Assembly: GCA_048938105.1 (NCBI GenBank)
Contig: JBHLMN010000001.1
Span: forward strand, 384,001 to 448,000
Length of the DNA: 64,000 nt
Direction of reading: 5' to 3'
Origin: Promethearchaeota archaeon
GTDB taxonomy: Archaea; Asgardarchaeota; Heimdallarchaeia; Hodarchaeales; Hodarchaeaceae
In this document: in pieces, positions 1 to 64,000 of the stretch
Layout of the letters: every line of letters starts with the position of its first letter
How positions within the stretch are numbered: position 1 is the stretch's first letter
Translations under genes and position numbers: made by a program
The notes under the pieces: generated by a model
Databases searched by the model: none
What the model was told of the DNA's origin: nothing
The model's input: only the letters and a program-made list of their open reading frames with translations

Positions 1-181
1 TTAAATTTATTCTTTTAAACTTGCGTTCTCGCCAATGTTTGAGCTTAGAAATTCTAGAAAATCCATCCGAAGTAAGGAAATATTAACTAGATAGTGATAA
101 AAAACGTTTGATTTGGTCACTATTAAAAAAAATTGGCTAAATTATCTCTTCTCAGAGAAATATAAAGACAAAAAAAGGAAA

Positions 182-1066
182 TTATTGAGCAATCACGCTT
201 TTTTTCAAAACATTTTCAACATAAAGTTCCCCCGCACGATAAGAGCTCCGTACAAGAGGCCCTGATGCTACATAAAGAAATCCTAGTTTAATAGCTTCTT
301 TTTCCCAAAATTCAAACTTTGATGGCTCTATATATTCAACAACATCCAAATGTTTTCGTGAAGGTTGTAAATATTGACCTAGTGTTACTATATCCACTCT
401 TGCACGTCTTAGCGTAAGAAGAGCAGCGAATACCTGCGCATCAGATTCACCTAATCCTAGCATTATCGAAGACTTTGTTAAAATTTGGGGATTCAGTTTT
501 TTTATGTTCTCAAGTATATATATTGATTGTTTAAAGCTAGCTCTCTTATCTCTGACCATTGGCGTAAGTGCTTCTGTAGTTTCTATGTTATGGCCAATAA
601 CTTCAGGTTTACTTTTGATAAGCTTCTGAAGAGCGCTTAAATTTCCTTGAAAATCTGGGATGAGGATCTCTATTATCACGCCTGGGTTTTTTTCTCGCAC
701 TTTCTTTATACATTGGCTCAAATGCCCTGCCCCCCCATCAATCAAGTCATCACGTGTTACAGAAGTAAGAACCACATATCTTAACCCAAGCTCTTTAACT
801 GCTTGTGCTAAATTTATGGATTCTTGGGGATCTAAAGATTGGTGAGGGTTACGGGTCTGTACATCACAAAACTTACAGTAACGAGTGCAAAAGGGGCCCA
901 TGAGTAAAAAAGTCGCGGTACCTGATTCCCAACATTCTGTACAATTAGGGCAGAATGCTTCTTCACAAACTGTATGAAGACTTTGATTTTTGAGTAGTTT
1001 TCGCATTTTCCCAAATTCTTTCTTAGTTGGAAGTTTTGCTTTAATCCATTTTGGCTTTTTATTCAC
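182..1066 (-). CDS. lipA: Lipoyl synthase
   Basis: CEEAFCPNCTECW auxiliary-cluster motif, radical SAM CTRYCKFC, C-terminal VRSSY motif. Confidence 0.97.
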   Translation of the reverse strand: MNKKPKWIKAKLPTKKEFGKMRKLLKNQSLHTVCEEAFCPNCTECWESGTATFLLMGPFCTRYCKFCDVQTRNPHQSLDPQESINLAQAVKELGLRYVVLTSVTRDDLIDGGAGHLSQCIKKVREKNPGVIIEILIPDFQGNLSALQKLIKSKPEVIGHNIETTEALTPMVRDKRASFKQSIYILENIKKLNPQILTKSSIMLGLGESDAQVFAALLTLRRARVDIVTLGQYLQPSRKHLDVVEYIEPSKFEFWEKEAIKLGFLYVASGPLVRSSYRAGELYVENVLKKSVIAQ

Positions 1067-1224
1067 TATAACAACGCCTACACTTAATACTAAACTTAAT
1101 TTTACTAAAAAAATGTAAAATAATTAAAAAATAAATAAGTTGAGATTACACAGAATAGCCATTTTAAATGTCAATAGGTTTTGCTGATTAGAATCAGATC
1201 TTCGCTTATAAGTCTCAATTTTAG

Positions 1225-3645
1225 GTGATTTCTCCTTTGATTTTGCAAAATGAGCTAAAAAATATTTTATTTGAGATTCCTCCAGAACAACTTCTTGCAG
1301 GTGCCATTTGCATTATTTTAACTATAATTTTCCTTCTAGAATTGAGAAAATATTTGAAATATCACGCTTTTCCTGACCTTATGGAACTGTCAGGGATCGG
1401 AGTTATGGCCTCTGGGCTTTTTACCATAACTGGAGATATCCTTCTTGCAGGTTTAGCGGGCATCTTAGCGCTAATGATTATTGGATCCTTCGAAGTACGA
1501 GAAAATCCCATTTGGTTTCGAATGATGGTGACTTTTACTATTAGTTATGGGTTTTTTTTCTTAATGGTTGCTTTAGGATTTCTAACGACCAAAGTCTTTT
1601 CATCATTAGGAGATACTATTAAAGAATTTTTAATTTCTCTTGGATTATCTTCTAGCATCGATATACAACAGTTTTTTGTGGGAATTGGATATAATCTAGT
1701 CCTTTGGATCATGATTTTAACCGCATTCTTAGTGTTTGGTAAAAAATTTATTGTCGTAACTCGATTCATAAGTCCCCAGATGGTTTATCTTGTACTTTAC
1801 CTAGTTGCATTATTGATAATCCTACAAATGGATCTTCCAGAAATTGCAAAATATTTCGCTATTTTTGCCGTCAATATTCTTATTTATCTTGTTTCAGGTC
1901 CATTACTCTCTTTTTTATTTGGAATACAACCTCTAGAGGATGAGAGAGTAAAAAAAATCATCAATGACGTGCAAACGAAGATTCAAACTCCGATTCGAAA
2001 AATCGGCATTGTTAAAGCACCTATCCTCAATGCTTTCGCATATGGACCATGGTTTGATCAAAGAATTGCTTATATTGCCTCAGATTTAGATCAATTTACA
2101 GATGCGGAGATTCGTGGAATAACTGCTCATGAATTAATACATGTTCAAAAAAAACATACCCTTTGGTTGTTAGGCCTTACTGCAGTTGAACTAGTAATCA
2201 AGGCCGCAATTGATGCGCCTTCTACATATTGGGAATTTGTATTGGGGATGAGTCAAACTTGGGATTTCTTGAGTTTCTGGTTATTCAACATTGCATTATT
2301 TGCAATCTTACTCACTTTTGTTAAAATAATGGAAGGTCAGGCTGATAAAACCACGAGAGAAAAAGGATTTGGTTTGGATTTGGCTGAATCTTTATATCGA
2401 TTAGAAGGGTTTTACTATGGAATTGCAGGAGAGATTGGATTCAATACACAATTAATGACTGGAAAAATACGATCTAAAGATGAGAGTATCCGTTTTATGG
2501 GAGATCAGGCATTCTATCTTTATCGTAATCTGGCTCCAGGTCGTATGACTTGCATTATGAATCTGATAGCATCACATCCTCTTACATCCATCCGTCTAGC
2601 ATTGCAGCTAGACCATTCCATTGGAGCAATTAAAGCTGGATTTATGATATGGTTTCTGCTAATTCCAGGATTACGAAAAAGAACAATAAGAAAACTACAG
2701 AAAAGCCACCAAGAGATGAGTGAATTACTATCTTCTAAATATTCCAAAGATTTTGGTTCAATTAATGATTACGTAGAAATAACTTTTGAAGAGGATTGGG
2801 CTAAGTACTTTGTGGGACATCATGTGATTGCAAAACCCTGGTTATATGAAGGTGTTACATATTGGGGGAAAATAACTAATTTTCATCAGACCGAGAATAT
2901 AGTTTCTCCCATTGAATTCGAAATGGAGATTTCTAATGGGAAAACAATCAGAATCCCAAAGAGTGACTATACCTTTGTCATAGCTGAACCACAACACAAA
3001 TACTTTACAAAAAAAGGGAATATGGTTACTTTAGATAAAGTGCAAATTGAAAAAGGAAAATTCCGAAAATTCCATTTTACTGAAAATGGAAAAAAAACTA
3101 CATCACGCTCTATAGGATTGGATACATCTGAATTTAAGCAAGAAACTTATTGGTTGGTCTATAAAAATGGCATAATCCAACCTTGGAGTCTGAAAGAGGT
3201 TCATTTAGCTACACATTTCAGAGATACTGTTTTCTTGTTTGAAGATATTACTCAAAATGAATATCAATATCAAGGTAAAGAACTAGTTATTTCATCTCCT
3301 CCTTTAGTGCAAATGATTAATGCAAAAAATTGGTCACAAGAAAAAAGATTTTTCAAACTTCTACAAAAACTGAATGAACCATTTGTCCTCTATGATAAAG
3401 AAGACATCGACATTGGTGCTCCTTGTAAAGTAAATACCATATCCGATGATGATACCATAGAACTATTGGAAGGAAGAACACTCCGTACAATTAAACCGAA
3501 CATGATTGATGCATTAATTTTAGAATATCCTTTTTATCTTATTAATTTCCGAAAAGAGATGGGATTTGGTAACGTTCTAACATTGAAATTGTTTAATAGA
3601 GGTCTGAAGACAAAATATGTAGGTCTCAATAGCTATCTCGCTTAA
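1225..3645 (+). CDS. M48 (HtpX/Ste24) family membrane zinc metalloprotease with long C-terminal extension
   Basis: Multiple TM helices, NAFAYG, AHELIH (HExxH), EGQAD, SHPLTSIR motifs; ~300-aa soluble C-terminal region. Confidence 0.85.
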   Translation: MISPLILQNELKNILFEIPPEQLLAGAICIILTIIFLLELRKYLKYHAFPDLMELSGIGVMASGLFTITGDILLAGLAGILALMIIGSFEVRENPIWFRMMVTFTISYGFFFLMVALGFLTTKVFSSLGDTIKEFLISLGLSSSIDIQQFFVGIGYNLVLWIMILTAFLVFGKKFIVVTRFISPQMVYLVLYLVALLIILQMDLPEIAKYFAIFAVNILIYLVSGPLLSFLFGIQPLEDERVKKIINDVQTKIQTPIRKIGIVKAPILNAFAYGPWFDQRIAYIASDLDQFTDAEIRGITAHELIHVQKKHTLWLLGLTAVELVIKAAIDAPSTYWEFVLGMSQTWDFLSFWLFNIALFAILLTFVKIMEGQADKTTREKGFGLDLAESLYRLEGFYYGIAGEIGFNTQLMTGKIRSKDESIRFMGDQAFYLYRNLAPGRMTCIMNLIASHPLTSIRLALQLDHSIGAIKAGFMIWFLLIPGLRKRTIRKLQKSHQEMSELLSSKYSKDFGSINDYVEITFEEDWAKYFVGHHVIAKPWLYEGVTYWGKITNFHQTENIVSPIEFEMEISNGKTIRIPKSDYTFVIAEPQHKYFTKKGNMVTLDKVQIEKGKFRKFHFTENGKKTTSRSIGLDTSEFKQETYWLVYKNGIIQPWSLKEVHLATHFRDTVFLFEDITQNEYQYQGKELVISSPPLVQMINAKNWSQEKRFFKLLQKLNEPFVLYDKEDIDIGAPCKVNTISDDDTIELLEGRTLRTIKPNMIDALILEYPFYLINFRKEMGFGNVLTLKLFNRGLKTKYVGLNSYLA

Positions 3646-3682
3646 AAACCACAATGATTCTTAAATAAGAAAATAGAAAACA

Positions 3683-4930
3683 TTAATCCTTGGTTTCTAA
3701 TACTTCAGTTGCTATATCTTTAGCTCGTTGGCGCCTTTCGCTAAGAGATTCGGTAGATTGAGTGAAATTTTTCCTGTTTAAACTCATCTCTTCCTCTTTC
3801 TCTGTTATATCTGCTTTTAATACTGCTATATTCTCCTCACATTGGATTAGTAGATCATTAATAGATTTAAACTCCGATGATCCTTCCAGCTCTTCTTTTT
3901 GGGCTAAATGATCTTTCCATTCATTTTTCTTTGAATCCATTTTTCCTTCCTGCAAAGCATTTAGCTCATGAGTTAGATTATTGATATTTTTCTGTTTTAA
4001 ATGGAGATCCGTTTTACCAACCTTGATTAATTCCTCCATGAGAGCAATAATTTCAGGATTACCTTCTTCCTCTTCAAGAAAACTCTGAACAGGATTCTTT
4101 TCATAAGCCAATGCTGTATTTACTATTCCAAAATCACCTGAAATTGATCCACGTTGAATTTCACGGGCATATTTCTTGAATATTTTCTTAAACGAATTTA
4201 AATGCCTACCTATTTCAATTTCCAATTCTGTCATTCTGATCCCGCTTTTCCGTGAAACTTTTATCGAAGGATTCTCTGATAAACGGGTCTTTTCTTTCTC
4301 CGCTTCTGTTAACGACTCTTCAAGTGTTTTTAATTCAGTTTGAATTTGATTTTGTTCTTCTTTTAACTTTGATATTTTTTGTAAGAGATCTTTAACATCT
4401 GTATTTAAATCAGCTAAATCTTCTAGAGCTTTAATTATACGATATTCCTCTTTTTGAAGATCACGTAGTTTAGCTAGTTCAGATCCTAACTTACTGATAG
4501 GATTATAAATTGTCCGCTTTTTGAGCATAAAATCAATACCCATAACCGAGTCAGCGGCATTTTTCTCCTTATTAATATCATTTAACAATCGAGACACATC
4601 TCTAATGAATTGGTTCAACTCAATTGAAGTCAACCTTTTTGATGCCTCTGGAACCTGAAAATCTAAAAACTGTTTATCAATAGAATGTGCTAATGCATTC
4701 ATAACCTTTAAAGACTCAAATTGTGATCGAAATTTTATTTTCTTCATCCCTTCTTCCGTGAGTTTTGGTTCCGTTTCCTCAACAAGTTTTTTACATCCTT
4801 CTTTCACTTTCTCGGAATTTTTATGCATTGATTGAAGGAGCTTCTTGCTTTTTTCATAAGCTAACTGGATTTCTTTCTTTCTTTGTATTTTAATTGATTC
4901 AGAAAGACCTTTAATTTCATCTTCAGCCAT
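3683..4930 (-). CDS. Long coiled-coil protein of unknown function
   Basis: 415 aa, K/E-rich heptad pattern, no NTPase motif. Confidence 0.7.
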   Translation of the reverse strand: MAEDEIKGLSESIKIQRKKEIQLAYEKSKKLLQSMHKNSEKVKEGCKKLVEETEPKLTEEGMKKIKFRSQFESLKVMNALAHSIDKQFLDFQVPEASKRLTSIELNQFIRDVSRLLNDINKEKNAADSVMGIDFMLKKRTIYNPISKLGSELAKLRDLQKEEYRIIKALEDLADLNTDVKDLLQKISKLKEEQNQIQTELKTLEESLTEAEKEKTRLSENPSIKVSRKSGIRMTELEIEIGRHLNSFKKIFKKYAREIQRGSISGDFGIVNTALAYEKNPVQSFLEEEEGNPEIIALMEELIKVGKTDLHLKQKNINNLTHELNALQEGKMDSKKNEWKDHLAQKEELEGSSEFKSINDLLIQCEENIAVLKADITEKEEEMSLNRKNFTQSTESLSERRQRAKDIATEVLETKD

Positions 4931-4938
4931 TAAACCAC

Positions 4939-5340
4939 CTATTTCTTTGAATAATAAATCGATGAAAGAAAAAGGTCTTCTAAACGTGTTATCATCATTT
5001 CTAGGGGAGGAAAAGCATTTCCTTTTTTCTTAAATCCGACAATGAGATGATTAACTTGCCTTTCATTCGAAATTATTTGCAAACTTTCAGAGGTTGGGGT
5101 TATAGCTTCCCATATCTGAGGAAGAATCGCACACATTTGCTCGAACTCATCCATTTTCATTTCAACAATAGATCCCTCACTTCTTTTCAACCCTGTCAAT
5201 GGAAAACCATTATTATCACTGATGAATGAAGCTATCATTTGATGTTTCTCTCCTCCCCCCGTCATTTGTTTCGATAAAATTGCTCTAAGAGATAAACGCA
5301 TCTGGTCTTCTAAATTTCGTCCCATTTTTGATTTCATCAA
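4939..5340 (-). CDS. Roadblock/LC7 (MglB-like) or profilin-like domain protein
   Basis: N-terminal helix, then ASFISDNNGFPL beta-hairpin, helix and three strands, the pattern typical of roadblock folds. Confidence 0.55.
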   Translation of the reverse strand: MMKSKMGRNLEDQMRLSLRAILSKQMTGGGEKHQMIASFISDNNGFPLTGLKRSEGSIVEMKMDEFEQMCAILPQIWEAITPTSESLQIISNERQVNHLIVGFKKKGNAFPPLEMMITRLEDLFLSSIYYSKK

Positions 5341-5513
5341 CCTAGTTATTAACGTTTCATCATGAGAGAGATCAAGTTTCAGTTATTAATTTTTTTTGAA
5401 TTTTCGACTAAAATTATCGATTAGTTCGAAAGGATAATATTTTCAAAGAAGGTCAAAGGGAGATGGCTAAGATTCATCAATCAAGTTGTTTCTAAGCATC
5501 AATCAGTAAAAAA

Positions 5514-8500
5514 TTGCTTTCAGATACCAATTTATGTGAAAAGGTCATGAAAAAACTCAATAATCCATTAAACATAATATATCATACTGGTATAATCGTA
5601 TTGTTCCTCACATTGGTTATTCTACCTACATCTACTGTACTTAATTTAAATACCACTCCATTCACAGACGATGAGAAGATACAAGCTGAGTCTCCAGACA
5701 CATCACTAAATAATAACAAAATAAAACTTACAGATAATGATACTCAAATTGCAAATACTAAATTTGATATTGGAGCTCTATTTAATTATGTGAGCTCGCT
5801 TTACAAGGAAGAAGGGATATTTTTAGAAGCATATGGAGGATATACTACATCTATTGCAACTTATGAAGCCCTCTCTATCTTAAGATTCTTGGGTTTGGAT
5901 TACTATCAGTTTGGTTCTGATTGGGAAGATAAAGAGGTAACTATCGCTGATAAATTACTTGATCTTAGAGATAAATCTGGTTTAGGAGGGTATTATCTAT
6001 CACCACAATCTAATTCCCCCTCTTTAGAAGGAACATTTGGTGTAACGACTTCTCTTTGGATAATGAATGAATTACCTCTGAAACTGAAACCAATTACCCC
6101 AAAATTATTAGATTTTGTATATAATGTAACTTTTGATAGTGAAAATTACGGTTTCCATGAAGTCGGCCACGAAGACTGTTCAATCAAAGCTACATTTCAA
6201 GCATTAACAATTTTAGACTTGATTCGTAAGGTTGTGATTATTCCTGAATTATATGACGTAAAAAATACACCATTAATCAATGAAACTGTTTTAGACTTTA
6301 TGGCAAATTATTCTTTAAATATCTTCGAATTTATAAATGATTTTTGGGTTGAAGACTCATATTTCTTTTCAAACACCCCTTACCAAACTAAAATCGAAGA
6401 AACATGGTACGCGCTCCAATCAATTAAGATATTAGATGATTATGGGAAATTTTTAAACGAAAATTTGCCAAAAAATCTCACCGATTATAAAAATTCTGTG
6501 ATTCCTTGGTTAAAATCAATGAAAAAGACAATAGGACTCACAAAAGGTGGTTTTGGGACATCAGAATATGCAAATGTCTCAGAGACAGGTTTAACTTATG
6601 CAATCCTAAATCTTCTCAATTCCACCCAAGAAGTCGATATCAATCATACTGAAACAATATCGTTTATTTATTCGTCTCAATTTCTTAAACGGGAAAATCG
6701 AACTTATCGTTCTTCAGAGATACCTCATATCGGAGGATTTGGTCCTAATAATGTAACTTACTCAAAAGAATATCAGAGTAAAAGAGTGAATGTCCATGAT
6801 ACATATTATGCGGTATTAACGCTTCTTCTATCAGGTGATATTTTTTATTCCATTAATCTCACCTTAGAAACAACACACTATCAAGAGATTATATCAAAAT
6901 ATCCTGGTAGTATAAATAAATCAAACTATATCATTCAAGGAGAGCTTGGTGTTATTGAACAGTATTTCAAAATCTTTAATTACACATCTCATGGATCCCT
7001 AGAATTAACAACCGTTGTAGACAACTGGAATCTAACCCATCCCGACTATACTGAAAGTAATACGAAATTTGTGGGAAAATCAACTGCACAATATGCAGTA
7101 AACTTAGAGAATGATTCACAAGCTGATTTCAATTGGACAATGGGTTCTCATAAACTCACTAATATAATATCAATTCGAGATCTACCAATTATTCAATCCC
7201 CAGTATATCATCTCAATTCAACTCTGTATGTAGGCTATGCAAATGAGGTGAAATTTGATTCAGCAGTTATCAAGCCAGGAGACTATATAAATACAACGAT
7301 CTTCTTTCAAAATCGTTCCGTTATCACATACTCTAAGCAAAATATTACAGAGGGGACAGTTAACGCGAATTTAACATCGCCAAATAATGAGAACTTTATT
7401 TGGTTTGAATTAGAACCAATCAACACCACCATTGGAGCGATATCATATCAATGGAAAGTTCCTGATCAAGCGCTATTGGGAACTTGGGAGCTTACACTAA
7501 CTCTTAATCAGTCCAATTATTCCCTTTTTTTCACAATACAAATTGAAATAACTGATATCGTGTCTTTTTATAATATATCCCGAATGCCTCAATACTACCC
7601 TGGTGAAAATATGAACCTAAATGTTTCATTGAAATATTCAAATGGTAATTTTACTCCAAATGCAAATGCATCAGTGGTGTTTATAAGTAATCAAACTCAA
7701 GAAGAAGTATTTAACCTCACATTACATTACTTAAAGGGGAATATTTATACAACAAGCGGCACCAATTGTCCTACTCACTTTTTATACGGTTTCTATAATG
7801 TTTCTATTAGCTTAACATGGAATACAACTTCAGAATTACCTGCTGACACCGTTTATAATAGTAGTCTTCCAGTTATCCAAATTAAGGGGATTCCAACTGT
7901 ATCTGAGGCCTCTTTTAACACAAACTATCGAAATAATCTCCCATTAGTAGAAAATAATTTGTTTTATTATGGTGAAACTCTCAATTTAACTTTAAAAATC
8001 GGTTTTAAATCCAATTCTACCATTAATAATGTAACTGATGAAAATGTGGTTGTTAAGGGAGGATTGGTTAATAATACCCAACCGTCATCCTTTATTCAAC
8101 TATTTCAATTTTTGCATCACAATAGTACTATTACTTTAACAGGTTTAATTAGTACTAATCTCCCTAATTCCACCTTAGGAACACGATTTCAAATACAATC
8201 AGAATTCAACAATTCCTATGTTTATATCAAAAATCCCTTGAACACAGTTAAGCATGCAGCTTACAATTTTTCTTTGATTGGAACTTTTGAAATTAGAGAC
8301 ATTAATTACGTGGCAACAGAGATGTCTAATGGTCTTTACCAGTATGCTCTTGACACCACTTCAGTTATTTCAATTTCATTCAAAGTTTACAATAATGAAC
8401 TGGATGGTATCCTTATTCAAGTCCCGAGTCTTAATCTTTATGGTATATTGGACATTCAGAATAGATTTGGGGCTTTAAATCAGTCCCTACCTAGCGTTAC

Positions 8501-8762
8501 ATCTGGAGTAGATCAAAATGGAACAACAATCTATCTTTTATCAATACCTACTTCAAATCTAAGCCCAAATGATTATGATATTTCGATTTACACCTGGACT
8601 GCAATCAGAAACGACTTAAGAATTGGAAACCTATTTCCAGGTTTTTCAATTATAAAGACTTTTTCTCCAAAACCGATAATTCAAATACATGAGGTATTAA
8701 TCCTAATTTCGGGACTAACTCTAATTGTATTAATCTATTTAAATGTTAAGAAATCTCGATAA
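5514..8762 (+). CDS. Membrane-anchored surface glycoprotein with prenyltransferase/squalene-cyclase-type repeats and Ig-like beta domains
   Basis: N-terminal hydrophobic segment; repeated GG(F/Y)...T(Y/F)xAL motifs; very many N-x-S/T sequons; C-terminal TM helix followed by KKSR. Confidence 0.7.
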   Translation: MLSDTNLCEKVMKKLNNPLNIIYHTGIIVLFLTLVILPTSTVLNLNTTPFTDDEKIQAESPDTSLNNNKIKLTDNDTQIANTKFDIGALFNYVSSLYKEEGIFLEAYGGYTTSIATYEALSILRFLGLDYYQFGSDWEDKEVTIADKLLDLRDKSGLGGYYLSPQSNSPSLEGTFGVTTSLWIMNELPLKLKPITPKLLDFVYNVTFDSENYGFHEVGHEDCSIKATFQALTILDLIRKVVIIPELYDVKNTPLINETVLDFMANYSLNIFEFINDFWVEDSYFFSNTPYQTKIEETWYALQSIKILDDYGKFLNENLPKNLTDYKNSVIPWLKSMKKTIGLTKGGFGTSEYANVSETGLTYAILNLLNSTQEVDINHTETISFIYSSQFLKRENRTYRSSEIPHIGGFGPNNVTYSKEYQSKRVNVHDTYYAVLTLLLSGDIFYSINLTLETTHYQEIISKYPGSINKSNYIIQGELGVIEQYFKIFNYTSHGSLELTTVVDNWNLTHPDYTESNTKFVGKSTAQYAVNLENDSQADFNWTMGSHKLTNIISIRDLPIIQSPVYHLNSTLYVGYANEVKFDSAVIKPGDYINTTIFFQNRSVITYSKQNITEGTVNANLTSPNNENFIWFELEPINTTIGAISYQWKVPDQALLGTWELTLTLNQSNYSLFFTIQIEITDIVSFYNISRMPQYYPGENMNLNVSLKYSNGNFTPNANASVVFISNQTQEEVFNLTLHYLKGNIYTTSGTNCPTHFLYGFYNVSISLTWNTTSELPADTVYNSSLPVIQIKGIPTVSEASFNTNYRNNLPLVENNLFYYGETLNLTLKIGFKSNSTINNVTDENVVVKGGLVNNTQPSSFIQLFQFLHHNSTITLTGLISTNLPNSTLGTRFQIQSEFNNSYVYIKNPLNTVKHAAYNFSLIGTFEIRDINYVATEMSNGLYQYALDTTSVISISFKVYNNELDGILIQVPSLNLYGILDIQNRFGALNQSLPSVTSGVDQNGTTIYLLSIPTSNLSPNDYDISIYTWTAIRNDLRIGNLFPGFSIIKTFSPKPIIQIHEVLILISGLTLIVLIYLNVKKSR

Positions 8763-9126
8763 GAATGCTTTCTCCAATTTCTATCGCCCATTCCTCAAAA
8801 AATAGAATGAGGCCTTTTAATTGCTCTTTCTTAAGCTCTGGGTAATGAATACCGAGTATTACAACTGTATAATAGCGTGTAATTTTAGCGATGACCCGAG
8901 CAATATTCGCAGCGAGCTCTCCATCCCGGTGATTAGGGAGTGAAATACAATGATAATTTGCTGATTTTTCCCCGTTCTTGCGAACATATGGAACTCCAAC
9001 TCCAATACCACCTAAATGATCGTTAGGGCCTGTTATATCAATAAATATACCGTTTTCCTTGAAGAAGACCGTAGCTTTAAACTCTTGCGCCAAATATTCA
9101 GTTTTAAAAGTAACAATTTCTTTCAA
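8746..9126 (-). CDS. LpdD-like / proteasome-assembly-chaperone-fold small protein
   Basis: ITGPNDHLGGIGVGVPY ... LPNHRDGELA ... VVILGIH matches the recalled LpdD-family pattern. Confidence 0.6.
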   Translation of the reverse strand: MKEIVTFKTEYLAQEFKATVFFKENGIFIDITGPNDHLGGIGVGVPYVRKNGEKSANYHCISLPNHRDGELAANIARVIAKITRYYTVVILGIHYPELKKEQLKGLILFFEEWAIEIGESILIEIS

Positions 9127-9175
9127 CGCAAGAACCTTTTAAAATGAAACAAAAAATTAGAAGAAGGGATTTTCT

Positions 9176-9736
9176 TCAATAACCCCCATCATTAGTTTCA
9201 GTATTTTGATCACTTTCCAATTTTTCCTCTTGAAGCCGCTGCTCCTCTTCCTCACGCTGCTGCCGCTCCTCCTTCTCTTTTTGATGAGACTCAATTTTTT
9301 CTTTTAAACTAGAAATCTCTGAATCCAAATTTTGCTTTTTCTCTTCAGCCTTCTGAATATTATCTAATAGAGTTTGCTTTCCTTTTTCAAGATCATCTGA
9401 AGTGAATTTCAATGATTTCAGCTCTTCTGTTAATTGAGAGATTTCTTTATCTAAAGATTGTTTTTTCTCCACTAATGATACTTTAGAGAATTCTAAATCC
9501 GAAATTTGGTTATTAATTGTATCCAGACGTGTTTTTAATTCTTCGGTACGCGTATCAAATTCTAATTCTTTTTGTTTCAATGTTTCCTGTGCTTGTTTCA
9601 AATCACTTTGTAGTTCGTCTACAGATTTTCCTTTAACTTCTGGAGAATCCTCCACTAACTGTTCTACACCTGGAGGTGAACACACTGGACAAGGTGGACG
9701 AATAAAATAGGATCCACAACGAGAACATTTTGGCAT
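9176..9736 (-). CDS. Zn-finger + coiled-coil protein
   Basis: MPKCSRCG...PCPVC followed by a long heptad coiled coil. Confidence 0.75.
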   Translation of the reverse strand: MPKCSRCGSYFIRPPCPVCSPPGVEQLVEDSPEVKGKSVDELQSDLKQAQETLKQKELEFDTRTEELKTRLDTINNQISDLEFSKVSLVEKKQSLDKEISQLTEELKSLKFTSDDLEKGKQTLLDNIQKAEEKKQNLDSEISSLKEKIESHQKEKEERQQREEEEQRLQEEKLESDQNTETNDGGY

Positions 9737-9737
9737 C

Positions 9738-10211
9738 TCACAGCACTCCCAATTCTTCTTTTAATTTTGAAGCTTCAGCTTCTCTTGCTGACACTTCAGC
9801 TTTTAATCCTGAAAATTTTGTTTTGAAGTCTTCTATCTCTTGTTCCATTTTTTCTTTATCCTGAATTAATTGTTGCTTTCTTTCCTGTTGACTTTTAAGA
9901 GACGCCTCCAATTCGTTAACCTGAGAATTTAGTTCATCATATTCAATCTTTGCTTTGCGTTCTATTTCTTCTTGTTTAGCCAAGCTATCCGCTAATTTTT
10001 GGATTTCAAGCTCTTTTTCTTCTTGAAATTTCTTTAGCTGTCCTTCAACATCATCTATTGATTCAATCAATTCTAAAGGATCAATTATTCGAATAGATTT
10101 ACTCTCTTCTGCTTTTATGGTTTTTACGGGCGACTCAGGTGAATCATCTGGAGTACAAAAAGGACAAGATATCTCACTATAATAAGCACCACATTTTTGA
10201 CAGGTAGGCAT
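9738..10211 (-). CDS. Zn-finger + coiled-coil protein, tandem paralog of 9176..9736
   Basis: MPTCQKCG...SCPFC followed by a coiled coil; 1 nt from the next gene. Confidence 0.75.
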   Translation of the reverse strand: MPTCQKCGAYYSEISCPFCTPDDSPESPVKTIKAEESKSIRIIDPLELIESIDDVEGQLKKFQEEKELEIQKLADSLAKQEEIERKAKIEYDELNSQVNELEASLKSQQERKQQLIQDKEKMEQEIEDFKTKFSGLKAEVSAREAEASKLKEELGVL

Positions 10212-10349
10212 ATTGATTCCTCATTTCATTTTGAGCTTCTGGAAATATATTTACCTTGACTCTTTTCTTTTAACACTTTAGTTTTTTATTTATCTCATAA
10301 AAAAAGTTTTTTCATTTTTGATGAATCTTTTCTTGTATATAAAACAGAA

Positions 10350-12971
10350 TTGCTGATTCCTATGCATTCATTTCGATCAGTGTACACGACATTATTCCTT
10401 CCAACAAAGCAAGAGAAGACACTATATATCCTTTGTTTCTCTCGGGGAAAGTTATCACAACGAAAAGCAACCTTTCGAGGGAAAATTGAATATCACTTCA
10501 AACAGGAATACATGTGGCGACCCTGGCGGATATTTTGGGAAGAACAAGGAAAATGGAAACCTTATCCTCCCAAAAAAACGATTCAGGAGATTTTAACAAA
10601 ATCAAAGTTCATTTTATTAAGTAAAAAACTCTCAACAGAGGAAAAAAAAGGGATAGAACGCTTCTGCAAAGATTTTGACATTAAAACTTCTCTCGAGGAA
10701 AAAGAACTCTGTCCATTTTGCTTGATACATGATATTGTAACAATTCTTCCATCAAAGAACAAATATTTTGCTTTCGATAGGAAAATCTGTAAAACTTGTG
10801 CAATCCAAGAATTAGAGAATGAGCTTAAGACAAAAAGAATCAGTCTTCTATCAAATCCAGGATTTAAAAAGTATGCAGTATCTCTTTTAGATAAGTTACA
10901 TAATACTCAACGAGTTTTATCTGTTTTCACTGGGGATCAAGCCTTCATTGGGGATTATTCCCTTGTAAAGAAAATTGGAAAAGAAGAAGAGAAGAAGAAG
11001 TTAAAATTTGTTTCAGAATTCAACCTTCCATCTTTCCTGCTGAAATCCTTACAGAAACGAAAAATTAACACATTTCTTCCCATTCAAGTACAAGCAATCC
11101 AGAAAGGTTTGTTGAAGAATAAAAATCAACTAGTCATCGCAAATACAAGTGCTGGTAAAACGCTTATTGGCGAATTAGCTGGATTAATCCATGTGTTAAG
11201 GGGAAAGAAATTTATCTTTACTGTTCCCCTAGTAGCTCTGGCTAATACAAAATATGAAGAATTCAAACAATCTTATGGGAACCAATTTAAAATTGGGCTA
11301 CGAACTGGCCGATCACGAATTTTTAACTCTATAACAGAAAAAAGAGCTTTTTATCGTGATCGACATTCCATTAAAGATTCCGACATTATTGTTTCTACAT
11401 ACGAAGGTTTAGATCTTTTAATCAGAGCAGGTGAAGTGGACTTTGACACCATTGGTTGCATTGTTATTGATGAAGTGCAGACTTTAGCAGATTTTGATCG
11501 TGGGCCAACTTTAGATTGTCTATTAGCTAAAATTAGGACTTATGCAAGCAAAGCTCAAGTAATTGCACTCTCAGCAACGATTGGAAACCCAATTCAGTTT
11601 GCAAATGATCTTTCTTTAACTTTAGTAACCTTTGATCAAAGGCCTATTCCTTTAGAGAATCACATGCTTCTTTCAAGAAGTGAGCAAGAAAAATTGCGCC
11701 AGATTCTCAAGATAACAAAAAATGAATCCCAGATGACTTCGAGTCTTGGTTATCGAGGCCAAACAATCGTTTTTACTAACTCACGAAGAAAAACAATAGA
11801 GATTGCAGAGTTCTTACGTCATGCGGGTGTCCATGACGTTCATGCTTATCACTCGGGACTTTCATATGCATTAAGAAAACGATTTGAAATTGAATTTTCA
11901 AGCGGAAAATGTTCGATTATAATAAGTACATATGCATTGGGGGCTGGTGTAGATTTTCCAGCGTCACAAGTTATTTTTGAATCTTTAATGATGGGGAATA
12001 CTGTTTTAGAACCAAATACTTTCGCTCAAATGGCAGGGAGAGCTGGTAGATTAGGAAAACATGATCGTGGTCGAGTGATTCTTCTTTGTTTAGGAGAGTC
12101 TATTTCTTCTTTGGATTCTAGATCAGAAATAGAAATTGCTTTTGAACTTCTTAGTGCTGATTTGTTGCCAATAGAGCCAAATTATGATGAAGATGCCTGT
12201 GGTGAGCAAATACTCTCTATTTGTTCAACAAAAAAGTACATATCTCCAGGAATGGCTAATGAAATTTATCAAAGAATGATAGGAACTACTAGTTTTGACT
12301 TTATGCAAATTGCAAATAAGCTTATCAAGAACTCTCTGCTTAAAATAGTTGAAACACCACAAAGAAGATATTTAGAACTAACCTCCTTAGGTAAAGCAGC
12401 AGTTCTGTCATTTTTCTCTCCAGCTGATACATTAATAATTTTATCACACTTTCAAAAGAAAAAACACTTTCTATCAACTGCTCTCAATATGGTTCCACCT
12501 CAAAACGTTTATCTATCAAAAAAAATTCATCGATACCTTGAAAAAACTTATCATATGAGATTTTCCACTAGATTGCTTAATAGTCCTGTTCTAGATGTAA
12601 TGAGTGCCTCGCTAAAAGGTAAAGAGGCCACTGAAATTAATAAATGGTGTTTAAACGTATTTTCAAAATGGACTCAATATTTTTTCAACTGTAAATGCCC
12701 AGAAAATCCTTATTGCCATCATGGGGCAGAACAAATTGGTAGAGAAATTGTCAACGAAAGACTTCGTGGCAAGAATGTCAATCAAATTTCAGCTAGCATT
12801 AGTCGTTTTGAACTCCTAATATATCCTGGTGATATTTTATCTTTCTTAAATGGACTAGTCCATGAATTGGAGGGCATTCAGCGAATTGCGGACGCTACAA
12901 GAAAACCAAAAATGGAAAAAATGATTTCTATTTTAATTAATAAGATAGAAATTCCCCCTTCAGTTAAATAA
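10350..12971 (+). CDS. Archaeal Ski2-like SF2 helicase (ASH-Ski2 / DUF5814 type)
   Basis: NTSAGKT, DEVQ, SAT, QMAGRAGR motifs; N-terminal CPFC..CKTC and C-terminal CKCPENPYC. Confidence 0.88.
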   Translation: MLIPMHSFRSVYTTLFLPTKQEKTLYILCFSRGKLSQRKATFRGKIEYHFKQEYMWRPWRIFWEEQGKWKPYPPKKTIQEILTKSKFILLSKKLSTEEKKGIERFCKDFDIKTSLEEKELCPFCLIHDIVTILPSKNKYFAFDRKICKTCAIQELENELKTKRISLLSNPGFKKYAVSLLDKLHNTQRVLSVFTGDQAFIGDYSLVKKIGKEEEKKKLKFVSEFNLPSFLLKSLQKRKINTFLPIQVQAIQKGLLKNKNQLVIANTSAGKTLIGELAGLIHVLRGKKFIFTVPLVALANTKYEEFKQSYGNQFKIGLRTGRSRIFNSITEKRAFYRDRHSIKDSDIIVSTYEGLDLLIRAGEVDFDTIGCIVIDEVQTLADFDRGPTLDCLLAKIRTYASKAQVIALSATIGNPIQFANDLSLTLVTFDQRPIPLENHMLLSRSEQEKLRQILKITKNESQMTSSLGYRGQTIVFTNSRRKTIEIAEFLRHAGVHDVHAYHSGLSYALRKRFEIEFSSGKCSIIISTYALGAGVDFPASQVIFESLMMGNTVLEPNTFAQMAGRAGRLGKHDRGRVILLCLGESISSLDSRSEIEIAFELLSADLLPIEPNYDEDACGEQILSICSTKKYISPGMANEIYQRMIGTTSFDFMQIANKLIKNSLLKIVETPQRRYLELTSLGKAAVLSFFSPADTLIILSHFQKKKHFLSTALNMVPPQNVYLSKKIHRYLEKTYHMRFSTRLLNSPVLDVMSASLKGKEATEINKWCLNVFSKWTQYFFNCKCPENPYCHHGAEQIGREIVNERLRGKNVNQISASISRFELLIYPGDILSFLNGLVHELEGIQRIADATRKPKMEKMISILINKIEIPPSVK

Positions 12972-12981
12972 CTGAAGGTTG

Positions 12982-13239
12982 TTAAGTTGATTCTTCTCCT
13001 TCGCTCTTTATTGAAGTTTTTCGCTGATGTTTAATTAAAAAACCTAGTCCAACAAAGGCTATGAACGGTCCGCTAATATAAAAGATTACTTCTACAAAAG
13101 TACTCATTGTTCCACCAGAGCCAAAGATTATTAATCCTATAATGATCAGAACTGCTCCAATTAAACGATCATCCATGTTTACGGCCTCTTTTTTTTTTAA
13201 AACACGATCAATATAATTTGTAAAAATGATATCATGCAA
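12982..13239 (-). CDS. Small two-TM membrane protein (start probably at MDDRL, 13176)
   Basis: Two hydrophobic segments with a charged tail; follows the PMM gene. Confidence 0.6.
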   Translation of the reverse strand: MHDIIFTNYIDRVLKKKEAVNMDDRLIGAVLIIIGLIIFGSGGTMSTFVEVIFYISGPFIAFVGLGFLIKHQRKTSIKSEGEEST

Positions 13240-14635
13240 GATTCTTAGTTTTTTTCATCACTTCTTCTATTTTATCGTTAACAAGGTTTCTAATATATTT
13301 TTCATAGTAATGCAATCGTTGAGAGGTTATAGCTTCTGCTCGAATGGATATTACTGGTTCAGTACCGCTTTTTCGAACTAATACCCAGCCATCTTCAAAT
13401 TCTGCTCTGATTCCGTCGATAGTAATAGAATTTAGAGCTTCATCTTTCAATATATCTTTGAGATTTGAAACCACTTCTGAAATAATTTCCTCAGGACAAG
13501 AGATTCGAAGCTCTTCTGTAGATGGATATTTAGGCAGGTTTTGTATTACTCTGGATAGATTTTGTTCTTGACTTGAGATTATTTCCAGCATCCTCAAAGC
13601 TGAGTATATTGCATCATCAAATCCGTAGTATTCTGCTCCAAAATAATAATGACCACTCAATTCACCTGCAAAAATAGCTCCACTCTTTAATAGAGCTTCA
13701 TGAATCCAAGAATGGCCAACGCGGGTGAATTTCACTCTTGCGCCTTGTTCTGAAAGATATTCAAAAGTTGCTCTAGAAGTTTTAACATCCACCATCATCT
13801 CTGCTTTCGGGTATTTTTGTAATAAATACTCACCAAATAACATTATTACTTGATCAGGACTGATAATTACCCCTTGATCGTCCACAAAACCAACTCTGTC
13901 ACCATCAGCATCAAAACCAATCCCTATGTCAAGCTTATCCTGTATTACGGCTTCTTGTACAAATTTCAAGCTTGATGGGGTCGCAGGATCAGGAATCATT
14001 ACTGGAAAATGACCATTTGGTTCAGAGTGGAGTGCTTTGGTATTCATCTTTTTTGATTTCAACAATTTAATTATTGGAAAACAAGTTCCATTTCCAATTT
14101 CAACTACAATATTCAAAGATGTTTTTGGTAGAAAATGATCTTTCTGAAATTGCCAGTACTGTGAAGTATTAATATTTTGCAATAGAACTGGCTGACCATA
14201 CTCTGTGTTCTTAACAATTACCATGGTATTTTCTTCTACCATTTCTTTAATTTGAGTGAATAAATTGTTAATATGGTAAGAAACCCCATTTTGATCACAA
14301 ACTTTTATTCCATTATAATCGATAGGATTATGACTTGCTGTTACCATAATTCCACCATCAATCACAGTATTCTTTACTGCCAAAAAATAAATGGTTGGAG
14401 TTGTACAGATTCCTACATCTAAAATATTACATCCTGCCTCCATTAAACCAGCAGAAAGTATTGATCTAATAATCGGAGTTGATATACGAACATCACCACC
14501 AATAATAATGGTTTTTCCAGAGCCAAAAAATGTTCCAAGCGCCCTACCTATGTTTAAAACCATTTCCGAAGTAAATTCTTTGGGAAACTTCCCACGGATG
14601 TCATAGGTTCGAAATAAATGATTAGAGATTTTCAT
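13232..14635 (-). CDS. Phosphomannomutase/phosphoglucomutase
   Basis: FRTYDIRG, TASHNP, FDADGDR, GELSGH, RKSGTEP. Confidence 0.95.
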   Translation of the reverse strand: MKISNHLFRTYDIRGKFPKEFTSEMVLNIGRALGTFFGSGKTIIIGGDVRISTPIIRSILSAGLMEAGCNILDVGICTTPTIYFLAVKNTVIDGGIMVTASHNPIDYNGIKVCDQNGVSYHINNLFTQIKEMVEENTMVIVKNTEYGQPVLLQNINTSQYWQFQKDHFLPKTSLNIVVEIGNGTCFPIIKLLKSKKMNTKALHSEPNGHFPVMIPDPATPSSLKFVQEAVIQDKLDIGIGFDADGDRVGFVDDQGVIISPDQVIMLFGEYLLQKYPKAEMMVDVKTSRATFEYLSEQGARVKFTRVGHSWIHEALLKSGAIFAGELSGHYYFGAEYYGFDDAIYSALRMLEIISSQEQNLSRVIQNLPKYPSTEELRISCPEEIISEVVSNLKDILKDEALNSITIDGIRAEFEDGWVLVRKSGTEPVISIRAEAITSQRLHYYEKYIRNLVNDKIEEVMKKTKNLA

Positions 14636-14689
14636 TTACTCACCACTAAATCTTGTTTATAATTTGGTATTTATAAGTTTGAATTAGCC

Positions 14690-15487
14690 TCAATCTTTCT
14701 TAACATCCAAGAATTCTTCTAGTGTCGTATGAGGAGTCTTAATGATTTCTTGTAAGGGTTGCCACGACCAGGTATAACGGATAAATGGAAAACGACGGTT
14801 TTGAATGTCATCTCGATATCTTTGGAGGAATTTCACTACATTGGAATCCTTTTTGTTTGGGTATCCTTGACCTAAGCAGAATGGAGGAAGATTCCACTTA
14901 CTCTCAATTTCTCGCAAGTTTTTATCACGGATGTATTTCGCAACACAGGATGCTGCAGAAACAACGGGATATTTTCTATCTGCCTTCTCTGAAATCACTA
15001 CCTTCTTAAGATCGCTACCAGCTCCTTTAATACTAATAATGCTAGCTCCAGGTGCATGTGACTCCGCTTCAACGCTTAAAGGGCTTTTTAAGCGCTTTAA
15101 ATGCGTTATAAGGTGTTTTAAGAAGTATGAAGGCTTTGAAATTGAATCTATTGTAATTTCTTCTGATGATAATTCAAATACAATTTGTCCAATATTTCGA
15201 ATTTCTAATAAATTTAAATTATCAGTTGGACGATTAGAGAGAGTTTTATCTATTTTATTTGCTGGAATCTTAATTATTTTTGATTCCAAGGCTAATTTTT
15301 GTATCTTTAAAGCTAATTTTGTTCTTTTTTTCTGGCCTTGTGAACCTGAAAAAAGCTTAGAATCTTTCAAGCCATTTTTTATGAGATCATTCAAAGATTT
15401 TTGGTCTAGGGTAACCCCTACAATAATAAGAGATCCAAAAACACTCCCTCGGCCAGCTTCATCAATACCTGATACCATTGAATGCAA
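14690..15487 (-). CDS. rnhB: Ribonuclease HII (start likely ATG at 15478)
   Basis: GIDEAGRG, LKDSK, KAD..YPVVSAAS..AK, GQGYP. Confidence 0.93.
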   Translation of the reverse strand: MHSMVSGIDEAGRGSVFGSLIIVGVTLDQKSLNDLIKNGLKDSKLFSGSQGQKKRTKLALKIQKLALESKIIKIPANKIDKTLSNRPTDNLNLLEIRNIGQIVFELSSEEITIDSISKPSYFLKHLITHLKRLKSPLSVEAESHAPGASIISIKGAGSDLKKVVISEKADRKYPVVSAASCVAKYIRDKNLREIESKWNLPPFCLGQGYPNKKDSNVVKFLQRYRDDIQNRRFPFIRYTWSWQPLQEIIKTPHTTLEEFLDVKKD

Positions 15488-15489
15488 CT

Positions 15490-16578
15490 TCAGTCGAGTC
15501 CAGTCATTTCAATTGCATTTATCGCTGCTTGCTTAGATAAACCCTCAGCTAGGATAGTATAGCGTTCTGGGCGAATCTTATGGGCTTCTAGCATCGCTTC
15601 TAGCAGAATTTCACGTTCGATTCCCACCTCACGCAATGTAACGGGAGCATCGACTTCAAGAAGGATATTTCGAATTCGTTTCCAGTTGGCTCCATGAAGA
15701 TACATCATCAAAATGGAAATCATACCTGTTTGATGGCCATGGGCTATTTGAAAATCATACTTATGAGATAATTTGTCTAAGGCATGACTAACAAGATGTT
15801 CTGAACCACTAGCAGGACGAGAGGATCCAGCAATACACATTGCAACCCCACTACTTCCCAACGCTTTCATTAAAACACGAGTCCCTTCTTCACTAAAAAA
15901 AAATCTTCCCAAAGACTTAACTCCCTCTTCTACCATGTTTGCTGTCATTTCAGAAAATGTCGCAGCATAAATATCAAAGTTCTCCCCTTTTAAACGATGA
16001 GCTAGTTTCCAATCTCTCACAGCGACCCATTTTGCAAGAATATCCCCTACTCCAGCTTGTATTGACTCTTTAGGAGCCTGACTAATTAATGAAGTATCTC
16101 CTACGATCGCAATCGGAGAAACTGGTGTATATATGGTAGATTTTGGAGATTTTGCTTCTTTAGCAATTTGCTCTCTTAAAAGAAAATTAACATAAGGACT
16201 AGAAAAACCATCATGGCTAGCATTAGTAGGTATGGCCACATATTTTGTTTGAGAAAGCCGTGCGATAACCTTTACATAATCAATAACTTTCCCCCCTCCA
16301 ACGGCCATAAGATATGTTTGTTTATCACGAATAGCTGATGCTTGCGAATGAAGGTATTCAAGCTCCACAATTTCAGGAAATACAGTATGAGAAAAATCCA
16401 AAATTCCCTCTACTTGGGGGATAATAACATTAGATGCAATCTTCTTTGTTTGAGTTCTTCCACTAAAGATCTTGATTTTATTTATTCCAATGTCTTTGCA
16501 AACACTAGGGATTCTTTGAACGGCTTTAGGTCCAAAAGCTACTCTTCTAGGAACATGAATCTCCTGAACTTGATTTAT
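15490..16578 (-). CDS. egsA: sn-glycerol-1-phosphate dehydrogenase (N-terminus extended beyond the ORF track; probable ATA start)
   Basis: GGGKVIDYVK, PTNASHDGFSSP, AGVGD, SSRPASGSEH, HGHQ, RPERYTIL; the frame stays open upstream through EIHVPRRVAFG. Confidence 0.92.
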   Translation of the reverse strand: MNQVQEIHVPRRVAFGPKAVQRIPSVCKDIGINKIKIFSGRTQTKKIASNVIIPQVEGILDFSHTVFPEIVELEYLHSQASAIRDKQTYLMAVGGGKVIDYVKVIARLSQTKYVAIPTNASHDGFSSPYVNFLLREQIAKEAKSPKSTIYTPVSPIAIVGDTSLISQAPKESIQAGVGDILAKWVAVRDWKLAHRLKGENFDIYAATFSEMTANMVEEGVKSLGRFFFSEEGTRVLMKALGSSGVAMCIAGSSRPASGSEHLVSHALDKLSHKYDFQIAHGHQTGMISILMMYLHGANWKRIRNILLEVDAPVTLREVGIEREILLEAMLEAHKIRPERYTILAEGLSKQAAINAIEMTGLD

Positions 16579-16584
16579 AGCTAA

Positions 16585-16592
16585 GACCTCCT
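16585..16592 (-). promoter_or_regulatory. Shine-Dalgarno AGGAGGT upstream of egsA
   Basis: Minus strand reads TAAAGAAAGGAGGTCTTAGCTATA; SD sits 7 nt before an in-frame ATA. Confidence 0.6.
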
Positions 16593-16596
16593 TTCT

Positions 16597-17727
16597 TTAA
16601 TCAGTCTTATTTCTAAGATTGGTTTCATCAGCTCTTTCTCTGGATTTTATTTTAGTGTCAACATCCTTTTCTTTTTCGAGTTCATTTGGTTTTTTCGAAA
16701 CTGAAAAAAAATCTTTTCTCAATCTAATAATTTCCTTTCCTCCAAGTCTAAGTGTCGCATAACCACCAAAAAGACCTAGCATTACAGATTTTGCGAGACG
16801 ATCAATGAAAGCTATGAGAGCAGCATCCTGTCCTGGGTAATTTGGAGAATTTATAAGTACTAATGCCAATATAATCTCATATTGGCCCATTGCTCCTGGA
16901 AGAATGGGAATAATAAATGTGATATTTCCCGCACATGATGCAGCGATCACATAAGGAAAATCTATTAAGGTAAGAATTGGAAATACAGTGATTGCTATCA
17001 CATATATCATAATTCCCTCAATTACCCATATAGAAGCTGAAGTGGCAATTCCAAGAGAGAGATGGAATGGTTGAGAACGAAGGCCCTTTATTCCTGCTTG
17101 AAATCCTTGATAAGCAGAATCTAATCTTTTTTCTATAAATAGAGGAAAAATGTGGAAAAATTTTTCAATTATATCAGGCTTTATCATCATTAAAAATAAA
17201 GTTATCAAACCAAATATTGATACAAGAAAAATAATAAGCACTAATTGTAGAATAATCGATGAATCTTCAACCTGTAATAATGAGCTACCAACAAAAAATA
17301 AACTTCCAGTTATCACAAAAAGTAAACCTAAAATACTCAAAACCTGTTCAATGATAATGGAAGAGAGAGTATCAGAATATTTTGTATCATAATTTCTTTT
17401 TAATGCATACATACGAATTGCTTCACCAGCTCGGGCAGGAGTAAACAAATTAATTGCCAAAGCTGATACTACAGGGTAAGCTAATGATTTGAAAGGGAGG
17501 TTTACACCTTGAACATTGAGTAGAAGTTGCCATCGATATACCCTGATTAGCATATCTAAAACATACAATAAAAATAGCAGTAAAACTAACATTAATATTT
17601 CCCTAAAATCTAGGTCAGTGAAGTACTGGACTAATCTTGGAAGTCCGATAAATAGAATTATACCAATTAAAACAGCAATAGTGATCGTATAAATCAGAAT
17701 TGAAGGTAGTCTCTCACGAAACATCAT
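16597..17727 (-). CDS. Lysylphosphatidylglycerol-synthase TM-domain (UPF0104, flippase-like) membrane protein
   Basis: RVYRWQLLL, NLFTPARAGEAIR, PILPGAMGQYE, multiple TM helices. Confidence 0.85.
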   Translation of the reverse strand: MMFRERLPSILIYTITIAVLIGIILFIGLPRLVQYFTDLDFREILMLVLLLFLLYVLDMLIRVYRWQLLLNVQGVNLPFKSLAYPVVSALAINLFTPARAGEAIRMYALKRNYDTKYSDTLSSIIIEQVLSILGLLFVITGSLFFVGSSLLQVEDSSIILQLVLIIFLVSIFGLITLFLMMIKPDIIEKFFHIFPLFIEKRLDSAYQGFQAGIKGLRSQPFHLSLGIATSASIWVIEGIMIYVIAITVFPILTLIDFPYVIAASCAGNITFIIPILPGAMGQYEIILALVLINSPNYPGQDAALIAFIDRLAKSVMLGLFGGYATLRLGGKEIIRLRKDFFSVSKKPNELEKEKDVDTKIKSRERADETNLRNKTD

Positions 17728-18019
17728 TTTAACAGCCTCACATCACATTAATACCTGAGACTTCTATTACATGGATATAACTGCTTATATTTACTTTAAG
17801 AGATTTTACTAAAACGATATGAAAGCATTGAAATAAGTAATTATTAATTCCTTTTTTTCTACATATTGGTTTTATTACTTACCATGATTGGTCTTGACAA
17901 TTTCAAAACTAACTGAAGACTATATAAAGAAATGAAAGAAAGATGCCTACACGAATCTTGTAAAAAATAAGGCTATTTAGAGGAATATAGGACAAATAAA
18001 TACTTGGTGATAGGCATAA

Positions 18020-19723
18020 ATGCAATATGAATCTGCAATTACCCAGTTATTATTACAAGCTTTGAGCTTATCTGAAAAAGAGATTTCAGAGTTATTAGAT
18101 ATTCCTCCCAATCCAAAATTCGGTGATATTTCTTTTCCTTGCTTTAAATTAAGCAAAAATCTTAATAAATCCCCTCAAGTGATTGCTAAGGAGCTTGAGA
18201 AAGCAATAAAAATACCTAAAGATTCGATAGTAAGAGAAATCAAAGCAGTTGGTGCCTTTCTCAATTTTTTCTTTGACATTTCAAAATTAACAGAGAGAAC
18301 TTTAAGGCAAATATGGAATGAGAAGAATAAATATGGATATAAAGAAGAAAATAATAAAACAGTTCTCCTCGAATTTCCTTCTCCTAATACCAACAAGCAG
18401 TTACATTTAGGTCATCTTCGAAATATGGCTCTTGGAGAATCTACTTCCAGAATTTTCGAGAGTCAAGGATTTAATGTCGTAAGGGTGAATTTACTCAACG
18501 ATCGGGGCATTCATATTTGTAAATCAATGTTGGCTTATAAAAAATGGGGAAATAATAAGAAACCTGATAAGAAAGAAGATCATTTCGTGGGTGATTACTA
18601 TGTCCTATTTTCTAAGCAATCAAAGAAAGATCCTAAACTTGAGGAGGAAGCTCAGGAACTATTAAGGCAATGGGAAGCTAATGATGATGAAACAATGGCT
18701 TTATGGGGGAAAATGACCAATTGGGCTATAGATGGTTTTACTAAGACTTTCACAAAATTTGGTATCAGTTTTGACAAGACCTATCGGGAGAGTGATTTAT
18801 GGAAAAAAGGCAAAAGCATTATTATGGAAGGGGTGAAAAACAATTTGTTTCATAAGGATGAAGTCGGAAACGTTGTAGTTGATCTTGGAGCACAATTAGG
18901 TACAAAGGTTTTACTACGGGCTGATGGTACTTCTGTTTATATAACACAGGATTTATATCTTGCTAAGAAAAAATATGAGGATTTCAAGTATTCTAAATCA
19001 ATCTATGTTATTGGGAGTGAACAAAATTATCATCTGCAAGTCTTATTTAAAATTCTAAAGATAATGAACTTTGAGTTTGCTGATGGTTGTTATCATTTAA
19101 GTCATGGCATGATATTTTTACCAGAAGGCAAAATGAAATCAAGAGAAGGAACTGTAGTAGACGCTGATACTATAATAAAAGAATTAATAGGAATGGCAAA
19201 AACAGAAATCATCTCAAGAGGAAAAATTACTGAATCAGAGATTAATAAAACAGCAGAAGATATTGCTATGGCTGCATTAAAATATTTCTTACTTAAATTT
19301 GCAGCATCAAAAGATTTTATTTTTTATCCTGAGGAATCAGTGTCATTATTTGGTAAAACAGGACCGTACTTACAATATTCATTTGTTAGGGCAAATAGAA
19401 TTATTCAGAAAATTGAGAAAAAACCATCTTTGAATGTAAATTTTAGTTTATTAGATAAACCAGAAGAAATTTCATTGATTAAATTATTAAAGGATTACCC
19501 TGATGTTTTAGAACGAGCTTCCCTATCCTATTCCCCACACATCATGGCAGAATATGCTCATCAACTCGCATCTTCCTTCAATTTATTTTATGAGAAATGT
19601 AGGGTTATAGGAGAATTGGATGAAGACATTCAAAATGCAAGGCTTTTATTGGTAGGATGTTTCCGCAATGTTATGAGAAATTGTTTATACATGTTTAGCA
19701 TCAATACAGTTGATTTAATGTGA
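18020..19723 (+). CDS. argS: Arginyl-tRNA synthetase
   Basis: EFPSPNTNKQLHLGH (HIGH), KMKSREG, GPYLQY, DALR-type C-terminus. Confidence 0.97.
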   Translation: MQYESAITQLLLQALSLSEKEISELLDIPPNPKFGDISFPCFKLSKNLNKSPQVIAKELEKAIKIPKDSIVREIKAVGAFLNFFFDISKLTERTLRQIWNEKNKYGYKEENNKTVLLEFPSPNTNKQLHLGHLRNMALGESTSRIFESQGFNVVRVNLLNDRGIHICKSMLAYKKWGNNKKPDKKEDHFVGDYYVLFSKQSKKDPKLEEEAQELLRQWEANDDETMALWGKMTNWAIDGFTKTFTKFGISFDKTYRESDLWKKGKSIIMEGVKNNLFHKDEVGNVVVDLGAQLGTKVLLRADGTSVYITQDLYLAKKKYEDFKYSKSIYVIGSEQNYHLQVLFKILKIMNFEFADGCYHLSHGMIFLPEGKMKSREGTVVDADTIIKELIGMAKTEIISRGKITESEINKTAEDIAMAALKYFLLKFAASKDFIFYPEESVSLFGKTGPYLQYSFVRANRIIQKIEKKPSLNVNFSLLDKPEEISLIKLLKDYPDVLERASLSYSPHIMAEYAHQLASSFNLFYEKCRVIGELDEDIQNARLLLVGCFRNVMRNCLYMFSINTVDLM

Positions 19724-19806
19724 AATAATATACTTTATTTCACGTTCTAACCCAAAATTCACCATTTCTTAGGTTAAAAAACTGGTTGAATTCACTTAGG
19801 TTAATA

Positions 19807-19850
19807 AATTATAACACCCATGTAAAGAAGCTGGGTTAGTGTTATAAATT
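19807..19850. promoter_or_regulatory. Inverted repeat TTATAACAC...GTGTTATAA upstream of the aminotransferase
   Basis: 9-bp arms plus an inner CCA/TGG pair, read directly from the sequence. Confidence 0.4.
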
Positions 19851-19919
19851 ACATTGAAGAATATCCCTCAAAGCCTAATTTTTCTTTCTAATTTGAAGTA
19901 GAAAAAGGAAGAAACTCAT

Positions 19920-21176
19920 ATGAGTCCCCCATACTATGAGCAACTAGCTGAATGGACTGAATTTGTCCCAGAAAGCGAAATCCGTCGTCTTCTTTTAACA
20001 AATGTAAAGTATTATTTTGGTGGTGGAAAACCTGGTAGTCTCCCCATTGAAACTTTCAAAAAGATTCTTTATCAAATTGCAGACGAATTAGACATAGATG
20101 GTATTGACACATTAAATTATGGTCCAACAAGTGGTCTAGCTTCTTTAAAAGAAACTTTAGGAAAGAGAATGAAGGAAAAAGATGGAGTAACTCTACCCAA
20201 AGGATTAGATGACATCCTTATTTCCACAGGATCTCAACAGATGCTTTACGGCATTCTAGACGTATTGTTAAGACCTAAAGATGTAATTATCATGGCTCGT
20301 CCCTCCTATTTAGGATTTGTCGTACCAGTCACAAAATTAGGTGGGGACGTATTAACAGTACCTACAGATATGGATGGCATCATTCCAGAATATGTGGAAA
20401 AAGCAATTGAAATTAGTCAAAGAGAATTAAATCGAACCCCAAAAGCTATTTACGTTGTTTCAGATTCTGATAATCCCAAAGGTACAACACTCCCTGAAAA
20501 AAGACGAAAAAAACTTTTTGAACTTATAACTCAACATGAGATTCTTCTTATAGAAGATTCAGCATACCGTGAAATTCAATTTACTGAAATTCCACCCCCA
20601 ATTAAGAAATACGATTCAGAGAATAAATGGGTCGCTTATTTACGTACAAGTAGTAAAGAGGCCGCTGTTCTTCGGTTAGGTTATTCTGTCCTTCCAGAAG
20701 AAATAATGATTCCTATGATTAAAGATAAAGGATATTTAGATCTCTGTACATCTAGTCTTAACCAAAAAATCTTAGAAATTTATTATTCAAAGTATATTGA
20801 TCAAGTCTTGGGTGCTAATCTAAAAATTTACGAAGAACGTTGTGATATAATGCAGAAAACAATTGATGAATATTTTCCCACCAATGGCCAACGGACCCAG
20901 CCCACAGGAGGTTTTTTCTTCTGGTTCCAAATGGAAAATGAATATTTTGATTCCTCAAAGTTTTTGGAAGGTATAGCAATTCCAAATGATGTTTGCTATG
21001 TACCAGGACAAGCATTTTACCCCATAAAAGGCCATTCAATCAGTAAAGCAGACACAAAATTACATGGAAACAGGATAAAAACGAATGGAATGCGATTAAG
21101 CTTCTCATACACAACACCCCAGATAATAGAGGATGGTATGGAACGATTAGGAAAATTATTACAAGAAAAAGCCTAA
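19920..21176 (+). CDS. PLP-dependent class I/II aminotransferase (Aro8/LysN-like)
   Basis: FGGGKP, LNYGPTSG, GSQQ, NPKG, EDSAY, TSSK..LRLG, GGFF. Confidence 0.9.
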   Translation: MSPPYYEQLAEWTEFVPESEIRRLLLTNVKYYFGGGKPGSLPIETFKKILYQIADELDIDGIDTLNYGPTSGLASLKETLGKRMKEKDGVTLPKGLDDILISTGSQQMLYGILDVLLRPKDVIIMARPSYLGFVVPVTKLGGDVLTVPTDMDGIIPEYVEKAIEISQRELNRTPKAIYVVSDSDNPKGTTLPEKRRKKLFELITQHEILLIEDSAYREIQFTEIPPPIKKYDSENKWVAYLRTSSKEAAVLRLGYSVLPEEIMIPMIKDKGYLDLCTSSLNQKILEIYYSKYIDQVLGANLKIYEERCDIMQKTIDEYFPTNGQRTQPTGGFFFWFQMENEYFDSSKFLEGIAIPNDVCYVPGQAFYPIKGHSISKADTKLHGNRIKTNGMRLSFSYTTPQIIEDGMERLGKLLQEKA

Positions 21177-21264
21177 TGTGAGTTCATTAGAGCCAATTTA
21201 TGGTTTTAGATAAGAGTAATCCTTACTGAAAACCACAAGATATCTTTAGTTATCCGATAAGAAC

Positions 21265-22959
21265 TTATATAAACTTCCCAGCCGTGATATACCAAGTATA
21301 GCCTGGAAATGCCTCCTCTCTAATCTGCCGCTGGAAAATATCGCAAATACTATGGATACCAGTTAGAATAGCCAGATCTAGCCAATTCCAAGTAACTTCT
21401 TGAGCCTTTTTTCCTGGAGTAAATCTACCAAAATTATGTGAGAGCATCAATTCCGTTTTTCTAACTTCACTTCTTAAACGACCAGCTTGAGGATTGGTTT
21501 TAAGCTCCTCCTGCTGCCTATTTAGAGTTTTGATTCCCTCCTCGTATTTAGACTGGATTAGAATTCTCATTTTTTCTAGTGTGGTTTGAACATCGTGAAT
21601 TTCTGAACTGGCATTGAACTCCTTAAAATTCAAATATACCTCATCATCTAAAATAGGGATGTTTATACCTTCAGCGGATCTTTTAGCCCAAGGTGAGTTG
21701 TAATAAATTCTATTTGAGCGAATAAGAATTGGTGGAGGGATCTCCAGCCTTTTCATTGCTGGAATCACTGCAGAATAATATTGTGTTTCACCAGCACCTC
21801 CAATATGAGTTAACAGAGGAAATGTATAATTATTTACTACAGCTCTCGAATCTGAGCGGGGAGTGATATGAGATCCTATTTCACTGAGGTCAGGATGACT
21901 CAAATCATAGGAAAATGAGTATTTTTCTGAACAAACAGGACATTCACCCTCCAAAACTCCAGGGTTAGATACATGCAATTCTACTCGTGTTTTATTGTTA
22001 CACTCAAGACATTCCAGAAAAAAGGGAACATAATCATCTTCCCGATATGGGAGTCCTGGTTGAATGTTTTGAGATACCAGCTGGTTGTAAATCTTGTTTA
22101 ATATATCTATGTAACGAGAACGGTTATTCTCTGAGAGTAGAAATTCAAAGGCTGGTAAAATAAGCTGCCGATATTGAGGATCACTTGAGGGACAAAGAAA
22201 TAGCCTGAGATCATTACGAATATTGAAAAGATGGCTCCAAATCTGTTGTGTCCAAAGAGAAAAATCGCTAGCTCTTATAGCATTATCATGTATGAGATCG
22301 AACCAAGAAAAAAATCGTTCCAAGAATAATTTTCGATATTCGAGATGTACTTTCGTAGTCTTCATTAATAAGCGTAAATTTTCCTGAATTTTTAATTTAA
22401 TCTCAAATAGCCACTCCTCTTCTGGAACTGGCACTTGATGCATTGGTGTCCCCTCAGGTACACCCCAAGATATTGGTGTAATTATTAATCCAGTAGGAGA
22501 ATTCGCTTGAGGGAATCGTGCAATGGTTAGCTCATTCTGGATTGAATCATGATCTCCTATGAAGAAAAAAGTTCCTATCTTTAGCAGATTTCCCAGCCAT
22601 TCAGCTAGAGAAACCTTGTTTATCAAAAACAACGGTCCACCAAATAAAAGAGGTTGATGACCTAAATCCAAAAAACCTTGATCCAGACGATCGATTGCTT
22701 CTTTAACCCGATTAGTTAAAGTCCCCAATCTACGATGCCTATCAGTGGCGAGACGACGTAAAACTTCAACATTCTCACTGAAAGGTGCGAAATTAATAGT
22801 GTGTTGCTGATGTTCAATCATACTTTTCAGTACTCGAAAAGAAGGGGGGATTTCTCCCCATAAATCTTTACTAAGCTCATTGGGGTGGCCTAATGCTGCT
22901 GTACGATAGATTTCTAATAAAGAGGAGAGATGAGTACTCAAAAAGGACAAATCCTGCAT
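21265..22959 (-). CDS. bshC: BshC-like cysteine-adding ligase (bacillithiol biosynthesis family)
   Basis: GHQPLLFGGPLFLINK, FFIGDHD, GGAGETQYY match recalled BshC motifs; CxxC..CxxC insert. Confidence 0.75.
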   Translation of the reverse strand: MQDLSFLSTHLSSLLEIYRTAALGHPNELSKDLWGEIPPSFRVLKSMIEHQQHTINFAPFSENVEVLRRLATDRHRRLGTLTNRVKEAIDRLDQGFLDLGHQPLLFGGPLFLINKVSLAEWLGNLLKIGTFFFIGDHDSIQNELTIARFPQANSPTGLIITPISWGVPEGTPMHQVPVPEEEWLFEIKLKIQENLRLLMKTTKVHLEYRKLFLERFFSWFDLIHDNAIRASDFSLWTQQIWSHLFNIRNDLRLFLCPSSDPQYRQLILPAFEFLLSENNRSRYIDILNKIYNQLVSQNIQPGLPYREDDYVPFFLECLECNNKTRVELHVSNPGVLEGECPVCSEKYSFSYDLSHPDLSEIGSHITPRSDSRAVVNNYTFPLLTHIGGAGETQYYSAVIPAMKRLEIPPPILIRSNRIYYNSPWAKRSAEGINIPILDDEVYLNFKEFNASSEIHDVQTTLEKMRILIQSKYEEGIKTLNRQQEELKTNPQAGRLRSEVRKTELMLSHNFGRFTPGKKAQEVTWNWLDLAILTGIHSICDIFQRQIREEAFPGYTWYITAGKFI

Positions 22960-23236
22960 ACATTAGAAGATTTGAATTTAGTTTAGCAAAGATTAATAAT
23001 GATTCAAATTATTTCTGTTAAAGACAAGAAAAAAAAACCCTCTTATCACTTGGTAATACTAAATAAGCAGAAAAAAAGGTTCTCAAAATATATACTTTGA
23101 AAATTGGGTTTCAAAATTCTTTTATATTGAGGGAATATAAATCATTCAAACAAGATAATATCCCATGAATTACATAATTTTAATCTTGAAATACATTAAC
23201 ACTTAAATTTAAAATTAAAAATGGAGAATTTTTCTT

Positions 23237-26200
23237 ATGAAGTTATTTACTCGCTTTATATGCAAGAAACGTGCTGTTTCACCTGTCATCGCAGTTATTT
23301 TGTTAATTGGACTCGCTGTAGCTGCAGTTGCGGCTATTTTCCTCGTTGTTCTTCCGCTTTTACAGCCAACAAGTAGGCTTGAGCTGAAAGGCGCGTTTAT
23401 TGACTATGATGATGCCTATACTATAGCTGCAGACGAAGGAGTAGGTTATGGGACAGGGACATTGTCACTTTCAAATGCTGGTACAGGAGAGGTTAAAATA
23501 GTCTCTCTTAAAGTTTACTACACAACCAATGCTGTTAGTGGAAACTGGACGGAAATTGTAGATCACGATAGATTAGATATTACTAAGGATCGTCCATATA
23601 TCATCGAAACAATAGCACCAGATAAAGATCTATATGTTGGATTCCCTCTTCCTGATGAAAATGATGATAATACCATTACCTATAGGCTAACAGTTACTAC
23701 GGACGACGGAAAGATAATAGATACCGCTGGTCCAGAAGCAGTGAATGTTGTAGAAACTGAAATGCAATTAACAAAAGATCGACCCGATATTTCATTTATT
23801 GGAACTTTAGAAAAAAATTCAAATAATATCCGAAGAACGAAATCTATTTACCCAACTTCGGTATCCGACAACTCAGCAATCAAGAAAGTAACCTATGAAG
23901 TTGCTACTAATTCAGGATTCAGTAATATCGTCCAAACAAAAGATATCACAGACGTTGGTACTGGTCGATATCCTTGGAGTTGGAATACATTCAATGACAG
24001 TTCTGAAGGACTAGACAATGGTACTTATTATATGAAAATGACTGTTTATGATTATGCGGGACTCTCAAAAAGCACCTATGTGAATCCAGGTGATGAAATA
24101 AACTTTACAATTGATAATGATTATGTAAAACCAAGAATAGCGGATATTACAGGCTCCAGTAAAACTAATGGTTTAGATTTGGCAGAGGTAGGGACATCAT
24201 TCTCGGTTAATGCAACGATTACTGATAGTGGTTCTAAGGTTTCCACAGTCAAAGAAGCTTACATCCATTACAAGTTAAATGATTTAAGTACGACTTATAC
24301 TCCAGCACAAATGACTAATCCTTCAGGTGATACTTGGGAAGGAAATATTCCAGCGGATTTTGTAGATTCGACTGCTCTTCAATATAATCTTACTTATTAT
24401 ATTACTGCAAAAGATGACGATGATAATCCTGAAACTTCAGCAAGCCAAGATGCTGGAGTACTGGATACTACAAAACCGAATCTTTATGGACATACACCAG
24501 TGACTGTTGTATCCGACACATTAGAAGGACCCTCAATTGAACTTTCCATAAATGCTGAAGACAATGATACAGTCGATTTAGTTACTCTGGTCTGGCGTGA
24601 GGGAAACGATACGGGTCTATTAATTCCAGATTCATGGCAAGTTGAAAATTATATTGGCCAATCAGGTGATTCATGGACATTTACCATTCCTAAAGAAAAT
24701 GTAACCGTAGATGGAATAGACTACTACTTTAACGCAACTGATCCAACGGGAAACGCAAATGATGGAGCAGCTGGTTCACCATATCATATTACGGTTTATG
24801 ATGAATTAGCACCTCATGTACTAGCATTCGATCCTCAAATAGCTTCTCCGACAATTCCTGGCCAAGATGTAACAGTCAGAGTGAAAGTAAAAGACAATGA
24901 TCCCTCATTTAGCACTGAAAGGTTTATAGCTGAAACGGGGACTGTGAGAGCGCGCTACAATATTGATGGCGGTGGTTGGAGTATTTATTTTACTTTAGAT
25001 CATAGTTGGGGAGATTCTTCTCTTGATCCTGCTCCAGATGCAATTTGGGACGGCATAATAACTGGAGATAAATTTCAACAATTCACTGTTGTTAGTATTG
25101 AAGTTGAAGCAAAGGACGTAAAGGGGCAAACATCTACTATACAAACGGAGGTTGAGGTGTCTGAGGCAGGCAAACCTCTCTTCCGTGTTACGGGGACAGC
25201 AAACACCACTGGGACATACGACCATCAAATTGAGGTTAGTATCAAAAATTATGGAGATGGAGACGCAGAAGTTTACAATATGACAGTGTATCTATATGAC
25301 AATACAAAATTCTCCTACACAGGTGAACCTCTGCTAACTCAAATAGATGCAGCAGGAACAGGAGGAATCAACCCCAGATGGACAAATGTATCTACTCCAT
25401 CTGAATTTCCAAACGGAACTGAAAGAGGTTTAACAAATAATATAAGTATTAATAAAAATGATATTGCAACACTGACATTAACGTACGCTAATACTAGTGG
25501 AGGGTATTTCGATGTCAATGACATGACTGTTGGTATCAAACTCGGGTTTAGCTTTGCCTATCGCACTTCAAATGATTACTCCAAGCAGATGAAAGCAAAT
25601 ACAACGATTACAGCATATCAAACAACTACTCAGATAAGGTATTTCCGATCTGATTCCCATAATGTTAATGGTTGGGGTGCATATAACTTAGGTACGGCAC
25701 AATCTATTGGCGTTCAAACTTTAAATGAACAATCTCCAAGATTTACTTACTCATTAACTGTTACTTGGAGTGTACAGATCTATATTGTCCATGCCGACTC
25801 CTCAAGGATACCATTAACCTCTGGAAAATCAGCACAGGTTGCTAGATCTTCTGATGGCAGTGGTCTTCAGTATAATACATGGGTTTTGTCTTCAAGCCGC
25901 GATCTCACGACAACTGACGCAATTATGGTTGAGGTTTACATGGATATTGGAACATATAGCTATGACCCAATAACTTTCATAACGGAACAGTTAAATGCCG
26001 AGGATCTAGTCGCTAGTACATGGACAATCTGGTATTATACAGAGCGTTACTATAACAACCAATGGAATCAACGTAGAACTAGGGGAATCTTCTATTGGGG
26101 TGATTCTTCCTACAACAGCCGAATTGAACAATTCAAGATCACAATTCTTGCTGGTGGTGGTGGCGGTGGCAGTGGAGCTAGTGAACTTTCATTAAAGGCA

Positions 26201-26326
26201 TTTTCTCCGTCATCACGCATTGATACCACAGTGAAAAGTATTTCGCCGTTGTCTGCACTCTGGGAAAAATTAATGGTGATTACCCAACCTACTCAACCCA
26301 ATTCCTTAATGTCAAAGCGATTCTAA
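23237..26326 (+). CDS. Giant archaeal type IV pilin-like protein / adhesin with Ig-like repeats
   Basis: Class III signal peptide KKRA/VSPVIAVILLIGLAVAA; ~110-aa beta-rich repeats (D..KP.I ... YY..A.D). Confidence 0.85.
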   Translation: MKLFTRFICKKRAVSPVIAVILLIGLAVAAVAAIFLVVLPLLQPTSRLELKGAFIDYDDAYTIAADEGVGYGTGTLSLSNAGTGEVKIVSLKVYYTTNAVSGNWTEIVDHDRLDITKDRPYIIETIAPDKDLYVGFPLPDENDDNTITYRLTVTTDDGKIIDTAGPEAVNVVETEMQLTKDRPDISFIGTLEKNSNNIRRTKSIYPTSVSDNSAIKKVTYEVATNSGFSNIVQTKDITDVGTGRYPWSWNTFNDSSEGLDNGTYYMKMTVYDYAGLSKSTYVNPGDEINFTIDNDYVKPRIADITGSSKTNGLDLAEVGTSFSVNATITDSGSKVSTVKEAYIHYKLNDLSTTYTPAQMTNPSGDTWEGNIPADFVDSTALQYNLTYYITAKDDDDNPETSASQDAGVLDTTKPNLYGHTPVTVVSDTLEGPSIELSINAEDNDTVDLVTLVWREGNDTGLLIPDSWQVENYIGQSGDSWTFTIPKENVTVDGIDYYFNATDPTGNANDGAAGSPYHITVYDELAPHVLAFDPQIASPTIPGQDVTVRVKVKDNDPSFSTERFIAETGTVRARYNIDGGGWSIYFTLDHSWGDSSLDPAPDAIWDGIITGDKFQQFTVVSIEVEAKDVKGQTSTIQTEVEVSEAGKPLFRVTGTANTTGTYDHQIEVSIKNYGDGDAEVYNMTVYLYDNTKFSYTGEPLLTQIDAAGTGGINPRWTNVSTPSEFPNGTERGLTNNISINKNDIATLTLTYANTSGGYFDVNDMTVGIKLGFSFAYRTSNDYSKQMKANTTITAYQTTTQIRYFRSDSHNVNGWGAYNLGTAQSIGVQTLNEQSPRFTYSLTVTWSVQIYIVHADSSRIPLTSGKSAQVARSSDGSGLQYNTWVLSSSRDLTTTDAIMVEVYMDIGTYSYDPITFITEQLNAEDLVASTWTIWYYTERYYNNQWNQRRTRGIFYWGDSSYNSRIEQFKITILAGGGGGGSGASELSLKAFSPSSRIDTTVKSISPLSALWEKLMVITQPTQPNSLMSKRF

Positions 26327-26350
26327 CCCTTTTTCTCTTTCTTTTTTTCT
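26327..26350 (+). terminator. Oligo-T/pyrimidine tract terminator
   Basis: CCCTTTTTCTCTTTCTTTTTTTCT immediately after the stop codon. Confidence 0.45.
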
Positions 26351-26523
26351 AACCTTACTTTATTAGTAAAACTAGATAAATTAAAGAAAAAAGCCTAAAA
26401 CTAATTCACGTTGTTTTCCTTATTCCTCTAGAAGAACTCTTATCTAACATTTCAATGTTTTAACAATAGATTCTTTTTTCATATTTTTGTAATTATTACT
26501 GCTTATATTTTGGAAAGTCCCTA

Positions 26524-27774
26524 ATGAGCTCACACAAGTTTAACAGTGATTTAGTGATCGTTGGAGCTGGACCTGCTGGTTCATGTGCCGCTTGGGAATC
26601 AGTTCAAAAGAGATTAGGGGTATCTGTATCGTTATTTGAGGAACATCCCGAAATTGGGAAGCCACTGCAATGTTCTGGACTTGTTGCTACAGATGGACTA
26701 GAAAATTTGGGTCTAAATTTGAAAAAAGTAATTTTAAATAGAATTCTAAGAGCTCAATTTATTGCTCCAGATTTCAGCTCATTTGAAGTCAAACGTGGCC
26801 ATGATTCAATGGTTGTTATAAATCGTGTGGCATTAGATATATCTCTTGCAGAACGTGCAAGAGGCTTAGGTTGTGAGTACCATCTTGGACATAGAGTGAA
26901 CCAAATCCACTTTGATGATAACGGGTGGATTCTTCACATTCATCATAAAAGTAAAAAAAAGATCCATAAGAGTAAAGTACTAATTTCTGCAGAAGGAGCG
27001 CATGCAAGATTAACACGTTCAATTGGATTATCAACTCCTAATAAGAACTGGCTTTTTCCTGCCTTACAATATGAATTTGATCAAATTCAGGATATTAACT
27101 CAGATTGTGTAGAACTGTATTTTGGGCGAAAATACGCTCCAGGATTTTTCGGGTGGGTTATTCCAACCTATGAGAACTCTGCACGTATTGGTATCGCTGT
27201 TATACCATGGTTTAAAGGAAAACAACATCTTTATTTGAAACGATTTCTCAAAAAACACCCTTTTTTAAAAAAACGTTTAAAGAATAGTAAAATTATAAAT
27301 AGAAATGGAGGATACGTCCCTGTATCAGGACCAGTTAAAACAACCTATGATAAGAACTTCATGGTCATAGGGGATGCAGCGGGGCAAACAAAAGCAACAA
27401 CTGGTGGGGGTGTTAATATTGGAGGTTTTTGCGGCCGTTTGGCTGGTTTGACGGCTAGAAGGATAATTATAGAAGAGGTACCTTCTTTAAAAGCTTGTCG
27501 TGATTATCAAAACCAATGGCGAGCTCTTTTCGAACCAAATTTGAGTATAATGAAACTATTTCGGCGTATTCTAACCCCTCTTCCTGATAAAACTTGGAAT
27601 GAGATAATTAAAATCGGAAGAGAGACTGAAATCAGGGAATCCTTAAAGACAAGTCAGATTGACCTACATGGCACAAGCCTTCTTAAGTATGCATTAAAAC
27701 CTCATGTCTTTATGAAAGGCTTTCATCTTCTTCCTCAAGCGCTTTCAGGTTTCCTTCGGGAATTCATTACCTAG
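26524..27774 (+). CDS. Geranylgeranyl reductase family FAD oxidoreductase (DGGR-like)
   Basis: VGAGPAG, PLQCSG, APGFFGWVIP, GDAAGQTKATTGGG. Confidence 0.9.
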   Translation: MSSHKFNSDLVIVGAGPAGSCAAWESVQKRLGVSVSLFEEHPEIGKPLQCSGLVATDGLENLGLNLKKVILNRILRAQFIAPDFSSFEVKRGHDSMVVINRVALDISLAERARGLGCEYHLGHRVNQIHFDDNGWILHIHHKSKKKIHKSKVLISAEGAHARLTRSIGLSTPNKNWLFPALQYEFDQIQDINSDCVELYFGRKYAPGFFGWVIPTYENSARIGIAVIPWFKGKQHLYLKRFLKKHPFLKKRLKNSKIINRNGGYVPVSGPVKTTYDKNFMVIGDAAGQTKATTGGGVNIGGFCGRLAGLTARRIIIEEVPSLKACRDYQNQWRALFEPNLSIMKLFRRILTPLPDKTWNEIIKIGRETEIRESLKTSQIDLHGTSLLKYALKPHVFMKGFHLLPQALSGFLREFIT

Positions 27775-27922
27775 GATAGAAACCATTAGCCTACTACACA
27801 GTTTATTATTGTTTTTTTCTATTTGTATTTTGATTTTAACTTAACTTCAAAAGAATGGGGAGGGAATAAATAATCAACTCAGAAAAGTTGAAAGGTGAAA
27901 TAATTGCAGGTTAAATTGGAAA

Positions 27923-28109
27923 AAGTGGTTCAGAAGGCTTAGATAAAGTAATGGATGCAAAATATCTCAGGTTGGTGGCCTGATAACGCTCACATAGAAG
28001 TTCACAGTTATTCCTACCTACTAACAGGAGGGGATCCTACGGGAATTATCAAAGACGTTTCCCCTCATCTTGTTGATGATAGGGTTGGTGAACTTGTAGG
28101 AAACCACTT
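27923..28109 (+). ncRNA. Candidate structured ncRNA of unknown family
   Basis: Nested helices AAGTGGTT/AACCACTT, AAGTTCAC/GTGAACTT, GAGGGGA/TCCCCTC and a C(UACG)G tetraloop; ORF-free gap between convergent genes. Confidence 0.6.
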
Positions 28110-28136
28110 ACTTTAGCTGGTGGTAGTTCACTGAAA

Positions 28137-29486
28137 TTAAGATGATATTTGTTTTTCTATCTCATCCAATGATTTGACCAAATTTTCTGTGTTTTCTTTT
28201 ATTTCTTGGAAATTTACTTCCATTTTTTGGTAAAGTTCATTGTATTGTGATAAAAATTCAACTAGCGGAGTTATAAAAACCTGCATTTGTTCAATTTGAT
28301 TCATACCAATGGAGGCAGCAGAAAAATCCCCTTCCTGAATGTTTTCTTTAATAGAGGTACTAATATTTGACACGATCGTGTGGAAACTGATAGAAAGTGG
28401 CTGAATTTCTGAGATTTTTATATCGTCTAAAGGAGATATGCCTTCTGAAATTGCATTTACGGCTGTGCGTAGTTGATCTAGTAACTTTTGAGTTTTTTTC
28501 TCGGATCGAATTGGTATTAATGCTGATCCTAAGGAAACTGAATTCTTATTCAACAAAATATCCTGAAAATCGACATAAACAGGAATTTCTATGCTTAATT
28601 CCTCTTTTCCTTCTCCAGACGAGCAGAGGAGAATGAATTCTGCTTTTGCATGGGCACCAACACCTAGTTGGGGAACAGATATTGAATCTGATCCACTGAT
28701 AATCGTGAGGGTTGAGGGGATTTTAATATTAGCTGAAACCTCAGTTGCAGGGCCCTCTCCCACATTCTCTATTTTAACAGTTAAAGTGAATTGTTCTCCA
28801 AATATTACATCATGGTCAAATTCATAGACAGCCCGTATTGATGGGAATTTTACAGAATCCATTAATTTTAGTCTGGTTATCTCAATAGCCCGTTTAATTC
28901 CCTCATAAAACATTGCTGCTGGTTTAGTACTAAGTAAATAACTCTCAGTATAATTTGAAGCTCGTTGGAGGGAACTAGGATTTGGGTTCTCGGGATTTAC
29001 TGCTGCAGCTAAGTCATAGGGGATATATAGACAGGCAGTTGCGGCTCGGTCGGCTGAGAAATCATGACTCTTGATAAAAGCATCTAAATGTTGACTGACA
29101 TTCCAATCTCCAGTCTGAATCCTCAATAATGATGCTATTGCCATACATGCAGCCCCTCCAAGTAGATCTTCCCATGAAATGTGTTCTTGTGATGCTTTTG
29201 TAAGCGCGTCAGCAGATGCACTTAACCACTGGTTTTCTGAATTCGGATCTGATAAAAACTGCTGAATAAGTTGAGCACCCGAAAAAAATTGGTAAGCAGC
29301 ATTTTTAAATTGCCCTCTATTTAATAGTTCACGAGCATACTTGTCAATGAGAGAAATAGTTTCACTAGCTGCCCTAGCACGCTCAGTAGGATCCTGAATA
29401 TTCTTTAATGATGCAAGGGCCTCTTGAACATCATTCGCTGTCGTAGATTTACTAAGTCGCTCGAAAAGTTCGTTCACGAATGACAT
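28137..29486 (-). CDS. Hypothetical protein: helical-repeat N-terminus, CARDB/Ig-like domain, C-terminal helical bundle
   Basis: TPR-like helices; GEQFTLTVKIENVGEGPATEV beta-sandwich pattern; no signal peptide. Confidence 0.6.
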   Translation of the reverse strand: MSFVNELFERLSKSTTANDVQEALASLKNIQDPTERARAASETISLIDKYARELLNRGQFKNAAYQFFSGAQLIQQFLSDPNSENQWLSASADALTKASQEHISWEDLLGGAACMAIASLLRIQTGDWNVSQHLDAFIKSHDFSADRAATACLYIPYDLAAAVNPENPNPSSLQRASNYTESYLLSTKPAAMFYEGIKRAIEITRLKLMDSVKFPSIRAVYEFDHDVIFGEQFTLTVKIENVGEGPATEVSANIKIPSTLTIISGSDSISVPQLGVGAHAKAEFILLCSSGEGKEELSIEIPVYVDFQDILLNKNSVSLGSALIPIRSEKKTQKLLDQLRTAVNAISEGISPLDDIKISEIQPLSISFHTIVSNISTSIKENIQEGDFSAASIGMNQIEQMQVFITPLVEFLSQYNELYQKMEVNFQEIKENTENLVKSLDEIEKQISS

Positions 29487-29727
29487 AATCTTGTATTCTC
29501 CTTGATTAATACTATCTAAGTTGTTTCAATGAATTAAATCATTATTGAATTTAAAGGAAGAATTATTCCTTTTTAATTCTTTGTTTTTTTTCTAAGAATT
29601 TTCTTTCTTTAGACTGCAGAATCTCAATGAGATAGAGTTTGTATTAAAATTGTATTGTATGATTCAAAGAACTGCTGTTTTTAATTTCAACTGTATCTTT
29701 CTTTAATCAAGACAAGTTATTTTGCTA

Positions 29728-29829
29728 AAAGGTGTATAAAAAATATATTTGTTTTAAACACTAAGTAATTTTATGAAAAGAAAATCAAAGGAGCTTTCTA
29801 TCAAAGACAATGCTAATTTACACACCTTT
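29728..29829. promoter_or_regulatory. Inverted pair of AAAGGTGTRTAAA boxes between divergent genes
   Basis: 29728-29740 AAAGGTGTATAAA and 29817-29829 TTTACACACCTTT (12/13 complementary). Confidence 0.35.
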
Positions 29830-29945
29830 AAAAGATAACTTTGGCTTCAGTGTTATTTGAAGAAAAAGCATATTACATCCTCCCTCATTAAATATTCATC
29901 GTTACTTACTACTTTGAACCGTAATAAAAAGAAGGAGAAATTAGA

Positions 29946-30653
29946 ATGGTTTTCTTCCTCAGTCAAAAGGAAAATGAAGTCCCTGATATTCTGAAGAAAG
30001 ATCATGCGGCTAAAAAAGCTTATAATGAGATTTTATCAGGGTTAGAAAAAGCACTTATGCTTTATATTTATGATTCTGGACCCTATCCTCCAGATGAAGG
30101 ATCACAAATTCTACCCTTTGCAGATTTATCCCTTTGGGCAGAAAATGATTGGAAATCATTATATCCGAAATTTGAGAAGAAGAGATGGATTGTTGTTTTT
30201 GTAGCTCGTGGAGGTTTTCAGTTAATTGACCTTATAGAAAATAAGATTGATGATTTTACTTGGACCTATATTAAACCACGAACCGAGCTAAGGGATTTCG
30301 AAGATGAGAGTATTTACAAAGAATATCGAGATCCCGTCTTTGAAGAAAAATTTGCTGACTTTATGGAAGAAAATGTGTCTATCCTTTTTATTGAGGATAT
30401 TGTTTCTACAGGAGAAAATTTAGAAGCAGCTTTTGATATTACAATGGAAGTTGCTGAAGAATATAATGTTGAGGTTGGAGATGTTGTAACAATTGCTTTA
30501 ATATCACGCATGCGTAATATTGGAACAATGCCAATTTATGGAGTACAAACAGACATTCAAATTGATCTTCGATGTTCCTGGGGGAATGATCTTCCTGACC
30601 GAATTGATGCTCGAGATTTCTCAGAGAGTAAAGAATATATTGACGATCATTAA
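29946..30653 (+). CDS. Type I phosphoribosyltransferase-fold protein
   Basis: VFVARGG and PRPP-binding loop ILFIEDIVSTGENL. Confidence 0.75.
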   Translation: MVFFLSQKENEVPDILKKDHAAKKAYNEILSGLEKALMLYIYDSGPYPPDEGSQILPFADLSLWAENDWKSLYPKFEKKRWIVVFVARGGFQLIDLIENKIDDFTWTYIKPRTELRDFEDESIYKEYRDPVFEEKFADFMEENVSILFIEDIVSTGENLEAAFDITMEVAEEYNVEVGDVVTIALISRMRNIGTMPIYGVQTDIQIDLRCSWGNDLPDRIDARDFSESKEYIDDH

Positions 30654-30831
30654 GTTTAGAAAAACGGGAATACTTATACTAAGGTGTTAAGTAACATCAA
30701 TAAAATTAAGCTTTAAAAAAAATTACTTTTTTAAAGACAAAAAACGCATAACAATTGAATAGTAAAGAAGAAATCGTGACAAATATGTCTCGCTAAAAGA
30801 TTTTTCTGTCAGCTATAGGATGAATTAAGAA

Positions 30832-31740
30832 ATGAGTATTGATCCAACTTATATTAAATCAGCTGTTGAAACCTTGGAGCTAATCCAACGCATAAATAAT
30901 TATTTAAAAGAAAACCAGAAAGCGAATGAGCTTCCCAATTTCTTATCACAAATTGAATCTAAAGGTGAGGCAAGAGTGAGATCATCATTAGGTCAAACTT
31001 TGGGAATAGACATTCCTCTTGCCGATCAAGAAGGGAAGCCAACAAAATATTGGGAAGGAGTCCGTGATATGGCTCGCTTGGCAAAAAAACAATTTCTAAC
31101 ACTTAATGATGATCATAAATTCACTCAATTTTTAAGAAATACTAGTGCCAGCCTTTCATCAAGAATGGCTCCTGAAGAGAAGCCTATTTCTCCATTAGAA
31201 GAATTACTCCAAGAGGCTGGACCAAAACCAGAAGAAACTCAACCTATTTCTCCATTAGAAGAAATACTTACTGAACCTGTTTCCATACCCGAACCTAAGC
31301 CTATATCTGAACCGACCCCAGCCCCAGAACCCACAATTAGACCCGAACCCACTCCTATGCCTGAACCGACCCCCGCCCCAGAACCCACAATTACACCTGA
31401 ACCTGTTTTCACACCTGAACCTAAACCTATACCTGAACCGACCCCCGCCCCAGAACCCGCAATTACACCTGAACCCCCTAAACAAACATATACACCAGAA
31501 GTTACTCCTAGGGCAAGTGAACCTAGTGTACCTCCTCCACCAGATAAATTTCAAGCTCTTGATGAAGCATTAAAATCAAGTGGTCTTGATCGACCAAGTG
31601 ATGATGTAGCTGAACCCTCTCCATCATTAACAAGCATGCTATTACAAAAGGATGAAACAGGAGATAGGGAAGAAGACGATATGTTGTCTTTATCTTTAAG
31701 AGAAGCTTTAAAAATTCTAAGAGACGAAGACGAGGATTGA
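30832..31740 (+). CDS. Hypothetical protein with Pro/Glu/Thr-rich repeat linker and acidic C-terminus
   Basis: Helical N-domain, PEPTPA repeats, C-terminal LREALKILRDEDED. Confidence 0.75.
   Translation: MSIDPTYIKSAVETLELIQRINNYLKENQKANELPNFLSQIESKGEARVRSSLGQTLGIDIPLADQEGKPTKYWEGVRDMARLAKKQFLTLNDDHKFTQFLRNTSASLSSRMAPEEKPISPLEELLQEAGPKPEETQPISPLEEILTEPVSIPEPKPISEPTPAPEPTIRPEPTPMPEPTPAPEPTITPEPVFTPEPKPIPEPTPAPEPAITPEPPKQTYTPEVTPRASEPSVPPPPDKFQALDEALKSSGLDRPSDDVAEPSPSLTSMLLQKDETGDREEDDMLSLSLREALKILRDEDED
31280..31480 (+). repeat. In-frame tandem repeats encoding PEP(T/K/V)xx units
   Basis: CTGAACCGACCCCNGCCCCAGAACCCRCAATTA occurs three times. Confidence 0.85.
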
Positions 31741-31752
31741 GGGGATTTGTAG

Positions 31753-32562
31753 ATGAGTGAGAAGAACATCGTTCTCAATTGTATCTGGAGAACTGATGAT
31801 TTTGTTGTCTCTGATACTAAAATTCGACCCTCAGACGATGAAGCTGCATTAATCATTGATGAAAAAATCGAGAAAATTACGGCTCAAATCCCTCGGCATT
31901 TTTCATTAGTTACAAAAAAAATAATAGAACGTCGTGTTCATTCTATTGCCAAGAGTGGTTTTACGATCCCGAAGAGACAAATAAGAATTGGAATGGGATT
32001 TGAAGTTGAAATCATTAAGGATGAGGTTATTCCTGATGTTCTTCTCCAAGAAGGCCATAAATACTCGTTAGATAGACCCACAACTGTTGTTGAGACTCCC
32101 ACCCAAATTCAAGAGGAGAAACCAGAACCAGAATACGTACCTTCTTTTTTGACTCACGAACCCGATTACATTCCTCCCAGCCAAATTATAGAGGAGAAAT
32201 CAGAACCAGAATATGTACCTACTTTTTTGACTCAAGAATCCCCAATTCCTGACACTAAAGCGCCTATACAACCAGAAACTAAACCTGACCTTTATCAAGA
32301 ACCTTTATCTGCTGAAGTATTGAAAAAAGCAGAAGAATTTGTCGATGATGCTGAAAGTATTGCTGGTCGTTTTATAATTGCCCTTACAAGAATAGGTGAT
32401 GTGTACATTACAAAAAAGAACGATCATTACTCCCTAGAGTATTCGGCTGGTCGTGTTGATTTTCGTGTTAGTAATGGTGATATCGATATCCTGAAAACTA
32501 AGCGAATACCTACAGATGATCAGACACTAGAGCAAGCAATTTCTGCTGCAACACGTAAATAA
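31753..32562 (+). CDS. Protein with divergent gelsolin-like N-terminal domain and Pro/Glu-rich duplicated linker
   Basis: AALIIDEKIEKITAQIP..SLVTKKIIERRVHSI resembles the gelsolin core of 38372..39292; EEK(P/S)EPEYVP(S/T)FLT duplicated. Confidence 0.5.
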   Translation: MSEKNIVLNCIWRTDDFVVSDTKIRPSDDEAALIIDEKIEKITAQIPRHFSLVTKKIIERRVHSIAKSGFTIPKRQIRIGMGFEVEIIKDEVIPDVLLQEGHKYSLDRPTTVVETPTQIQEEKPEPEYVPSFLTHEPDYIPPSQIIEEKSEPEYVPTFLTQESPIPDTKAPIQPETKPDLYQEPLSAEVLKKAEEFVDDAESIAGRFIIALTRIGDVYITKKNDHYSLEYSAGRVDFRVSNGDIDILKTKRIPTDDQTLEQAISAATRK

Positions 32563-32570
32563 CCTTGGTT

Positions 32571-34862
32571 CTATAATATGATTTCACGACTACGTGTAGT
32601 ATAAGTCATTATTTCTTGTGAAAACAATTCTACTAGGTTTTCATTTGTCGTGATCACCCCAATTAAATCCTCTTTTTCAGGATGTTTTGGCTCAGGACAA
32701 ACCAACAACTCCTCGGCATCACGAATACATCCCCAAAAATCTACAGTATCTAATTGTTTCAGTCTGAGATTAGCTGATGACAGAATTTTCTTCAGTGTAG
32801 ACTCGGGAACCTTCCTGAAATCTCCAATAATATTCACTCGTGTCTTCATAGGTAATTTAGAGGCTACCATCAAGGTTTGAATTTCAGGACGAGGCATGAG
32901 AATTGTTAAGGATGACTTAGCACGTAAGGTTAAATCTCTTAATATCATTATAATAGCTGTTTCTCCAACAGCTAAATCACTGGATAATAGTGAGGGCTCT
33001 ACTTCTGAAATATCAACTGATCTTGACAATTCAGAAAGTTTATTAAGCTTCTGTTTCATTTCTTTAATTGAAAACGATAAAGCAGATATCTCTTGTTCTA
33101 GTTGATGTTCAATTTTAATAACCTGAGTATTTAGAATTTCTTCAGCTTTATCCAAATTGGAATTAAAATCTTCCAGCTGTGTTTCAGCAAAACTCGTTAT
33201 AAATGTATTCATTCCAGAGATAAATAAGCTAAATGTTCTTTCAATATCAGTGATCTGATTTAATGCACTTTTTGATTCAATACTAGATTTTTCACCAAAC
33301 TTGTCAATTTCTTCTGAAATTTTATTAAGATTACTTATACTTACATCAAAAGTTTCATCTTTCTCAAAATAGGATTCCAGATTAGCTTCAAACTCTTCTG
33401 AGATATTTTGGATCAGATTAGATATCTCGTTAGAGAATTTAGCAGTAATTTCATCTAACTGTTGGTTGAAATTAGTTATTTTTTGATCAAATATAGTTTC
33501 TACATTACCTATTTTTCCCTTTATATCATTTTTACTATTATTTAGATATTCTTGGATCGAATTTCTGAACTCAGAGCCAATCTTAAGCTTTATGTCATGC
33601 ATGCTGCGTGAAAGGAGTTGAACCTCATCATCTAATATTTTCTGAACTTCATTCAGTCCATTTTCAGTTGCTTGAACAATTATGTTCTCTGTTTCATTTA
33701 AAGTATTATTCAAATTATTGACTTTTTCCAATATCATCAATTTGTCTTTGATAGTTTGTTGAATTACTTTTCTATCTCCATCTACTTGTATCAGATTAGA
33801 GATGAATTCATCTTTTCCTTTGAATAATTTTCTACTCTGTATGTCAGATATTGAGTCTTTCAATAAGGATTCTATATTATTAAGTCGGGTATCGAGTTGA
33901 GTAAATAATTCCCTCACCATTTCATTAATATCATTATATCCCTCTTTAATTTCAAGAAATTTTGACTTCTTTTGAATCGCATTCAATCTAAGACTTTCGA
34001 TTAGTGAGCCTGTTTGGTTTATTTTTCCCTCGAAATTCTTTTGTTCTTCAGAACGGTCTGTTTCAAATTGATCAAGAATTTTACCGATTTCCTCTTTAAA
34101 TACTGTAATTCCTTCTTGAATATTAGTCTTTAATAACTCAAAATTAGTTTTACTGTCCGCTTCAAGTCTTTTTAGATCTTTATTTATCATTTGAGACGCT
34201 AATTTCAATTCTTGTTCTACTTTAGGTGTGTAATGAACAAAAATACTTGGGATATTCTTTAATTTTTCAAGATTTACTTTTATAATTTCTTCATTGAGTT
34301 CTTTTGATTGTTTAACTAATAATCCTGTCTTGTTCATCAGTTCTCCGATATTATTCAGTATATTTTTTTCTGAAGATTCGATTATTTGGCGAAAATTATC
34401 CGCTAGCTTGTTAAAGTTCAGTTTAATTGGATCTAAACTTTGTGAAAAATCGTTTTCCAGCCTTGTTGTATGTTTTTGGAAATTATTTGATGCTTCCTTA
34501 AACATTTCAGAAATTTGCTTTAATTGAACCTGAAAAACACTTGAAGCTTCTTTATGGATATTAACTAAGGTGATTGGGTCATATGCAAGAAAAAATGCCT
34601 TTAGAAATGGTTCCAAAGCAATATAGCGCCCAACTTTTCCTGGAATTCTTTTAGCAAGTTTACTACCTACTAAGATTTGAAGGATTTCTTGTGTTTTTAT
34701 GTAATCTAGTCCTGAAAGTAAACTAATTTGGCCAAGAGTTGCCATCCCTAAAGAAAGCAAGTATAAGTATATTTTACCTTGATCATCATCGGTTAACCCA
34801 AGGATTGGGATAATTTCCTTAATTTCTTCTGAAGAAATCTTCAGTCCGACCATTATCCTCAC
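32571..34862 (-). CDS. TrmB-family wHTH protein with very long coiled-coil insert and C-terminal TrmB effector (PLD-like) domain
   Basis: LGLTDDDQGKIYLYLL...GRYIALEP N-terminus; RAKSSLTILMP...IRDAEELL C-terminus. Confidence 0.7.
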   Translation of the reverse strand: MRIMVGLKISSEEIKEIIPILGLTDDDQGKIYLYLLSLGMATLGQISLLSGLDYIKTQEILQILVGSKLAKRIPGKVGRYIALEPFLKAFFLAYDPITLVNIHKEASSVFQVQLKQISEMFKEASNNFQKHTTRLENDFSQSLDPIKLNFNKLADNFRQIIESSEKNILNNIGELMNKTGLLVKQSKELNEEIIKVNLEKLKNIPSIFVHYTPKVEQELKLASQMINKDLKRLEADSKTNFELLKTNIQEGITVFKEEIGKILDQFETDRSEEQKNFEGKINQTGSLIESLRLNAIQKKSKFLEIKEGYNDINEMVRELFTQLDTRLNNIESLLKDSISDIQSRKLFKGKDEFISNLIQVDGDRKVIQQTIKDKLMILEKVNNLNNTLNETENIIVQATENGLNEVQKILDDEVQLLSRSMHDIKLKIGSEFRNSIQEYLNNSKNDIKGKIGNVETIFDQKITNFNQQLDEITAKFSNEISNLIQNISEEFEANLESYFEKDETFDVSISNLNKISEEIDKFGEKSSIESKSALNQITDIERTFSLFISGMNTFITSFAETQLEDFNSNLDKAEEILNTQVIKIEHQLEQEISALSFSIKEMKQKLNKLSELSRSVDISEVEPSLLSSDLAVGETAIIMILRDLTLRAKSSLTILMPRPEIQTLMVASKLPMKTRVNIIGDFRKVPESTLKKILSSANLRLKQLDTVDFWGCIRDAEELLVCPEPKHPEKEDLIGVITTNENLVELFSQEIMTYTTRSREIIL

Positions 34863-35640
34863 TTTCTAATCAATTTATTTCCCAAATTCTAATGATAACG
34901 CTGTTTTTTTTGTATAAAGTGTTTATATTGTTTTAAATGGAGATAATCATATTCCTTAAATATATCAGTGGAGTTTTTCTATACATTTTCATAGGAAGTA
35001 TAGAACTCTAGTATTTACTACTATTAAATAATATAATGCAATATTGGTTTTGTTTCACCCTAGTACCAAAAACAGCCAAAAGGCTAATTTTAAATTTTAT
35101 TTGCCCGATAATCATATAATATGTTTCTTATTCCCTTCATAGGTTAATTAGAGGAGATTATAGCCTTAGTAAAAGGAAAAAGGTCTCTAAAAGATAAAAA
35201 TTGAACAAATAATAATGTAAACCACACAGATCATTGATCAATTTATTCACTTATCTTGAAAATTCTTCAAAAATTCTTTAATTATGATTAATAAGTATTT
35301 AAATTCATAAGACACTAATTATCAATCTGTGGTTTGATTTCCTCACTATCAGTAAAATTTCTGGAAAAATCGGTTAGAAGTAGAGATACACATTTCTTTA
35401 ACTTTCAGCAGCAGAGGCTGATCTGTTTCTATAAAATCAGAGATAAAACAAGAAGTTAATTTATCCTGAGGGATACTCTTAAATTGTTTTAATAATTTAG
35501 AAGTGTTTAAAAGAAAACTGAAATTATGGGTTTATAGCAAGTATTTAAGTATCTAATTTCTAACCTTATAACTTGAAAACCACCTACTTTCTAGAAGCCA
35601 CAAGACGAATGTGAATAGGAGCTGACTTCAACTGCTACTT

Positions 35641-36195
35641 ATGAAAGTCTGTTTGCTAGGTGACGGCGCAGTAGGGAAAACTGCTTTACGTGAACGGTAT
35701 TTAGGCAAGCAATTCTCTAGTGGGTACGTGATGACGATAGGCGCAGACTTTGCTGTAAAAAAAACAAGAATAAAAACGGAAGAAGGAGAGAAAGACGTCA
35801 AATTTCAAATTTGGGATCTTGCAGGACAACCACGTTTCAATAGTGTCAGAGAGCTTTATTATAAAGGCTCCCATGGAGGGTTATTAGTATTTGATATTAC
35901 ACGAAGAGATTCTTTTTCTAATTTAAACTCTTGGATAGAAGAATTATTCAAAAATTCGGGCCGAGGAGCGATGCCTATCGCTGTATTAGGAAATAAAGTA
36001 GATTTAAGAAATGAAGCGGATGATTGTGTCACTAGAACTGAAGCCCTAGATTATACTACAAAAATTAAGGAAGATTTTCAATTTAATTGTAACATTCCCT
36101 ATTTAGAGACTTCAGCTAAAACAGGTGAAAATGTGGATGAATCCTTTAGTGAATTAGCTCACAATATCCGAATATTTTTAACGCAATCAAAATAA
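35641..36195 (+). CDS. Rab-like small GTPase
   Basis: GDGAVGKT, TIGADF, WDLAGQ, YYKG, NKVD, ETSAK. Confidence 0.93.
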   Translation: MKVCLLGDGAVGKTALRERYLGKQFSSGYVMTIGADFAVKKTRIKTEEGEKDVKFQIWDLAGQPRFNSVRELYYKGSHGGLLVFDITRRDSFSNLNSWIEELFKNSGRGAMPIAVLGNKVDLRNEADDCVTRTEALDYTTKIKEDFQFNCNIPYLETSAKTGENVDESFSELAHNIRIFLTQSK

Positions 36196-36219
36196 CTGAA
36201 ATATGAGAGCGGCCTTGGG

Positions 36220-36765
36220 TTGGTCACTATTTTTCGAATTGGCCATCGGATTAATCGTGATAAAAGGATAACTACCCATCTTGTTCTTGTTGCTCGAGCT
36301 TTTGGAGCTGACAAAACAATTATTGCAGGGGAAGAAGATAAAAATCTACTTAATACAATTAATAAGGTTACTCTAGAATGGGGAGGAAACTTTCAATTAG
36401 AAATGATCCCCTATATCGAATGGAAGGCTTTTATTGAGCAATGGAAGAGTGAAAATGATAAAAGAATAGTACATCTTACAATGTACGGAGAAAATCTATC
36501 TACCTTTGAGAGATCAAGAGACTTCAGCACCATGAGAAAAAGGCTGGAGAACTTGTTAATTGTGGTTGGGGGAGAAAAAATTCCAAGGAAAATATTTCAT
36601 TATGCAGATTGGAATATCGCAATTTCCAACCAACCGCATTCCGAAGTTAGTTCCCTTGCAGTTTTTTTAGATCATCTCAATCCCAAAGCTCTTCAAATTC
36701 AGTTTAAAAAAGCCCACAAACAAATTATTCCTTCATTAGAAGGAAAAAAAGAATATTTTGGATAA
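36220..36765 (+). CDS. trm56: tRNA (cytidine56-2'-O)-methyltransferase
   Basis: RIGHR..RDKRITTH, HLTMYG, VVGGEK, NQPHSEV. Confidence 0.95.
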   Translation: MVTIFRIGHRINRDKRITTHLVLVARAFGADKTIIAGEEDKNLLNTINKVTLEWGGNFQLEMIPYIEWKAFIEQWKSENDKRIVHLTMYGENLSTFERSRDFSTMRKRLENLLIVVGGEKIPRKIFHYADWNIAISNQPHSEVSSLAVFLDHLNPKALQIQFKKAHKQIIPSLEGKKEYFG

Positions 36766-37303
36766 TAGAGAAATGATGATTAGAAAAAAAATTCAAGTTG
36801 GTGTCATTGGTGATTCACAAATTCGTTCTGACGCCCAATACGAAATCAGCTATGAAATTGGTAGAGAGATTGCACAATCAAACGCAATTCTTATCTGTGG
36901 TGGGCGTGGAGGAGTGATGGAAGCAGCATGTAAAGGAGTATATGATGCAGGCGGAATCTCAGTCGGAATACTACCAACTAATGAGTCTGATCTTGAAGTG
37001 AATAAATATCTCACAATAAAAATTCCAACATTAATGAATCTAGCTCGTAATGCGATCGTTCCCTTAGCCTCCGATGGTGTGATTGCCTGTGGAGGAGGTG
37101 CAGGTACATTATCAGAGATTACATTTGCGTGGATTTATCAAAAGCCAATTGTTTGTATTAGTACGATTTTGGGATGGAGCCAAGAGATTGGAGAACGAGG
37201 ATTTATTGACCATAGAAGCTCTAAAGTTCATATTATGACTGCAAAAACAGGAAAAGAAGCAATCAAAAAAGTTCTTGAAGCTATCTTACGATTTAAACAA
37301 TGA
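36758..37303 (+). CDS. LOG family (TIGR00725-type) protein
   Basis: CGGRGGVMEA, SVGILP, ARN, GGGAGTLSE. Confidence 0.9.
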   Translation: MDNREMMIRKKIQVGVIGDSQIRSDAQYEISYEIGREIAQSNAILICGGRGGVMEAACKGVYDAGGISVGILPTNESDLEVNKYLTIKIPTLMNLARNAIVPLASDGVIACGGGAGTLSEITFAWIYQKPIVCISTILGWSQEIGERGFIDHRSSKVHIMTAKTGKEAIKKVLEAILRFKQ

Positions 37304-38113
37304 TAAAAGCCCAGATTTATCATTCAGAATTTCAGAAATTCCATCGCATAACGCTTTCAATAATCCATCATTTTTGGGATTGATTAAATCAGAGTAATCA
37401 TTTAGTGTAGAATGCAATTCTAAACTATCTAATCTTTGCACAGCATTAAATATTCTATTAGCAATCTCAAGATAGTTTTCTGTGTTGGAAACAGTCGAAT
37501 TGGCTTTATCTTCAAATGAAAGATATTTTCCGCAATCTTCTATCTCATAAGCATTAATTTCAGCTAGGGTCAAATAGGTTCTCATTTTTGGAGAAAGAAT
37601 TGACATTTCCTGGCTCCAGGAATATAACGTTTCAAAACATGATACAAAATCTTTTTTGTTGCAGAATAATCCTGCATAGCAATAATAAAGGTCTGAGACT
37701 ACATTATTATTATGCTTTCTTGCTTCAAGAATCAAATTATGTAGATATGAAAGGAATTCTGACTCCTGAAACTTCTTATCTATTATTATATAATTACGAA
37801 TAGTTTGAATGCAATTTTCAAGCGAGACTGCTCTTAAATCTACAAATATCCTTGGTATCAACTCAGCATTAACTCGTTCATTTGGGTTTCGACTGATATT
37901 CATTATAAGAGCAAGTGTTAAATCACAGGCCAATTTTGCCTTATTTCCTGAAGCAAAAAGAGGTATAGCCTTAGAAATCACCATTCCAGCATGCTTAGGC
38001 TCACCAGAACGAAATGCCCTTTGAATAGCTCCTTGTAGCATTTGAAGACCATCAAACCAGTGACCTTGGTGGAGTTCAGCCAATCCTTTGCTAAACCAAG
38101 GATCTTTTATCAT
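37286..38113 (-). CDS. Alpha-helical repeat protein, Get4/TRC35-like (start at ATG 38113 after an AGGAG SD)
   Basis: GHWFDGLQM...R...A...LF.S...A.DL aligns without gaps to the recalled Get4 N-terminus. Confidence 0.5.
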   Translation of the reverse strand: MIKDPWFSKGLAELHQGHWFDGLQMLQGAIQRAFRSGEPKHAGMVISKAIPLFASGNKAKLACDLTLALIMNISRNPNERVNAELIPRIFVDLRAVSLENCIQTIRNYIIIDKKFQESEFLSYLHNLILEARKHNNNVVSDLYYCYAGLFCNKKDFVSCFETLYSWSQEMSILSPKMRTYLTLAEINAYEIEDCGKYLSFEDKANSTVSNTENYLEIANRIFNAVQRLDSLELHSTLNDYSDLINPKNDGLLKALCDGISEILNDKSGLLSLFKS

Positions 38114-38242
38114 TTTTATTCTCCTTTTGTTTTGTGTTTTAATGAACTCATTAATTTTTAAAACCTTGGGAAAATTTAAAAAAACAATCGCTTCCAACAA
38201 ATGAACAGAACCTTACTTCTGAGCTTTTGTTGTGTACCACAG

Positions 38243-38303
38243 ATTATAACAATTATAACAACATATTTAACTAGTAAGGACTATGAATTATAACAATTAT
38301 AAC
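38243..38303. promoter_or_regulatory. Direct repeat ATTATAACAATTATAAC x2 in the divergent promoter region
   Basis: 17-bp perfect copies at 38243-38259 and 38287-38303. Confidence 0.55.
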
Positions 38304-38371
38304 GATAAAGATAACTAGCAAGAACTATCAAGCTTTATAAAATCGTAATAGGTACAGAGTGTTGATATACC

Positions 38372-39292
38372 TTGAGTGATTCTGAATATGTTAAAAAATA
38401 TTCTGTAGAAGATGATGGCACTTTAACTCCTACCTCTCTTTCTTCGATGTCAGATCTTGCTGATAACAATGTTTTCATAATTGTTGATGAAGATACGCGT
38501 AAAATATTCATTTGGAAAGGTGAGAAAGCACCTGTAAGGAGAAAATTCATCTCAGCTAAAGCAGCACAACAAATGCGGCAGGAAAAGTATGGAATGGTCT
38601 ATCGTATAGAAAGTCTTGATCCAGGATTGGAAGGAGCTGACTTCCTCGCATTATTTGGTGTAAAACCTGAAGACAGAGAAGTAGCGACACCTGCAGCCTC
38701 AGTAGCAGAGACACCAACCCCCAAACCAGCTCCCACACCAGCTCCAACTCGCGCACCTGCCCGTGCGCCAACCCGTGCACCAACTCCTACATCAGCTCCA
38801 GCCCGTGCAGCAACCCCAACACCAGCTCCAGCCCGTGCACCAACTCACAAACCAACACCAGCTCCAACTCATGCAGCAACCCCCGTACCAGCTCCAATCC
38901 ATGCACCAAAAGTTGTAAAAGAAACCGAAGTAGTAGTTACAGCACCTGTTAGGACTGTCACACCAACCACTCTTGACGAAGTATCCATAAAACTAAAAGA
39001 TCTAGAAATACCTGATAATATGGAACGTGAAATCGTCATTATTGGTAATTTGGTCTTTTCTGTTATTAAAGAGCACCTAGCTCTATTTTCCAAAGATGTC
39101 GTGAAGTTAGAACCAATGGATGACCTTCCCTCAGGAATTTTCCCAGCTGCTGATTATCAAGTTAGACTTTTCATTGAAAATGGAAGGGTAATATTCACTG
39201 AACTTCTTAGAAAAAAAACGCGCTCTGAGAGAGAAGAATTCATTGATGACATGCGAAAATCTCTCCAAGATTTATCGAAGATGGGAATTTAA
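38372..39292 (+). CDS. Gelsolin-domain protein with Pro/Ala/Thr-rich linker and C-terminal domain (1DGelX-like)
   Basis: NVFIIVDEDTRKIFIWKGEKAPVRRKFISAKAAQQM gelsolin core. Confidence 0.85.
   Translation: MSDSEYVKKYSVEDDGTLTPTSLSSMSDLADNNVFIIVDEDTRKIFIWKGEKAPVRRKFISAKAAQQMRQEKYGMVYRIESLDPGLEGADFLALFGVKPEDREVATPAASVAETPTPKPAPTPAPTRAPARAPTRAPTPTSAPARAATPTPAPARAPTHKPTPAPTHAATPVPAPIHAPKVVKETEVVVTAPVRTVTPTTLDEVSIKLKDLEIPDNMEREIVIIGNLVFSVIKEHLALFSKDVVKLEPMDDLPSGIFPAADYQVRLFIENGRVIFTELLRKKTRSEREEFIDDMRKSLQDLSKMGI
38680..38910 (+). repeat. In-frame low-complexity repeats (PAPT / RAPT units)
   Basis: CCAGCTCC / CGTGCA units encoding a P/A/T/R-rich linker. Confidence 0.8.
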
Positions 39293-39314
39293 CTAATTAT
39301 TTGGAGAACCTAAA

Positions 39315-39851
39315 GTGCCCGACGAATATTTACTCAAAATTTGTGCTATTGGATCAGGTAGTGTTGGAAAAACCTCACTTATCAGGAGATTTGCTGAGGG
39401 AAAGTTCACAACGAACTATTTACCTACACTAGGAGTTGACATTACTACTAAACAGATTCAAGTAGATAACAACAATGTTAAACTAATCCTTGTAGATACA
39501 GCGGGCCAGGAGTTTTTTGGCAAATTACGACCAAGTTATTACCGAGGTGCATCTGCTTGCCTTATCATGTTTGCCTTAGACGAAAAATCATCATTTGAGG
39601 CTATTCCTGACTGGTTAGCAGAATTTCGAAAACACATTCCAGAGGTCTCGGTTCCGATTGCTTTGGCTGGGAATAAGAAAGATCTTGAAGAAAAACGCCA
39701 AGTATCTACTGTTGAAGCTAATACGTTAGCTTCAACCTATAATATGACTTATTATGAAACTTCTGCAAAATTAGGCGGAGAAGAGATTGAGGAAATATTT
39801 GTTGGTTTAACGAGGCGTGTATTACAAAAGAAACAACAAAATAGCATTTAA
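39315..39851 (+). CDS. Rab-like small GTPase
   Basis: GSGSVGKT, YLPTLGVD, DTAGQE, YYRGA, NKKD, ETSAK. Confidence 0.93.
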   Translation: MPDEYLLKICAIGSGSVGKTSLIRRFAEGKFTTNYLPTLGVDITTKQIQVDNNNVKLILVDTAGQEFFGKLRPSYYRGASACLIMFALDEKSSFEAIPDWLAEFRKHIPEVSVPIALAGNKKDLEEKRQVSTVEANTLASTYNMTYYETSAKLGGEEIEEIFVGLTRRVLQKKQQNSI

Positions 39852-39889
39852 ATGACATTTACAACAAATAAAAATTCCAGGGATGAACA

Positions 39890-40642
39890 ATGCAGGCAAA
39901 TTCCGACTTTGAAGTCATAAAAAGAGACCATCAAGGGGTTCCAGTAGTCAAAATAGTATTTTGGGGACCAACCTTAGCGGGAAAGACCACTGCACTCACT
40001 ATTACAAAAGTATTGAAGAGTCTAGAAGACCCTGAGAACGTTTATAAATTCTTAAAATTAGAAGATCCCACAGGTCGGACTTTATTTTTCGATCAGGCGA
40101 TTTTTGGCGTAGGGAAAACCGCTGCTGGATTACCAATTCTAAAATACCATCTTTTTACTGTTCCTGGCCAAGAACGACATGCTGGACAACGAAAAGTCGT
40201 TTTACGTGGAGCACATGGTTTGATTGTCGTCATTGACTCCGAGAAATCCCGATGGGAAGAAAATAAGTTCTCTTTACGGGAAATTAACACTCTTGCTGGT
40301 GATAAGCTAGCTAGTGGTACGTTACCTTACCACATTATGTTAAATAAGATGGATCTTCCACGAGAACAACGAATTTCATCACTAGAAGTAGGAAAATTAT
40401 TGAGTGAATCTGGAGTTGCAGCAAGTCTTCGAGATGCAGCTGTTAGAATAGTTGAAGTATCATGTCTCGAAGCAAGGGATGACTTAAAAGCACTTCTCTC
40501 AAAAAGTGACCGAAGTACGATCGTAGATGCTGATGGAAAGTTAAGAAAAGAAGTTCGACCGTTAAGTGTCACCCGTGTCATTAAATCTGTTGAAAGCCTG
40601 ATTCGTGAAATTATCATCCAAATGATGAAACAACAAAGTTAG
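39890..40642 (+). CDS. MglA-family small GTPase
   Basis: KIVFWGPTLAGKTT, RTLFFD, TVPGQ (MglA-type G3), NKMD. Confidence 0.85.
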   Translation: MQANSDFEVIKRDHQGVPVVKIVFWGPTLAGKTTALTITKVLKSLEDPENVYKFLKLEDPTGRTLFFDQAIFGVGKTAAGLPILKYHLFTVPGQERHAGQRKVVLRGAHGLIVVIDSEKSRWEENKFSLREINTLAGDKLASGTLPYHIMLNKMDLPREQRISSLEVGKLLSESGVAASLRDAAVRIVEVSCLEARDDLKALLSKSDRSTIVDADGKLRKEVRPLSVTRVIKSVESLIREIIIQMMKQQS

Positions 40643-40758
40643 TGAAAAAGAGTGAAATTACTTTCAAGATAACGACAAAGATTTCATCTTATTCTTCTGT
40701 CTTTTTCCTCTCAACTTCCTAATCTATTTAAGATATTTCACAAGGAGAGATCAACTCT

Positions 40759-41388
40759 GTGAGAATCTCTATAACGAGTCCAAATGTTATTTCAATCGCT
40801 ATAAGAGAGTTTCAAAAGGGATCAATTATTGTTTTCCCAACTGACACAAGTTACGGGTTAGGAACAGTTGGATTGAAGTGGAATGATAAAAATATAAAAC
40901 GAATATATAAAATTAAATCAAGGGAACTTGATAATCCCCTTAGTCTTCTCATCACAAAGACTATGGTTTCAAAATACATTGAGATGTCATCAGGGACTCG
41001 GGAGCTATTAATGAAAGTGTGGCCAGGTGAGCTCACAGCGGTATTGAATTGTGATTCTAAGGCTTCTCAGACCTTATCCTCATTTTTAAACATGAATAAT
41101 CCAAAAAAAATTGCGTTTCGTGTTCCCAAACACAATCTTTTATTAAAGATTATTGAAAAGGTTGATTGTCCAATCATTGGAACCTCTGCTAATAGATCAG
41201 GTTCAGAACCAAAATATGATCTTCCCTCAATTATTCAGGAACTTCCCCCAAAGGAAATTGATCTTTGGATAGATTCAGGAATATTAAAAGAGAATCCTCC
41301 TTCCACTGTGGTTGATCTCACTGATCCATTGAATCCAATCATTCTTCGAAAAGGAAATGTTGAGATCGAGAAGTTTTTGGGGAAGTAA
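40759..41388 (+). CDS. sua5: Threonylcarbamoyl-AMP synthase (YrdC/TsaC domain only)
   Basis: FPTDTSYGL, KSR..NPL, WPG.LT, GTSANRSG, PSTVVD. Confidence 0.92.
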   Translation: MRISITSPNVISIAIREFQKGSIIVFPTDTSYGLGTVGLKWNDKNIKRIYKIKSRELDNPLSLLITKTMVSKYIEMSSGTRELLMKVWPGELTAVLNCDSKASQTLSSFLNMNNPKKIAFRVPKHNLLLKIIEKVDCPIIGTSANRSGSEPKYDLPSIIQELPPKEIDLWIDSGILKENPPSTVVDLTDPLNPIILRKGNVEIEKFLGK

Positions 41389-41443
41389 AGTGTGAATCTG
41401 AAACTTTAATAATAACATCATAAGGAAGAAAGAATGAATAAGT

Positions 41444-43402
41444 ATGATTAGTCAAGAGACTTCAAGTGACATTCTTGTGATCCATCAAAACAAGATTGTC
41501 TTTAGCTCTGGTCAGGGACCCCTGACGAAGCACTCAAAGATTAGTGCAACAGTAACTCAAGTACTCACCCTGTTTTCTGAACGTATAATGAAAGGAGAGC
41601 AAATTCATTTCATTCGTTTTGAAAAACACCGTATGATTTTTCTGTTCTCTCAAAAAATCAAAGAAAATCAATTAGTTGCTACTGTTTTAATTCCTATCGA
41701 ACGAAGTGCTAGACAAGTCATACCTGCCATGAGTATTATTTTGCATATGCTAGAGGAATTCTATAAAGGCAATATTGAAGATGCAAAAAATAGTCAATTA
41801 GATTGTTTTTATCAGATTCTATCCTCGCCAGAAAATTCGCTTATTATCGTTCCAAGATCTCCTGAAGGAATATTAGCTGCTCTAATCATATTGACCGCCT
41901 TTGCTCATGACATGCAACTTGGGGTTCAGAGGATTGCCTCTAATTTACACTTTGTGGATCCTAATAACCCAATAGAACTGAATGAGATTGTTCGTATATC
42001 TGAAACTAATAGGATCCTTTCTTTCGTCCCTCTTCCTGGAGGAGAAGATAATGCCAATATCCTTCTATTTGGTTTGGCCTCACCTCGCAGACAATACTTC
42101 TCTGCTTATCCTGATGAGCAAATTTATGATGTTATTAGTCGCATTTTCGGAAATCAATCTAATGCAGCAAAAATGAGAAAATTTATTGCAAATAAAGATG
42201 CACAAGAAATTGCACAATCAATCTCTCTTCTTCCTCAATCTGAAGATGATTTTGTTCGTAAAGAAGTTCTTTTATCCACTGTTTTACAACCTGGTAAAGA
42301 TATAATTGTTACTATGACAACTCCAGTTATGCAAAAACTCCGAAACTTAGCTTCTACTACTCCCATTACTGAAAAAGTTCCTGTTATTAAGGAAACCCCT
42401 GCTTTCAAGGAACCTCCTATTGTTAAAGAAACTCCTGTTATCAGGGAAACTCCTGTCGCTAAAGAGACGCTTTTCACGAAAGAAGTTCCTAAGTCAACTA
42501 CTGATCTCGAAAGCATACCAATTCAATCTCCTGTTAAAATATCCAAAGAAGGCCAACAAGGGCTAAAGCATACAGATTTTGAATTAGACACAACATTAGA
42601 GCTAGTTGCAGAACCAGACGCGATTCCAGAAGAAACACAAAAATTGGTAACTAAACCTATCGAGACCATACCAGTAAGACATGTTGATGTTGATAGCGAT
42701 GTTTTAGCGCGCTTAGATGAATCAAGAAGAAGGGGGTTTGAATATAGATTAGATTCAGTTCCCTTGATAATTGATACTACTCCTTACGTAATTAATATGC
42801 CAGAAACTCAGAATTTACCTTTTCAAGAATCTAGTATTACTATCAGGCTTTTTCAGGAAAGAAATGGTCATTTTGTAATACATATTTACACATTTCTTGA
42901 TCGCTTGTCTGCTTTGAGAAACTCTTTAGAAGATCTTTCAATTAGGATTGGAGGAGAAACTCACTTAAGAGAAAATCATGTCTCTTTAGAAGGCCCTATT
43001 GATAAACAACAATTGGTTCTTCGAGCATTACTATGGTTAGGCATTATAGAATATCTTACACAAGTTGAAATAAAATTACAAAAGCTTCCGAGATTATTTG
43101 AGATTCCTAATGAAGGTTCAATCCTAATTATTCCCCCAAAAAGAGAATACATAAAGGAAAAAATTCCTAGCAAATTTCAGAACTTCGTTGAAGAATTGAA
43201 AATCCGCAACCAAATTGAACAAGAAGAACTCTGGACACTAGGAAAAGCTCAAAATGAAATCATCTCCCAAATAATGTCTCCTCTCAAACATGGAGAAGGC
43301 GTAGTTTTCATAGCTTCCGAAAATAACCAAGAAATGGAAGAAATAGCCTTATTTCTATTATATGTTTCTGAAATCTGTGGTATTGGATTTTCGAGATGGT
43401 AA
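41444..43402 (+). CDS. Hypothetical multidomain protein; N-terminal longin-like + DENN-like region, KETP repeat linker
   Basis: First ~110 aa follow a beta-beta-alpha-beta-beta-beta-alpha longin pattern; then YQILSSPENSLIIVP..ILAALIIL; (K/R)E(T/P)P repeats near 42370-42490. Confidence 0.45.
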   Translation: MISQETSSDILVIHQNKIVFSSGQGPLTKHSKISATVTQVLTLFSERIMKGEQIHFIRFEKHRMIFLFSQKIKENQLVATVLIPIERSARQVIPAMSIILHMLEEFYKGNIEDAKNSQLDCFYQILSSPENSLIIVPRSPEGILAALIILTAFAHDMQLGVQRIASNLHFVDPNNPIELNEIVRISETNRILSFVPLPGGEDNANILLFGLASPRRQYFSAYPDEQIYDVISRIFGNQSNAAKMRKFIANKDAQEIAQSISLLPQSEDDFVRKEVLLSTVLQPGKDIIVTMTTPVMQKLRNLASTTPITEKVPVIKETPAFKEPPIVKETPVIRETPVAKETLFTKEVPKSTTDLESIPIQSPVKISKEGQQGLKHTDFELDTTLELVAEPDAIPEETQKLVTKPIETIPVRHVDVDSDVLARLDESRRRGFEYRLDSVPLIIDTTPYVINMPETQNLPFQESSITIRLFQERNGHFVIHIYTFLDRLSALRNSLEDLSIRIGGETHLRENHVSLEGPIDKQQLVLRALLWLGIIEYLTQVEIKLQKLPRLFEIPNEGSILIIPPKREYIKEKIPSKFQNFVEELKIRNQIEQEELWTLGKAQNEIISQIMSPLKHGEGVVFIASENNQEMEEIALFLLYVSEICGIGFSRW

Positions 43403-43404
43403 GA

Positions 43405-43575
43405 AAGGCTAAAGGAAATCCTCGGCGAAGGCTGCTATTATATCGGTCAGCAGAGGCCTACCCGTAGCAATGATGCTGAATACCGTCCGGAATGGCAGAA
43501 AAGCTTATTGCTGAAATCTTTGTCGTATTTCTGGCCAATTCACCTTCCCATCTCCTATTATTCCAGTGAAATGCC
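43405..43575. ncRNA. Candidate small structured RNA
   Basis: GC-richer gap between convergent genes; stems CTGCT/AGCAG and TAGCAATGA/TTATTGCTG; box C-like ATGATG and box D CTGA. Confidence 0.35.
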
Positions 43576-43577
43576 GT

Positions 43578-44264
43578 TTAAAAATTATATTTGGGCTGGC
43601 ATTGAATTTTTACAATCTCAAAGTACCCTTCCTCACGATATTCATCCCAATGAACCTTAGATTTAAGAATTTCCAAATGTGCTGGAAAAAATGGAGCATC
43701 TAAAACGAATGATTCAAATTCTCCACCTTCACCAACCATTGATAAATCAGATTCAGGAACATTTTGTTGAAGTGTTTTTAATAACTCAGGAGTGATTTTC
43801 TTTCCTAGAAATTCTTTCTTCAACCCCATACCAGAAACAGAGGAAATTATGATATGAAACTTATTATCTAATAGTTCAGATAACAAGATCTTAGGAGATA
43901 TTCTCCATAAAGGGGAAAAACATTTCATATTCGCTAGCTGAGCTGCGCGATTGAACTTATATCGTTGAAATTCTGAACGTATTCCCCCTGTAATTACCGC
44001 ATCTGCTCCAGATTTAAGTAAAGCAGACTTTAAAGTGATTATTTCTTTTTCAACATCGCAAGTATCGATCATTATGGTCTGATGCGGAATGTCCAGGATA
44101 TTAGCGACCATAGCCACATGCTGACTGTTTGGTATATGAAAAAGTAAACTTTCTAAGCATGAAGATATAACAGTGAGAATTGATATTACCTCAAATTGAT
44201 GTAACGCTAGCCATAAAGCTAAAATGGAATCTTTACCCCCTGAAACAAGTGTAGTGACTTTCAC
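43578..44264 (-). CDS. dph6: Diphthine--ammonia ligase family PP-loop ATPase
   Basis: SGGKDS, S..FH, SEFQ, PLW, GEGGEFES. Confidence 0.88.
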   Translation of the reverse strand: MKVTTLVSGGKDSILALWLALHQFEVISILTVISSCLESLLFHIPNSQHVAMVANILDIPHQTIMIDTCDVEKEIITLKSALLKSGADAVITGGIRSEFQRYKFNRAAQLANMKCFSPLWRISPKILLSELLDNKFHIIISSVSGMGLKKEFLGKKITPELLKTLQQNVPESDLSMVGEGGEFESFVLDAPFFPAHLEILKSKVHWDEYREEGYFEIVKIQCQPKYNF

Positions 44265-44423
44265 AATAAATCAACTCTATTATTTCAAGAGAGTGAAATG
44301 TCCTCTTGGAAATTTATATCTTCTCTTTTCAAATCCCTTTCCTCGTAATTAAATTAAGCTTCTATTGGTATAATTTTATTTATCTATTCTTTAATTGTCA
44401 TTATTTTCCAAGAAATTAAAAAT

Positions 44424-45371
44424 ATGAAAATTCGATTCTTAGAGAGAGAAGAATTGTCTATAGAAATTGTTGAAGAAATAGAATTGCTCAAAAAGGAGCG
44501 TAATGCCCTTCTATTGGTACATAACTATCAGGATCCCAAGATTCAGGAACTTGGGGATTTTATAGGTGATAGTTTTCAATTAGCTCGGAGAGCAAAATTC
44601 ACAGATAACGATATCATTGTATTTGCGGGTGCCGAGTTCATGGCAGAGACTGCTGCTATTTTAAACCCCAATAAGAAGGTTTTAATTCCATCCCTTATGG
44701 CCAAGTGCCCTATGGCACATATGCTCTCTCCAAAGGAAATGAAATATTATAGAACTCAATATCCAAACGCCACTATTGCAGTCTATGTAAATACTACTGC
44801 TGAAACAAAAGCCATGGCCGATGTTTGTATTACTTCTGGAAATGCTGTTAAAATAATAAGGAACCTTGATAAGAAACAAGTTCTAGTAGGGCCTGACACA
44901 AATCTTGCTTACTACATTCAACAACAAATCCCTGATATAGAAATTATACCTTTTCCACAAGATGGGCATTGTTACGTTCACCGGAAATTTAATCCTTCTG
45001 ATATTGAAAAATTAAAAGCTAAATTCCCTGACGCGGAAATTCTTGCCCATCCAGAGGTTGGCCCTTCAGTTCAAAAGCTTACTAATAAAATCTATTCAAC
45101 TAATGGCATGTTAAAAGAGGTTGACAAATCCTCGGCTGAAAAGTTCATTATTGTGACTGAAAATGGGCTAGTAGATCGTTTAAGATCAGATTTTCCTACT
45201 AAAATATTCATTCCTACTCGTAAAGATGCGATCTGTATCCAACAAAAGAATATTACTACTTATAATCTATATCTTTCACTTCTGAATGACCAATATCGAA
45301 TTCAAATTCCACCAAATGTTGCTAAAAAAGCTCGTCTGCCCATCGAGCGAATGATCGAGCTTTCAGGATAA
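44424..45371 (+). CDS. nadA: Quinolinate synthase
   Basis: HNYQ, GDS, FMAETA, CPMA, YVNT, CYVH, AHPE. Confidence 0.96.
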   Translation: MKIRFLEREELSIEIVEEIELLKKERNALLLVHNYQDPKIQELGDFIGDSFQLARRAKFTDNDIIVFAGAEFMAETAAILNPNKKVLIPSLMAKCPMAHMLSPKEMKYYRTQYPNATIAVYVNTTAETKAMADVCITSGNAVKIIRNLDKKQVLVGPDTNLAYYIQQQIPDIEIIPFPQDGHCYVHRKFNPSDIEKLKAKFPDAEILAHPEVGPSVQKLTNKIYSTNGMLKEVDKSSAEKFIIVTENGLVDRLRSDFPTKIFIPTRKDAICIQQKNITTYNLYLSLLNDQYRIQIPPNVAKKARLPIERMIELSG

Positions 45372-45388
45372 GTAAAAGAGGTCTCATC

Positions 45389-46288
45389 ATGTCATTTATT
45401 CCTCCAAAATTATTGGAACAAAGACTCCTTCAATTCCTCCAGGAAGATATTCAATATGGAGATATTACTAGCGAATTAGTCCCAAACATACAGGTTCATG
45501 CTAATTTGGTCTCTAACCAAGAAGGAGTTCTTTGTGGATTAGATTTTGCTAAGATTATTCTAGAATCATTAAATATTGAAGTTTCAAGTTTATTCAAAGA
45601 TGGAGACATTATCAGAAATGGGGATGTAATTTTGCAGTTACGAGGCTTGAGTCGGGCAATTCTCGTCTCAGAACGTACTATCCTAAATCTAATGATGCGG
45701 CTTTCAGGAATTGCTACTCAAACACGAAATCTGGTAGAAAAAGTTGAAAAATCAGGACACGCCATAAGGATCGCTTCTACGCGAAAAACAACTCCAGGAT
45801 TTCGATTTTTTGAAAAATATGCTATAAAAGTCGGAGGAGGAGATCCCCACAGATGGAATTTATCTGATACCATATTGATTAAAAAAAATCATCTCAGAAT
45901 AATTGGAGAGGAGGCTATTCCCTCAATCTTCAATCAGTTAAAAAATAAAACTTCTTTTACAAAGAAGGTTGATGTTGAGGTAGAAAATATATCTGAATTG
46001 AAGATAGCTTTGAAGTTTTCCCCAGATATAATTATGTTAGATAATTTTTCTATTGAGGAAATTGAGACTGCAACTGAAATTGTACAGCAGGAATCAACAC
46101 AAGTACGTCCACTTATAGAAGTTAGTGGAGGAATCTCTAAAGAGAACATAGATTTATACCTCATTCCTGGTATTGATATTATTTCTATGGGAAGTCTTAC
46201 TCACTCTGTTGAAGCTATTGATTTTTCGCTAAAAATCATGAAAACCGCTTCACCAACCCCTTTTGGAGAAATTAATAGTGATAATTAA
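45389..46288 (+). CDS. nadC: Quinolinate phosphoribosyltransferase
   Basis: ED...GDIT, SGIAT, TRKTTPG, HR, EVE, IMLDN, SGGI. Confidence 0.96.
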   Translation: MSFIPPKLLEQRLLQFLQEDIQYGDITSELVPNIQVHANLVSNQEGVLCGLDFAKIILESLNIEVSSLFKDGDIIRNGDVILQLRGLSRAILVSERTILNLMMRLSGIATQTRNLVEKVEKSGHAIRIASTRKTTPGFRFFEKYAIKVGGGDPHRWNLSDTILIKKNHLRIIGEEAIPSIFNQLKNKTSFTKKVDVEVENISELKIALKFSPDIIMLDNFSIEEIETATEIVQQESTQVRPLIEVSGGISKENIDLYLIPGIDIISMGSLTHSVEAIDFSLKIMKTASPTPFGEINSDN

Positions 46289-46532
46289 CTTGTTTCGTGG
46301 CTTATGTATTGCCTTTTTATCCGCTATAATTATAGCTTTTGTGATTTTCATTTTTTCACCATTACTACCTTTCAACATCTTTGAAGGGCCATTAGGATTG
46401 TTATTCTTTCTTGTAGTTATAGGATTATCCTTTATAGTGTATATTGTTCTACCCCCTGAATATTCATCTGATAATTCTACCTTAAGAAACACGAAGACAA
46501 ATCAGATTCAAAAATCAGAGAATTCCAATTAA
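46263..46532 (+). CDS. Small two-TM membrane protein
   Basis: Two hydrophobic helices; same orientation as the flanking genes. Confidence 0.55.
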   Translation: MEKLIVIINLFRGLCIAFLSAIIIAFVIFIFSPLLPFNIFEGPLGLLFFLVVIGLSFIVYIVLPPEYSSDNSTLRNTKTNQIQKSENSN

Positions 46533-46548
46533 GAAAGAAGGCCTTAGC

Positions 46549-47274
46549 ATGTCTAAAAATCAAGGATTTCAGTCTAAAAGAGCAGTTATGGAATCATCAT
46601 TCATTTCGAAGACCAGTTGCATATATGGACCCTCTAAAATCAAAAAAAAATCAATCATTGACTCTTATGTTGTTATAGGATATCCTACGAGAGAGAAAAT
46701 CAAACAATTACCTCTAAATAACGAAGAGCAATTAGACCTTGAAAATTATTATGATAAAATTTCAATTGGTTCCATAATTGGTGAAAGTAATCACATTCGA
46801 CCTTTTACGACTATTTATGAAACCTCTTCTCTGGGAAACCACGTCGAAACAGGAACAAATGTTATTATTAGAGAAAAATGTCAAATTGGGTCTGGGAGTA
46901 TCATTGGAAGCGGTACAGTTCTTGATAGTGGAGTAATGATTGGAAAAAAGGCACGAATCCAATCGAATAACTTTATTCCCCCAAAAATAACACTAGGAGA
47001 CAATATTTTTCTTGGTCCAGGTGTGCAATTTGCTAATGATACGTATCCTGTAAGTAGAAAATTAGTAAAAACTATTGTAGAAGATAATGCAATTATTGGG
47101 ATCGGAGCTATTATATTAGCAGGAATAACTATTGAGAATGGAGCTGTCATCGCAGCTGGTTCTCTTGTTACTAAGAATGTCCCTAGTGGCCACGTTATGA
47201 TGGGAACTCCCGCAAGATGTGTTATGACTCGAGAAGAATATGATTTGAAACAAAAGAATTATGAAAGATTATAA
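46549..47274 (+). CDS. Hexapeptide-repeat (left-handed beta-helix) acyltransferase, sugar N-acetyltransferase-like
   Basis: IG/LG hexapeptide repeats, GPGVQFAND, AGSLVTKNVP..GTPAR. Confidence 0.88.
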   Translation: MSKNQGFQSKRAVMESSFISKTSCIYGPSKIKKKSIIDSYVVIGYPTREKIKQLPLNNEEQLDLENYYDKISIGSIIGESNHIRPFTTIYETSSLGNHVETGTNVIIREKCQIGSGSIIGSGTVLDSGVMIGKKARIQSNNFIPPKITLGDNIFLGPGVQFANDTYPVSRKLVKTIVEDNAIIGIGAIILAGITIENGAVIAAGSLVTKNVPSGHVMMGTPARCVMTREEYDLKQKNYERL

Positions 47275-47354
47275 AAGAGGTCGCTAGGAACTCCCTTAAT
47301 TTATATGGGTAGAGAATCGAAGAATTCCTTTCTAAAAATATATCTTAAACGAAA

Positions 47355-47654
47355 TCAAAGAGGGGGGCAGCTACACGGATTGGCGCTACATTTAGGGCAA
47401 CAAGAAGGATATTTTCTCCATGCAGCAGTTTCTATATCTATATTAAGAAGATTACAAATAGAACAAAGCCATGCGAATACATCAGCTACTTCTTCTTCTA
47501 GGGAATTTTGATCATGATTTAAGTAAGCTTCTATTAGTTCCCCAATTTCTGTATATAACCACAATAGGCTTTTCTCAATACCTCTTTTCTGGTCTCGTTC
47601 TCCATAAAGTGTGAACATTAGCTCTTGAAATTCGTGAATTGAGTGATTTGCCAC
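47355..47654 (-). CDS. MazG-like nucleotide pyrophosphohydrolase
   Basis: EIGEL..A, EEEVADVFAWL, C-terminal CPKC..PCSC. Confidence 0.9.
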   Translation of the reverse strand: MANHSIHEFQELMFTLYGERDQKRGIEKSLLWLYTEIGELIEAYLNHDQNSLEEEVADVFAWLCSICNLLNIDIETAAWRKYPSCCPKCSANPCSCPPL

Positions 47655-47667
47655 TATATACTCTCCT

Positions 47668-48684
47668 CTATATCAATTGAACCTTTGAGTGATCACCAAT
47701 GTTTAAATCATATCCTTTTCCGATCAGTTTGACCTTATCACCAATAAGTGAGTCATGAATATTTGTATTACAAATACGGGAATAATTTCCGACGATTGAA
47801 GACGAAATTATTGACTTCTCAACAATTGTACCTTTATCAATACTTACATAAGGACCAATAATAGAGTTTGAGATGAGACAGTCCTCTTGAATCGCAACAG
47901 GAGGAATTATCGCTGTATTATCCAATTTACATTCAATTGAGGACATCTTACTTCTGTCTAATACAAATGTGTTTGCTGCTAAGAGGGCCTCTTTTTTACC
48001 ACAGTCAAACCATCTACCAGAGTTAATTATTCCAAGAATAGAGCCCTTTTTCACCATTATTTGAAGAGCATCGGTTAATTGCAATTCTCCTCCTTTTCCA
48101 ATTTGATTAGAAGTGACTAATTCTTGTAAGGCGTATTTTAATTTTAAAGAGTCCCGTATCATATAAACTCCAGTAATTGCTAGTGATGAGGTTGGATTCT
48201 CAGGTTTTTCTATTAATTGTTTCACTATATTAGAATCTTCATGGGTAGTAACGATACCATAAGCTTGAGGATTAGAAACTGACTTAACAGTGATTGCCCC
48301 CGTCCATTTGGGATGTTTTCTAAACTCATCAAGCATTAGAGAAAATGGATTCTCATAAAGACTATCTCCAAGGGTAATTAAAACGGGTTCCCCATCTAAA
48401 AAATCTACAGCTGTATATATTGCATGGCCTAAGCCTCTACGATTTTCCTGCTCTATGAAAGTATAATTACAGGTTTTTTCATAATTAGATTCTATATAGT
48501 TAATTAGCTTTTCTTTTTCGTAACCTACAATAATAATTATCTCTTTAATACCCGTTTCAATAAGGTTATCTAAAATATGGGAGATTAAGGGTTTATTTCC
48601 TAATGAAAGAAGAACTTTTGGTTTTGTGTTAGTATGCGGCCGTAATCTAGTTCCCTTTCCAGCAGCAGGTATGATACATCGCAC
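47668..48684 (-). CDS. Sugar-1-phosphate nucleotidyltransferase (RmlA long form / GCD1-like)
   Basis: AAGKGTRLRP..PK, GLGHA, EKP, GELQLTDA, WFDCG, C-terminal beta-helix. Confidence 0.92.
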   Translation of the reverse strand: MRCIIPAAGKGTRLRPHTNTKPKVLLSLGNKPLISHILDNLIETGIKEIIIIVGYEKEKLINYIESNYEKTCNYTFIEQENRRGLGHAIYTAVDFLDGEPVLITLGDSLYENPFSLMLDEFRKHPKWTGAITVKSVSNPQAYGIVTTHEDSNIVKQLIEKPENPTSSLAITGVYMIRDSLKLKYALQELVTSNQIGKGGELQLTDALQIMVKKGSILGIINSGRWFDCGKKEALLAANTFVLDRSKMSSIECKLDNTAIIPPVAIQEDCLISNSIIGPYVSIDKGTIVEKSIISSSIVGNYSRICNTNIHDSLIGDKVKLIGKGYDLNIGDHSKVQLI

Positions 48685-48788
48685 GATTACAACTCCATAA
48701 ATCAGGAATGTTAAGTTCTAGTTCTAAATCCATTGGATTGTCTTTAGTTATATCCTTTTAATTCATTCTTTTTTTTAGCTAATTCATA

Positions 48789-49826
48789 ATGATAACATTA
48801 GAAATACTCGTTACTGCTCTCCTTGCGCTAGTTATTTCCGCAATCATAACACGTGTTCTCATCCCATGGGTAATTGAGTCCTCTTTAAAACAGGGAATTA
48901 CAACAGTTGATGCTCATAAAAAAAATAGCCCCGAAATCGCTGAGTCAGGAGGATTAGCACCACTACTGGGATTTATCTTTACTATTCTTATTTTTGTATT
49001 TATTTGGGAAAACATCATCTCGGATTCTCAAGTAGAAATATTTGAATCCCTCTTAGCAGGGCTTCTGAGTGTAGTGATTGCTGGATTAATTGGATTCTTA
49101 GATGATATTTTCAAAATTCGATGGCGCGACAAAATATTGCTAGGATTTCTACCAGCAATCCCTCTAATGGCTCTGAAAGTTGGCAAAAGTAGTATCAACC
49201 TAGGAATCCTAGGTATTATTGACTTTGGTAACTTAATAAATCTACCTTATATTGGATACATTAATCTTTACAGTCTTATCATAATACCATTAGCAGTGAA
49301 TTTCGCATTCAATTCATTTAATATGCTTGCTGGTTTTAATGGATTAGAAGCTGGGAATGGAACAATCTCCTTGACCATAATTCTTATTGCAGCACTTTTT
49401 GTAGGCGACCCCATTGTTGTTCTTTTTGTAACCTCATTACTTGGTGGTTTTCTGGTTTTACTCAAATTTAATTGGTTTCCTGCAAAAATCCTGATTGGTG
49501 ATACAGGAACTCTAACTCTAGGAACAGGAATCATAGTTGCTCTAATCATCGGTAACATGGATAGGTTGGCGCCAGGACTATTCGGATTGCATTTTGTAAA
49601 TTTTTCATTGTTCTTTCTATATCTTATTACTCATCAAACTGCAAAGATAGCTACTATAGATGATGAAGGTAATATTAAGGCTCCATGTCCCTATACTGTA
49701 TATTGGTTCTTTCCATATTTTTGGAAAATTGGAGAAAAGAAGAATGTAATCATCCTTCTTTTAATTCATACAATTATATCTGTAAGCATCTTAATCGTCT
49801 CATTACCAGCGTTCTCTCCTGTTTAG
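48789..49826 (+). CDS. UDP-GlcNAc:dolichyl-phosphate GlcNAc-1-P transferase (AglH/ALG7-like, MraY/GPT family)
   Basis: DAHK..PEIAESGG, GFLDD, NSFNMLAGFNGLE, FNWFPAKILIGDTG. Confidence 0.88.
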   Translation: MITLEILVTALLALVISAIITRVLIPWVIESSLKQGITTVDAHKKNSPEIAESGGLAPLLGFIFTILIFVFIWENIISDSQVEIFESLLAGLLSVVIAGLIGFLDDIFKIRWRDKILLGFLPAIPLMALKVGKSSINLGILGIIDFGNLINLPYIGYINLYSLIIIPLAVNFAFNSFNMLAGFNGLEAGNGTISLTIILIAALFVGDPIVVLFVTSLLGGFLVLLKFNWFPAKILIGDTGTLTLGTGIIVALIIGNMDRLAPGLFGLHFVNFSLFFLYLITHQTAKIATIDDEGNIKAPCPYTVYWFFPYFWKIGEKKNVIILLLIHTIISVSILIVSLPAFSPV

Positions 49827-49854
49827 CTAAAAGAAGCATGTAGTTGTATCCCCT

Positions 49855-51459
49855 TTGTCTCAAAATAAGTTACTGATAGCTTTAGATGACCTTATTCAAT
49901 CACTCATAGATGAACCAGCTCCATCAAGAGCTAAACTCGAGACTCTTAAAAGAAGCATTGCGAAACAGTATAGACTTAAACGGTTTGTTCGAAATTCGGA
50001 AATTATTGAGTACATTCTCACTTCGGAAGATTTTACTGAATATGAAAAAGATTACTTAATACAATTTCTCCAAATCCGAAAAGTTAGAACAATCAGTGGT
50101 ATCGCAGTTGTTGCAGTGATGACAAAACCCTACTCCTGTCCAGGAGACTGTATTTATTGCCCTGAGGTTAATGGAGCACCAAAATCTTACACAGGAAAGG
50201 AACCTGCAGCAATGAGAGGGGCTCAAAACAACTTCATTCCAAAAAAACAAGTACAGGCTAGATTAAAACAACTTAAAAGTATAGGTCATCCGCTAGATAA
50301 GATCCATCTTGTAATAATGGGTGGAACATTTTTAGCAACACCCTTAGAGTACCAAGAATATTTCGTAAAGGAATGTCTTGATGGAATCACGGGAAAAACA
50401 TCAACGAATCTGAAAAACGCGCAAAGGTATGCAGAAACTAGTATTAATCGAAATGTCGGCATAACTTTTGAAACTCGGCCAGATTATTGTACTGGACCAC
50501 ATGTTAGTAAAATCTTGGAACTAGGGGGCACTTTTGTAGAAATTGGACTACAAACACTTTCTGATAAGATATTAAAGTTCATACAACGTCATCACACATT
50601 AGAAGACATAGAAAAAGCAATCCGTTACGCGAGGGATGGAGGACTGAAAGTGACTGTTCATATGATGCCAAACCTCTTTCAAACTCCTGAAGAAGATGTT
50701 CTTATGTTTGAAAAGCTCTACACGGATTCTAGATATATACCAGATGCCATTAAAATTTATCCCACCTTAGTTTTGCCGAATACTCGCTTATATAAGTTAT
50801 GGAAGGAAAAAACCTATATTCCTTATGATATTGATGATGTTTTAGATGTAATAACCTCAATTAAATCGAAAACGCCTCCTTTTGTACGCATACAACGTAT
50901 TCAAAGGGATATTCCTGCATACTTGATTGTGGATGGTGGTCGTTCGGGAAATCTAAGAGAAATGGCTCGAAGGAAATTATCAGAGCAAGGTGGGAAGTGT
51001 TCTTGTATTCGATGCAGAGAAGTTGGTCATCAAACTAATCTTGGGGATAAAACTTGGATAGATAAAGAGAAAAAATACCATATTTTTGAATATCATGCAT
51101 CTGATGGAATTGAACACTTCATTTCCTTTGAAACCAGTGACAGAGAGACACTTTTTGGATTTTTACGCCTTAGAGAACCATCATCTTATTTATTCCGTCC
51201 TGAGACAATCGATCCTCCAGCAACTTTGATCAGAGAACTCCATGTTTATGGAAGATTAGTAGGAATAGGAAAAATACCTAAAGAGCTGGAATGGCAGCAT
51301 AGGGGTCTGGGACAAGGGTTGATTTCGCTCGCAGAAGAAATCTCACTTGAAAGAGGATATAATAAAATTGTTGTGACGTCAGGAATCGGAGTTCGTGATT
51401 ACTATCGAAAACTCAAATATAACCAAAAGGGGCCATACATGGTTAAATCTTTAACATAA
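49855..51459 (+). CDS. elp3: tRNA uridine(34) carboxymethylase Elp3 (radical SAM + KAT)
   Basis: RTISG, CPGDCIYCP, PKSYTG.EP, ETRPD, RIQRDIP, RELHVYG, QHRGLG. Confidence 0.96.
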   Translation: MSQNKLLIALDDLIQSLIDEPAPSRAKLETLKRSIAKQYRLKRFVRNSEIIEYILTSEDFTEYEKDYLIQFLQIRKVRTISGIAVVAVMTKPYSCPGDCIYCPEVNGAPKSYTGKEPAAMRGAQNNFIPKKQVQARLKQLKSIGHPLDKIHLVIMGGTFLATPLEYQEYFVKECLDGITGKTSTNLKNAQRYAETSINRNVGITFETRPDYCTGPHVSKILELGGTFVEIGLQTLSDKILKFIQRHHTLEDIEKAIRYARDGGLKVTVHMMPNLFQTPEEDVLMFEKLYTDSRYIPDAIKIYPTLVLPNTRLYKLWKEKTYIPYDIDDVLDVITSIKSKTPPFVRIQRIQRDIPAYLIVDGGRSGNLREMARRKLSEQGGKCSCIRCREVGHQTNLGDKTWIDKEKKYHIFEYHASDGIEHFISFETSDRETLFGFLRLREPSSYLFRPETIDPPATLIRELHVYGRLVGIGKIPKELEWQHRGLGQGLISLAEEISLERGYNKIVVTSGIGVRDYYRKLKYNQKGPYMVKSLT

Positions 51460-51500
51460 CGTAATAAAACAAGAAATGAAGGAGGATTTTATGGATGTCC

Positions 51501-52388
51501 TCATTCCAATCTCATGAGCATTTCCCATTCAAATTGAATATCTTTCTTAAGTTCTTCAATTTGCTCAGGGGTCATCTTTTTAAAGCGCCCTTGTTTATTT
51601 AGATACTCTTCTAATGGTAGTCTATTATCAGGATCTCGGTACTTCATTCCACGTTTACTGAAGGTAAGTTTCCCATTTTCAATTTCAAAAAGTGGAAAAT
51701 ATCCCGTTTGTACAGATAATTTACCAAGTTCTGGAGTAATAGCGGGATCAGAGTTCCAACCAGTAGGACATGGAGCATCTATAAGAATGAATCGGTATCC
51801 TTCTATGTTTCCAGCTTTTTTAGCTTTTGTATACAAATCTCGAGGATAACCAATGGATGAAGTTGCAATATAGGGTACATCATGAGCAGCCATAATACGA
51901 GTAACACTTTTTCTCTTTTCCTGTTTACCTATTGGAGTTGTAGTTGTAGATGCACCTCGAGGAGTAGCCCCGCTTCGTTGAGCGCCAGTATTACTATAGA
52001 AACCATTATCGTAGCAAAAGTGGAGGATGTCCTCACTTCTTTCGGCTGCTCCAGACCAAGTAGCAACACCAATATCATAGGTTCCCCCGTCTCCAGACCA
52101 AACCACAGTTGTCACTTTCTCTCCTCTCCTTTTCTTAGCCCTTGAAATTCCAGAAGCTGCACTAGCATGAGCTGCAAATGCAATGTTCAAAGTAGGAACA
52201 TTATAGGTGACGTGTGGATGGAGACTTTGGATAACAGAAGCACAACATGCAGGAATCACTACAATAGGTCGCTCTAACGCTGATATAGCAGTACGATACG
52301 CAATAGAAAGGCCACAGCCAGCACATGCAAAATTCCCTCTTAATAGAACTTCTGGACGATCTAGCATCTCTTTTATCTTGACACTCAT
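51501..52388 (-). CDS. porB: Pyruvate/2-ketoisovalerate:ferredoxin oxidoreductase beta subunit
   Basis: ACAGCG, GDGGTYDIG, YDN..YSNTG.QRS, PCPTGW. Confidence 0.92.
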   Translation of the reverse strand: MSVKIKEMLDRPEVLLRGNFACAGCGLSIAYRTAISALERPIVVIPACCASVIQSLHPHVTYNVPTLNIAFAAHASAASGISRAKKRRGEKVTTVVWSGDGGTYDIGVATWSGAAERSEDILHFCYDNGFYSNTGAQRSGATPRGASTTTTPIGKQEKRKSVTRIMAAHDVPYIATSSIGYPRDLYTKAKKAGNIEGYRFILIDAPCPTGWNSDPAITPELGKLSVQTGYFPLFEIENGKLTFSKRGMKYRDPDNRLPLEEYLNKQGRFKKMTPEQIEELKKDIQFEWEMLMRLE

Positions 52389-52403
52389 TTCTTCATTCCT
52401 CTA

Positions 52404-53552
52404 TTACATGATTTTTTCTACTTCAAAAGCGATATCCATGTATGTAACATCCATTCCTCCTAGACCTCGGATAATTTGGTGAAATTCAATATCTACCTTA
52501 TTTGCGTACAATTCAGCCTGAATTTCAATTGCAAGCTGACCAGCATTGCCAAACGAAACAGATCGATCAATGACTAAGACTTTTGGTACTCTTCTCAAAG
52601 CTGCAATTAATTCTTTTTTTGGAAATGGTCGAATAACACGTGGTCGAATAACAACAGCCTTAATACCTTTCTTATTCAAAACTTCCAGCGATTGTTCAGC
52701 TTCTTCCCCTAAAGTTCCTATGGCAACGATAGCAACGTTTGCGTCGTTAATATCACCCACGATTTCAACCATTTCTTTGCTGAGTCTTCCGAATTTTTCG
52801 TAATACTCATTGAAAACTTTAGGGATAATAACTCGTGCATTGTTAAATCCATCAATTAATGACATTCTTTGCTCCCAAATGCCTTTAGAATCAGTAAGGG
52901 ATCCATGGGCGAAAGGATCATCAGGATCTAACATCGCAAGTGGTTTAAAAGGAGGGAGAAATTCATCAACTTCCTCTTGGGTTGGAATTTCTACCTGAGC
53001 TGATGTATGACTCAGGATGAATCCATCCAAACAAATCATAACTGGCATCCACACCTTATGATGTTCAGCAATTTTGAATGCACAGAGGGTTAGGTCTAAC
53101 ACTTCTTGATTGTTCTTTGCATAAAATTGAATCCATCCCGCATCCCTAAAAGTCATTGAATCTTGGTGATCTGGCCATATATTCCAAGGATTTAGAGAAC
53201 GATTCACTACTGGCATTACAATAGGAACCCGTGTCACTCCAGCCCACCATACCAACTCCCCCATGTAAAGAAGACCGTGGGCACTAGTTGCAGTAAAAGT
53301 TCGTACACCTCCTAATGAAGCACCAATTGCAGCACCCATTGCACTATGTTCACTTTCGACGTTTACAAAATCACAATCAAACTCTCCCCTTGCGATCATT
53401 CCTGATATAGTCTCAACAATAAGTGTTTGAGGAGTAATAGGATAAGCTGGAATAACTTGTGGCCTTGCTAGTTTTGCTGCAGTAGCCACAGCGGCATTTC
53501 CAGTCAATAATTGAATATTAGATTTTTTCATTGTCTGTACCACTTTTCTCAC
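52404..53552 (-). CDS. porA: Pyruvate/2-ketoisovalerate:ferredoxin oxidoreductase alpha subunit
   Basis: AYPITPQT, ESEHSA, RTFTATS, DGFILSH. Confidence 0.92.
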   Translation of the reverse strand: MRKVVQTMKKSNIQLLTGNAAVATAAKLARPQVIPAYPITPQTLIVETISGMIARGEFDCDFVNVESEHSAMGAAIGASLGGVRTFTATSAHGLLYMGELVWWAGVTRVPIVMPVVNRSLNPWNIWPDHQDSMTFRDAGWIQFYAKNNQEVLDLTLCAFKIAEHHKVWMPVMICLDGFILSHTSAQVEIPTQEEVDEFLPPFKPLAMLDPDDPFAHGSLTDSKGIWEQRMSLIDGFNNARVIIPKVFNEYYEKFGRLSKEMVEIVGDINDANVAIVAIGTLGEEAEQSLEVLNKKGIKAVVIRPRVIRPFPKKELIAALRRVPKVLVIDRSVSFGNAGQLAIEIQAELYANKVDIEFHQIIRGLGGMDVTYMDIAFEVEKIM

Positions 53553-53834
53553 CTATTCTTTCTCCATTTTAAGCGCGTCTTGAGGGCAGACATGTACACA
53601 CACCCCACAACCTTTACAATAAACATAATCAATGTAGGGATATTCTCCTTTAGCATCAACACGAATAGTGCCTTCTGGACAAAACATCCAGCATTGATAA
53701 CATTTAGTGCACTGTTCTTCAAAGAAAACTGGTTTACTTGTTCGCCAATCACCAGTCGTACCTGGACCTGGAGCAGAACCTACCGTAGGTCTACCTAATG
53801 GTAAAACGGGATCTTTCATTTCACTTTCATCCAT
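53553..53834 (-). CDS. porD: Oxidoreductase delta subunit (2x[4Fe-4S])
   Basis: TGDWR..KP, CTKCYQCWMFCP, YCKGCGVC...CP. Confidence 0.93.
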   Translation of the reverse strand: MDESEMKDPVLPLGRPTVGSAPGPGTTGDWRTSKPVFFEEQCTKCYQCWMFCPEGTIRVDAKGEYPYIDYVYCKGCGVCVHVCPQDALKMEKE

Positions 53835-53848
53835 TGATTTGACCTCAG

Positions 53849-54430
53849 TTAGTTAATGAATTCAAATCTTTCAAAGGCCATTCTTATCGATCGAATATTA
53901 GCCTCAGCCAGTTCTCCTTCTCCAAATTGATGTTTGATAGCAGCAATAAGCTCTTCTAGACTAATCAACCCTGTAGCTTTGACCCAAGCTCCCAACATTG
54001 TTGCGCTAACCATCATTGTTCCTGATTTAATCAATCCACATTCTCGAGCAATATCTACCGCATCGACTTTTCCTATTCTTAGGGTTTCGTTTCCTTTTAA
54101 TGCAGGAGGAATTTCCGATGAATTAAGTACGATAATTGTTCCAGGAGTTATATCATCGAGAGGCATGGTTTCGACTAACGAGGGTTCCAACACGATCCAA
54201 CTATGAGTATTTTCTGTAATTACTGGAGCATGTGTTTTCACATGTTTGTCAGATATTCGTACATCTGCAAAAATAGGAGCACCTTTACGTTCAGCTCCAT
54301 ATTTGGGAATTGCCTGGACGAATTTTCCGCCAAGATGGCCACTATATGCTAGTACTTTCGCAGCTGTTACTCCACCCTGTCCTCCCCGGCTTAGAATTCG
54401 AATTTCAGTCATCATCCATTTTCCATCCAT
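53849..54430 (-). CDS. porG: Oxidoreductase gamma subunit
   Basis: EIRILSRGGQGGVT, YGAERKGAP. Confidence 0.92.
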   Translation of the reverse strand: MDGKWMMTEIRILSRGGQGGVTAAKVLAYSGHLGGKFVQAIPKYGAERKGAPIFADVRISDKHVKTHAPVITENTHSWIVLEPSLVETMPLDDITPGTIIVLNSSEIPPALKGNETLRIGKVDAVDIARECGLIKSGTMMVSATMLGAWVKATGLISLEELIAAIKHQFGEGELAEANIRSIRMAFERFEFIN

Positions 54431-54580
54431 AAAAAAAGCCTTTTAGAATCCTCTAGGCCTATATAGATCCACAATGACTTCTAAAGATTTATAATTAAGA
54501 CATCTTTATGCTTATTTAAGAACTATTTGTGAGGACAATTTGCAAACATTTACCAAAAATAAATTATCATAAAACCTTAT

Positions 54581-54621
54581 TATTGAAAGAGATAGCCACC
54601 TCACTATTGAAAGAAATAACC
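54581..54621. repeat. Direct repeat TATTGAAAGARATARCC x2 upstream of the por operon
   Basis: Copies at 54581-54597 and 54605-54621. Confidence 0.5.
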
Positions 54622-54867
54622 TTAGTTCTTTAAGAATATTATTAGGTAATAAATCTTTTAAAATTTACTTCGAAATTTATGAAAAAAAATGCTAATGATT
54701 CAATTCTTAGCCATACTAAGGTATTAGAGTTATTAATACTCGTAAAAGCCATTTAATAAACAAATCTTTGATTTTTAAGAAAAACTAGATAAGGATAAAT
54801 TAATAAGAAAAAAGCAAGTATTCAGATACAATCCCATATTAGACTTTATGAATTTGCTGGAATGGTC

Positions 54868-54972
54868 GGGCCGATAGCTCAGCTTGGTAGTAGCGCCTGC
54901 TTGGCAAATAGTACTCTCTTGAGTATAAATCCTGAATGCAGGAGGTCGTGGGTCCAAATCCCACTCGGTCCA
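54868..54972 (+). tRNA. tRNA-Ala(GGC) with 30-nt intron at position 37/38 (54907-54936)
   Basis: Acceptor stem GGGCCGA/TCGGTCC with G3:U70, anticodon stem CCTGC/GCAGG, relaxed BHB motif, no encoded CCA. Confidence 0.93.
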
Positions 54973-55213
54973 TTTCCCTTCTTTTCACCTAAATGCAATA
55001 TCAGAATAGTTAAAACCCAATATCACTCTAAAATGTTCACAATTTCCTCAATAATGATTAGCTTATTTCAACTAAGAATATTAAGAGTTTTAAGGGTGGA
55101 TATTACGCATTTAATTACAAGACAACAATTATTAATCACCGATATGAAGGCTTTTAAAGGTTGAAACTGGTTCCCTTTGCATAGACGTTTATAAATTTGA
55201 GAAGGCTCATAGC

Positions 55214-55987
55214 ATGTCACACACTTATTGTACGAATTGTGGGAAAGAAATTAGCGTAACTGCTCGTTTTTGTCGTTTTTGTGGAACCCCAATAAAAAGA
55301 TCTCAAGATCCAGCTCCAACTCCAAGATCTTCTTCCCCCTCTCTAAGTGTACCTCCCGCACCTACTAGAGAAACGATTACACCTCCAGCTGAAGTAGTCG
55401 AAAGAATTCCAGATGAAATTGTTGAAATTCTTTATGCACGAAAGAGAAAAGATCAAATCAAGACTGAGTTAAAGAAATTACTTGATGAGATTGATGAACT
55501 TACTAAAAAAGTTGAGATTGGACTTATTGATGAAAGCGAATCTACAGAAATGATAGAAGAAATCCAATCCAATGTAGTTACACTTCAAGAAGAACAGAAA
55601 ACTCTTGAAACTCAACCACTAGAGCTTGAAACCTTGGTTGAAGATGAGAAAAAATGGCAAAAACGCTTAGAAAAAATCGAAGAGAAAAGACGAGTTCAAG
55701 CTGTTTCTGATAGTGTATATTCTTCTCTTCGAGATGAATACTCTTCGGAATTAGCTGCTATTCAAAAGAAAGTAGCAGTTGAGGAGCGAAAAGCAAGACG
55801 TTGGCTTGTGGACCTTCAGAAAGAGGCAAGAGATCTTGAAACAAAAATTGAAAGAATTCGTGTTCGTGGGGAAATAGAAGGTCTAAATAAGTCAGAAATC
55901 AACCAAAAAACGGAGGAATTATCCTTAAACCAAGCCAAAAAAGCAACAGCTTCAGAAGTTCTCACACAGATACTAGGATCTCTTTAG
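55214..55987 (+). CDS. Zinc-ribbon + Pro-rich linker + CdvA-like coiled-coil protein
   Basis: YCTNCG..FCRFCG; repeated G-I/V..Y..L hinge pattern and IRVRGEI, as recalled for CdvA coiled coils. Confidence 0.6.
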   Translation: MSHTYCTNCGKEISVTARFCRFCGTPIKRSQDPAPTPRSSSPSLSVPPAPTRETITPPAEVVERIPDEIVEILYARKRKDQIKTELKKLLDEIDELTKKVEIGLIDESESTEMIEEIQSNVVTLQEEQKTLETQPLELETLVEDEKKWQKRLEKIEEKRRVQAVSDSVYSSLRDEYSSELAAIQKKVAVEERKARRWLVDLQKEARDLETKIERIRVRGEIEGLNKSEINQKTEELSLNQAKKATASEVLTQILGSL

Positions 55988-57309
55988 TGTAAAAAATTAA
56001 GGATTTTTTCTTTTTCTTCTTCCACCTCCTGGGAAAAGGATAATATTTTTTCTTTTATTTCAGGAACCTCCTTTTTAAGTCTGGTAATTTCAGATTCCAT
56101 TTCATTAAAATCTTGAATCGTGTTTTGAGCTTCAGAATATTGAGGATCTTGTAGCATCTTTGTCTCGATTTCGTCAAGTTCTTTCTCAAGTTTTCTAAGA
56201 TGAGCAAATTTTTCTAAAGTATCTTTATTTACTATAAATTGTCGTAATTCGCTTGGATCTTCGAACTTAAACCAATTCTTTCCACTTAATAACTCGAAGC
56301 CGTGGGTTTCAAAAATAAAGACGATCTGTCGCCATAATTCTTCGTTTAATCCTTCATATCTCGTTGGTTCAAGGATTAAACCTAGGAAGTCTTCTTTTTG
56401 TTCCAAACTACGACTTTCACGTCTTTCAATCATCTTCATATAGCGTTCTAAACCTGTAGTTAGAACTTTTAGGAACAGAGATAAGTCTGGATCTAAGAAA
56501 AGCCCTTCTTTTTCCCGTATTATTGATGGAATTCCACTTTTTTCCCTATGAAGTTCAATTTGATTTCCATAACGAGGCAAATCTACTTTTATTTCTGCTA
56601 AGCTTGCACTTAATTTTGCTATTTCATTATTTTTCTTTTTAAATAAGATTTCATATTCTCTTTTCTCTGCATTTTTTTTGGTCAAAATATTTAATAATCG
56701 AGAGAGGGAATCAAAAAAATTTTTCCCATCTGAATCTTCGATAATAAATAATTCTTGCTTTTTGATAATATCTTCAAGAATAAGGGGATAATTTTCATCA
56801 GATAGCAATTTTTGATACGCTTTCTTAGCATTGCGGATAAATTTCATGTCTTTTTGGTATTTTACTGGGGGATTCACGCTTTTCTTAAATTCCAATTCAA
56901 TCTTTCTGAGATCAAAATCTACAACTTCCAGTTCTTTTCGGTATCCTCTACGAGATCGTGACTTCAATTGAGAAATTACCTGATACGAACTCAAATTTTC
57001 AAAAATTTCTTGACATACTGTTCCATAACGAAACATATTCGCAGTAGATTCTGGGATTGTGTCATCTGACTCCTTTGCTTTTTTAACTATTGTTTTAGAC
57101 CGATTTATTAATTCTATAGTGCTTTCTCCCAAACGAAAACCTTTTCTTCCTGTATTAATCTTTAACTGATCTTTCGGAAAATATTTTGAACAAAGTCTAA
57201 GCAACCTTTCTTTTGCATACTCCTTGGAATCAAATTTTGATACCATATGATATATTTCCTTGATTTTTAATAACCTGAAATCGTCGTCATTATTACTGAA
57301 AGGAAACAA
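55984..57309 (-). CDS. Long coiled-coil protein of unknown function
   Basis: K/E-rich helical protein; coil-globule-coil layout like 3683..4930. Confidence 0.65.
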   Translation of the reverse strand: MFPFSNNDDDFRLLKIKEIYHMVSKFDSKEYAKERLLRLCSKYFPKDQLKINTGRKGFRLGESTIELINRSKTIVKKAKESDDTIPESTANMFRYGTVCQEIFENLSSYQVISQLKSRSRRGYRKELEVVDFDLRKIELEFKKSVNPPVKYQKDMKFIRNAKKAYQKLLSDENYPLILEDIIKKQELFIIEDSDGKNFFDSLSRLLNILTKKNAEKREYEILFKKKNNEIAKLSASLAEIKVDLPRYGNQIELHREKSGIPSIIREKEGLFLDPDLSLFLKVLTTGLERYMKMIERRESRSLEQKEDFLGLILEPTRYEGLNEELWRQIVFIFETHGFELLSGKNWFKFEDPSELRQFIVNKDTLEKFAHLRKLEKELDEIETKMLQDPQYSEAQNTIQDFNEMESEITRLKKEVPEIKEKILSFSQEVEEEKEKILNFLH

Positions 57310-57322
57310 ATATCATAAAAGT

Positions 57323-58009
57323 TCATTCAGAACTCTCAGGTGTAAGAATAACCCAGTCACTCATTCTGAGATTAAGCATCATATCTTCACCATTAGGACA
57401 TTCAATCCTCAAAACTAATTGTTTTTTGCTCTGTAATATGACTTCAGGATGCAAGCATCCCTCGCGTAATTTTTCTAGTAAGAAGCGAACATAAGAATCA
57501 GAGATCGCAGTCAAAGAACCATCTTGTAAGTTTTCAGCCATCTGTCCAGGATATATTTGCACTTTACGACCACTACGTTTTGTTATTATCAGATCAACGT
57601 TTTCTAGTCTATTTAGATGATATCTAACTGTATCATGATGAACAGATGGAGTTATTCCTTGAGCAATTTGGCTTTGAAAGGCACCAGGGTTGTTTAATAC
57701 ATAATTAAAGATTTTATTGGCTGTTTTTGGCCTTAAGACAGCGAAAATCCGCTCCGCTTCAGCCGATCGAAGCCCTGCTGGGTAGTAAATGCGTTTTCCC
57801 GCATATTTCAGTGATTTAATAAGATGATCTTCCTCTAAACGCTTCAAATGCCAATTTAGAGTTCCTTGAGGTAGGTCTAGATATTTAGCCAAATCAAAAA
57901 AATACGAGCCAGGATTTTCTGCTAGGATTGAATATATTTTCCTTCGAAGTGGGTGTAATAAAAGACTAATTTCTCTGTCATCAGAAGCTAAGGTCATATT
58001 ATGATTCAT
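57323..58009 (-). CDS. Tandem winged-helix (ArsR-like, COG3398-type) transcriptional regulator
   Basis: Two repeats of R.KI...I..NPG....A......T..(W/Y)HL.RLE. Confidence 0.85.
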   Translation of the reverse strand: MNHNMTLASDDREISLLLHPLRRKIYSILAENPGSYFFDLAKYLDLPQGTLNWHLKRLEEDHLIKSLKYAGKRIYYPAGLRSAEAERIFAVLRPKTANKIFNYVLNNPGAFQSQIAQGITPSVHHDTVRYHLNRLENVDLIITKRSGRKVQIYPGQMAENLQDGSLTAISDSYVRFLLEKLREGCLHPEVILQSKKQLVLRIECPNGEDMMLNLRMSDWVILTPESSE

Positions 58010-58340
58010 CTTCTTCGTAGGATTTTTGTTTAGCGATAGGAAGCGTTCAATGAAGCTCTTGAATAAGAACTGTCTATTGGGGCTCTTGTGTAGCCCTCGG
58101 TTTTTATTCTTTCTTTTTTAAAGATTTGTACCTGAACCTGAATTAACAGAATATTTGGGTGAATAAAGGCTTTTAATGGTATTGTTAGTCTCTTTGAAAA
58201 TTATAACTGGAATTCTTTATTTAAAAATAAATGACTGATATACTTTAGAAGAATCAAAAAGTAGAAAATGAAAAAGGGATGCCCACTTCTTAATCTAAAT
58301 TAATTGAGGAAAAAAGGAAAAAAGTGAGTCAAAAAGGAAG

Positions 58341-58760
58341 TTAGGCTACAAGTGTGGTTATATCTACCTTACTTACGCCTTTAATTTCCGCTAGCTCATC
58401 TTTCAGCTGTTCTTGTGAGATTGTTAGGTCACTGGAATCCAAATAGCCTTCATAGGTACAGCTATCTTGTGTGAAACACAGCCCTGTGCTGTAAAGGGTC
58501 TTTATTTTACTTCTCATAAAGACAACACCCAACTCTTGCAAGAAGTCAGGTGATAGCTCACCGATTTCTATAGCAACTTTAACAACTTCAGGACTTTTAG
58601 TCGGAATAATCCTAATGATTTTTGTCGAAGGAGCAAGGATCATTACAGCAGAACTTTCCTCAACATCCTTGGGGCGTAAGGTTTCAAGAAAGTCAGCAGG
58701 AAGGGAAATCGGTTTTGACTCTTGAAGTTGAATCATTTTTGCGATTGTAACAGCAGACAT
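58341..58760 (-). CDS. AbrB-like N-terminus + ACT-domain regulatory protein
   Basis: ISLPADFLETL swapped-hairpin pattern; SPDFLQEL...L.EIKGVSKV ACT pattern. Confidence 0.55.
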   Translation of the reverse strand: MSAVTIAKMIQLQESKPISLPADFLETLRPKDVEESSAVMILAPSTKIIRIIPTKSPEVVKVAIEIGELSPDFLQELGVVFMRSKIKTLYSTGLCFTQDSCTYEGYLDSSDLTISQEQLKDELAEIKGVSKVDITTLVA

Positions 58761-58893
58761 TTATCTATTATCCTCCGCTAATTATTCTAATTTTCATTAT
58801 GATCTGAAGGGGTTTCTTATGCTTTGAGCTGCTAAGACTAGCAAATCTCATTTACAAACAATTTGGATTGCTTTCTATTTATTAAGGTTTTTA

Positions 58894-58935
58894 TTTTTGC
58901 GAGAATTTCGAATTTTTTTGCGAGAAATTCGAATT
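58894..58935. repeat. Tandem 21-bp direct repeat TTTTTGCGAGAAWTTCGAATT x2
   Basis: Copies at 58894-58914 and 58915-58935 with one mismatch. Confidence 0.75.
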
Positions 58936-59485
58936 GAACCTTTGCCTCATAATATCAAAAATCTTTAAGATGTGGGACAGTTAGGTGCTTAGGTTGAGAC
59001 TAGAGAGGTAAGTACTTCAAAACTAATTTTGTGTTGAAAAACCTATTAAATATCTTCACATTAGGATCCAATCCAGAATCGGTCATGATTAAACACTTAT
59101 TTTTATTTATTTGCCCAAAAAAAACAATAATTCTACTTATAGCTAATACTATCTCTGGAAGATTATTTAAAAATCGGTAAATTTCAGCTTTAATAGTTTA
59201 ACTTCAATTAATTGTATCTTAACTCAATACATAGAGAAAGAAGTGATTCATGCTTCATATGGCTGAATATTGATTTTTACTGCAAATATAATTCTGTATT
59301 CTTGGGATAAGCATACAAAATCATCTAAAAGTGTTTGAATTTATTCGTCATCTTTCTGTTGTGCTAATGATTATTTCTATACTTTCTTCTTATTGTCATG
59401 TTGGTTTAGTGATGAAACAAAGATGCTCATGTTGCATATCGATAAGAGTTCTAAGGATAACTGCAGCTAATCCGAAAATAACTTA

Positions 59486-60220
59486 ATGAAAGGTTATTTT
59501 TATAAACCACTCATTAAAGCTAATCTTTTTGATGAAACATCACCCCTTTTGTTGCTTTTCTCAAGTGTAAGAAAAAAAGTGGGGAAAATTATCATGGTAT
59601 TAGATAGAGACATTCGATTGACGATCCTTGGTCATACTGGTGTAGGAAAAACCAGTCTAATCAAGCGATTGAAAGGAGAAGATCCTACTTCGACAGAAAG
59701 AACTTTAGATATAACTGTAGAGAAAAAGAAAATAACTCTACTGTCGAGTAGTAAGCATTCAAGATTATCCTTTGAGCGATACAGAAAATATAACGTGATT
59801 GCAGTAGATAATCCTGGAGATTTCAAACTTCGCCGTAAGTGGCGCGAAGCAATGAGAAAATACAAAACAGACGGAATTTTATTTATGTTAGATCCTATCC
59901 AAGGAGTAGAAACTCAAAGAGTGGCAATGGAAGATTCATTCAATTATTTTCTTGACAGTTTGAGCTTAGATCCTGATAAAGCTGATAGAAAAGCAAGAAA
60001 AAAGAAAACTCTTTTTTATTTTGTAATCAATAAGATGGATACAATTGATAATGATAAAAAGAAAGCACGTGTGTTTTTAGAGAATTTCAATATCGTTATC
60101 CAAGACTATAAAATGACTTTTCCTTTCGCTAAATTCTTAGAGGCATTCATTAGTGTTCATAAATCCCCCTACGAGGAAATTGATGCAATTTTTGAAAAAT
60201 GTAAACGAGCATTATATTAG
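59486..60220 (+). CDS. Small GTPase, Ras superfamily, unassigned subfamily (start likely ATG at 59594)
   Basis: GHTGVGKT, T in ERTLD, DNPG, NKMD, ISVH. Confidence 0.85.
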   Translation: MKGYFYKPLIKANLFDETSPLLLLFSSVRKKVGKIIMVLDRDIRLTILGHTGVGKTSLIKRLKGEDPTSTERTLDITVEKKKITLLSSSKHSRLSFERYRKYNVIAVDNPGDFKLRRKWREAMRKYKTDGILFMLDPIQGVETQRVAMEDSFNYFLDSLSLDPDKADRKARKKKTLFYFVINKMDTIDNDKKKARVFLENFNIVIQDYKMTFPFAKFLEAFISVHKSPYEEIDAIFEKCKRALY

Positions 60221-61058
60221 AAATTATTGGAAAATGTCTAGGATGGAGAAAATTCGACAAGTAATTGTTCGGGATACTCCTGAAAGAGGACTCGATGTCG
60301 TAGCTTCTAATTTGCATGAGAGTCAAACACAAAATATCTCTTTATTCATTCCGGACGAAGAACTTTCTGACTTCAATGAAGTTTTTTTGACTAAATTCCA
60401 ACATCCTTCAGGAAATATTATCCTACGATTCACATTTGATGATGGAATAGACCACTTTGGACGTCAATCAATAAAAACTCACACATTAATCATTGATAGC
60501 TCTTTCTATAATGAAAAAACAGCTCAGTATTTTATCTCACCATTAATAAATGGATCTATGAATATAGAAGATAATAATATTTTAAAACTGAATGATTTTG
60601 AAACACTAGATCCATATCCTATATCTTCGAAATTTGTTGAACTTGTTTTAACCAAGAAGCAAGTTCAATTGATGAGTCAAGAAAAAATAGATCCTTTGAA
60701 TCTTATTCAAATATTTGGAGCTTTAGATCGTGTAATACCTCCCCCGTTAAATCTAACATTTTCTTTTCAAACAATTGTCTCTCCTAGTCATAAAAAAACT
60801 TTAAGGAAACATTCAATAGTTTATTCATTAGAAAAATTACCCCATTCAGAAGTATTCGAACAGATTCAATTGAAGGAATCGGAGTTTACTTCTATTCAAG
60901 CAATATCAAACTGTATTTCAGATCTGTCCTTGCTCAGGCAGCTACAAAAACAGTTATTCCTAGGGATCCCCGAAAAATGGCTAAATCTAAGACTACAATG
61001 GCGTTTTGGGATCAAAAGATTTTCTCATATTCGAGAGAACCTGAATACCTATTTCTAA
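60153..61058 (+). CDS. GTPase-associated protein, GAP1-N/M or DENN-like (start likely ATG at 60234)
   Basis: GLDVVAS, DHFGRQSIKTHTLII, IPPPLNLTFSFQT motifs; 13 nt downstream of the GTPase stop. Confidence 0.5.
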   Translation: MFINPPTRKLMQFLKNVNEHYIRNYWKMSRMEKIRQVIVRDTPERGLDVVASNLHESQTQNISLFIPDEELSDFNEVFLTKFQHPSGNIILRFTFDDGIDHFGRQSIKTHTLIIDSSFYNEKTAQYFISPLINGSMNIEDNNILKLNDFETLDPYPISSKFVELVLTKKQVQLMSQEKIDPLNLIQIFGALDRVIPPPLNLTFSFQTIVSPSHKKTLRKHSIVYSLEKLPHSEVFEQIQLKESEFTSIQAISNCISDLSLLRQLQKQLFLGIPEKWLNLRLQWRFGIKRFSHIRENLNTYF

Positions 61059-61061
61059 CTT

Positions 61062-61277
61062 TTAAGGAATAACTTCTTTATCTTCAAGAATTTTACGAAT
61101 GCAATGAACTACTTCTGGATCAGTATCCTCCAAAACAGCTCTCTTTAAATGATTTTTACTTATTAAAAAATTGTATTTAGCAAGATATTGAGCAGCAAAC
61201 ATCCTTTCGAATTTATCAGGATCCTTCTGCAATTTCTCAATCATTAATTCAACATTTTCTTTTTTTGTCTTTGTCAA
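61062..61277 (-). CDS. Small HEAT/PBS-lyase repeat protein
   Basis: L..DPDKFER..AA..L and L.DTDPEV..I repeats. Confidence 0.65.
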   Translation of the reverse strand: MTKTKKENVELMIEKLQKDPDKFERMFAAQYLAKYNFLISKNHLKRAVLEDTDPEVVHCIRKILEDKEVIP

Positions 61278-61375
61278 TAGACTCAGTTGAACTGATTCAT
61301 ATTTAAATAAAATAAGTTCTTGTCATGCGAAGGAAATAAGAATCTAAATTCTTACTAGAACGTGCACATATTAAT

Positions 61376-62137
61376 TTGAAGATATCTTGTCTTGTTGGAC
61401 ATAAAGCTCAAAATAAGGTTAGAAATGTGAATCTACAATCATCTTTTTCTACCGAACCCGAAAAAATCGATCACATTTTAACAAGATTATTGCAGGCAAC
61501 AAAAGAACTAAAAGATCCAATAGTGACGAGTATATCTAAAACTCGAAAAGATCCTTTTCTAATACTTATAGCTACTATCTTGAGTTTGAGGACGAAAGAT
61601 GAATTAACATACAAAGCAAGTCAGCTACTCTTTGCCCGAGCAGATACACCTGCTAAAATACTCGCAATTCCTCTTGAGGAACTTGAACAACTCATCTTTT
61701 CTGTAGGTTTTTATCGTCAAAAAGCAAGAACTATTCATGAATTATGTAAAAGACTTATTGATGAATATAATGGTAAAGTTCCTGATTCTCTAAACGAATT
61801 GATAAGTTTTAAAGGTGTGGGTCGCAAAACTGCTAATTTAGTTATTACAAAAGGATTTGACAAACCAGGGATATGTGTTGATGTTCATGTGGCTCGTATT
61901 ACTCAACGAATCGGTATCGTACCAATCAAAGGTGAAAATGACAATAAACCTATCTTTCATAATGCAGATCAGGTTGAAATGATTTTGAGAAAGATTTTAC
62001 CAAAGAAATGGTGGATACCAATTAATGATATTCTAGTGAGGTGGGGACAAAATATATGTACTCCAATCAGTCCTAAATGCAGTCAATGTGTCATTTACGA
62101 CTCCTGTTTGAAAATTGGTGTTCAAAAGCATCGTTAA
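61376..62137 (+). CDS. nth: Endonuclease III
   Basis: LIATILS, GFYRQKA, HhH GVGRKTAN, VDVHV, C-x6-C-x2-C-x5-C. Confidence 0.95.
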   Translation: MKISCLVGHKAQNKVRNVNLQSSFSTEPEKIDHILTRLLQATKELKDPIVTSISKTRKDPFLILIATILSLRTKDELTYKASQLLFARADTPAKILAIPLEELEQLIFSVGFYRQKARTIHELCKRLIDEYNGKVPDSLNELISFKGVGRKTANLVITKGFDKPGICVDVHVARITQRIGIVPIKGENDNKPIFHNADQVEMILRKILPKKWWIPINDILVRWGQNICTPISPKCSQCVIYDSCLKIGVQKHR

Positions 62138-62163
62138 ATCTGAAAAAAAGTCTAATGTAGAGT

Positions 62164-63321
62164 TCAATAATTTATTTTTGATTGTCTGATAGTCCTATAA
62201 GAACCTGAAACATATTTTTCAGTCTCTAGTCCTCCTCGAAATTGGTTTGTATCAAATCCTTTGCTTCTTGCAATAAAATATGAAAAAAATTCCACTGGAA
62301 TGGTATAAATCAATGGGGATAACACCTCCTTCTTGGGTGTTTTTATAGGTACGAAGTTATAAACTGATGTATCATGCAAGTCTGAGTTTACTAAAACAAT
62401 AGTCTTAGCATTAACTATCTCTCGAATAACTGGCTCAATCTCCATTATGCGATTGAAGGAAGAGATGTCAGGGGCTAAAAATATGACAAGACTATGCTGT
62501 GTTGTTATAAAATAATTAGTGTGACAATATTCCTCTATGTCACACGCGAATCCATTCAAAGAAAATTCATACATTTTATACGCCCCAAACAATCCAGTAG
62601 GAGCATTAGATCCTGAAGAAACAAAAATAATCTTATCTACTAAATTATTTAGGCCATCACTGAGTTTGAGATAAGTTGTTCGCTGATTTAAAGCCCCATT
62701 AACTAATTGGAGAACCTCTTGAAAACGATTAACCCCTTTTTGTAAAGAAAAATGTGATAAGAATTTAATTTGGACTGCAAGATTTGCTAGATAAGTTTTG
62801 GTTTGAGCTATATCATGATGGTATCCTGTATATTCTTTAGCACCTTCAGTAATATATGAGGAAGTTTCCAATGCATCTGGAGGAGACGCATGGATGTAAA
62901 GTGTATGGTTTGCCTCTTTAGCAACCTTACCCTTGGGATTATCAGTGATCCCTAAGATTTCTCCACCATTTTTTTGTGCAAAACGAAGTGCTTCAACTAC
63001 TCTAGGAGTGTTTCCAGAAACTGAAAGAACAATTACAAGGCTTTTATTCAAATATTTGCGATTCAGATAATTTACAAATTCAAATGGAGCGTAATGCTGA
63101 ATGTTCAGGTCAGGTCGCCATTTAGTACCAAGATTCGATCCAAACCAAGCAGCGCAATAGCTATCTCCGGATCCTGTAAAATAGATACGTTTAATATCGC
63201 TTTCTAGCAAAGAATCGGAAATATTCTTAATGTTATTATCATTAAAAATTGAATCAATAATTCTAGGTTGTTCTAACATTTCTGAAAGCATGAAATCAGG
63301 TTTTTCATGAATTTTTGACAT
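62164..63321 (-). CDS. Double SIS-domain sugar-phosphate isomerase/deglycase (GlmS C-terminal-like)
   Basis: M..EMLEQP, TGSGDS, SVSGNT, KMYE, EEYCH; no glutaminase domain. Confidence 0.85.
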   Translation of the reverse strand: MSKIHEKPDFMLSEMLEQPRIIDSIFNDNNIKNISDSLLESDIKRIYFTGSGDSYCAAWFGSNLGTKWRPDLNIQHYAPFEFVNYLNRKYLNKSLVIVLSVSGNTPRVVEALRFAQKNGGEILGITDNPKGKVAKEANHTLYIHASPPDALETSSYITEGAKEYTGYHHDIAQTKTYLANLAVQIKFLSHFSLQKGVNRFQEVLQLVNGALNQRTTYLKLSDGLNNLVDKIIFVSSGSNAPTGLFGAYKMYEFSLNGFACDIEEYCHTNYFITTQHSLVIFLAPDISSFNRIMEIEPVIREIVNAKTIVLVNSDLHDTSVYNFVPIKTPKKEVLSPLIYTIPVEFFSYFIARSKGFDTNQFRGGLETEKYVSGSYRTIRQSKINY

Positions 63322-63672
63322 AAATTCCTTCCTCTAGTAGAAGAACTTATTCTGATGAAAGTAATTATCATGAATTAAAAGTGAAAAAAGAAGTTTATTA
63401 TTCACTTTCATTACTTCTAAAATAGTTTTAGACACAAAAATTGGTTAATTCATTGACTTTAAATGTGTCTTCCACTGTTTTTACATCACAGAGGGAAACT
63501 TGTCACCAAAATCTATTTTTACGATGTTTATTTTAGTAATATTGTGTCACTTAACCAATTTACAATGTAAAAAATTGTAGAAATTTCATATTTTTGTCTT
63601 GAACTAAATGTTTATATTGCACATTTTTCACAACTTTCACAGTTTTCTCTAATCGATTAAGTAGGGAAGTTC

Positions 63673-64000
63673 ATGATAACTCTAGAGGATTCTATAGAAA
63701 TCCAAACAACACCTGAAAAAGTGTTTGCTGCCTTGATAAGAGTTTTTTCTTCACAAGAGTATTTTAAGAAATGGCATCATGACCATATAAAATGTAGTTG
63801 GATTAAGGGTGAATCATTTGAGGTAGGATCGATTCTTTATGTGGAGGAGTATTTACACGGTAAATTGGGAAAAATGAAATTTCTAGGTACAAATGTGGAA
63901 ATAAACAAAAAAATTGAGTATAAACTCCTATTTCCAACATCAATTATTTGTCCTAAAGGTTCTTTTATAATAGAACCAAAAGAAGGAAGTTCTATCTTTA
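63673..64000 (+). CDS. SRPBCC/START-fold protein, truncated by the window end
   Basis: Manual translation MITLEDSIEIQTTPEKVF...YFKKWHHDH...GSFIIEP; open to the window edge. Confidence 0.75.
   Translation, partial: MITLEDSIEIQTTPEKVFAALIRVFSSQEYFKKWHHDHIKCSWIKGESFEVGSILYVEEYLHGKLGKMKFLGTNVEINKKIEYKLLFPTSIICPKGSFIIEPKEGSSIF

Follow-up and report, generated by a model that had tools for sequence, protein, structure and literature searches.

Does part of the machinery by which eukaryotes deliver tail-anchored membrane proteins have a counterpart in the archaea? In eukaryotes, the ATPase Get3 carries tail-anchored membrane proteins after being primed by the adaptor Get4, and the host of the DNA studied here belongs to the Hodarchaeales, the lineage thought to be closest to eukaryotes. 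The initial annotation of the window (the whole stretch of DNA analysed, 64,000 nucleotides long) had read one open reading frame (ORF) as a candidate archaeal homologue of Get4/TRC35 and as a pre-eukaryotic GET pre-targeting factor. Herein, we argue that the encoded protein is probably a very distant Get4/TRC35 relative. We consider it reasonably likely that it is a remote homologue whose most probable role is to serve the Get3-type ATPase of the same genome as a stand-alone cytosolic adaptor.

The ORF at 37286-38113 is a real gene, given that about 70 homologues exist (34-74% identity), that one copy is found in each of the 21 genomes of the same genus, and that the gene order is conserved. 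It runs uninterrupted on the minus strand from an ATG at 38113 to a stop at 37286 and encodes 275 aa. A TTG further upstream, at 38200, probably does not serve as the start, since GGAG lies 7 nt 5' of the ATG and the starts of the homologues coincide with its Met. The ORF shares 18 bases with the end of a SLOG-family gene that is convergent with it. The product is a soluble, single-copy, and conserved alpha-solenoid with the size and helix order of Get4, and no paralogue was found in the host genome. The features of the gene and its protein are collected in the table.

Table. Position of the Get4-like gene and of its protein segments in the window, with the evidence for each.
Feature	Coordinates	Strand	Basis
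Get4-like all-helical alpha-solenoid gene	37286..38113	-	ORF, translation, ~70 homologues, AlphaFold2 model
Putative ribosome-binding site AGGAG, 7 nt 5' of ATG	38121..38125	-	sequence reading
N-terminal helices, residues 12-74, ungapped against Get4 22-84	37892..38080	-	hmmsearch against PDB, hhalign
Helix 2, residues 17-35, stripe F20/Q24/G28/R32, putative Get3-docking face	38009..38065	-	column conservation
C-terminal three-helix bundle, residues 209-264, like C-terminal helices of Get4 and Sec17/SNAP	37322..37489	-	hhalign, Pfam, PDB
Amphipathic C-terminal tail, G-L-F-S-L-F type	37289..37315	-	conservation, end-to-end alignment

The distribution of the family is narrow. A profile search across 399 Asgard genomes found it in 23, including all 21 genomes of the host genus (Hodarchaeales) with one copy each. 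One distant member (G078; E 9.8e-6) comes from a sister family in the same order, and another (G396, its protein being L029; E 4.7e-10) from a separate class of three genomes that bears the NCBI label Heimdallarchaeota. At that sensitivity, no members beyond the host genus and these two were found among the 399 genomes. The source labels of the homologues read Hodarchaeales, Hodarchaeota, or Heimdallarchaeota.

In genomes of the host family, the gene is part of a fixed block, in which its neighbours are encoded on the opposite strand. These are a Rab-like GTPase, Trm56, and SLOG to one side of it and a gelsolin-domain protein, a Rab-like GTPase, an Arf-like GTPase, and Sua5 to the other. No GET component was found in this neighbourhood, and the G078 and G396 members lie in genomic contexts that differ from the block. 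Several of the flanking genes keep their order across the host family, namely two Ras/Rab-like GTPases (window 35641-36195 and 39315-39851), a divergent Arf-like GTPase (39890-40642), and the gelsolin-domain protein, which has a Pro/Thr-rich repeat linker (38372-39292). The window also encodes, on the minus strand, a 763-aa protein (32571-34862) with an N-terminal TrmB-type helix-turn-helix, a long, coiled-coil-looking central region, and a C-terminal part like TrmB sensor domains; the protein is kept in 17 of the compared loci. Two more conserved proteins, one of 652 aa with a Pro-rich low-complexity middle (41444-43402) and one of 269 aa (31753-32562), have no Pfam match at E 0.01.

Taken alone, the protein resembles Get4 at chance level, and the likeness is significant only as a family profile. 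Single-sequence phmmer found no Get4 in the PDB at E<=10 and none among 1.8 billion representatives, its matches being confined to Asgard relatives and consensus TPRs. Scans against Pfam and NCBIfam gave nothing meaningful, and neither the protein nor any of its 42 close homologues matched Pfam GET4. Every family member scored below the GET4 gathering threshold of 30 bits (the best reached 18.6 bits), and a Pfam GET4 search of the 399 Asgard genomes returned nothing above the cut-off. Profiles support the homology claimed at the outset as a remote relation; for the single protein it does not rise above chance.

The profile that carries this relation (A3) was built from Asgard sequences only, picked without reference to Get4, and searched against 177,635 PDB sequences with hmmsearch. 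It retrieved yeast Get4 (E 3.9e-4) and the TRC35 proteins of human and fish (0.025-0.035); all remaining matches were designed proteins (helical repeats), and no SNAP or natural TPR appeared under E 10, both being in the library. Get4 was also the best natural PDB match of a profile without the two distant members (A2; E 0.058), of an N-half profile (E 0.017), and of the six most divergent members with the Get4-like protein itself left out (E 0.12; 8 of 11 matches). In some of these searches (A2 and N-half), designed helical repeats equalled or outscored Get4. By sequence, then, the family profile lies nearer to Get4 than to any other natural PDB protein.

A profile-profile comparison was made against 34 Get4 proteins, all fungal, which had been fetched with a 53-residue seed from the A3-PDB alignment. 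Here, hhalign aligned the family with Get4 end to end over 271 columns (score 45.1, P 1.5e-5, probability 79%), and the divergent set over 220 columns with a probability of 88%. Controls fell below the score of 45.1: the reversed profile gave 14.8, column shuffles at most 20.6, and shuffles of 18-column blocks at most 32.6. A Lokiarchaeal TPR family comprising the best Pfam GET4 scorers reached 22.8, and a 265-aa Heimdallarchaeial TPR family reached 30.7 over 55 columns only. Both distant members, moreover, match Pfam GET4 in a colinear manner in their C-terminal half (E 0.0016 and 0.015, below the cut-off) and show no match to Pfam SNAP.

Several candidates were discarded on the way. The top Asgard scorers with Pfam GET4, a TPR family of ~635 aa and a canonical TPR protein of 276 aa, are false positives and were reused as controls. 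A SNAP-scoring TPR family of ~265 aa from other Heimdallarchaeia was rejected as an orthologue, for only 35 columns align. Its members (L169-L188; 265-290 aa) recur in two other Heimdallarchaeial families, score with Pfam SNAP, and share generic repeats with the Get4-like protein, nothing more.

Not all sequence measures agree. ESM features of the Get4-like protein are nearest to GET4 (0.94, with 217 of 256 shared), clusters that contain SNAPs scoring 0.79-0.87, whereas those of L029 lean toward SNAP/HAP40 clusters (0.90) over GET4 (0.87). For the C-half profile, the best natural PDB match was Sec17 (E 0.23), with Get4 absent under E 10. In the reciprocal direction, an HMM of fungal Get4 only ranks the Get4-like ORF 11th in its own genome and gives the family a mean of 5.0 bits, against 5.1 for an unrelated control TPR family.

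The two stretches that had been quoted in support of Get4 homology are present at residues 11-70 and 140-156. For the former, the ungapped register with Get4 was reproduced by the tools (positions 13-74 against yeast Get4 23-84); in the hhalign comparison, residues 12-74 align with 22-84 of Get4, its part that binds the Get3 ATPase domain, over 62 ungapped columns (P 5.8e-5). The latter, put forward as a second Get4 block, fared worse, since it aligns to Get4 only with gaps and at low confidence.

Residue by residue, G17, W19/F20, Q24, R32, A42, and L65 fall on G27, Y29/Y30, Q34, R42, A52, and L75 of Get4, so that the glycine, the aromatic pair, and the Q, R, A, and L listed in the initial annotation hold good; the D of its 'A.DL' occurs in only 32-43% of the family. 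In the helix-2 motif of Get4 (YYEAHQ..R...R), Y29, Y30, E31, Q34, and R42 stand opposite W19, F20, D21, Q24, and R32. Get4 H33, R37, N41, and D74 are unconserved in the family, and the YEAHQ block is diverged, as had been noted. The family-invariant residues F20/Q24/G28/R32 form one i/i+4 helical stripe that lies on the invariant Y30/Q34/T38/R42 of Get4. This face of helix 2 is a putative docking site for Get3, the residue-level view of the Get4 side of the interface being drawn from Get4 conservation. At the other end, a short amphipathic tail closes 63 of 68 members and is aligned to Get4's C-terminal helix. In Get4, this helix (299-308) forms a lid on the Get3 chamber (PMC12506534), and the conserved tail is a candidate counterpart of it.

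An AlphaFold2 model of the protein (pLDDT 91, pTM 0.88) is an all-helical solenoid of 16 helical segments, whose number and order fit Get4. With Foldseek, TRC35 (6AU8) came first (E 6.6e-4) but tied with Sec17 (8.6e-4); the TM-score was only about 0.33-0.34 for Get4/TRC35, and it was 0.43 for Sec17. Aligned as a whole with VIA-align, the model gave Z 12.7-13.2 against Sec17 (rmsd 7.3-7.9 over ~230 residues) and Z 8.7-11.2 against Get4 (rmsd 9.8-11.0), with HAP40 and PCI solenoids close behind. A Z near 13 with an rmsd above 7 is in the range of a common helical arrangement or generic helical repeats. Residue 1 of the model aligns to Sec17 residue 32-35, meaning that the ~30 N-terminal residues of SNAP are missing. 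For the G396 member, with a lower-quality model, Sec17 and TRC35 tied again. Atlas structure searches returned generic TPR proteins only.

Judged by these models, the protein would belong among Get4- and SNAP-shaped solenoids, with Get4 not singled out; repeat folds are known to converge easily (PMC13734099). What decides for Get4 is the sequence signal at the N-terminus, together with colinearity over the full length, the lack of the SNAP N-terminal segment, and the tail. Set against generic TPR and SNAP proteins, Get4 was preferred by sequence profiles and by the language-model features of the protein itself, and not by structure, where Sec17 ties with or beats it, nor by the C-half searched against the PDB.

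Which partners could such an adaptor have? On contig C38, the genome has a gene for a Get3-type ATPase with a single domain and a CxxC motif, unlinked to the Get4-like gene and 71-92% conserved within the genus. The ATPase belongs to the archaeal type, matching an archaeal structure at E 3e-72 and the closest eukaryotic Get3 at 1e-55. This protein was mapped to a list of yeast Get3 residues, in yeast numbering, via fish and S. pombe Get3. The list gives the residues that bind Get1, Get2, and Get4 (PMC11170914). Of these, C38 Get3 keeps E253, E304, and E320; a W stands in place of Y250 and an E in place of D308, the other six being different. Since the patch is similarly conserved in euryarchaeal Get3, its conservation does not discriminate, and because Get3 homologues also occur in lineages without the Get4-like family, co-occurrence with Get3 is equally uninformative.

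Other Get3-like genes were seen as well. A second one (L002:1471-2133; G000:C33, a 2543-base contig) is cut by the contig end and adjoins an eRF1-like gene. It is 42% identical to C38 Get3 and, with most genus members having one close copy and a genome contamination of 7.25%, may be a contaminant. The G396 genome (L139, L142-L145) has five matches to the ArsA/Get3 family, including a tandem pair without CxxC.

Further along the putative route, the genome encodes an insertase of the EMC3/TMCO1 family. This EMC3/TMCO1 (DUF106) homologue (L146:637-1935, minus strand; G000:C18) is, at 432 aa, unusually long for its family, with an apparent large Ser/Thr-rich insert between transmembrane parts. A candidate client of Get3 is a SNARE-like tail-anchored protein of ~200 aa with a C-terminal transmembrane segment, encoded on the same contig ~39 kb before the window (G000:C52:344658-345389, minus strand). 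Its Pfam matches, SNARE at E 6.6e-4 and Synaptobrevin at E 0.002, both lie below the cut-off, and it is probably a Heimdall prototypic SNARE-like protein. A crude count of tail-anchored proteins was uninformative, as most matches resemble large secreted proteins with a C-terminal anchor. In this genome, which is 99% complete, a domain search that would miss a diverged partner detected neither the Sgt2 dimerisation domain (SGTA_dimer), nor the Get4-binding domain of Get5 (Get5_bdg), nor Get1. Several small ubiquitin-like ORFs are present (two adjacent ones at G000:C63:203896-205040 and one at C38:97286-97624).

Co-folding of the Get4-like protein with a Get3 dimer, ATP, and Mg reached an ipSAE of 0.57, against 0.17 for the best control; the runs agreed in at least 75% of contacts, and the partner pLDDT was at least 84. 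Of 80 solved pairs, 58 passed the mark applied here, and of 110 mismatched pairs, 2 did; with an ipSAE of 0.60 or less, however, it was passed by only 7 of the 80 and by both of the mismatched pairs. The output named no interface. As Get3-Get4 complexes have already been solved, the pass may reflect likeness to them, and the predicted complex weakly supports Get3 binding. For a pre-eukaryotic GET pre-targeting factor, as first suggested, this weak co-folding signal is what speaks in favour; Get5, Sgt2, and Get1, on the other hand, were not found.

By analogy with Get4, we infer that the protein may bind Get3, control its ATPase, and promote client loading. Helix 2 (F20/Q24/G28/R32) would dock across the ATP-bound closed Get3 dimer and slow down ATP turnover, and the C-terminal amphipathic tail would reach the rim of the hydrophobic groove of Get3. 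Thereby primed for tail-anchored clients, such as the SNARE-like tail-anchored protein of the same contig, Get3 could pass them on to the insertase of the EMC3/TMCO1 family. Unlike eukaryotic Get4, the adaptor would seemingly play this role without Get5/Ubl4A, Sgt2, or Get1.

How strongly should each part be believed? That the protein is closer to Get4 than to the SNAPs we regard as likely; that it is closer to Get4 and also binds Get3, as predicted, is somewhat less assured, though still favoured. The main rival, which we deem unlikely, takes the protein for an unspecialised representative of a solenoid superfamily comprising Get4, SNAP, and HAP40. The protein would then stem from an ancestor before the Get4-SNAP split and serve as adaptor for an ATPase or a helical partner without being specifically a Get4 orthologue. 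This rival stays alive because the signal is split, with Get4 in front and SNAP-like features behind: the N-half leads to Get4 and the C-half to Sec17 in the PDB but to GET4 in Pfam, Get4 and SNAP chains rank ahead of other solenoids in Foldseek for two separate models, and the features of L029 are SNAP/HAP40-like. Nevertheless, full-length profiles never retrieve a SNAP, the conserved stripe matches the invariant stripe of Get4, and the protein lacks the ~30 N-terminal SNAP residues while having a Get4-like hydrophobic tail. The Get4 profile, too, finds no SNAP in the PDB, and therefore no sequence-level kinship between Get4 and SNAP is shown here.

Less probable still is a lineage-specific TPR-like scaffold with a convergent likeness to Get4, whose partner would be a neighbouring small GTPase or the gelsolin-domain protein. 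Against a scaffold of this kind, Get4 is the natural protein chosen by four profiles of differing composition, the whole-length colinear alignment exceeds all controls, the gene and its neighbours are on opposite strands, and both distant members occur in other contexts. What can be said for it is the fixed block that the gene forms with a pair of Ras/Rab-like GTPases, one Arf-like GTPase, and the gelsolin-domain protein, the restriction to 23 of 399 Asgard genomes, the E-values, which are all modest with designed helical repeats on a par with or above Get4 in some searches, and the generic TPR proteins that alone emerged from the atlas structure searches. Most improbable of all, in our estimate, is a proto-SNAP, an adaptor in the manner of Sec17 that would attach to SNARE-like bundles and bring in an AAA ATPase (Cdc48-type) for their disassembly. 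Sec17 is indeed the best structural match (Z up to 13.2), its C-terminal bundle resembles the C-half, and the genome has a SNARE-like tail-anchored protein, with the Get4-like gene located among Rab-like GTPases. However, such Z-scores at an rmsd above 7 fit a common helical arrangement, and only one SNARE-like gene was found. No family member matches Pfam SNAP (PF14938), while eight matches elsewhere in the genome do, and SNAP is absent from the full-profile PDB matches. The SNAP N-terminal segment, which carries the membrane-binding loop, is missing.

Returning to the remote Get4 homologue, we file the protein as Get4-like rather than as a proven PF04190 member, since it falls below the Pfam threshold and no Get5/Sgt2 partners are detectable. 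A bolder version would make it a true Get4 orthologue that regulates Get3 in Hodarchaeales and one other Asgard lineage, in a minimal pre-targeting step without Get5/Sgt2, with its mixed Get4/SNAP features reflecting the state before the eukaryotic Get4 and SNAP solenoids parted. We find this version tentative and rather doubtful; if true, it would link the delivery of tail anchors and the handling of SNAREs through a single archaeal ancestor.

In the literature searched, Get4/TRC35 is described from eukaryotes only, whereas the roots of Get3 and of the insertase family are archaeal (PMC6593721, PMC8675477, 10.1101/810531). Among the same literature, no paper joins Get4 or TRC35 with Asgard archaea or Hodarchaeales with the GET pathway, and neither of two recent surveys based on structure mentions a Get4-like family in its main text. 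The present analysis establishes the controls for the profiles, the bridge to Pfam GET4 through two distant members, and the split between a Get4 and a SNAP-like signal. Part of the eukaryotic tail-anchor delivery step may thus predate eukaryotes. A Get4 relative confined to the seemingly closest lineage to eukaryotes would add to the eukaryotic signature proteins and would suggest an order for the assembly of the GET pathway, with Get3 followed by Get4 and then by Get5/Sgt2/Get1. Since both partners are small soluble proteins, this reading is directly testable.

Compared with the known systems, the protein shares most with Get4/TRC35 (PF04190 GET4, formerly DUF410; PDB 2WPV, 3LKU, 3LPZ, 4PWX, 6AU8, 7RU9, 9NS5). 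It is of similar length (275 against about 300-330 aa), a stand-alone helical solenoid of ~14 helices with a short C-terminal amphipathic helix, and has the ungapped N-terminal alignment, the aromatic-Q-small-R stripe on helix 2, and the end-to-end profile alignment; likewise, it is single copy, with a Get3-type ATPase in the same genome. It differs in its low identity (~14-17%, below the Pfam cut-off), in not keeping H33, R37, N41, and D74, and in the solenoid curvature of the model (rmsd ~10 A), as well as in having no detectable Get5/Ubl4A, Bag6-type partner, Sgt2, or Get1 and a Get3 of the archaeal type. To the SNAPs (alpha/gamma-SNAP and yeast Sec17; PF14938; PDB 1QQE, 2IFU, 9CRU) and HAP40, it is closest in overall shape (Z 11-13), with a similar size and a weak similarity in the C-terminal bundle (E 0.23). 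Unlike SNAP/Sec17, it gives no Pfam SNAP or full-profile match, lacks the N-terminal 30 residues, has a Get4-like conserved motif at its N-terminus, and carries a hydrophobic C-terminal tail. Lastly, archaeal Get3-like ATPases form group 12 of Farkas et al. (PMC6593721). As in archaeal systems of Get3 with a DUF106/EMC3-TMCO1 insertase, the putative partner is a single-domain protein with CxxC, and a gene of the EMC3/TMCO1 family is present. No pre-targeting factor for archaeal Get3 appears in the literature searched and, in contrast with the described archaeal Get3 systems, the Get4-like protein would be the first.

Follow-up and report, generated by a model that had tools for sequence, protein, structure and literature searches.

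Known small GTPases with longin- or DENN-type partners

Asgard archaea are predicted to encode DENN proteins in operons with a GTPase gene, and an operon of Roadblock, GTPase, and DENN genes was reported in "most Asgard archaea" (Liu et al., 2021, bioRxiv 10.1101/2020.10.19.343400; Nature 2021). Asgard small GTPase genes are generally found outside operons with Roadblock, longin, or TRAPPC3 genes (Tran et al., PMC10933270). Genome data therefore seldom show which GAP or GEF acts on a given GTPase.

Related proteins are known from bacteria and eukaryotes. GAP1 (Pfam PF20012, PF20013, and PF20014) was described as part of bacterial DO-GTPase conflict systems (Kaur, Burroughs, Iyer and Aravind, 2020, PMC7159879). 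DO-GTPases are a TRAFAC family with a conserved Walker B glutamate, often with two paralogues and N-terminal Zn ribbons; the bacterial GTPase/GAP1 pair was reported to have no close relatives elsewhere (Kaur et al., PMC7159879). PF20013 and PF20014 match, for instance, a protein of Corynebacterium glutamicum. Among eukaryotic proteins, DENND1A/B (the Rab35 GEF; PDB 3TW8, 6EKK) and DENND10 (PDB 8P0V) are small-GTPase-associated DENN modules, and the longin GAP complexes FLCN-FNIP, GATOR1 (NPRL2-NPRL3), and C9orf72-SMCR8 have a longin plus DENN architecture; in FLCN, NPRL2, and SMCR8, a GP motif is a spatial neighbor of the arginine finger (PMC12290439). A fourth point of comparison is MglA-MglB, a prokaryotic small GTPase with an operon-encoded platform partner of the Roadblock/longin type (MglB is a Roadblock GAP).

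The window (the whole 64,000-nt stretch of DNA that was analyzed, from a Hodarchaeales genome) contains two adjacent genes that we compare to these systems. Our main reading, to which we assign a probability of roughly 0.7, is that they encode a lineage-specific GTPase switch and its cognate DENN-fold, GAP1-related partner in one operon, with a slight lean toward a GAP-type mechanism. As in the operon of Liu et al., an Asgard small GTPase gene adjoins a gene for a DENN module, which was proposed to be a dedicated regulator. The operon differs in that both protein families occur, among the genomes sampled, only in f1-f4, which are families of Heimdallarchaeia, in that the partner is not detectable with the Pfam DENN models, and in its lack of a Roadblock gene. 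(We found no Roadblock gene in the window, in any locus that we examined from the window's own family, which is f1 and is a single genus in the genome set used, or at loci L001, L005, L007, and L009. Only at L004 is a Robl_LC7 gene, of 141 aa, directly downstream of the pair; an Arf/Ras-like GTPase gene is upstream.)

A small GTPase and its partner in a putative operon

The features of the two genes are:

59497..59506, + strand: candidate archaeal TATA box TTTTTATAAA, ~90 nt 5' of the GTPase start codon, as read from the sequence
59594..60220, + strand: small GTPase P0001, 208 aa, of a family that is specific to part of Heimdallarchaeia
59630..59653, + strand: G1 / P-loop, G13-HTGVGKT-20; GxxGVGKT is invariant in alignment A2
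59807..59821, + strand: G3 and the start of switch II, D72-N-P-G75-D76; all 26 aligned sequences share D72, P74, G75, and D76
60029..60040, + strand: G4, N146-K-M-D149, for guanine specificity; N146, K147, and D149 are invariant
60234..61058, + strand: predicted DENN-fold, GAP1-related partner P0002; 274 aa from the first ATG or 271 aa from the conserved start at 60243

Both ORFs are at the positions given in the original prediction, which also reported a spacing of 13 nt. This spacing holds for the first ATG of the partner gene (60234), which is 13 nt past the GTPase stop codon; the homologs start at the second ATG (60243, MEKI..., 271 aa), which leaves a gap of 22 nt. The two genes appear to form a two-gene operon and to be co-transcribed, and TTTTTATAAA at 59497..59506 is a putative promoter element of the GTPase gene. 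Neighboring genes in the window encode an HTH regulator, proteins of 139 and 71 aa (the latter is the mini-protein described below), endonuclease III, and a SIS protein. (A longer GTPase ORF of 244 aa that starts at 59486 was rejected, as near-full-length homologs align from MV(L/F)DRD. In a search of Rfam over 58000-61600, the only match was a sub-threshold snoRNA-like one within the GTPase ORF; its 27 bits fall short of the gathering score of 50, and we regard it as chance.)

The original prediction called P0001 an atypical small GTPase, with DNPG as G3 and SVH as G5, and both motifs are conserved in 26 homologs: the G motifs are invariant or almost so, with S187-V-H at the G5 position (S-V/A in the family). 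The Pfam models GTP_EFTU, MMR_HSR1, SRPRB, and Arf all score above their cut-offs, of which GTP_EFTU and MMR_HSR1 are the best matches, and G3 is of the DxPG type. The AlphaFold2 model (pLDDT 83.7) is most similar in Foldseek to Rap1, Rab33, Rab6, KRas, and Arl (probability 1.0, TM ~0.7, 16-17% identity). Going by its G1, G3, G4, and G5 motifs and its predicted small GTPase fold, P0001 belongs to the Ras superfamily. Its family is separate and long-branched and is not MglA-like. The catalytic glutamine that follows DxxG in Ras-like GTPases is absent from the P0001 family; instead, Asp76 is invariant at this position in all 26 aligned sequences. Therefore, GTP hydrolysis probably needs help in trans.

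A 224-aa paralog of the GTPase (G000:C6:57909-58577; L002, L020) does not have a DENN-like neighbor: the convergent gene of 269-273 aa next to it is unrelated.

A predicted longin/DENN/d-DENN fold for the partner

No family in Pfam or NCBIfam matches P0002, and Pfam gave nothing at E ≤ 1 for any of 26 family members, including the DENN, uDENN, and dDENN models. PF02141 has no match in the whole genome or in the control genomes, PADLOC did not match the partner, and a profile search of PDB sequences gave a chance match only. A phmmer search against 1.8 billion representative proteins returned 29 matches, and the plausible ones are all from Heimdall or Hodarchaeales MAGs or are unnamed. (Two long repeat proteins, P0196 and P0207, were rejected as relatives: their similarity is spurious and due to CarboxypepD_reg / Ig repeats.)

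The AlphaFold2 model (pLDDT 91.3, pTM 0.90) suggests a compact fold of ~270 aa with three lobes:

60252..60551, + strand: N-terminal longin / u-DENN lobe, residues 7-106, equivalent to GAP1-N; strand-strand-helix-strand-strand-strand-helix
60462..60464, + strand: codon of Arg77, in the beta4-beta5 loop and in the motif D73-x-x-G-R77-x5-H83; unchanged in all 26 sequences, even those of just 20% identity
60627..60827, + strand: central alpha/beta c-DENN-like lobe, residues 132-198; contains D165-R-x-I-P169-P and F176-S-F-Q-T180
60855..61055, + strand: C-terminal helical d-DENN-like lobe, residues 208-273, from DSSP; full-length alignments to DENND1A/B reach residue 272-274

In Foldseek, DENND1A/1B-Rab35 ranks first (E 1.5e-6, probability 1.0); next come chains from the FLCN-FNIP2 and C9orf72-SMCR8 complexes, DENND10, and TagF. 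Full-length DENN modules were matched both by Foldseek and by an independent all-against-representatives search, so that the uDENN+cDENN-like layout that was proposed from the sequence is borne out by the predicted structure. Relative to DENND1A/B and DENND10, the partner is ~100 residues shorter and only 6-10% identical, and its client GTPase, unlike those of eukaryotic DENN modules, is not a Rab and has no catalytic glutamine. Relative to MglB, the partner has two more lobes, and P0001 is not like MglA. We also note that the best full-length structural matches, DENND1A/B, are GEFs, which runs against a lean toward a GAP.

The three motifs that had been picked out in the partner are all present and conserved: G19-L-D-V-V-A-S, D73-H-F-G-R77-x5-H83, and P169-P-P-L-x3-F176-S-F-Q-T180. 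Q9, R77, P103, and P169 are invariant even in members that are just 20-25% identical. Arg77 is a candidate catalytic or contact residue. About a third of the f1 orthologs are longer (329-355 aa) and have a C-terminal KOW domain (PF00467), which the copy in the window lacks.

Remote homology to GAP1

The original prediction recognized GAP1 motifs in the partner. None of the Pfam GAP1 models match the partner or its 25 aligned relatives directly, and no protein of the genome matches PF20014 (GAP1-M) at E ≤ 10. However, other Asgard proteins do score above the gathering score of PF20013 (GAP1-N2; 25-29 bits against a cut-off of 24), and our A3 HMM gives these proteins 22.5 and 16.6 bits. When the partner-family profile is aligned to these Asgard GAP1-N2 proteins with hhalign, the probability is 89-91% (E 1-2e-6, 187-189 columns; E 0.09 for a reversed-sequence control). 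The alignment to the short GAP1-N2 proteins extends to residue ~202, across the IPP...FSFQT region, and Arg77 aligns with the GR of the GAP1-N2-bearing proteins. (These short proteins are themselves below the cut-off for PF20014; the closest, L028, has 22.8 bits against 24.) With longer GAP1-N2/GAP1-M proteins, E is 2e-5 over the common DxxGRx5H block. The partner thus appears to be a remote homolog of the GAP1 family, and its N-terminal lobe is assigned to GAP1-N by remote homology only.

The resemblance to GAP1 systems extends beyond the signature in the N-terminal domain. In both, the partner has three globular parts and is encoded directly downstream of the GTPase, and an acidic residue replaces the glutamine of Ras in the client GTPases. 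(The GTPases beside the Asgard GAP1-N2 proteins have DxxGE or DxxGxE at the G3 position where P0001 has D76.)

Could the pair be a cut-down version of the GAP1-type conflict (defense) systems of multicellular bacteria? The GTPase-to-GAP1 gene order and the remote homology to GAP1-N2-bearing proteins are what such a system would show. Nevertheless, we consider a defense role to be highly improbable. First, P0001 is not a DO-GTPase: the models PF19975 and PF19993 do not match it at E ≤ 1, and it is one domain of 208 aa without a Zn ribbon, present as a single copy in the operon, in contrast to the paired paralogs of the bacterial systems. Second, there is no FNIII/GASH component and no effector gene beside the pair in the window, and PADLOC gives no match for the partner. 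As a Roadblock gene is lacking too, we view the pair as minimal and as falling short of a complete GAP1 conflict system, and the suggestion in the original prediction of a minimal module without effector genes fits the neighborhoods of the pair. Third, in 17 of 17 genomes the pair occurs once, at one fixed site surrounded by genes for DNA repair and sugar isomerases, and the GTPase orthologs are 76-93% identical, whereas defense islands are far more variable. Because of this conservation, we conclude that the pair is a housekeeping-type module and not a defense system.

Distribution of the pair across genomes

The GTPase and partner genes are adjacent and on the same strand in all 17 f1 genomes in which both were found. 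Taken by itself this adjacency is weak evidence for a functional link, as the f1 neighborhood is syntenic throughout (Zn-ribbon, HTH, 139-aa gene, endonuclease III, SIS). In f4 (27 genomes), both families co-occur and are never adjacent. In f3, a receiver-domain gene separates the two, which are in convergent orientation. So the genes might be mere neighbors by recent common descent, with no functional link. This seems very unlikely given where else the pair is found. The order GTPase then partner on one strand, with gaps of ~11-100 nt, is shared by the window, L001, and L005, which have a common neighborhood, and it recurs in three unrelated neighborhoods (L004, L007, and L009). The GTPases at these three loci are 66, 55, and 51% identical to the one in the window, and the partners are just 25-27% identical; across the contexts in which the pair recurs, the identity of the partner falls to 25%. 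Also, the two families have matching distributions over more than 200 Asgard genomes, and wherever the fold of the partner and its GAP1 relatives are known, they are associated with GTPases. We therefore consider it quite likely that the GTPase and the partner form a functional, physically interacting pair. (The GTPase neighbors in f4 and f3 were considered as cryptic DENN-like proteins and rejected; they are a CxxCxxCC protein and the receiver-domain protein.) The partner is not strictly indispensable, as one f1 genome (G065, 88% complete) has an intact GTPase gene and a deletion of the partner gene.

Both families are found in f1, f3, and f4, and the partner family is also found in f2, all of which belong to one class, Heimdallarchaeia. 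Neither profile had a match in the 27 genomes of f5-f7 or in about 150 other Asgard genomes (about 170 sampled genomes outside f1-f4), although more divergent relatives may escape these profiles. The original prediction had described the pair as possibly primordial. Our results do not support this: neither family was found outside a subclade of Heimdallarchaeia, so that a lineage-specific branch is likelier than an ancestral state.

A third gene is convergent to the partner gene:

61062..61277, - strand: ORF for a 71-aa helical mini-protein

The original prediction of a convergent HEAT mini-protein was right about the gene, which is real and conserved: it is present in 16 of 20 f1 genomes and abuts the partner gene each time. 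The HEAT label is weak, as its sole basis in Pfam is a sub-threshold match to HEAT_2 (E 0.0086; 16.8 bits, where the cut-off is 27.7). No copy was found in the other families of the class, and there is no link to the pair at L004, L007, or L009, so the mini-protein may lie outside the GTPase/partner module. (A 71-aa ORF at L004 was compared to it and is unconvincing as a relative, with E of 0.02.)

Is the partner a GAP, a GEF, or an adaptor?

We propose that the partner binds the GTPase and either controls or reads its nucleotide state. If they do interact, then we slightly favor a GAP-type mechanism, which is tentative and which we consider to be at least as likely as a GEF. In this proposal, the candidate arginine of the GAP is Arg77, which lies between beta4 and beta5 in the longin lobe and beside Gly19, a conserved residue where beta2 begins. 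This is the site at which folliculin-type longin GAPs place their arginine finger and GP motif. The genome itself encodes a folliculin-like protein (PF11704) in which GP precedes beta2 and ARG lies between beta4 and beta5, in the loop that also contains Arg77. Like the longin GAPs, the partner has a predicted longin plus DENN architecture and a conserved glycine where beta2 begins, and its invariant arginine in the neighboring loop may correspond to their arginine finger. In contrast to these GAPs, the partner does not match PF11704 and lacks the GP motif: Gly19 is almost invariant in the partner family, with L, Y, I, or H, and no P, as the next residue (GL/GY/GI). Also, the known longin GAP complexes each combine two such proteins in a heterodimer, and there is just one gene here. 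An hhalign comparison of the longin lobes of the partner and the genome's folliculin-like protein was not significant (E 0.12) and offset R77 by one. (The folliculin-like protein did not reach FLCN in a phmmer search of the PDB, and PF06218, for NPR2, has no match in the genome.) Joint folding of the GTPase (A2) and the partner (A1) gave a score of 0.00, which is not evidence either way.

A second possibility is that the partner is a classical DENN GEF, which would grip switches I and II in the cleft between its lobes and expel GDP, as DENND1B does with Rab35. The closest full-length structures are the GEF domains of DENND1A/B that were crystallized with Rab35, and the conserved residues are in both lobes (Q9, G19, D73, R77, and H83 in the longin lobe and D165 and P169 in the c-DENN lobe), as would fit binding in this cleft. 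Liu et al. proposed this role for Asgard DENN proteins. We think that a GEF is possible and would bet against it for several reasons. With D76 and no catalytic glutamine, the GTPase would still depend on a GAP, for which there is no gene in the vicinity. Nucleotide exchange without a GEF is common in prokaryotic small GTPases. Conservation in the partner is highest at a loop arginine of the longin lobe, which is typical of GAPs. Finally, the partner has no sequence similarity to the DENN or uDENN families of Pfam.

Third, the partner could act not as a regulator but as an adaptor or effector, a constant scaffold that senses the state of the GTPase and produces an output via its C-terminal lobe, as proposed for bacterial GAP1. 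For orthologs with a KOW domain, the output would be to RNA, the ribosome, or RNA polymerase. The remote homology to GAP1 is consistent with this, as the C-terminus of bacterial GAP1 carries variable output domains; so are the C-terminal KOW domains of some f1 orthologs, the DxPG-type G3 of the GTPase with its best matches to GTP_EFTU and MMR_HSR1, and the top-ranking structural match to DENND10, which is a structural subunit of the Commander complex. However, the copy in the window and most of the orthologs lack an extra domain, no target gene is conserved beside the pair outside of f1, and KOW is a generic SH3-like module (and the pair is not linked to ribosomal genes). Overall, a nucleotide-state-dependent adaptor or effector seems unlikely, even if the two proteins do interact.

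A candidate minimal switch in Hodarchaeales

These results overturn nothing: DENN proteins and the GTPase-DENN operon had already been predicted in Asgard archaea, and this is a compact pair of a switch and a candidate regulator, of a kind that was expected there. What the operon adds is a one-to-one match between a GTPase (208 aa) and a DENN-fold protein (271 aa), in an order that is thought to be the closest to eukaryotes. Both proteins are small and apparently soluble, which suits them to direct biochemistry and structure work, and Hodarchaeales strains have been cultured (bioRxiv 10.1101/2025.02.26.640444).

A broader proposal, to which we would give a little less than even odds, is that the N, M, and C domains of GAP1 and the eukaryotic longin/DENN/d-DENN module are one and the same. 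The Hodarchaeales pair would then be the minimal, effector-free form of this module, with the invariant Arg77 of the common DxxGRx5H motif acting on a GTPase whose catalytic glutamine is replaced by an acidic residue, and DENN regulators, folliculin-type GAPs, and GAP1 would all derive from one ancient pair of a GTPase and a three-lobed partner. If the link to GAP1 is true, it would tie DENN, which is a signature module of eukaryotes, to a widespread bacterial GTPase-associated protein, and the pair would be a minimal system in which to ask what the conserved arginine does.

A GTPase gene and its partner gene

In the window (about 34% G+C), the genes for the small GTPase P0001 and its partner P0002 lie one behind the other and are met by a short convergent gene:

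59594-60220, + strand: small GTPase P0001, 208 aa
60234 (first ATG)-61058, + strand: partner P0002
61062-61277, - strand: mini-protein, 71 aa, ending 3 nt past the partner gene

The original prediction had the mini-protein abutting the partner gene, as we find, and the partner starting 13 nt after the GTPase. That spacing holds from the GTPase stop to the first ATG of the partner, but comparison of homologues puts the conserved start at the ATG at 60243 (MEKI..., 271 aa). A longer open reading frame for the GTPase, from 59486, was rejected because near-full-length homologues align from MV(L/F)DRD. The window, C52:384001-448000 of a 5.85-Mb assembly, is from an Asgard archaeon, since most homologues with names carry the labels Hodarchaeales, Hodarchaeota, or Heimdallarchaeota, and a few MAGs bear the names Thor- or Promethearchaeota. 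(Between the GTPase gene and a divergent 139-aa gene lie 830 nt of intergenic DNA, in which two almost identical direct repeats of 16 nt, GCGAGAATTTCGAATT and GCGAGAAATTCGAATT, stand 21 nt apart at 58899-58935; the second has a 10-nt palindrome, AATTCGAATT, within it. The repeats may be an operator site.)

P0001 has a P-loop (G13-HTGVGKT-20), a switch II that starts with D72-N-P-G75-D76 (DxPG), NKMD at 146-149, and S187-V-H at the G5 position, so the unusual G3 and G5 motifs noticed at the outset are there. It passes the cut-offs of Pfam's GTP_EFTU, MMR_HSR1, SRPRB, and Arf with modest scores, and the nearest PDB sequences are EngA/Der and Arl2 (E ~1e-3). An AF2 model (pLDDT 83.7) is equally close to Rap1, Rab33, Rab6, KRas, and Arl (TM ~0.7, 16-17% identity), and P0001 is thus predicted to have a Ras-superfamily fold of no clear subfamily. 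Across 26 homologues, the G motifs, the basic switch II helix (DNPGDFKLRRKWREAMRKYK), the beta2-beta3 insert (E61, R64, Y66), and Asp76, which replaces the catalytic Gln, are all invariant; orthologues are 76-93% identical. In a tree, a very long branch separates the family from neighbouring Arf/Ras-like GTPases. Every genome of the window's own family (f1) also encodes a paralogue of about 224 aa, ~52% identical to P0001 (in the window's genome, G000:C6:57909-58577, or 3910-4584 of locus L020). As this paralogue has no DENN-like neighbour at its locus and nests inside the clade of operon-type GTPases, the one DENN-like partner may serve both GTPases.

The partner has a predicted DENN-like fold

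P0002 has no match in Pfam, NCBIfam, or PADLOC, and 26 members of its family have no domain match except for a C-terminal KOW domain. The AF2 model of P0002, made with a 26-homologue alignment, is confident (pLDDT 91.3, pTM 0.90) and has three lobes:

residues 7-106: lobe 1, strand-strand-helix-strand-strand-strand-helix
residues 132-198: lobe 2, alpha/beta
residues 208-273: lobe 3, helical

The suspected DENN-like layout was borne out by Foldseek against PDB: the top matches are the DENN domains of DENND1A and DENND1B, which were crystallised with Rab35 (E = 1.5e-6, probability 1.0), followed by chains of the folliculin (FLCN-FNIP2) and C9orf72-SMCR8 complexes, DENND10, the Lst4 longin domain, and bacterial TagF. 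Roughly one in three f1 orthologues ends in a KOW domain (PF00467, SH3-like, ~55 residues), which P0002 itself lacks. (These include P0038, P0047, P0062, and P0033, and the loci are in genomes G048, G049, and G052-G055.) It is possible that the KOW domain anchors the module to RNA, the ribosome, or RNA polymerase.

Remote homology to GAP1

Neither P0002 nor the 26 family members have a direct Pfam GAP1 match, and GAP1-N2 (PF20013) and GAP1-M (PF20014) find nothing in the window's genome even at E ≤ 10. Of 200 Asgard genomes sampled, 6 have proteins that pass the PF20013 cut-off. Several Asgard genomes outside Hodarchaeales encode proteins with a GAP1-N2 match (L025-L030), some of them short (327-336 aa) and others long (over 600 aa). 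The short proteins at L027 (327 aa; GAP1-N2 25.2 bits, GAP1-N1 26.9 bits) and L025 (336 aa; GAP1-N2 29 bits) are each encoded directly downstream of a ~230-aa GTPase with weak similarity to DO-GTPase1. At all four loci checked (L025, L026, L027, and L030), the GAP1-N2 gene directly follows the gene of a GTPase that weakly resembles DO-GTPase1/2 and has a switch II of the DxxGE type, so the bacterial pairing of DO-GTPase and GAP1 exists in Asgard archaea too.

An HMM of our broad partner-family alignment scores the short L027 and L025 proteins at 22.5 and 16.6 bits. With hhalign, the partner family matches the short proteins at 89-91% probability (E = 1-2e-6, 187-189 columns; reversed-sequence control, E = 0.09), from residue 6 to 202-205 of the partner, with Q9, D73-x-x-x-R77, H83, and P169 aligned. 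Against four longer GAP1-N2 proteins, one of which nearly passes GAP1-M, the DxxGRx5H block is aligned at E = 2e-5. These alignments show that DxxGRx5H, which the original prediction gave as a GAP1 motif, is a real shared signature. The GAP1-linked GTPases are only ~17% identical to P0001 and have DxxGE or DxxGxE where it has DNPGD; their acidic residue is in line with the "conserved glutamate in Walker B" of DO-GTPases. What defines a bacterial GAP1 system is the presence of DO-GTPases, a third component (FNIII or GASH), and effectors (Kaur et al., 2020; PMC7159879).

The pair is recurrent

The synteny survey proposed originally shows a recurrent pairing, including in three unrelated contexts (L004, L007, and L009). 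The order GTPase, partner is also found at L001 and L005, where the whole neighbourhood is the same as in the window. At L004 (2289-5264), the order is Arf/Ras-like GTPase, GTPase, partner, and Robl_LC7 (Roadblock); of the layouts found, this one most resembles the operon of Liu et al. (2021). At L007 and L009, GTPase again precedes partner. The GTPases of L004, L007, and L009 are 66, 55, and 51% identical to P0001, and their partners are only 25-27% identical to P0002. In f1 genomes with both genes, these are adjacent and on one strand in 17/17 cases (gaps of ~15-30 nt). In f3 (L019, G001:C29, 2867-5385), the DENN-like gene (+) and the GTPase gene (-) point towards each other, and a 297-aa response-regulator receiver-domain gene lies between them, directly downstream of the GTPase, which recalls MglA/MglB/RomR. 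In f4, the two are never adjacent.

The distributions of the two families match. In the class (82 species-level genomes), the partner is present in f1 (16/20), f2 (1/2), f3 (1/1), and f4 (28/31) and the GTPase in f1 (19/20), f3 (1/1), and f4 (27/31); the GTPase is missing from f2 (0/2), and both from f5-f7 (0/27). Across the phylum (200 genomes sampled), neither was found outside these families at the thresholds used, save for two weak partial matches to the partner profile, one of them in a genus (g41) that also holds GAP1-N2 proteins. One f1 genome, G065, is a natural "partner knockout" (L024, G065:C146, 577-1580): the partner gene is deleted, and the intact GTPase gene is followed by a 143-nt spacer, in which a piece of the partner's 3' end may survive, and then by the mini-protein gene. 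No second copy of the partner was found in this genome, which is 88% complete.

As predicted for a minimal module, no effector genes accompany the pair. Defence is an unlikely role for a single-copy module that keeps one genomic location, has a highly conserved GTPase, and comes with no effectors.

Possible modes of action

We propose that the GTPase and the partner bind each other and that the partner would set or read the nucleotide state of the GTPase. We lean slightly towards a GAP-like role. First, the GTPase lacks the catalytic Gln. Second, the conserved positions of the partner cluster in the longin lobe (Q9, G19, K54, D73, R77, H83), and its sole invariant Arg is in the beta4-beta5 loop, next to a conserved Gly at the start of beta2. 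Third, in FLCN, NPRL2, and SMCR8 the arginine finger is spatially neighboured by a GP motif before beta2 (PMC12290439). Fourth, a folliculin-like protein from the same genome has a clear GP motif ahead of beta2, and its beta4-beta5 loop carries ARG. There are two PF11704 matches in this genome, both outside the window:

about G000:C52:295244-296593 (L022:619-1968), - strand: folliculin-like protein, 449 aa, 28.5 bits, conserved across Hodarchaeales (74 homologues)
G000:C52:42106-42354: second match, inside an 8857-aa open frame

However, the partner has no Pro at the GP position, the alignment of the two longin profiles does not reach significance, and the best full-length structural matches are GEFs. 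A third possibility is that the partner is an adaptor, as proposed for GAP1, in which case KOW would be an output domain in some lineages.

Relation to known systems

Liu et al. (2021; bioRxiv 10.1101/2020.10.19.343400) reported DENN-domain proteins in Asgard archaea and an operon predicted to combine genes for a Roadblock protein, a Rab-like GTPase, and a DENN protein, and they proposed a GEF role. Later papers count DENN domains among the eukaryotic signature proteins of Asgard archaea and describe the DENN fold as common across the tree of life. So, this kind of GTPase-DENN pair was already known. Relative to that operon, the GTPase family described here is restricted to Heimdallarchaeia and has Asp for Gln, the partner is minimal (271 aa), is missed by Pfam models, and is occasionally fused to KOW, and the operon of this GTPase-partner family has no Roadblock gene. 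In the literature that we searched, GAP1 was not linked to longin or DENN domains, which have zero mentions in Kaur et al. (2020). A further difference from the operon of Liu et al. is the bridge from the partner family to GAP1, which can be demonstrated with sequence profiles.
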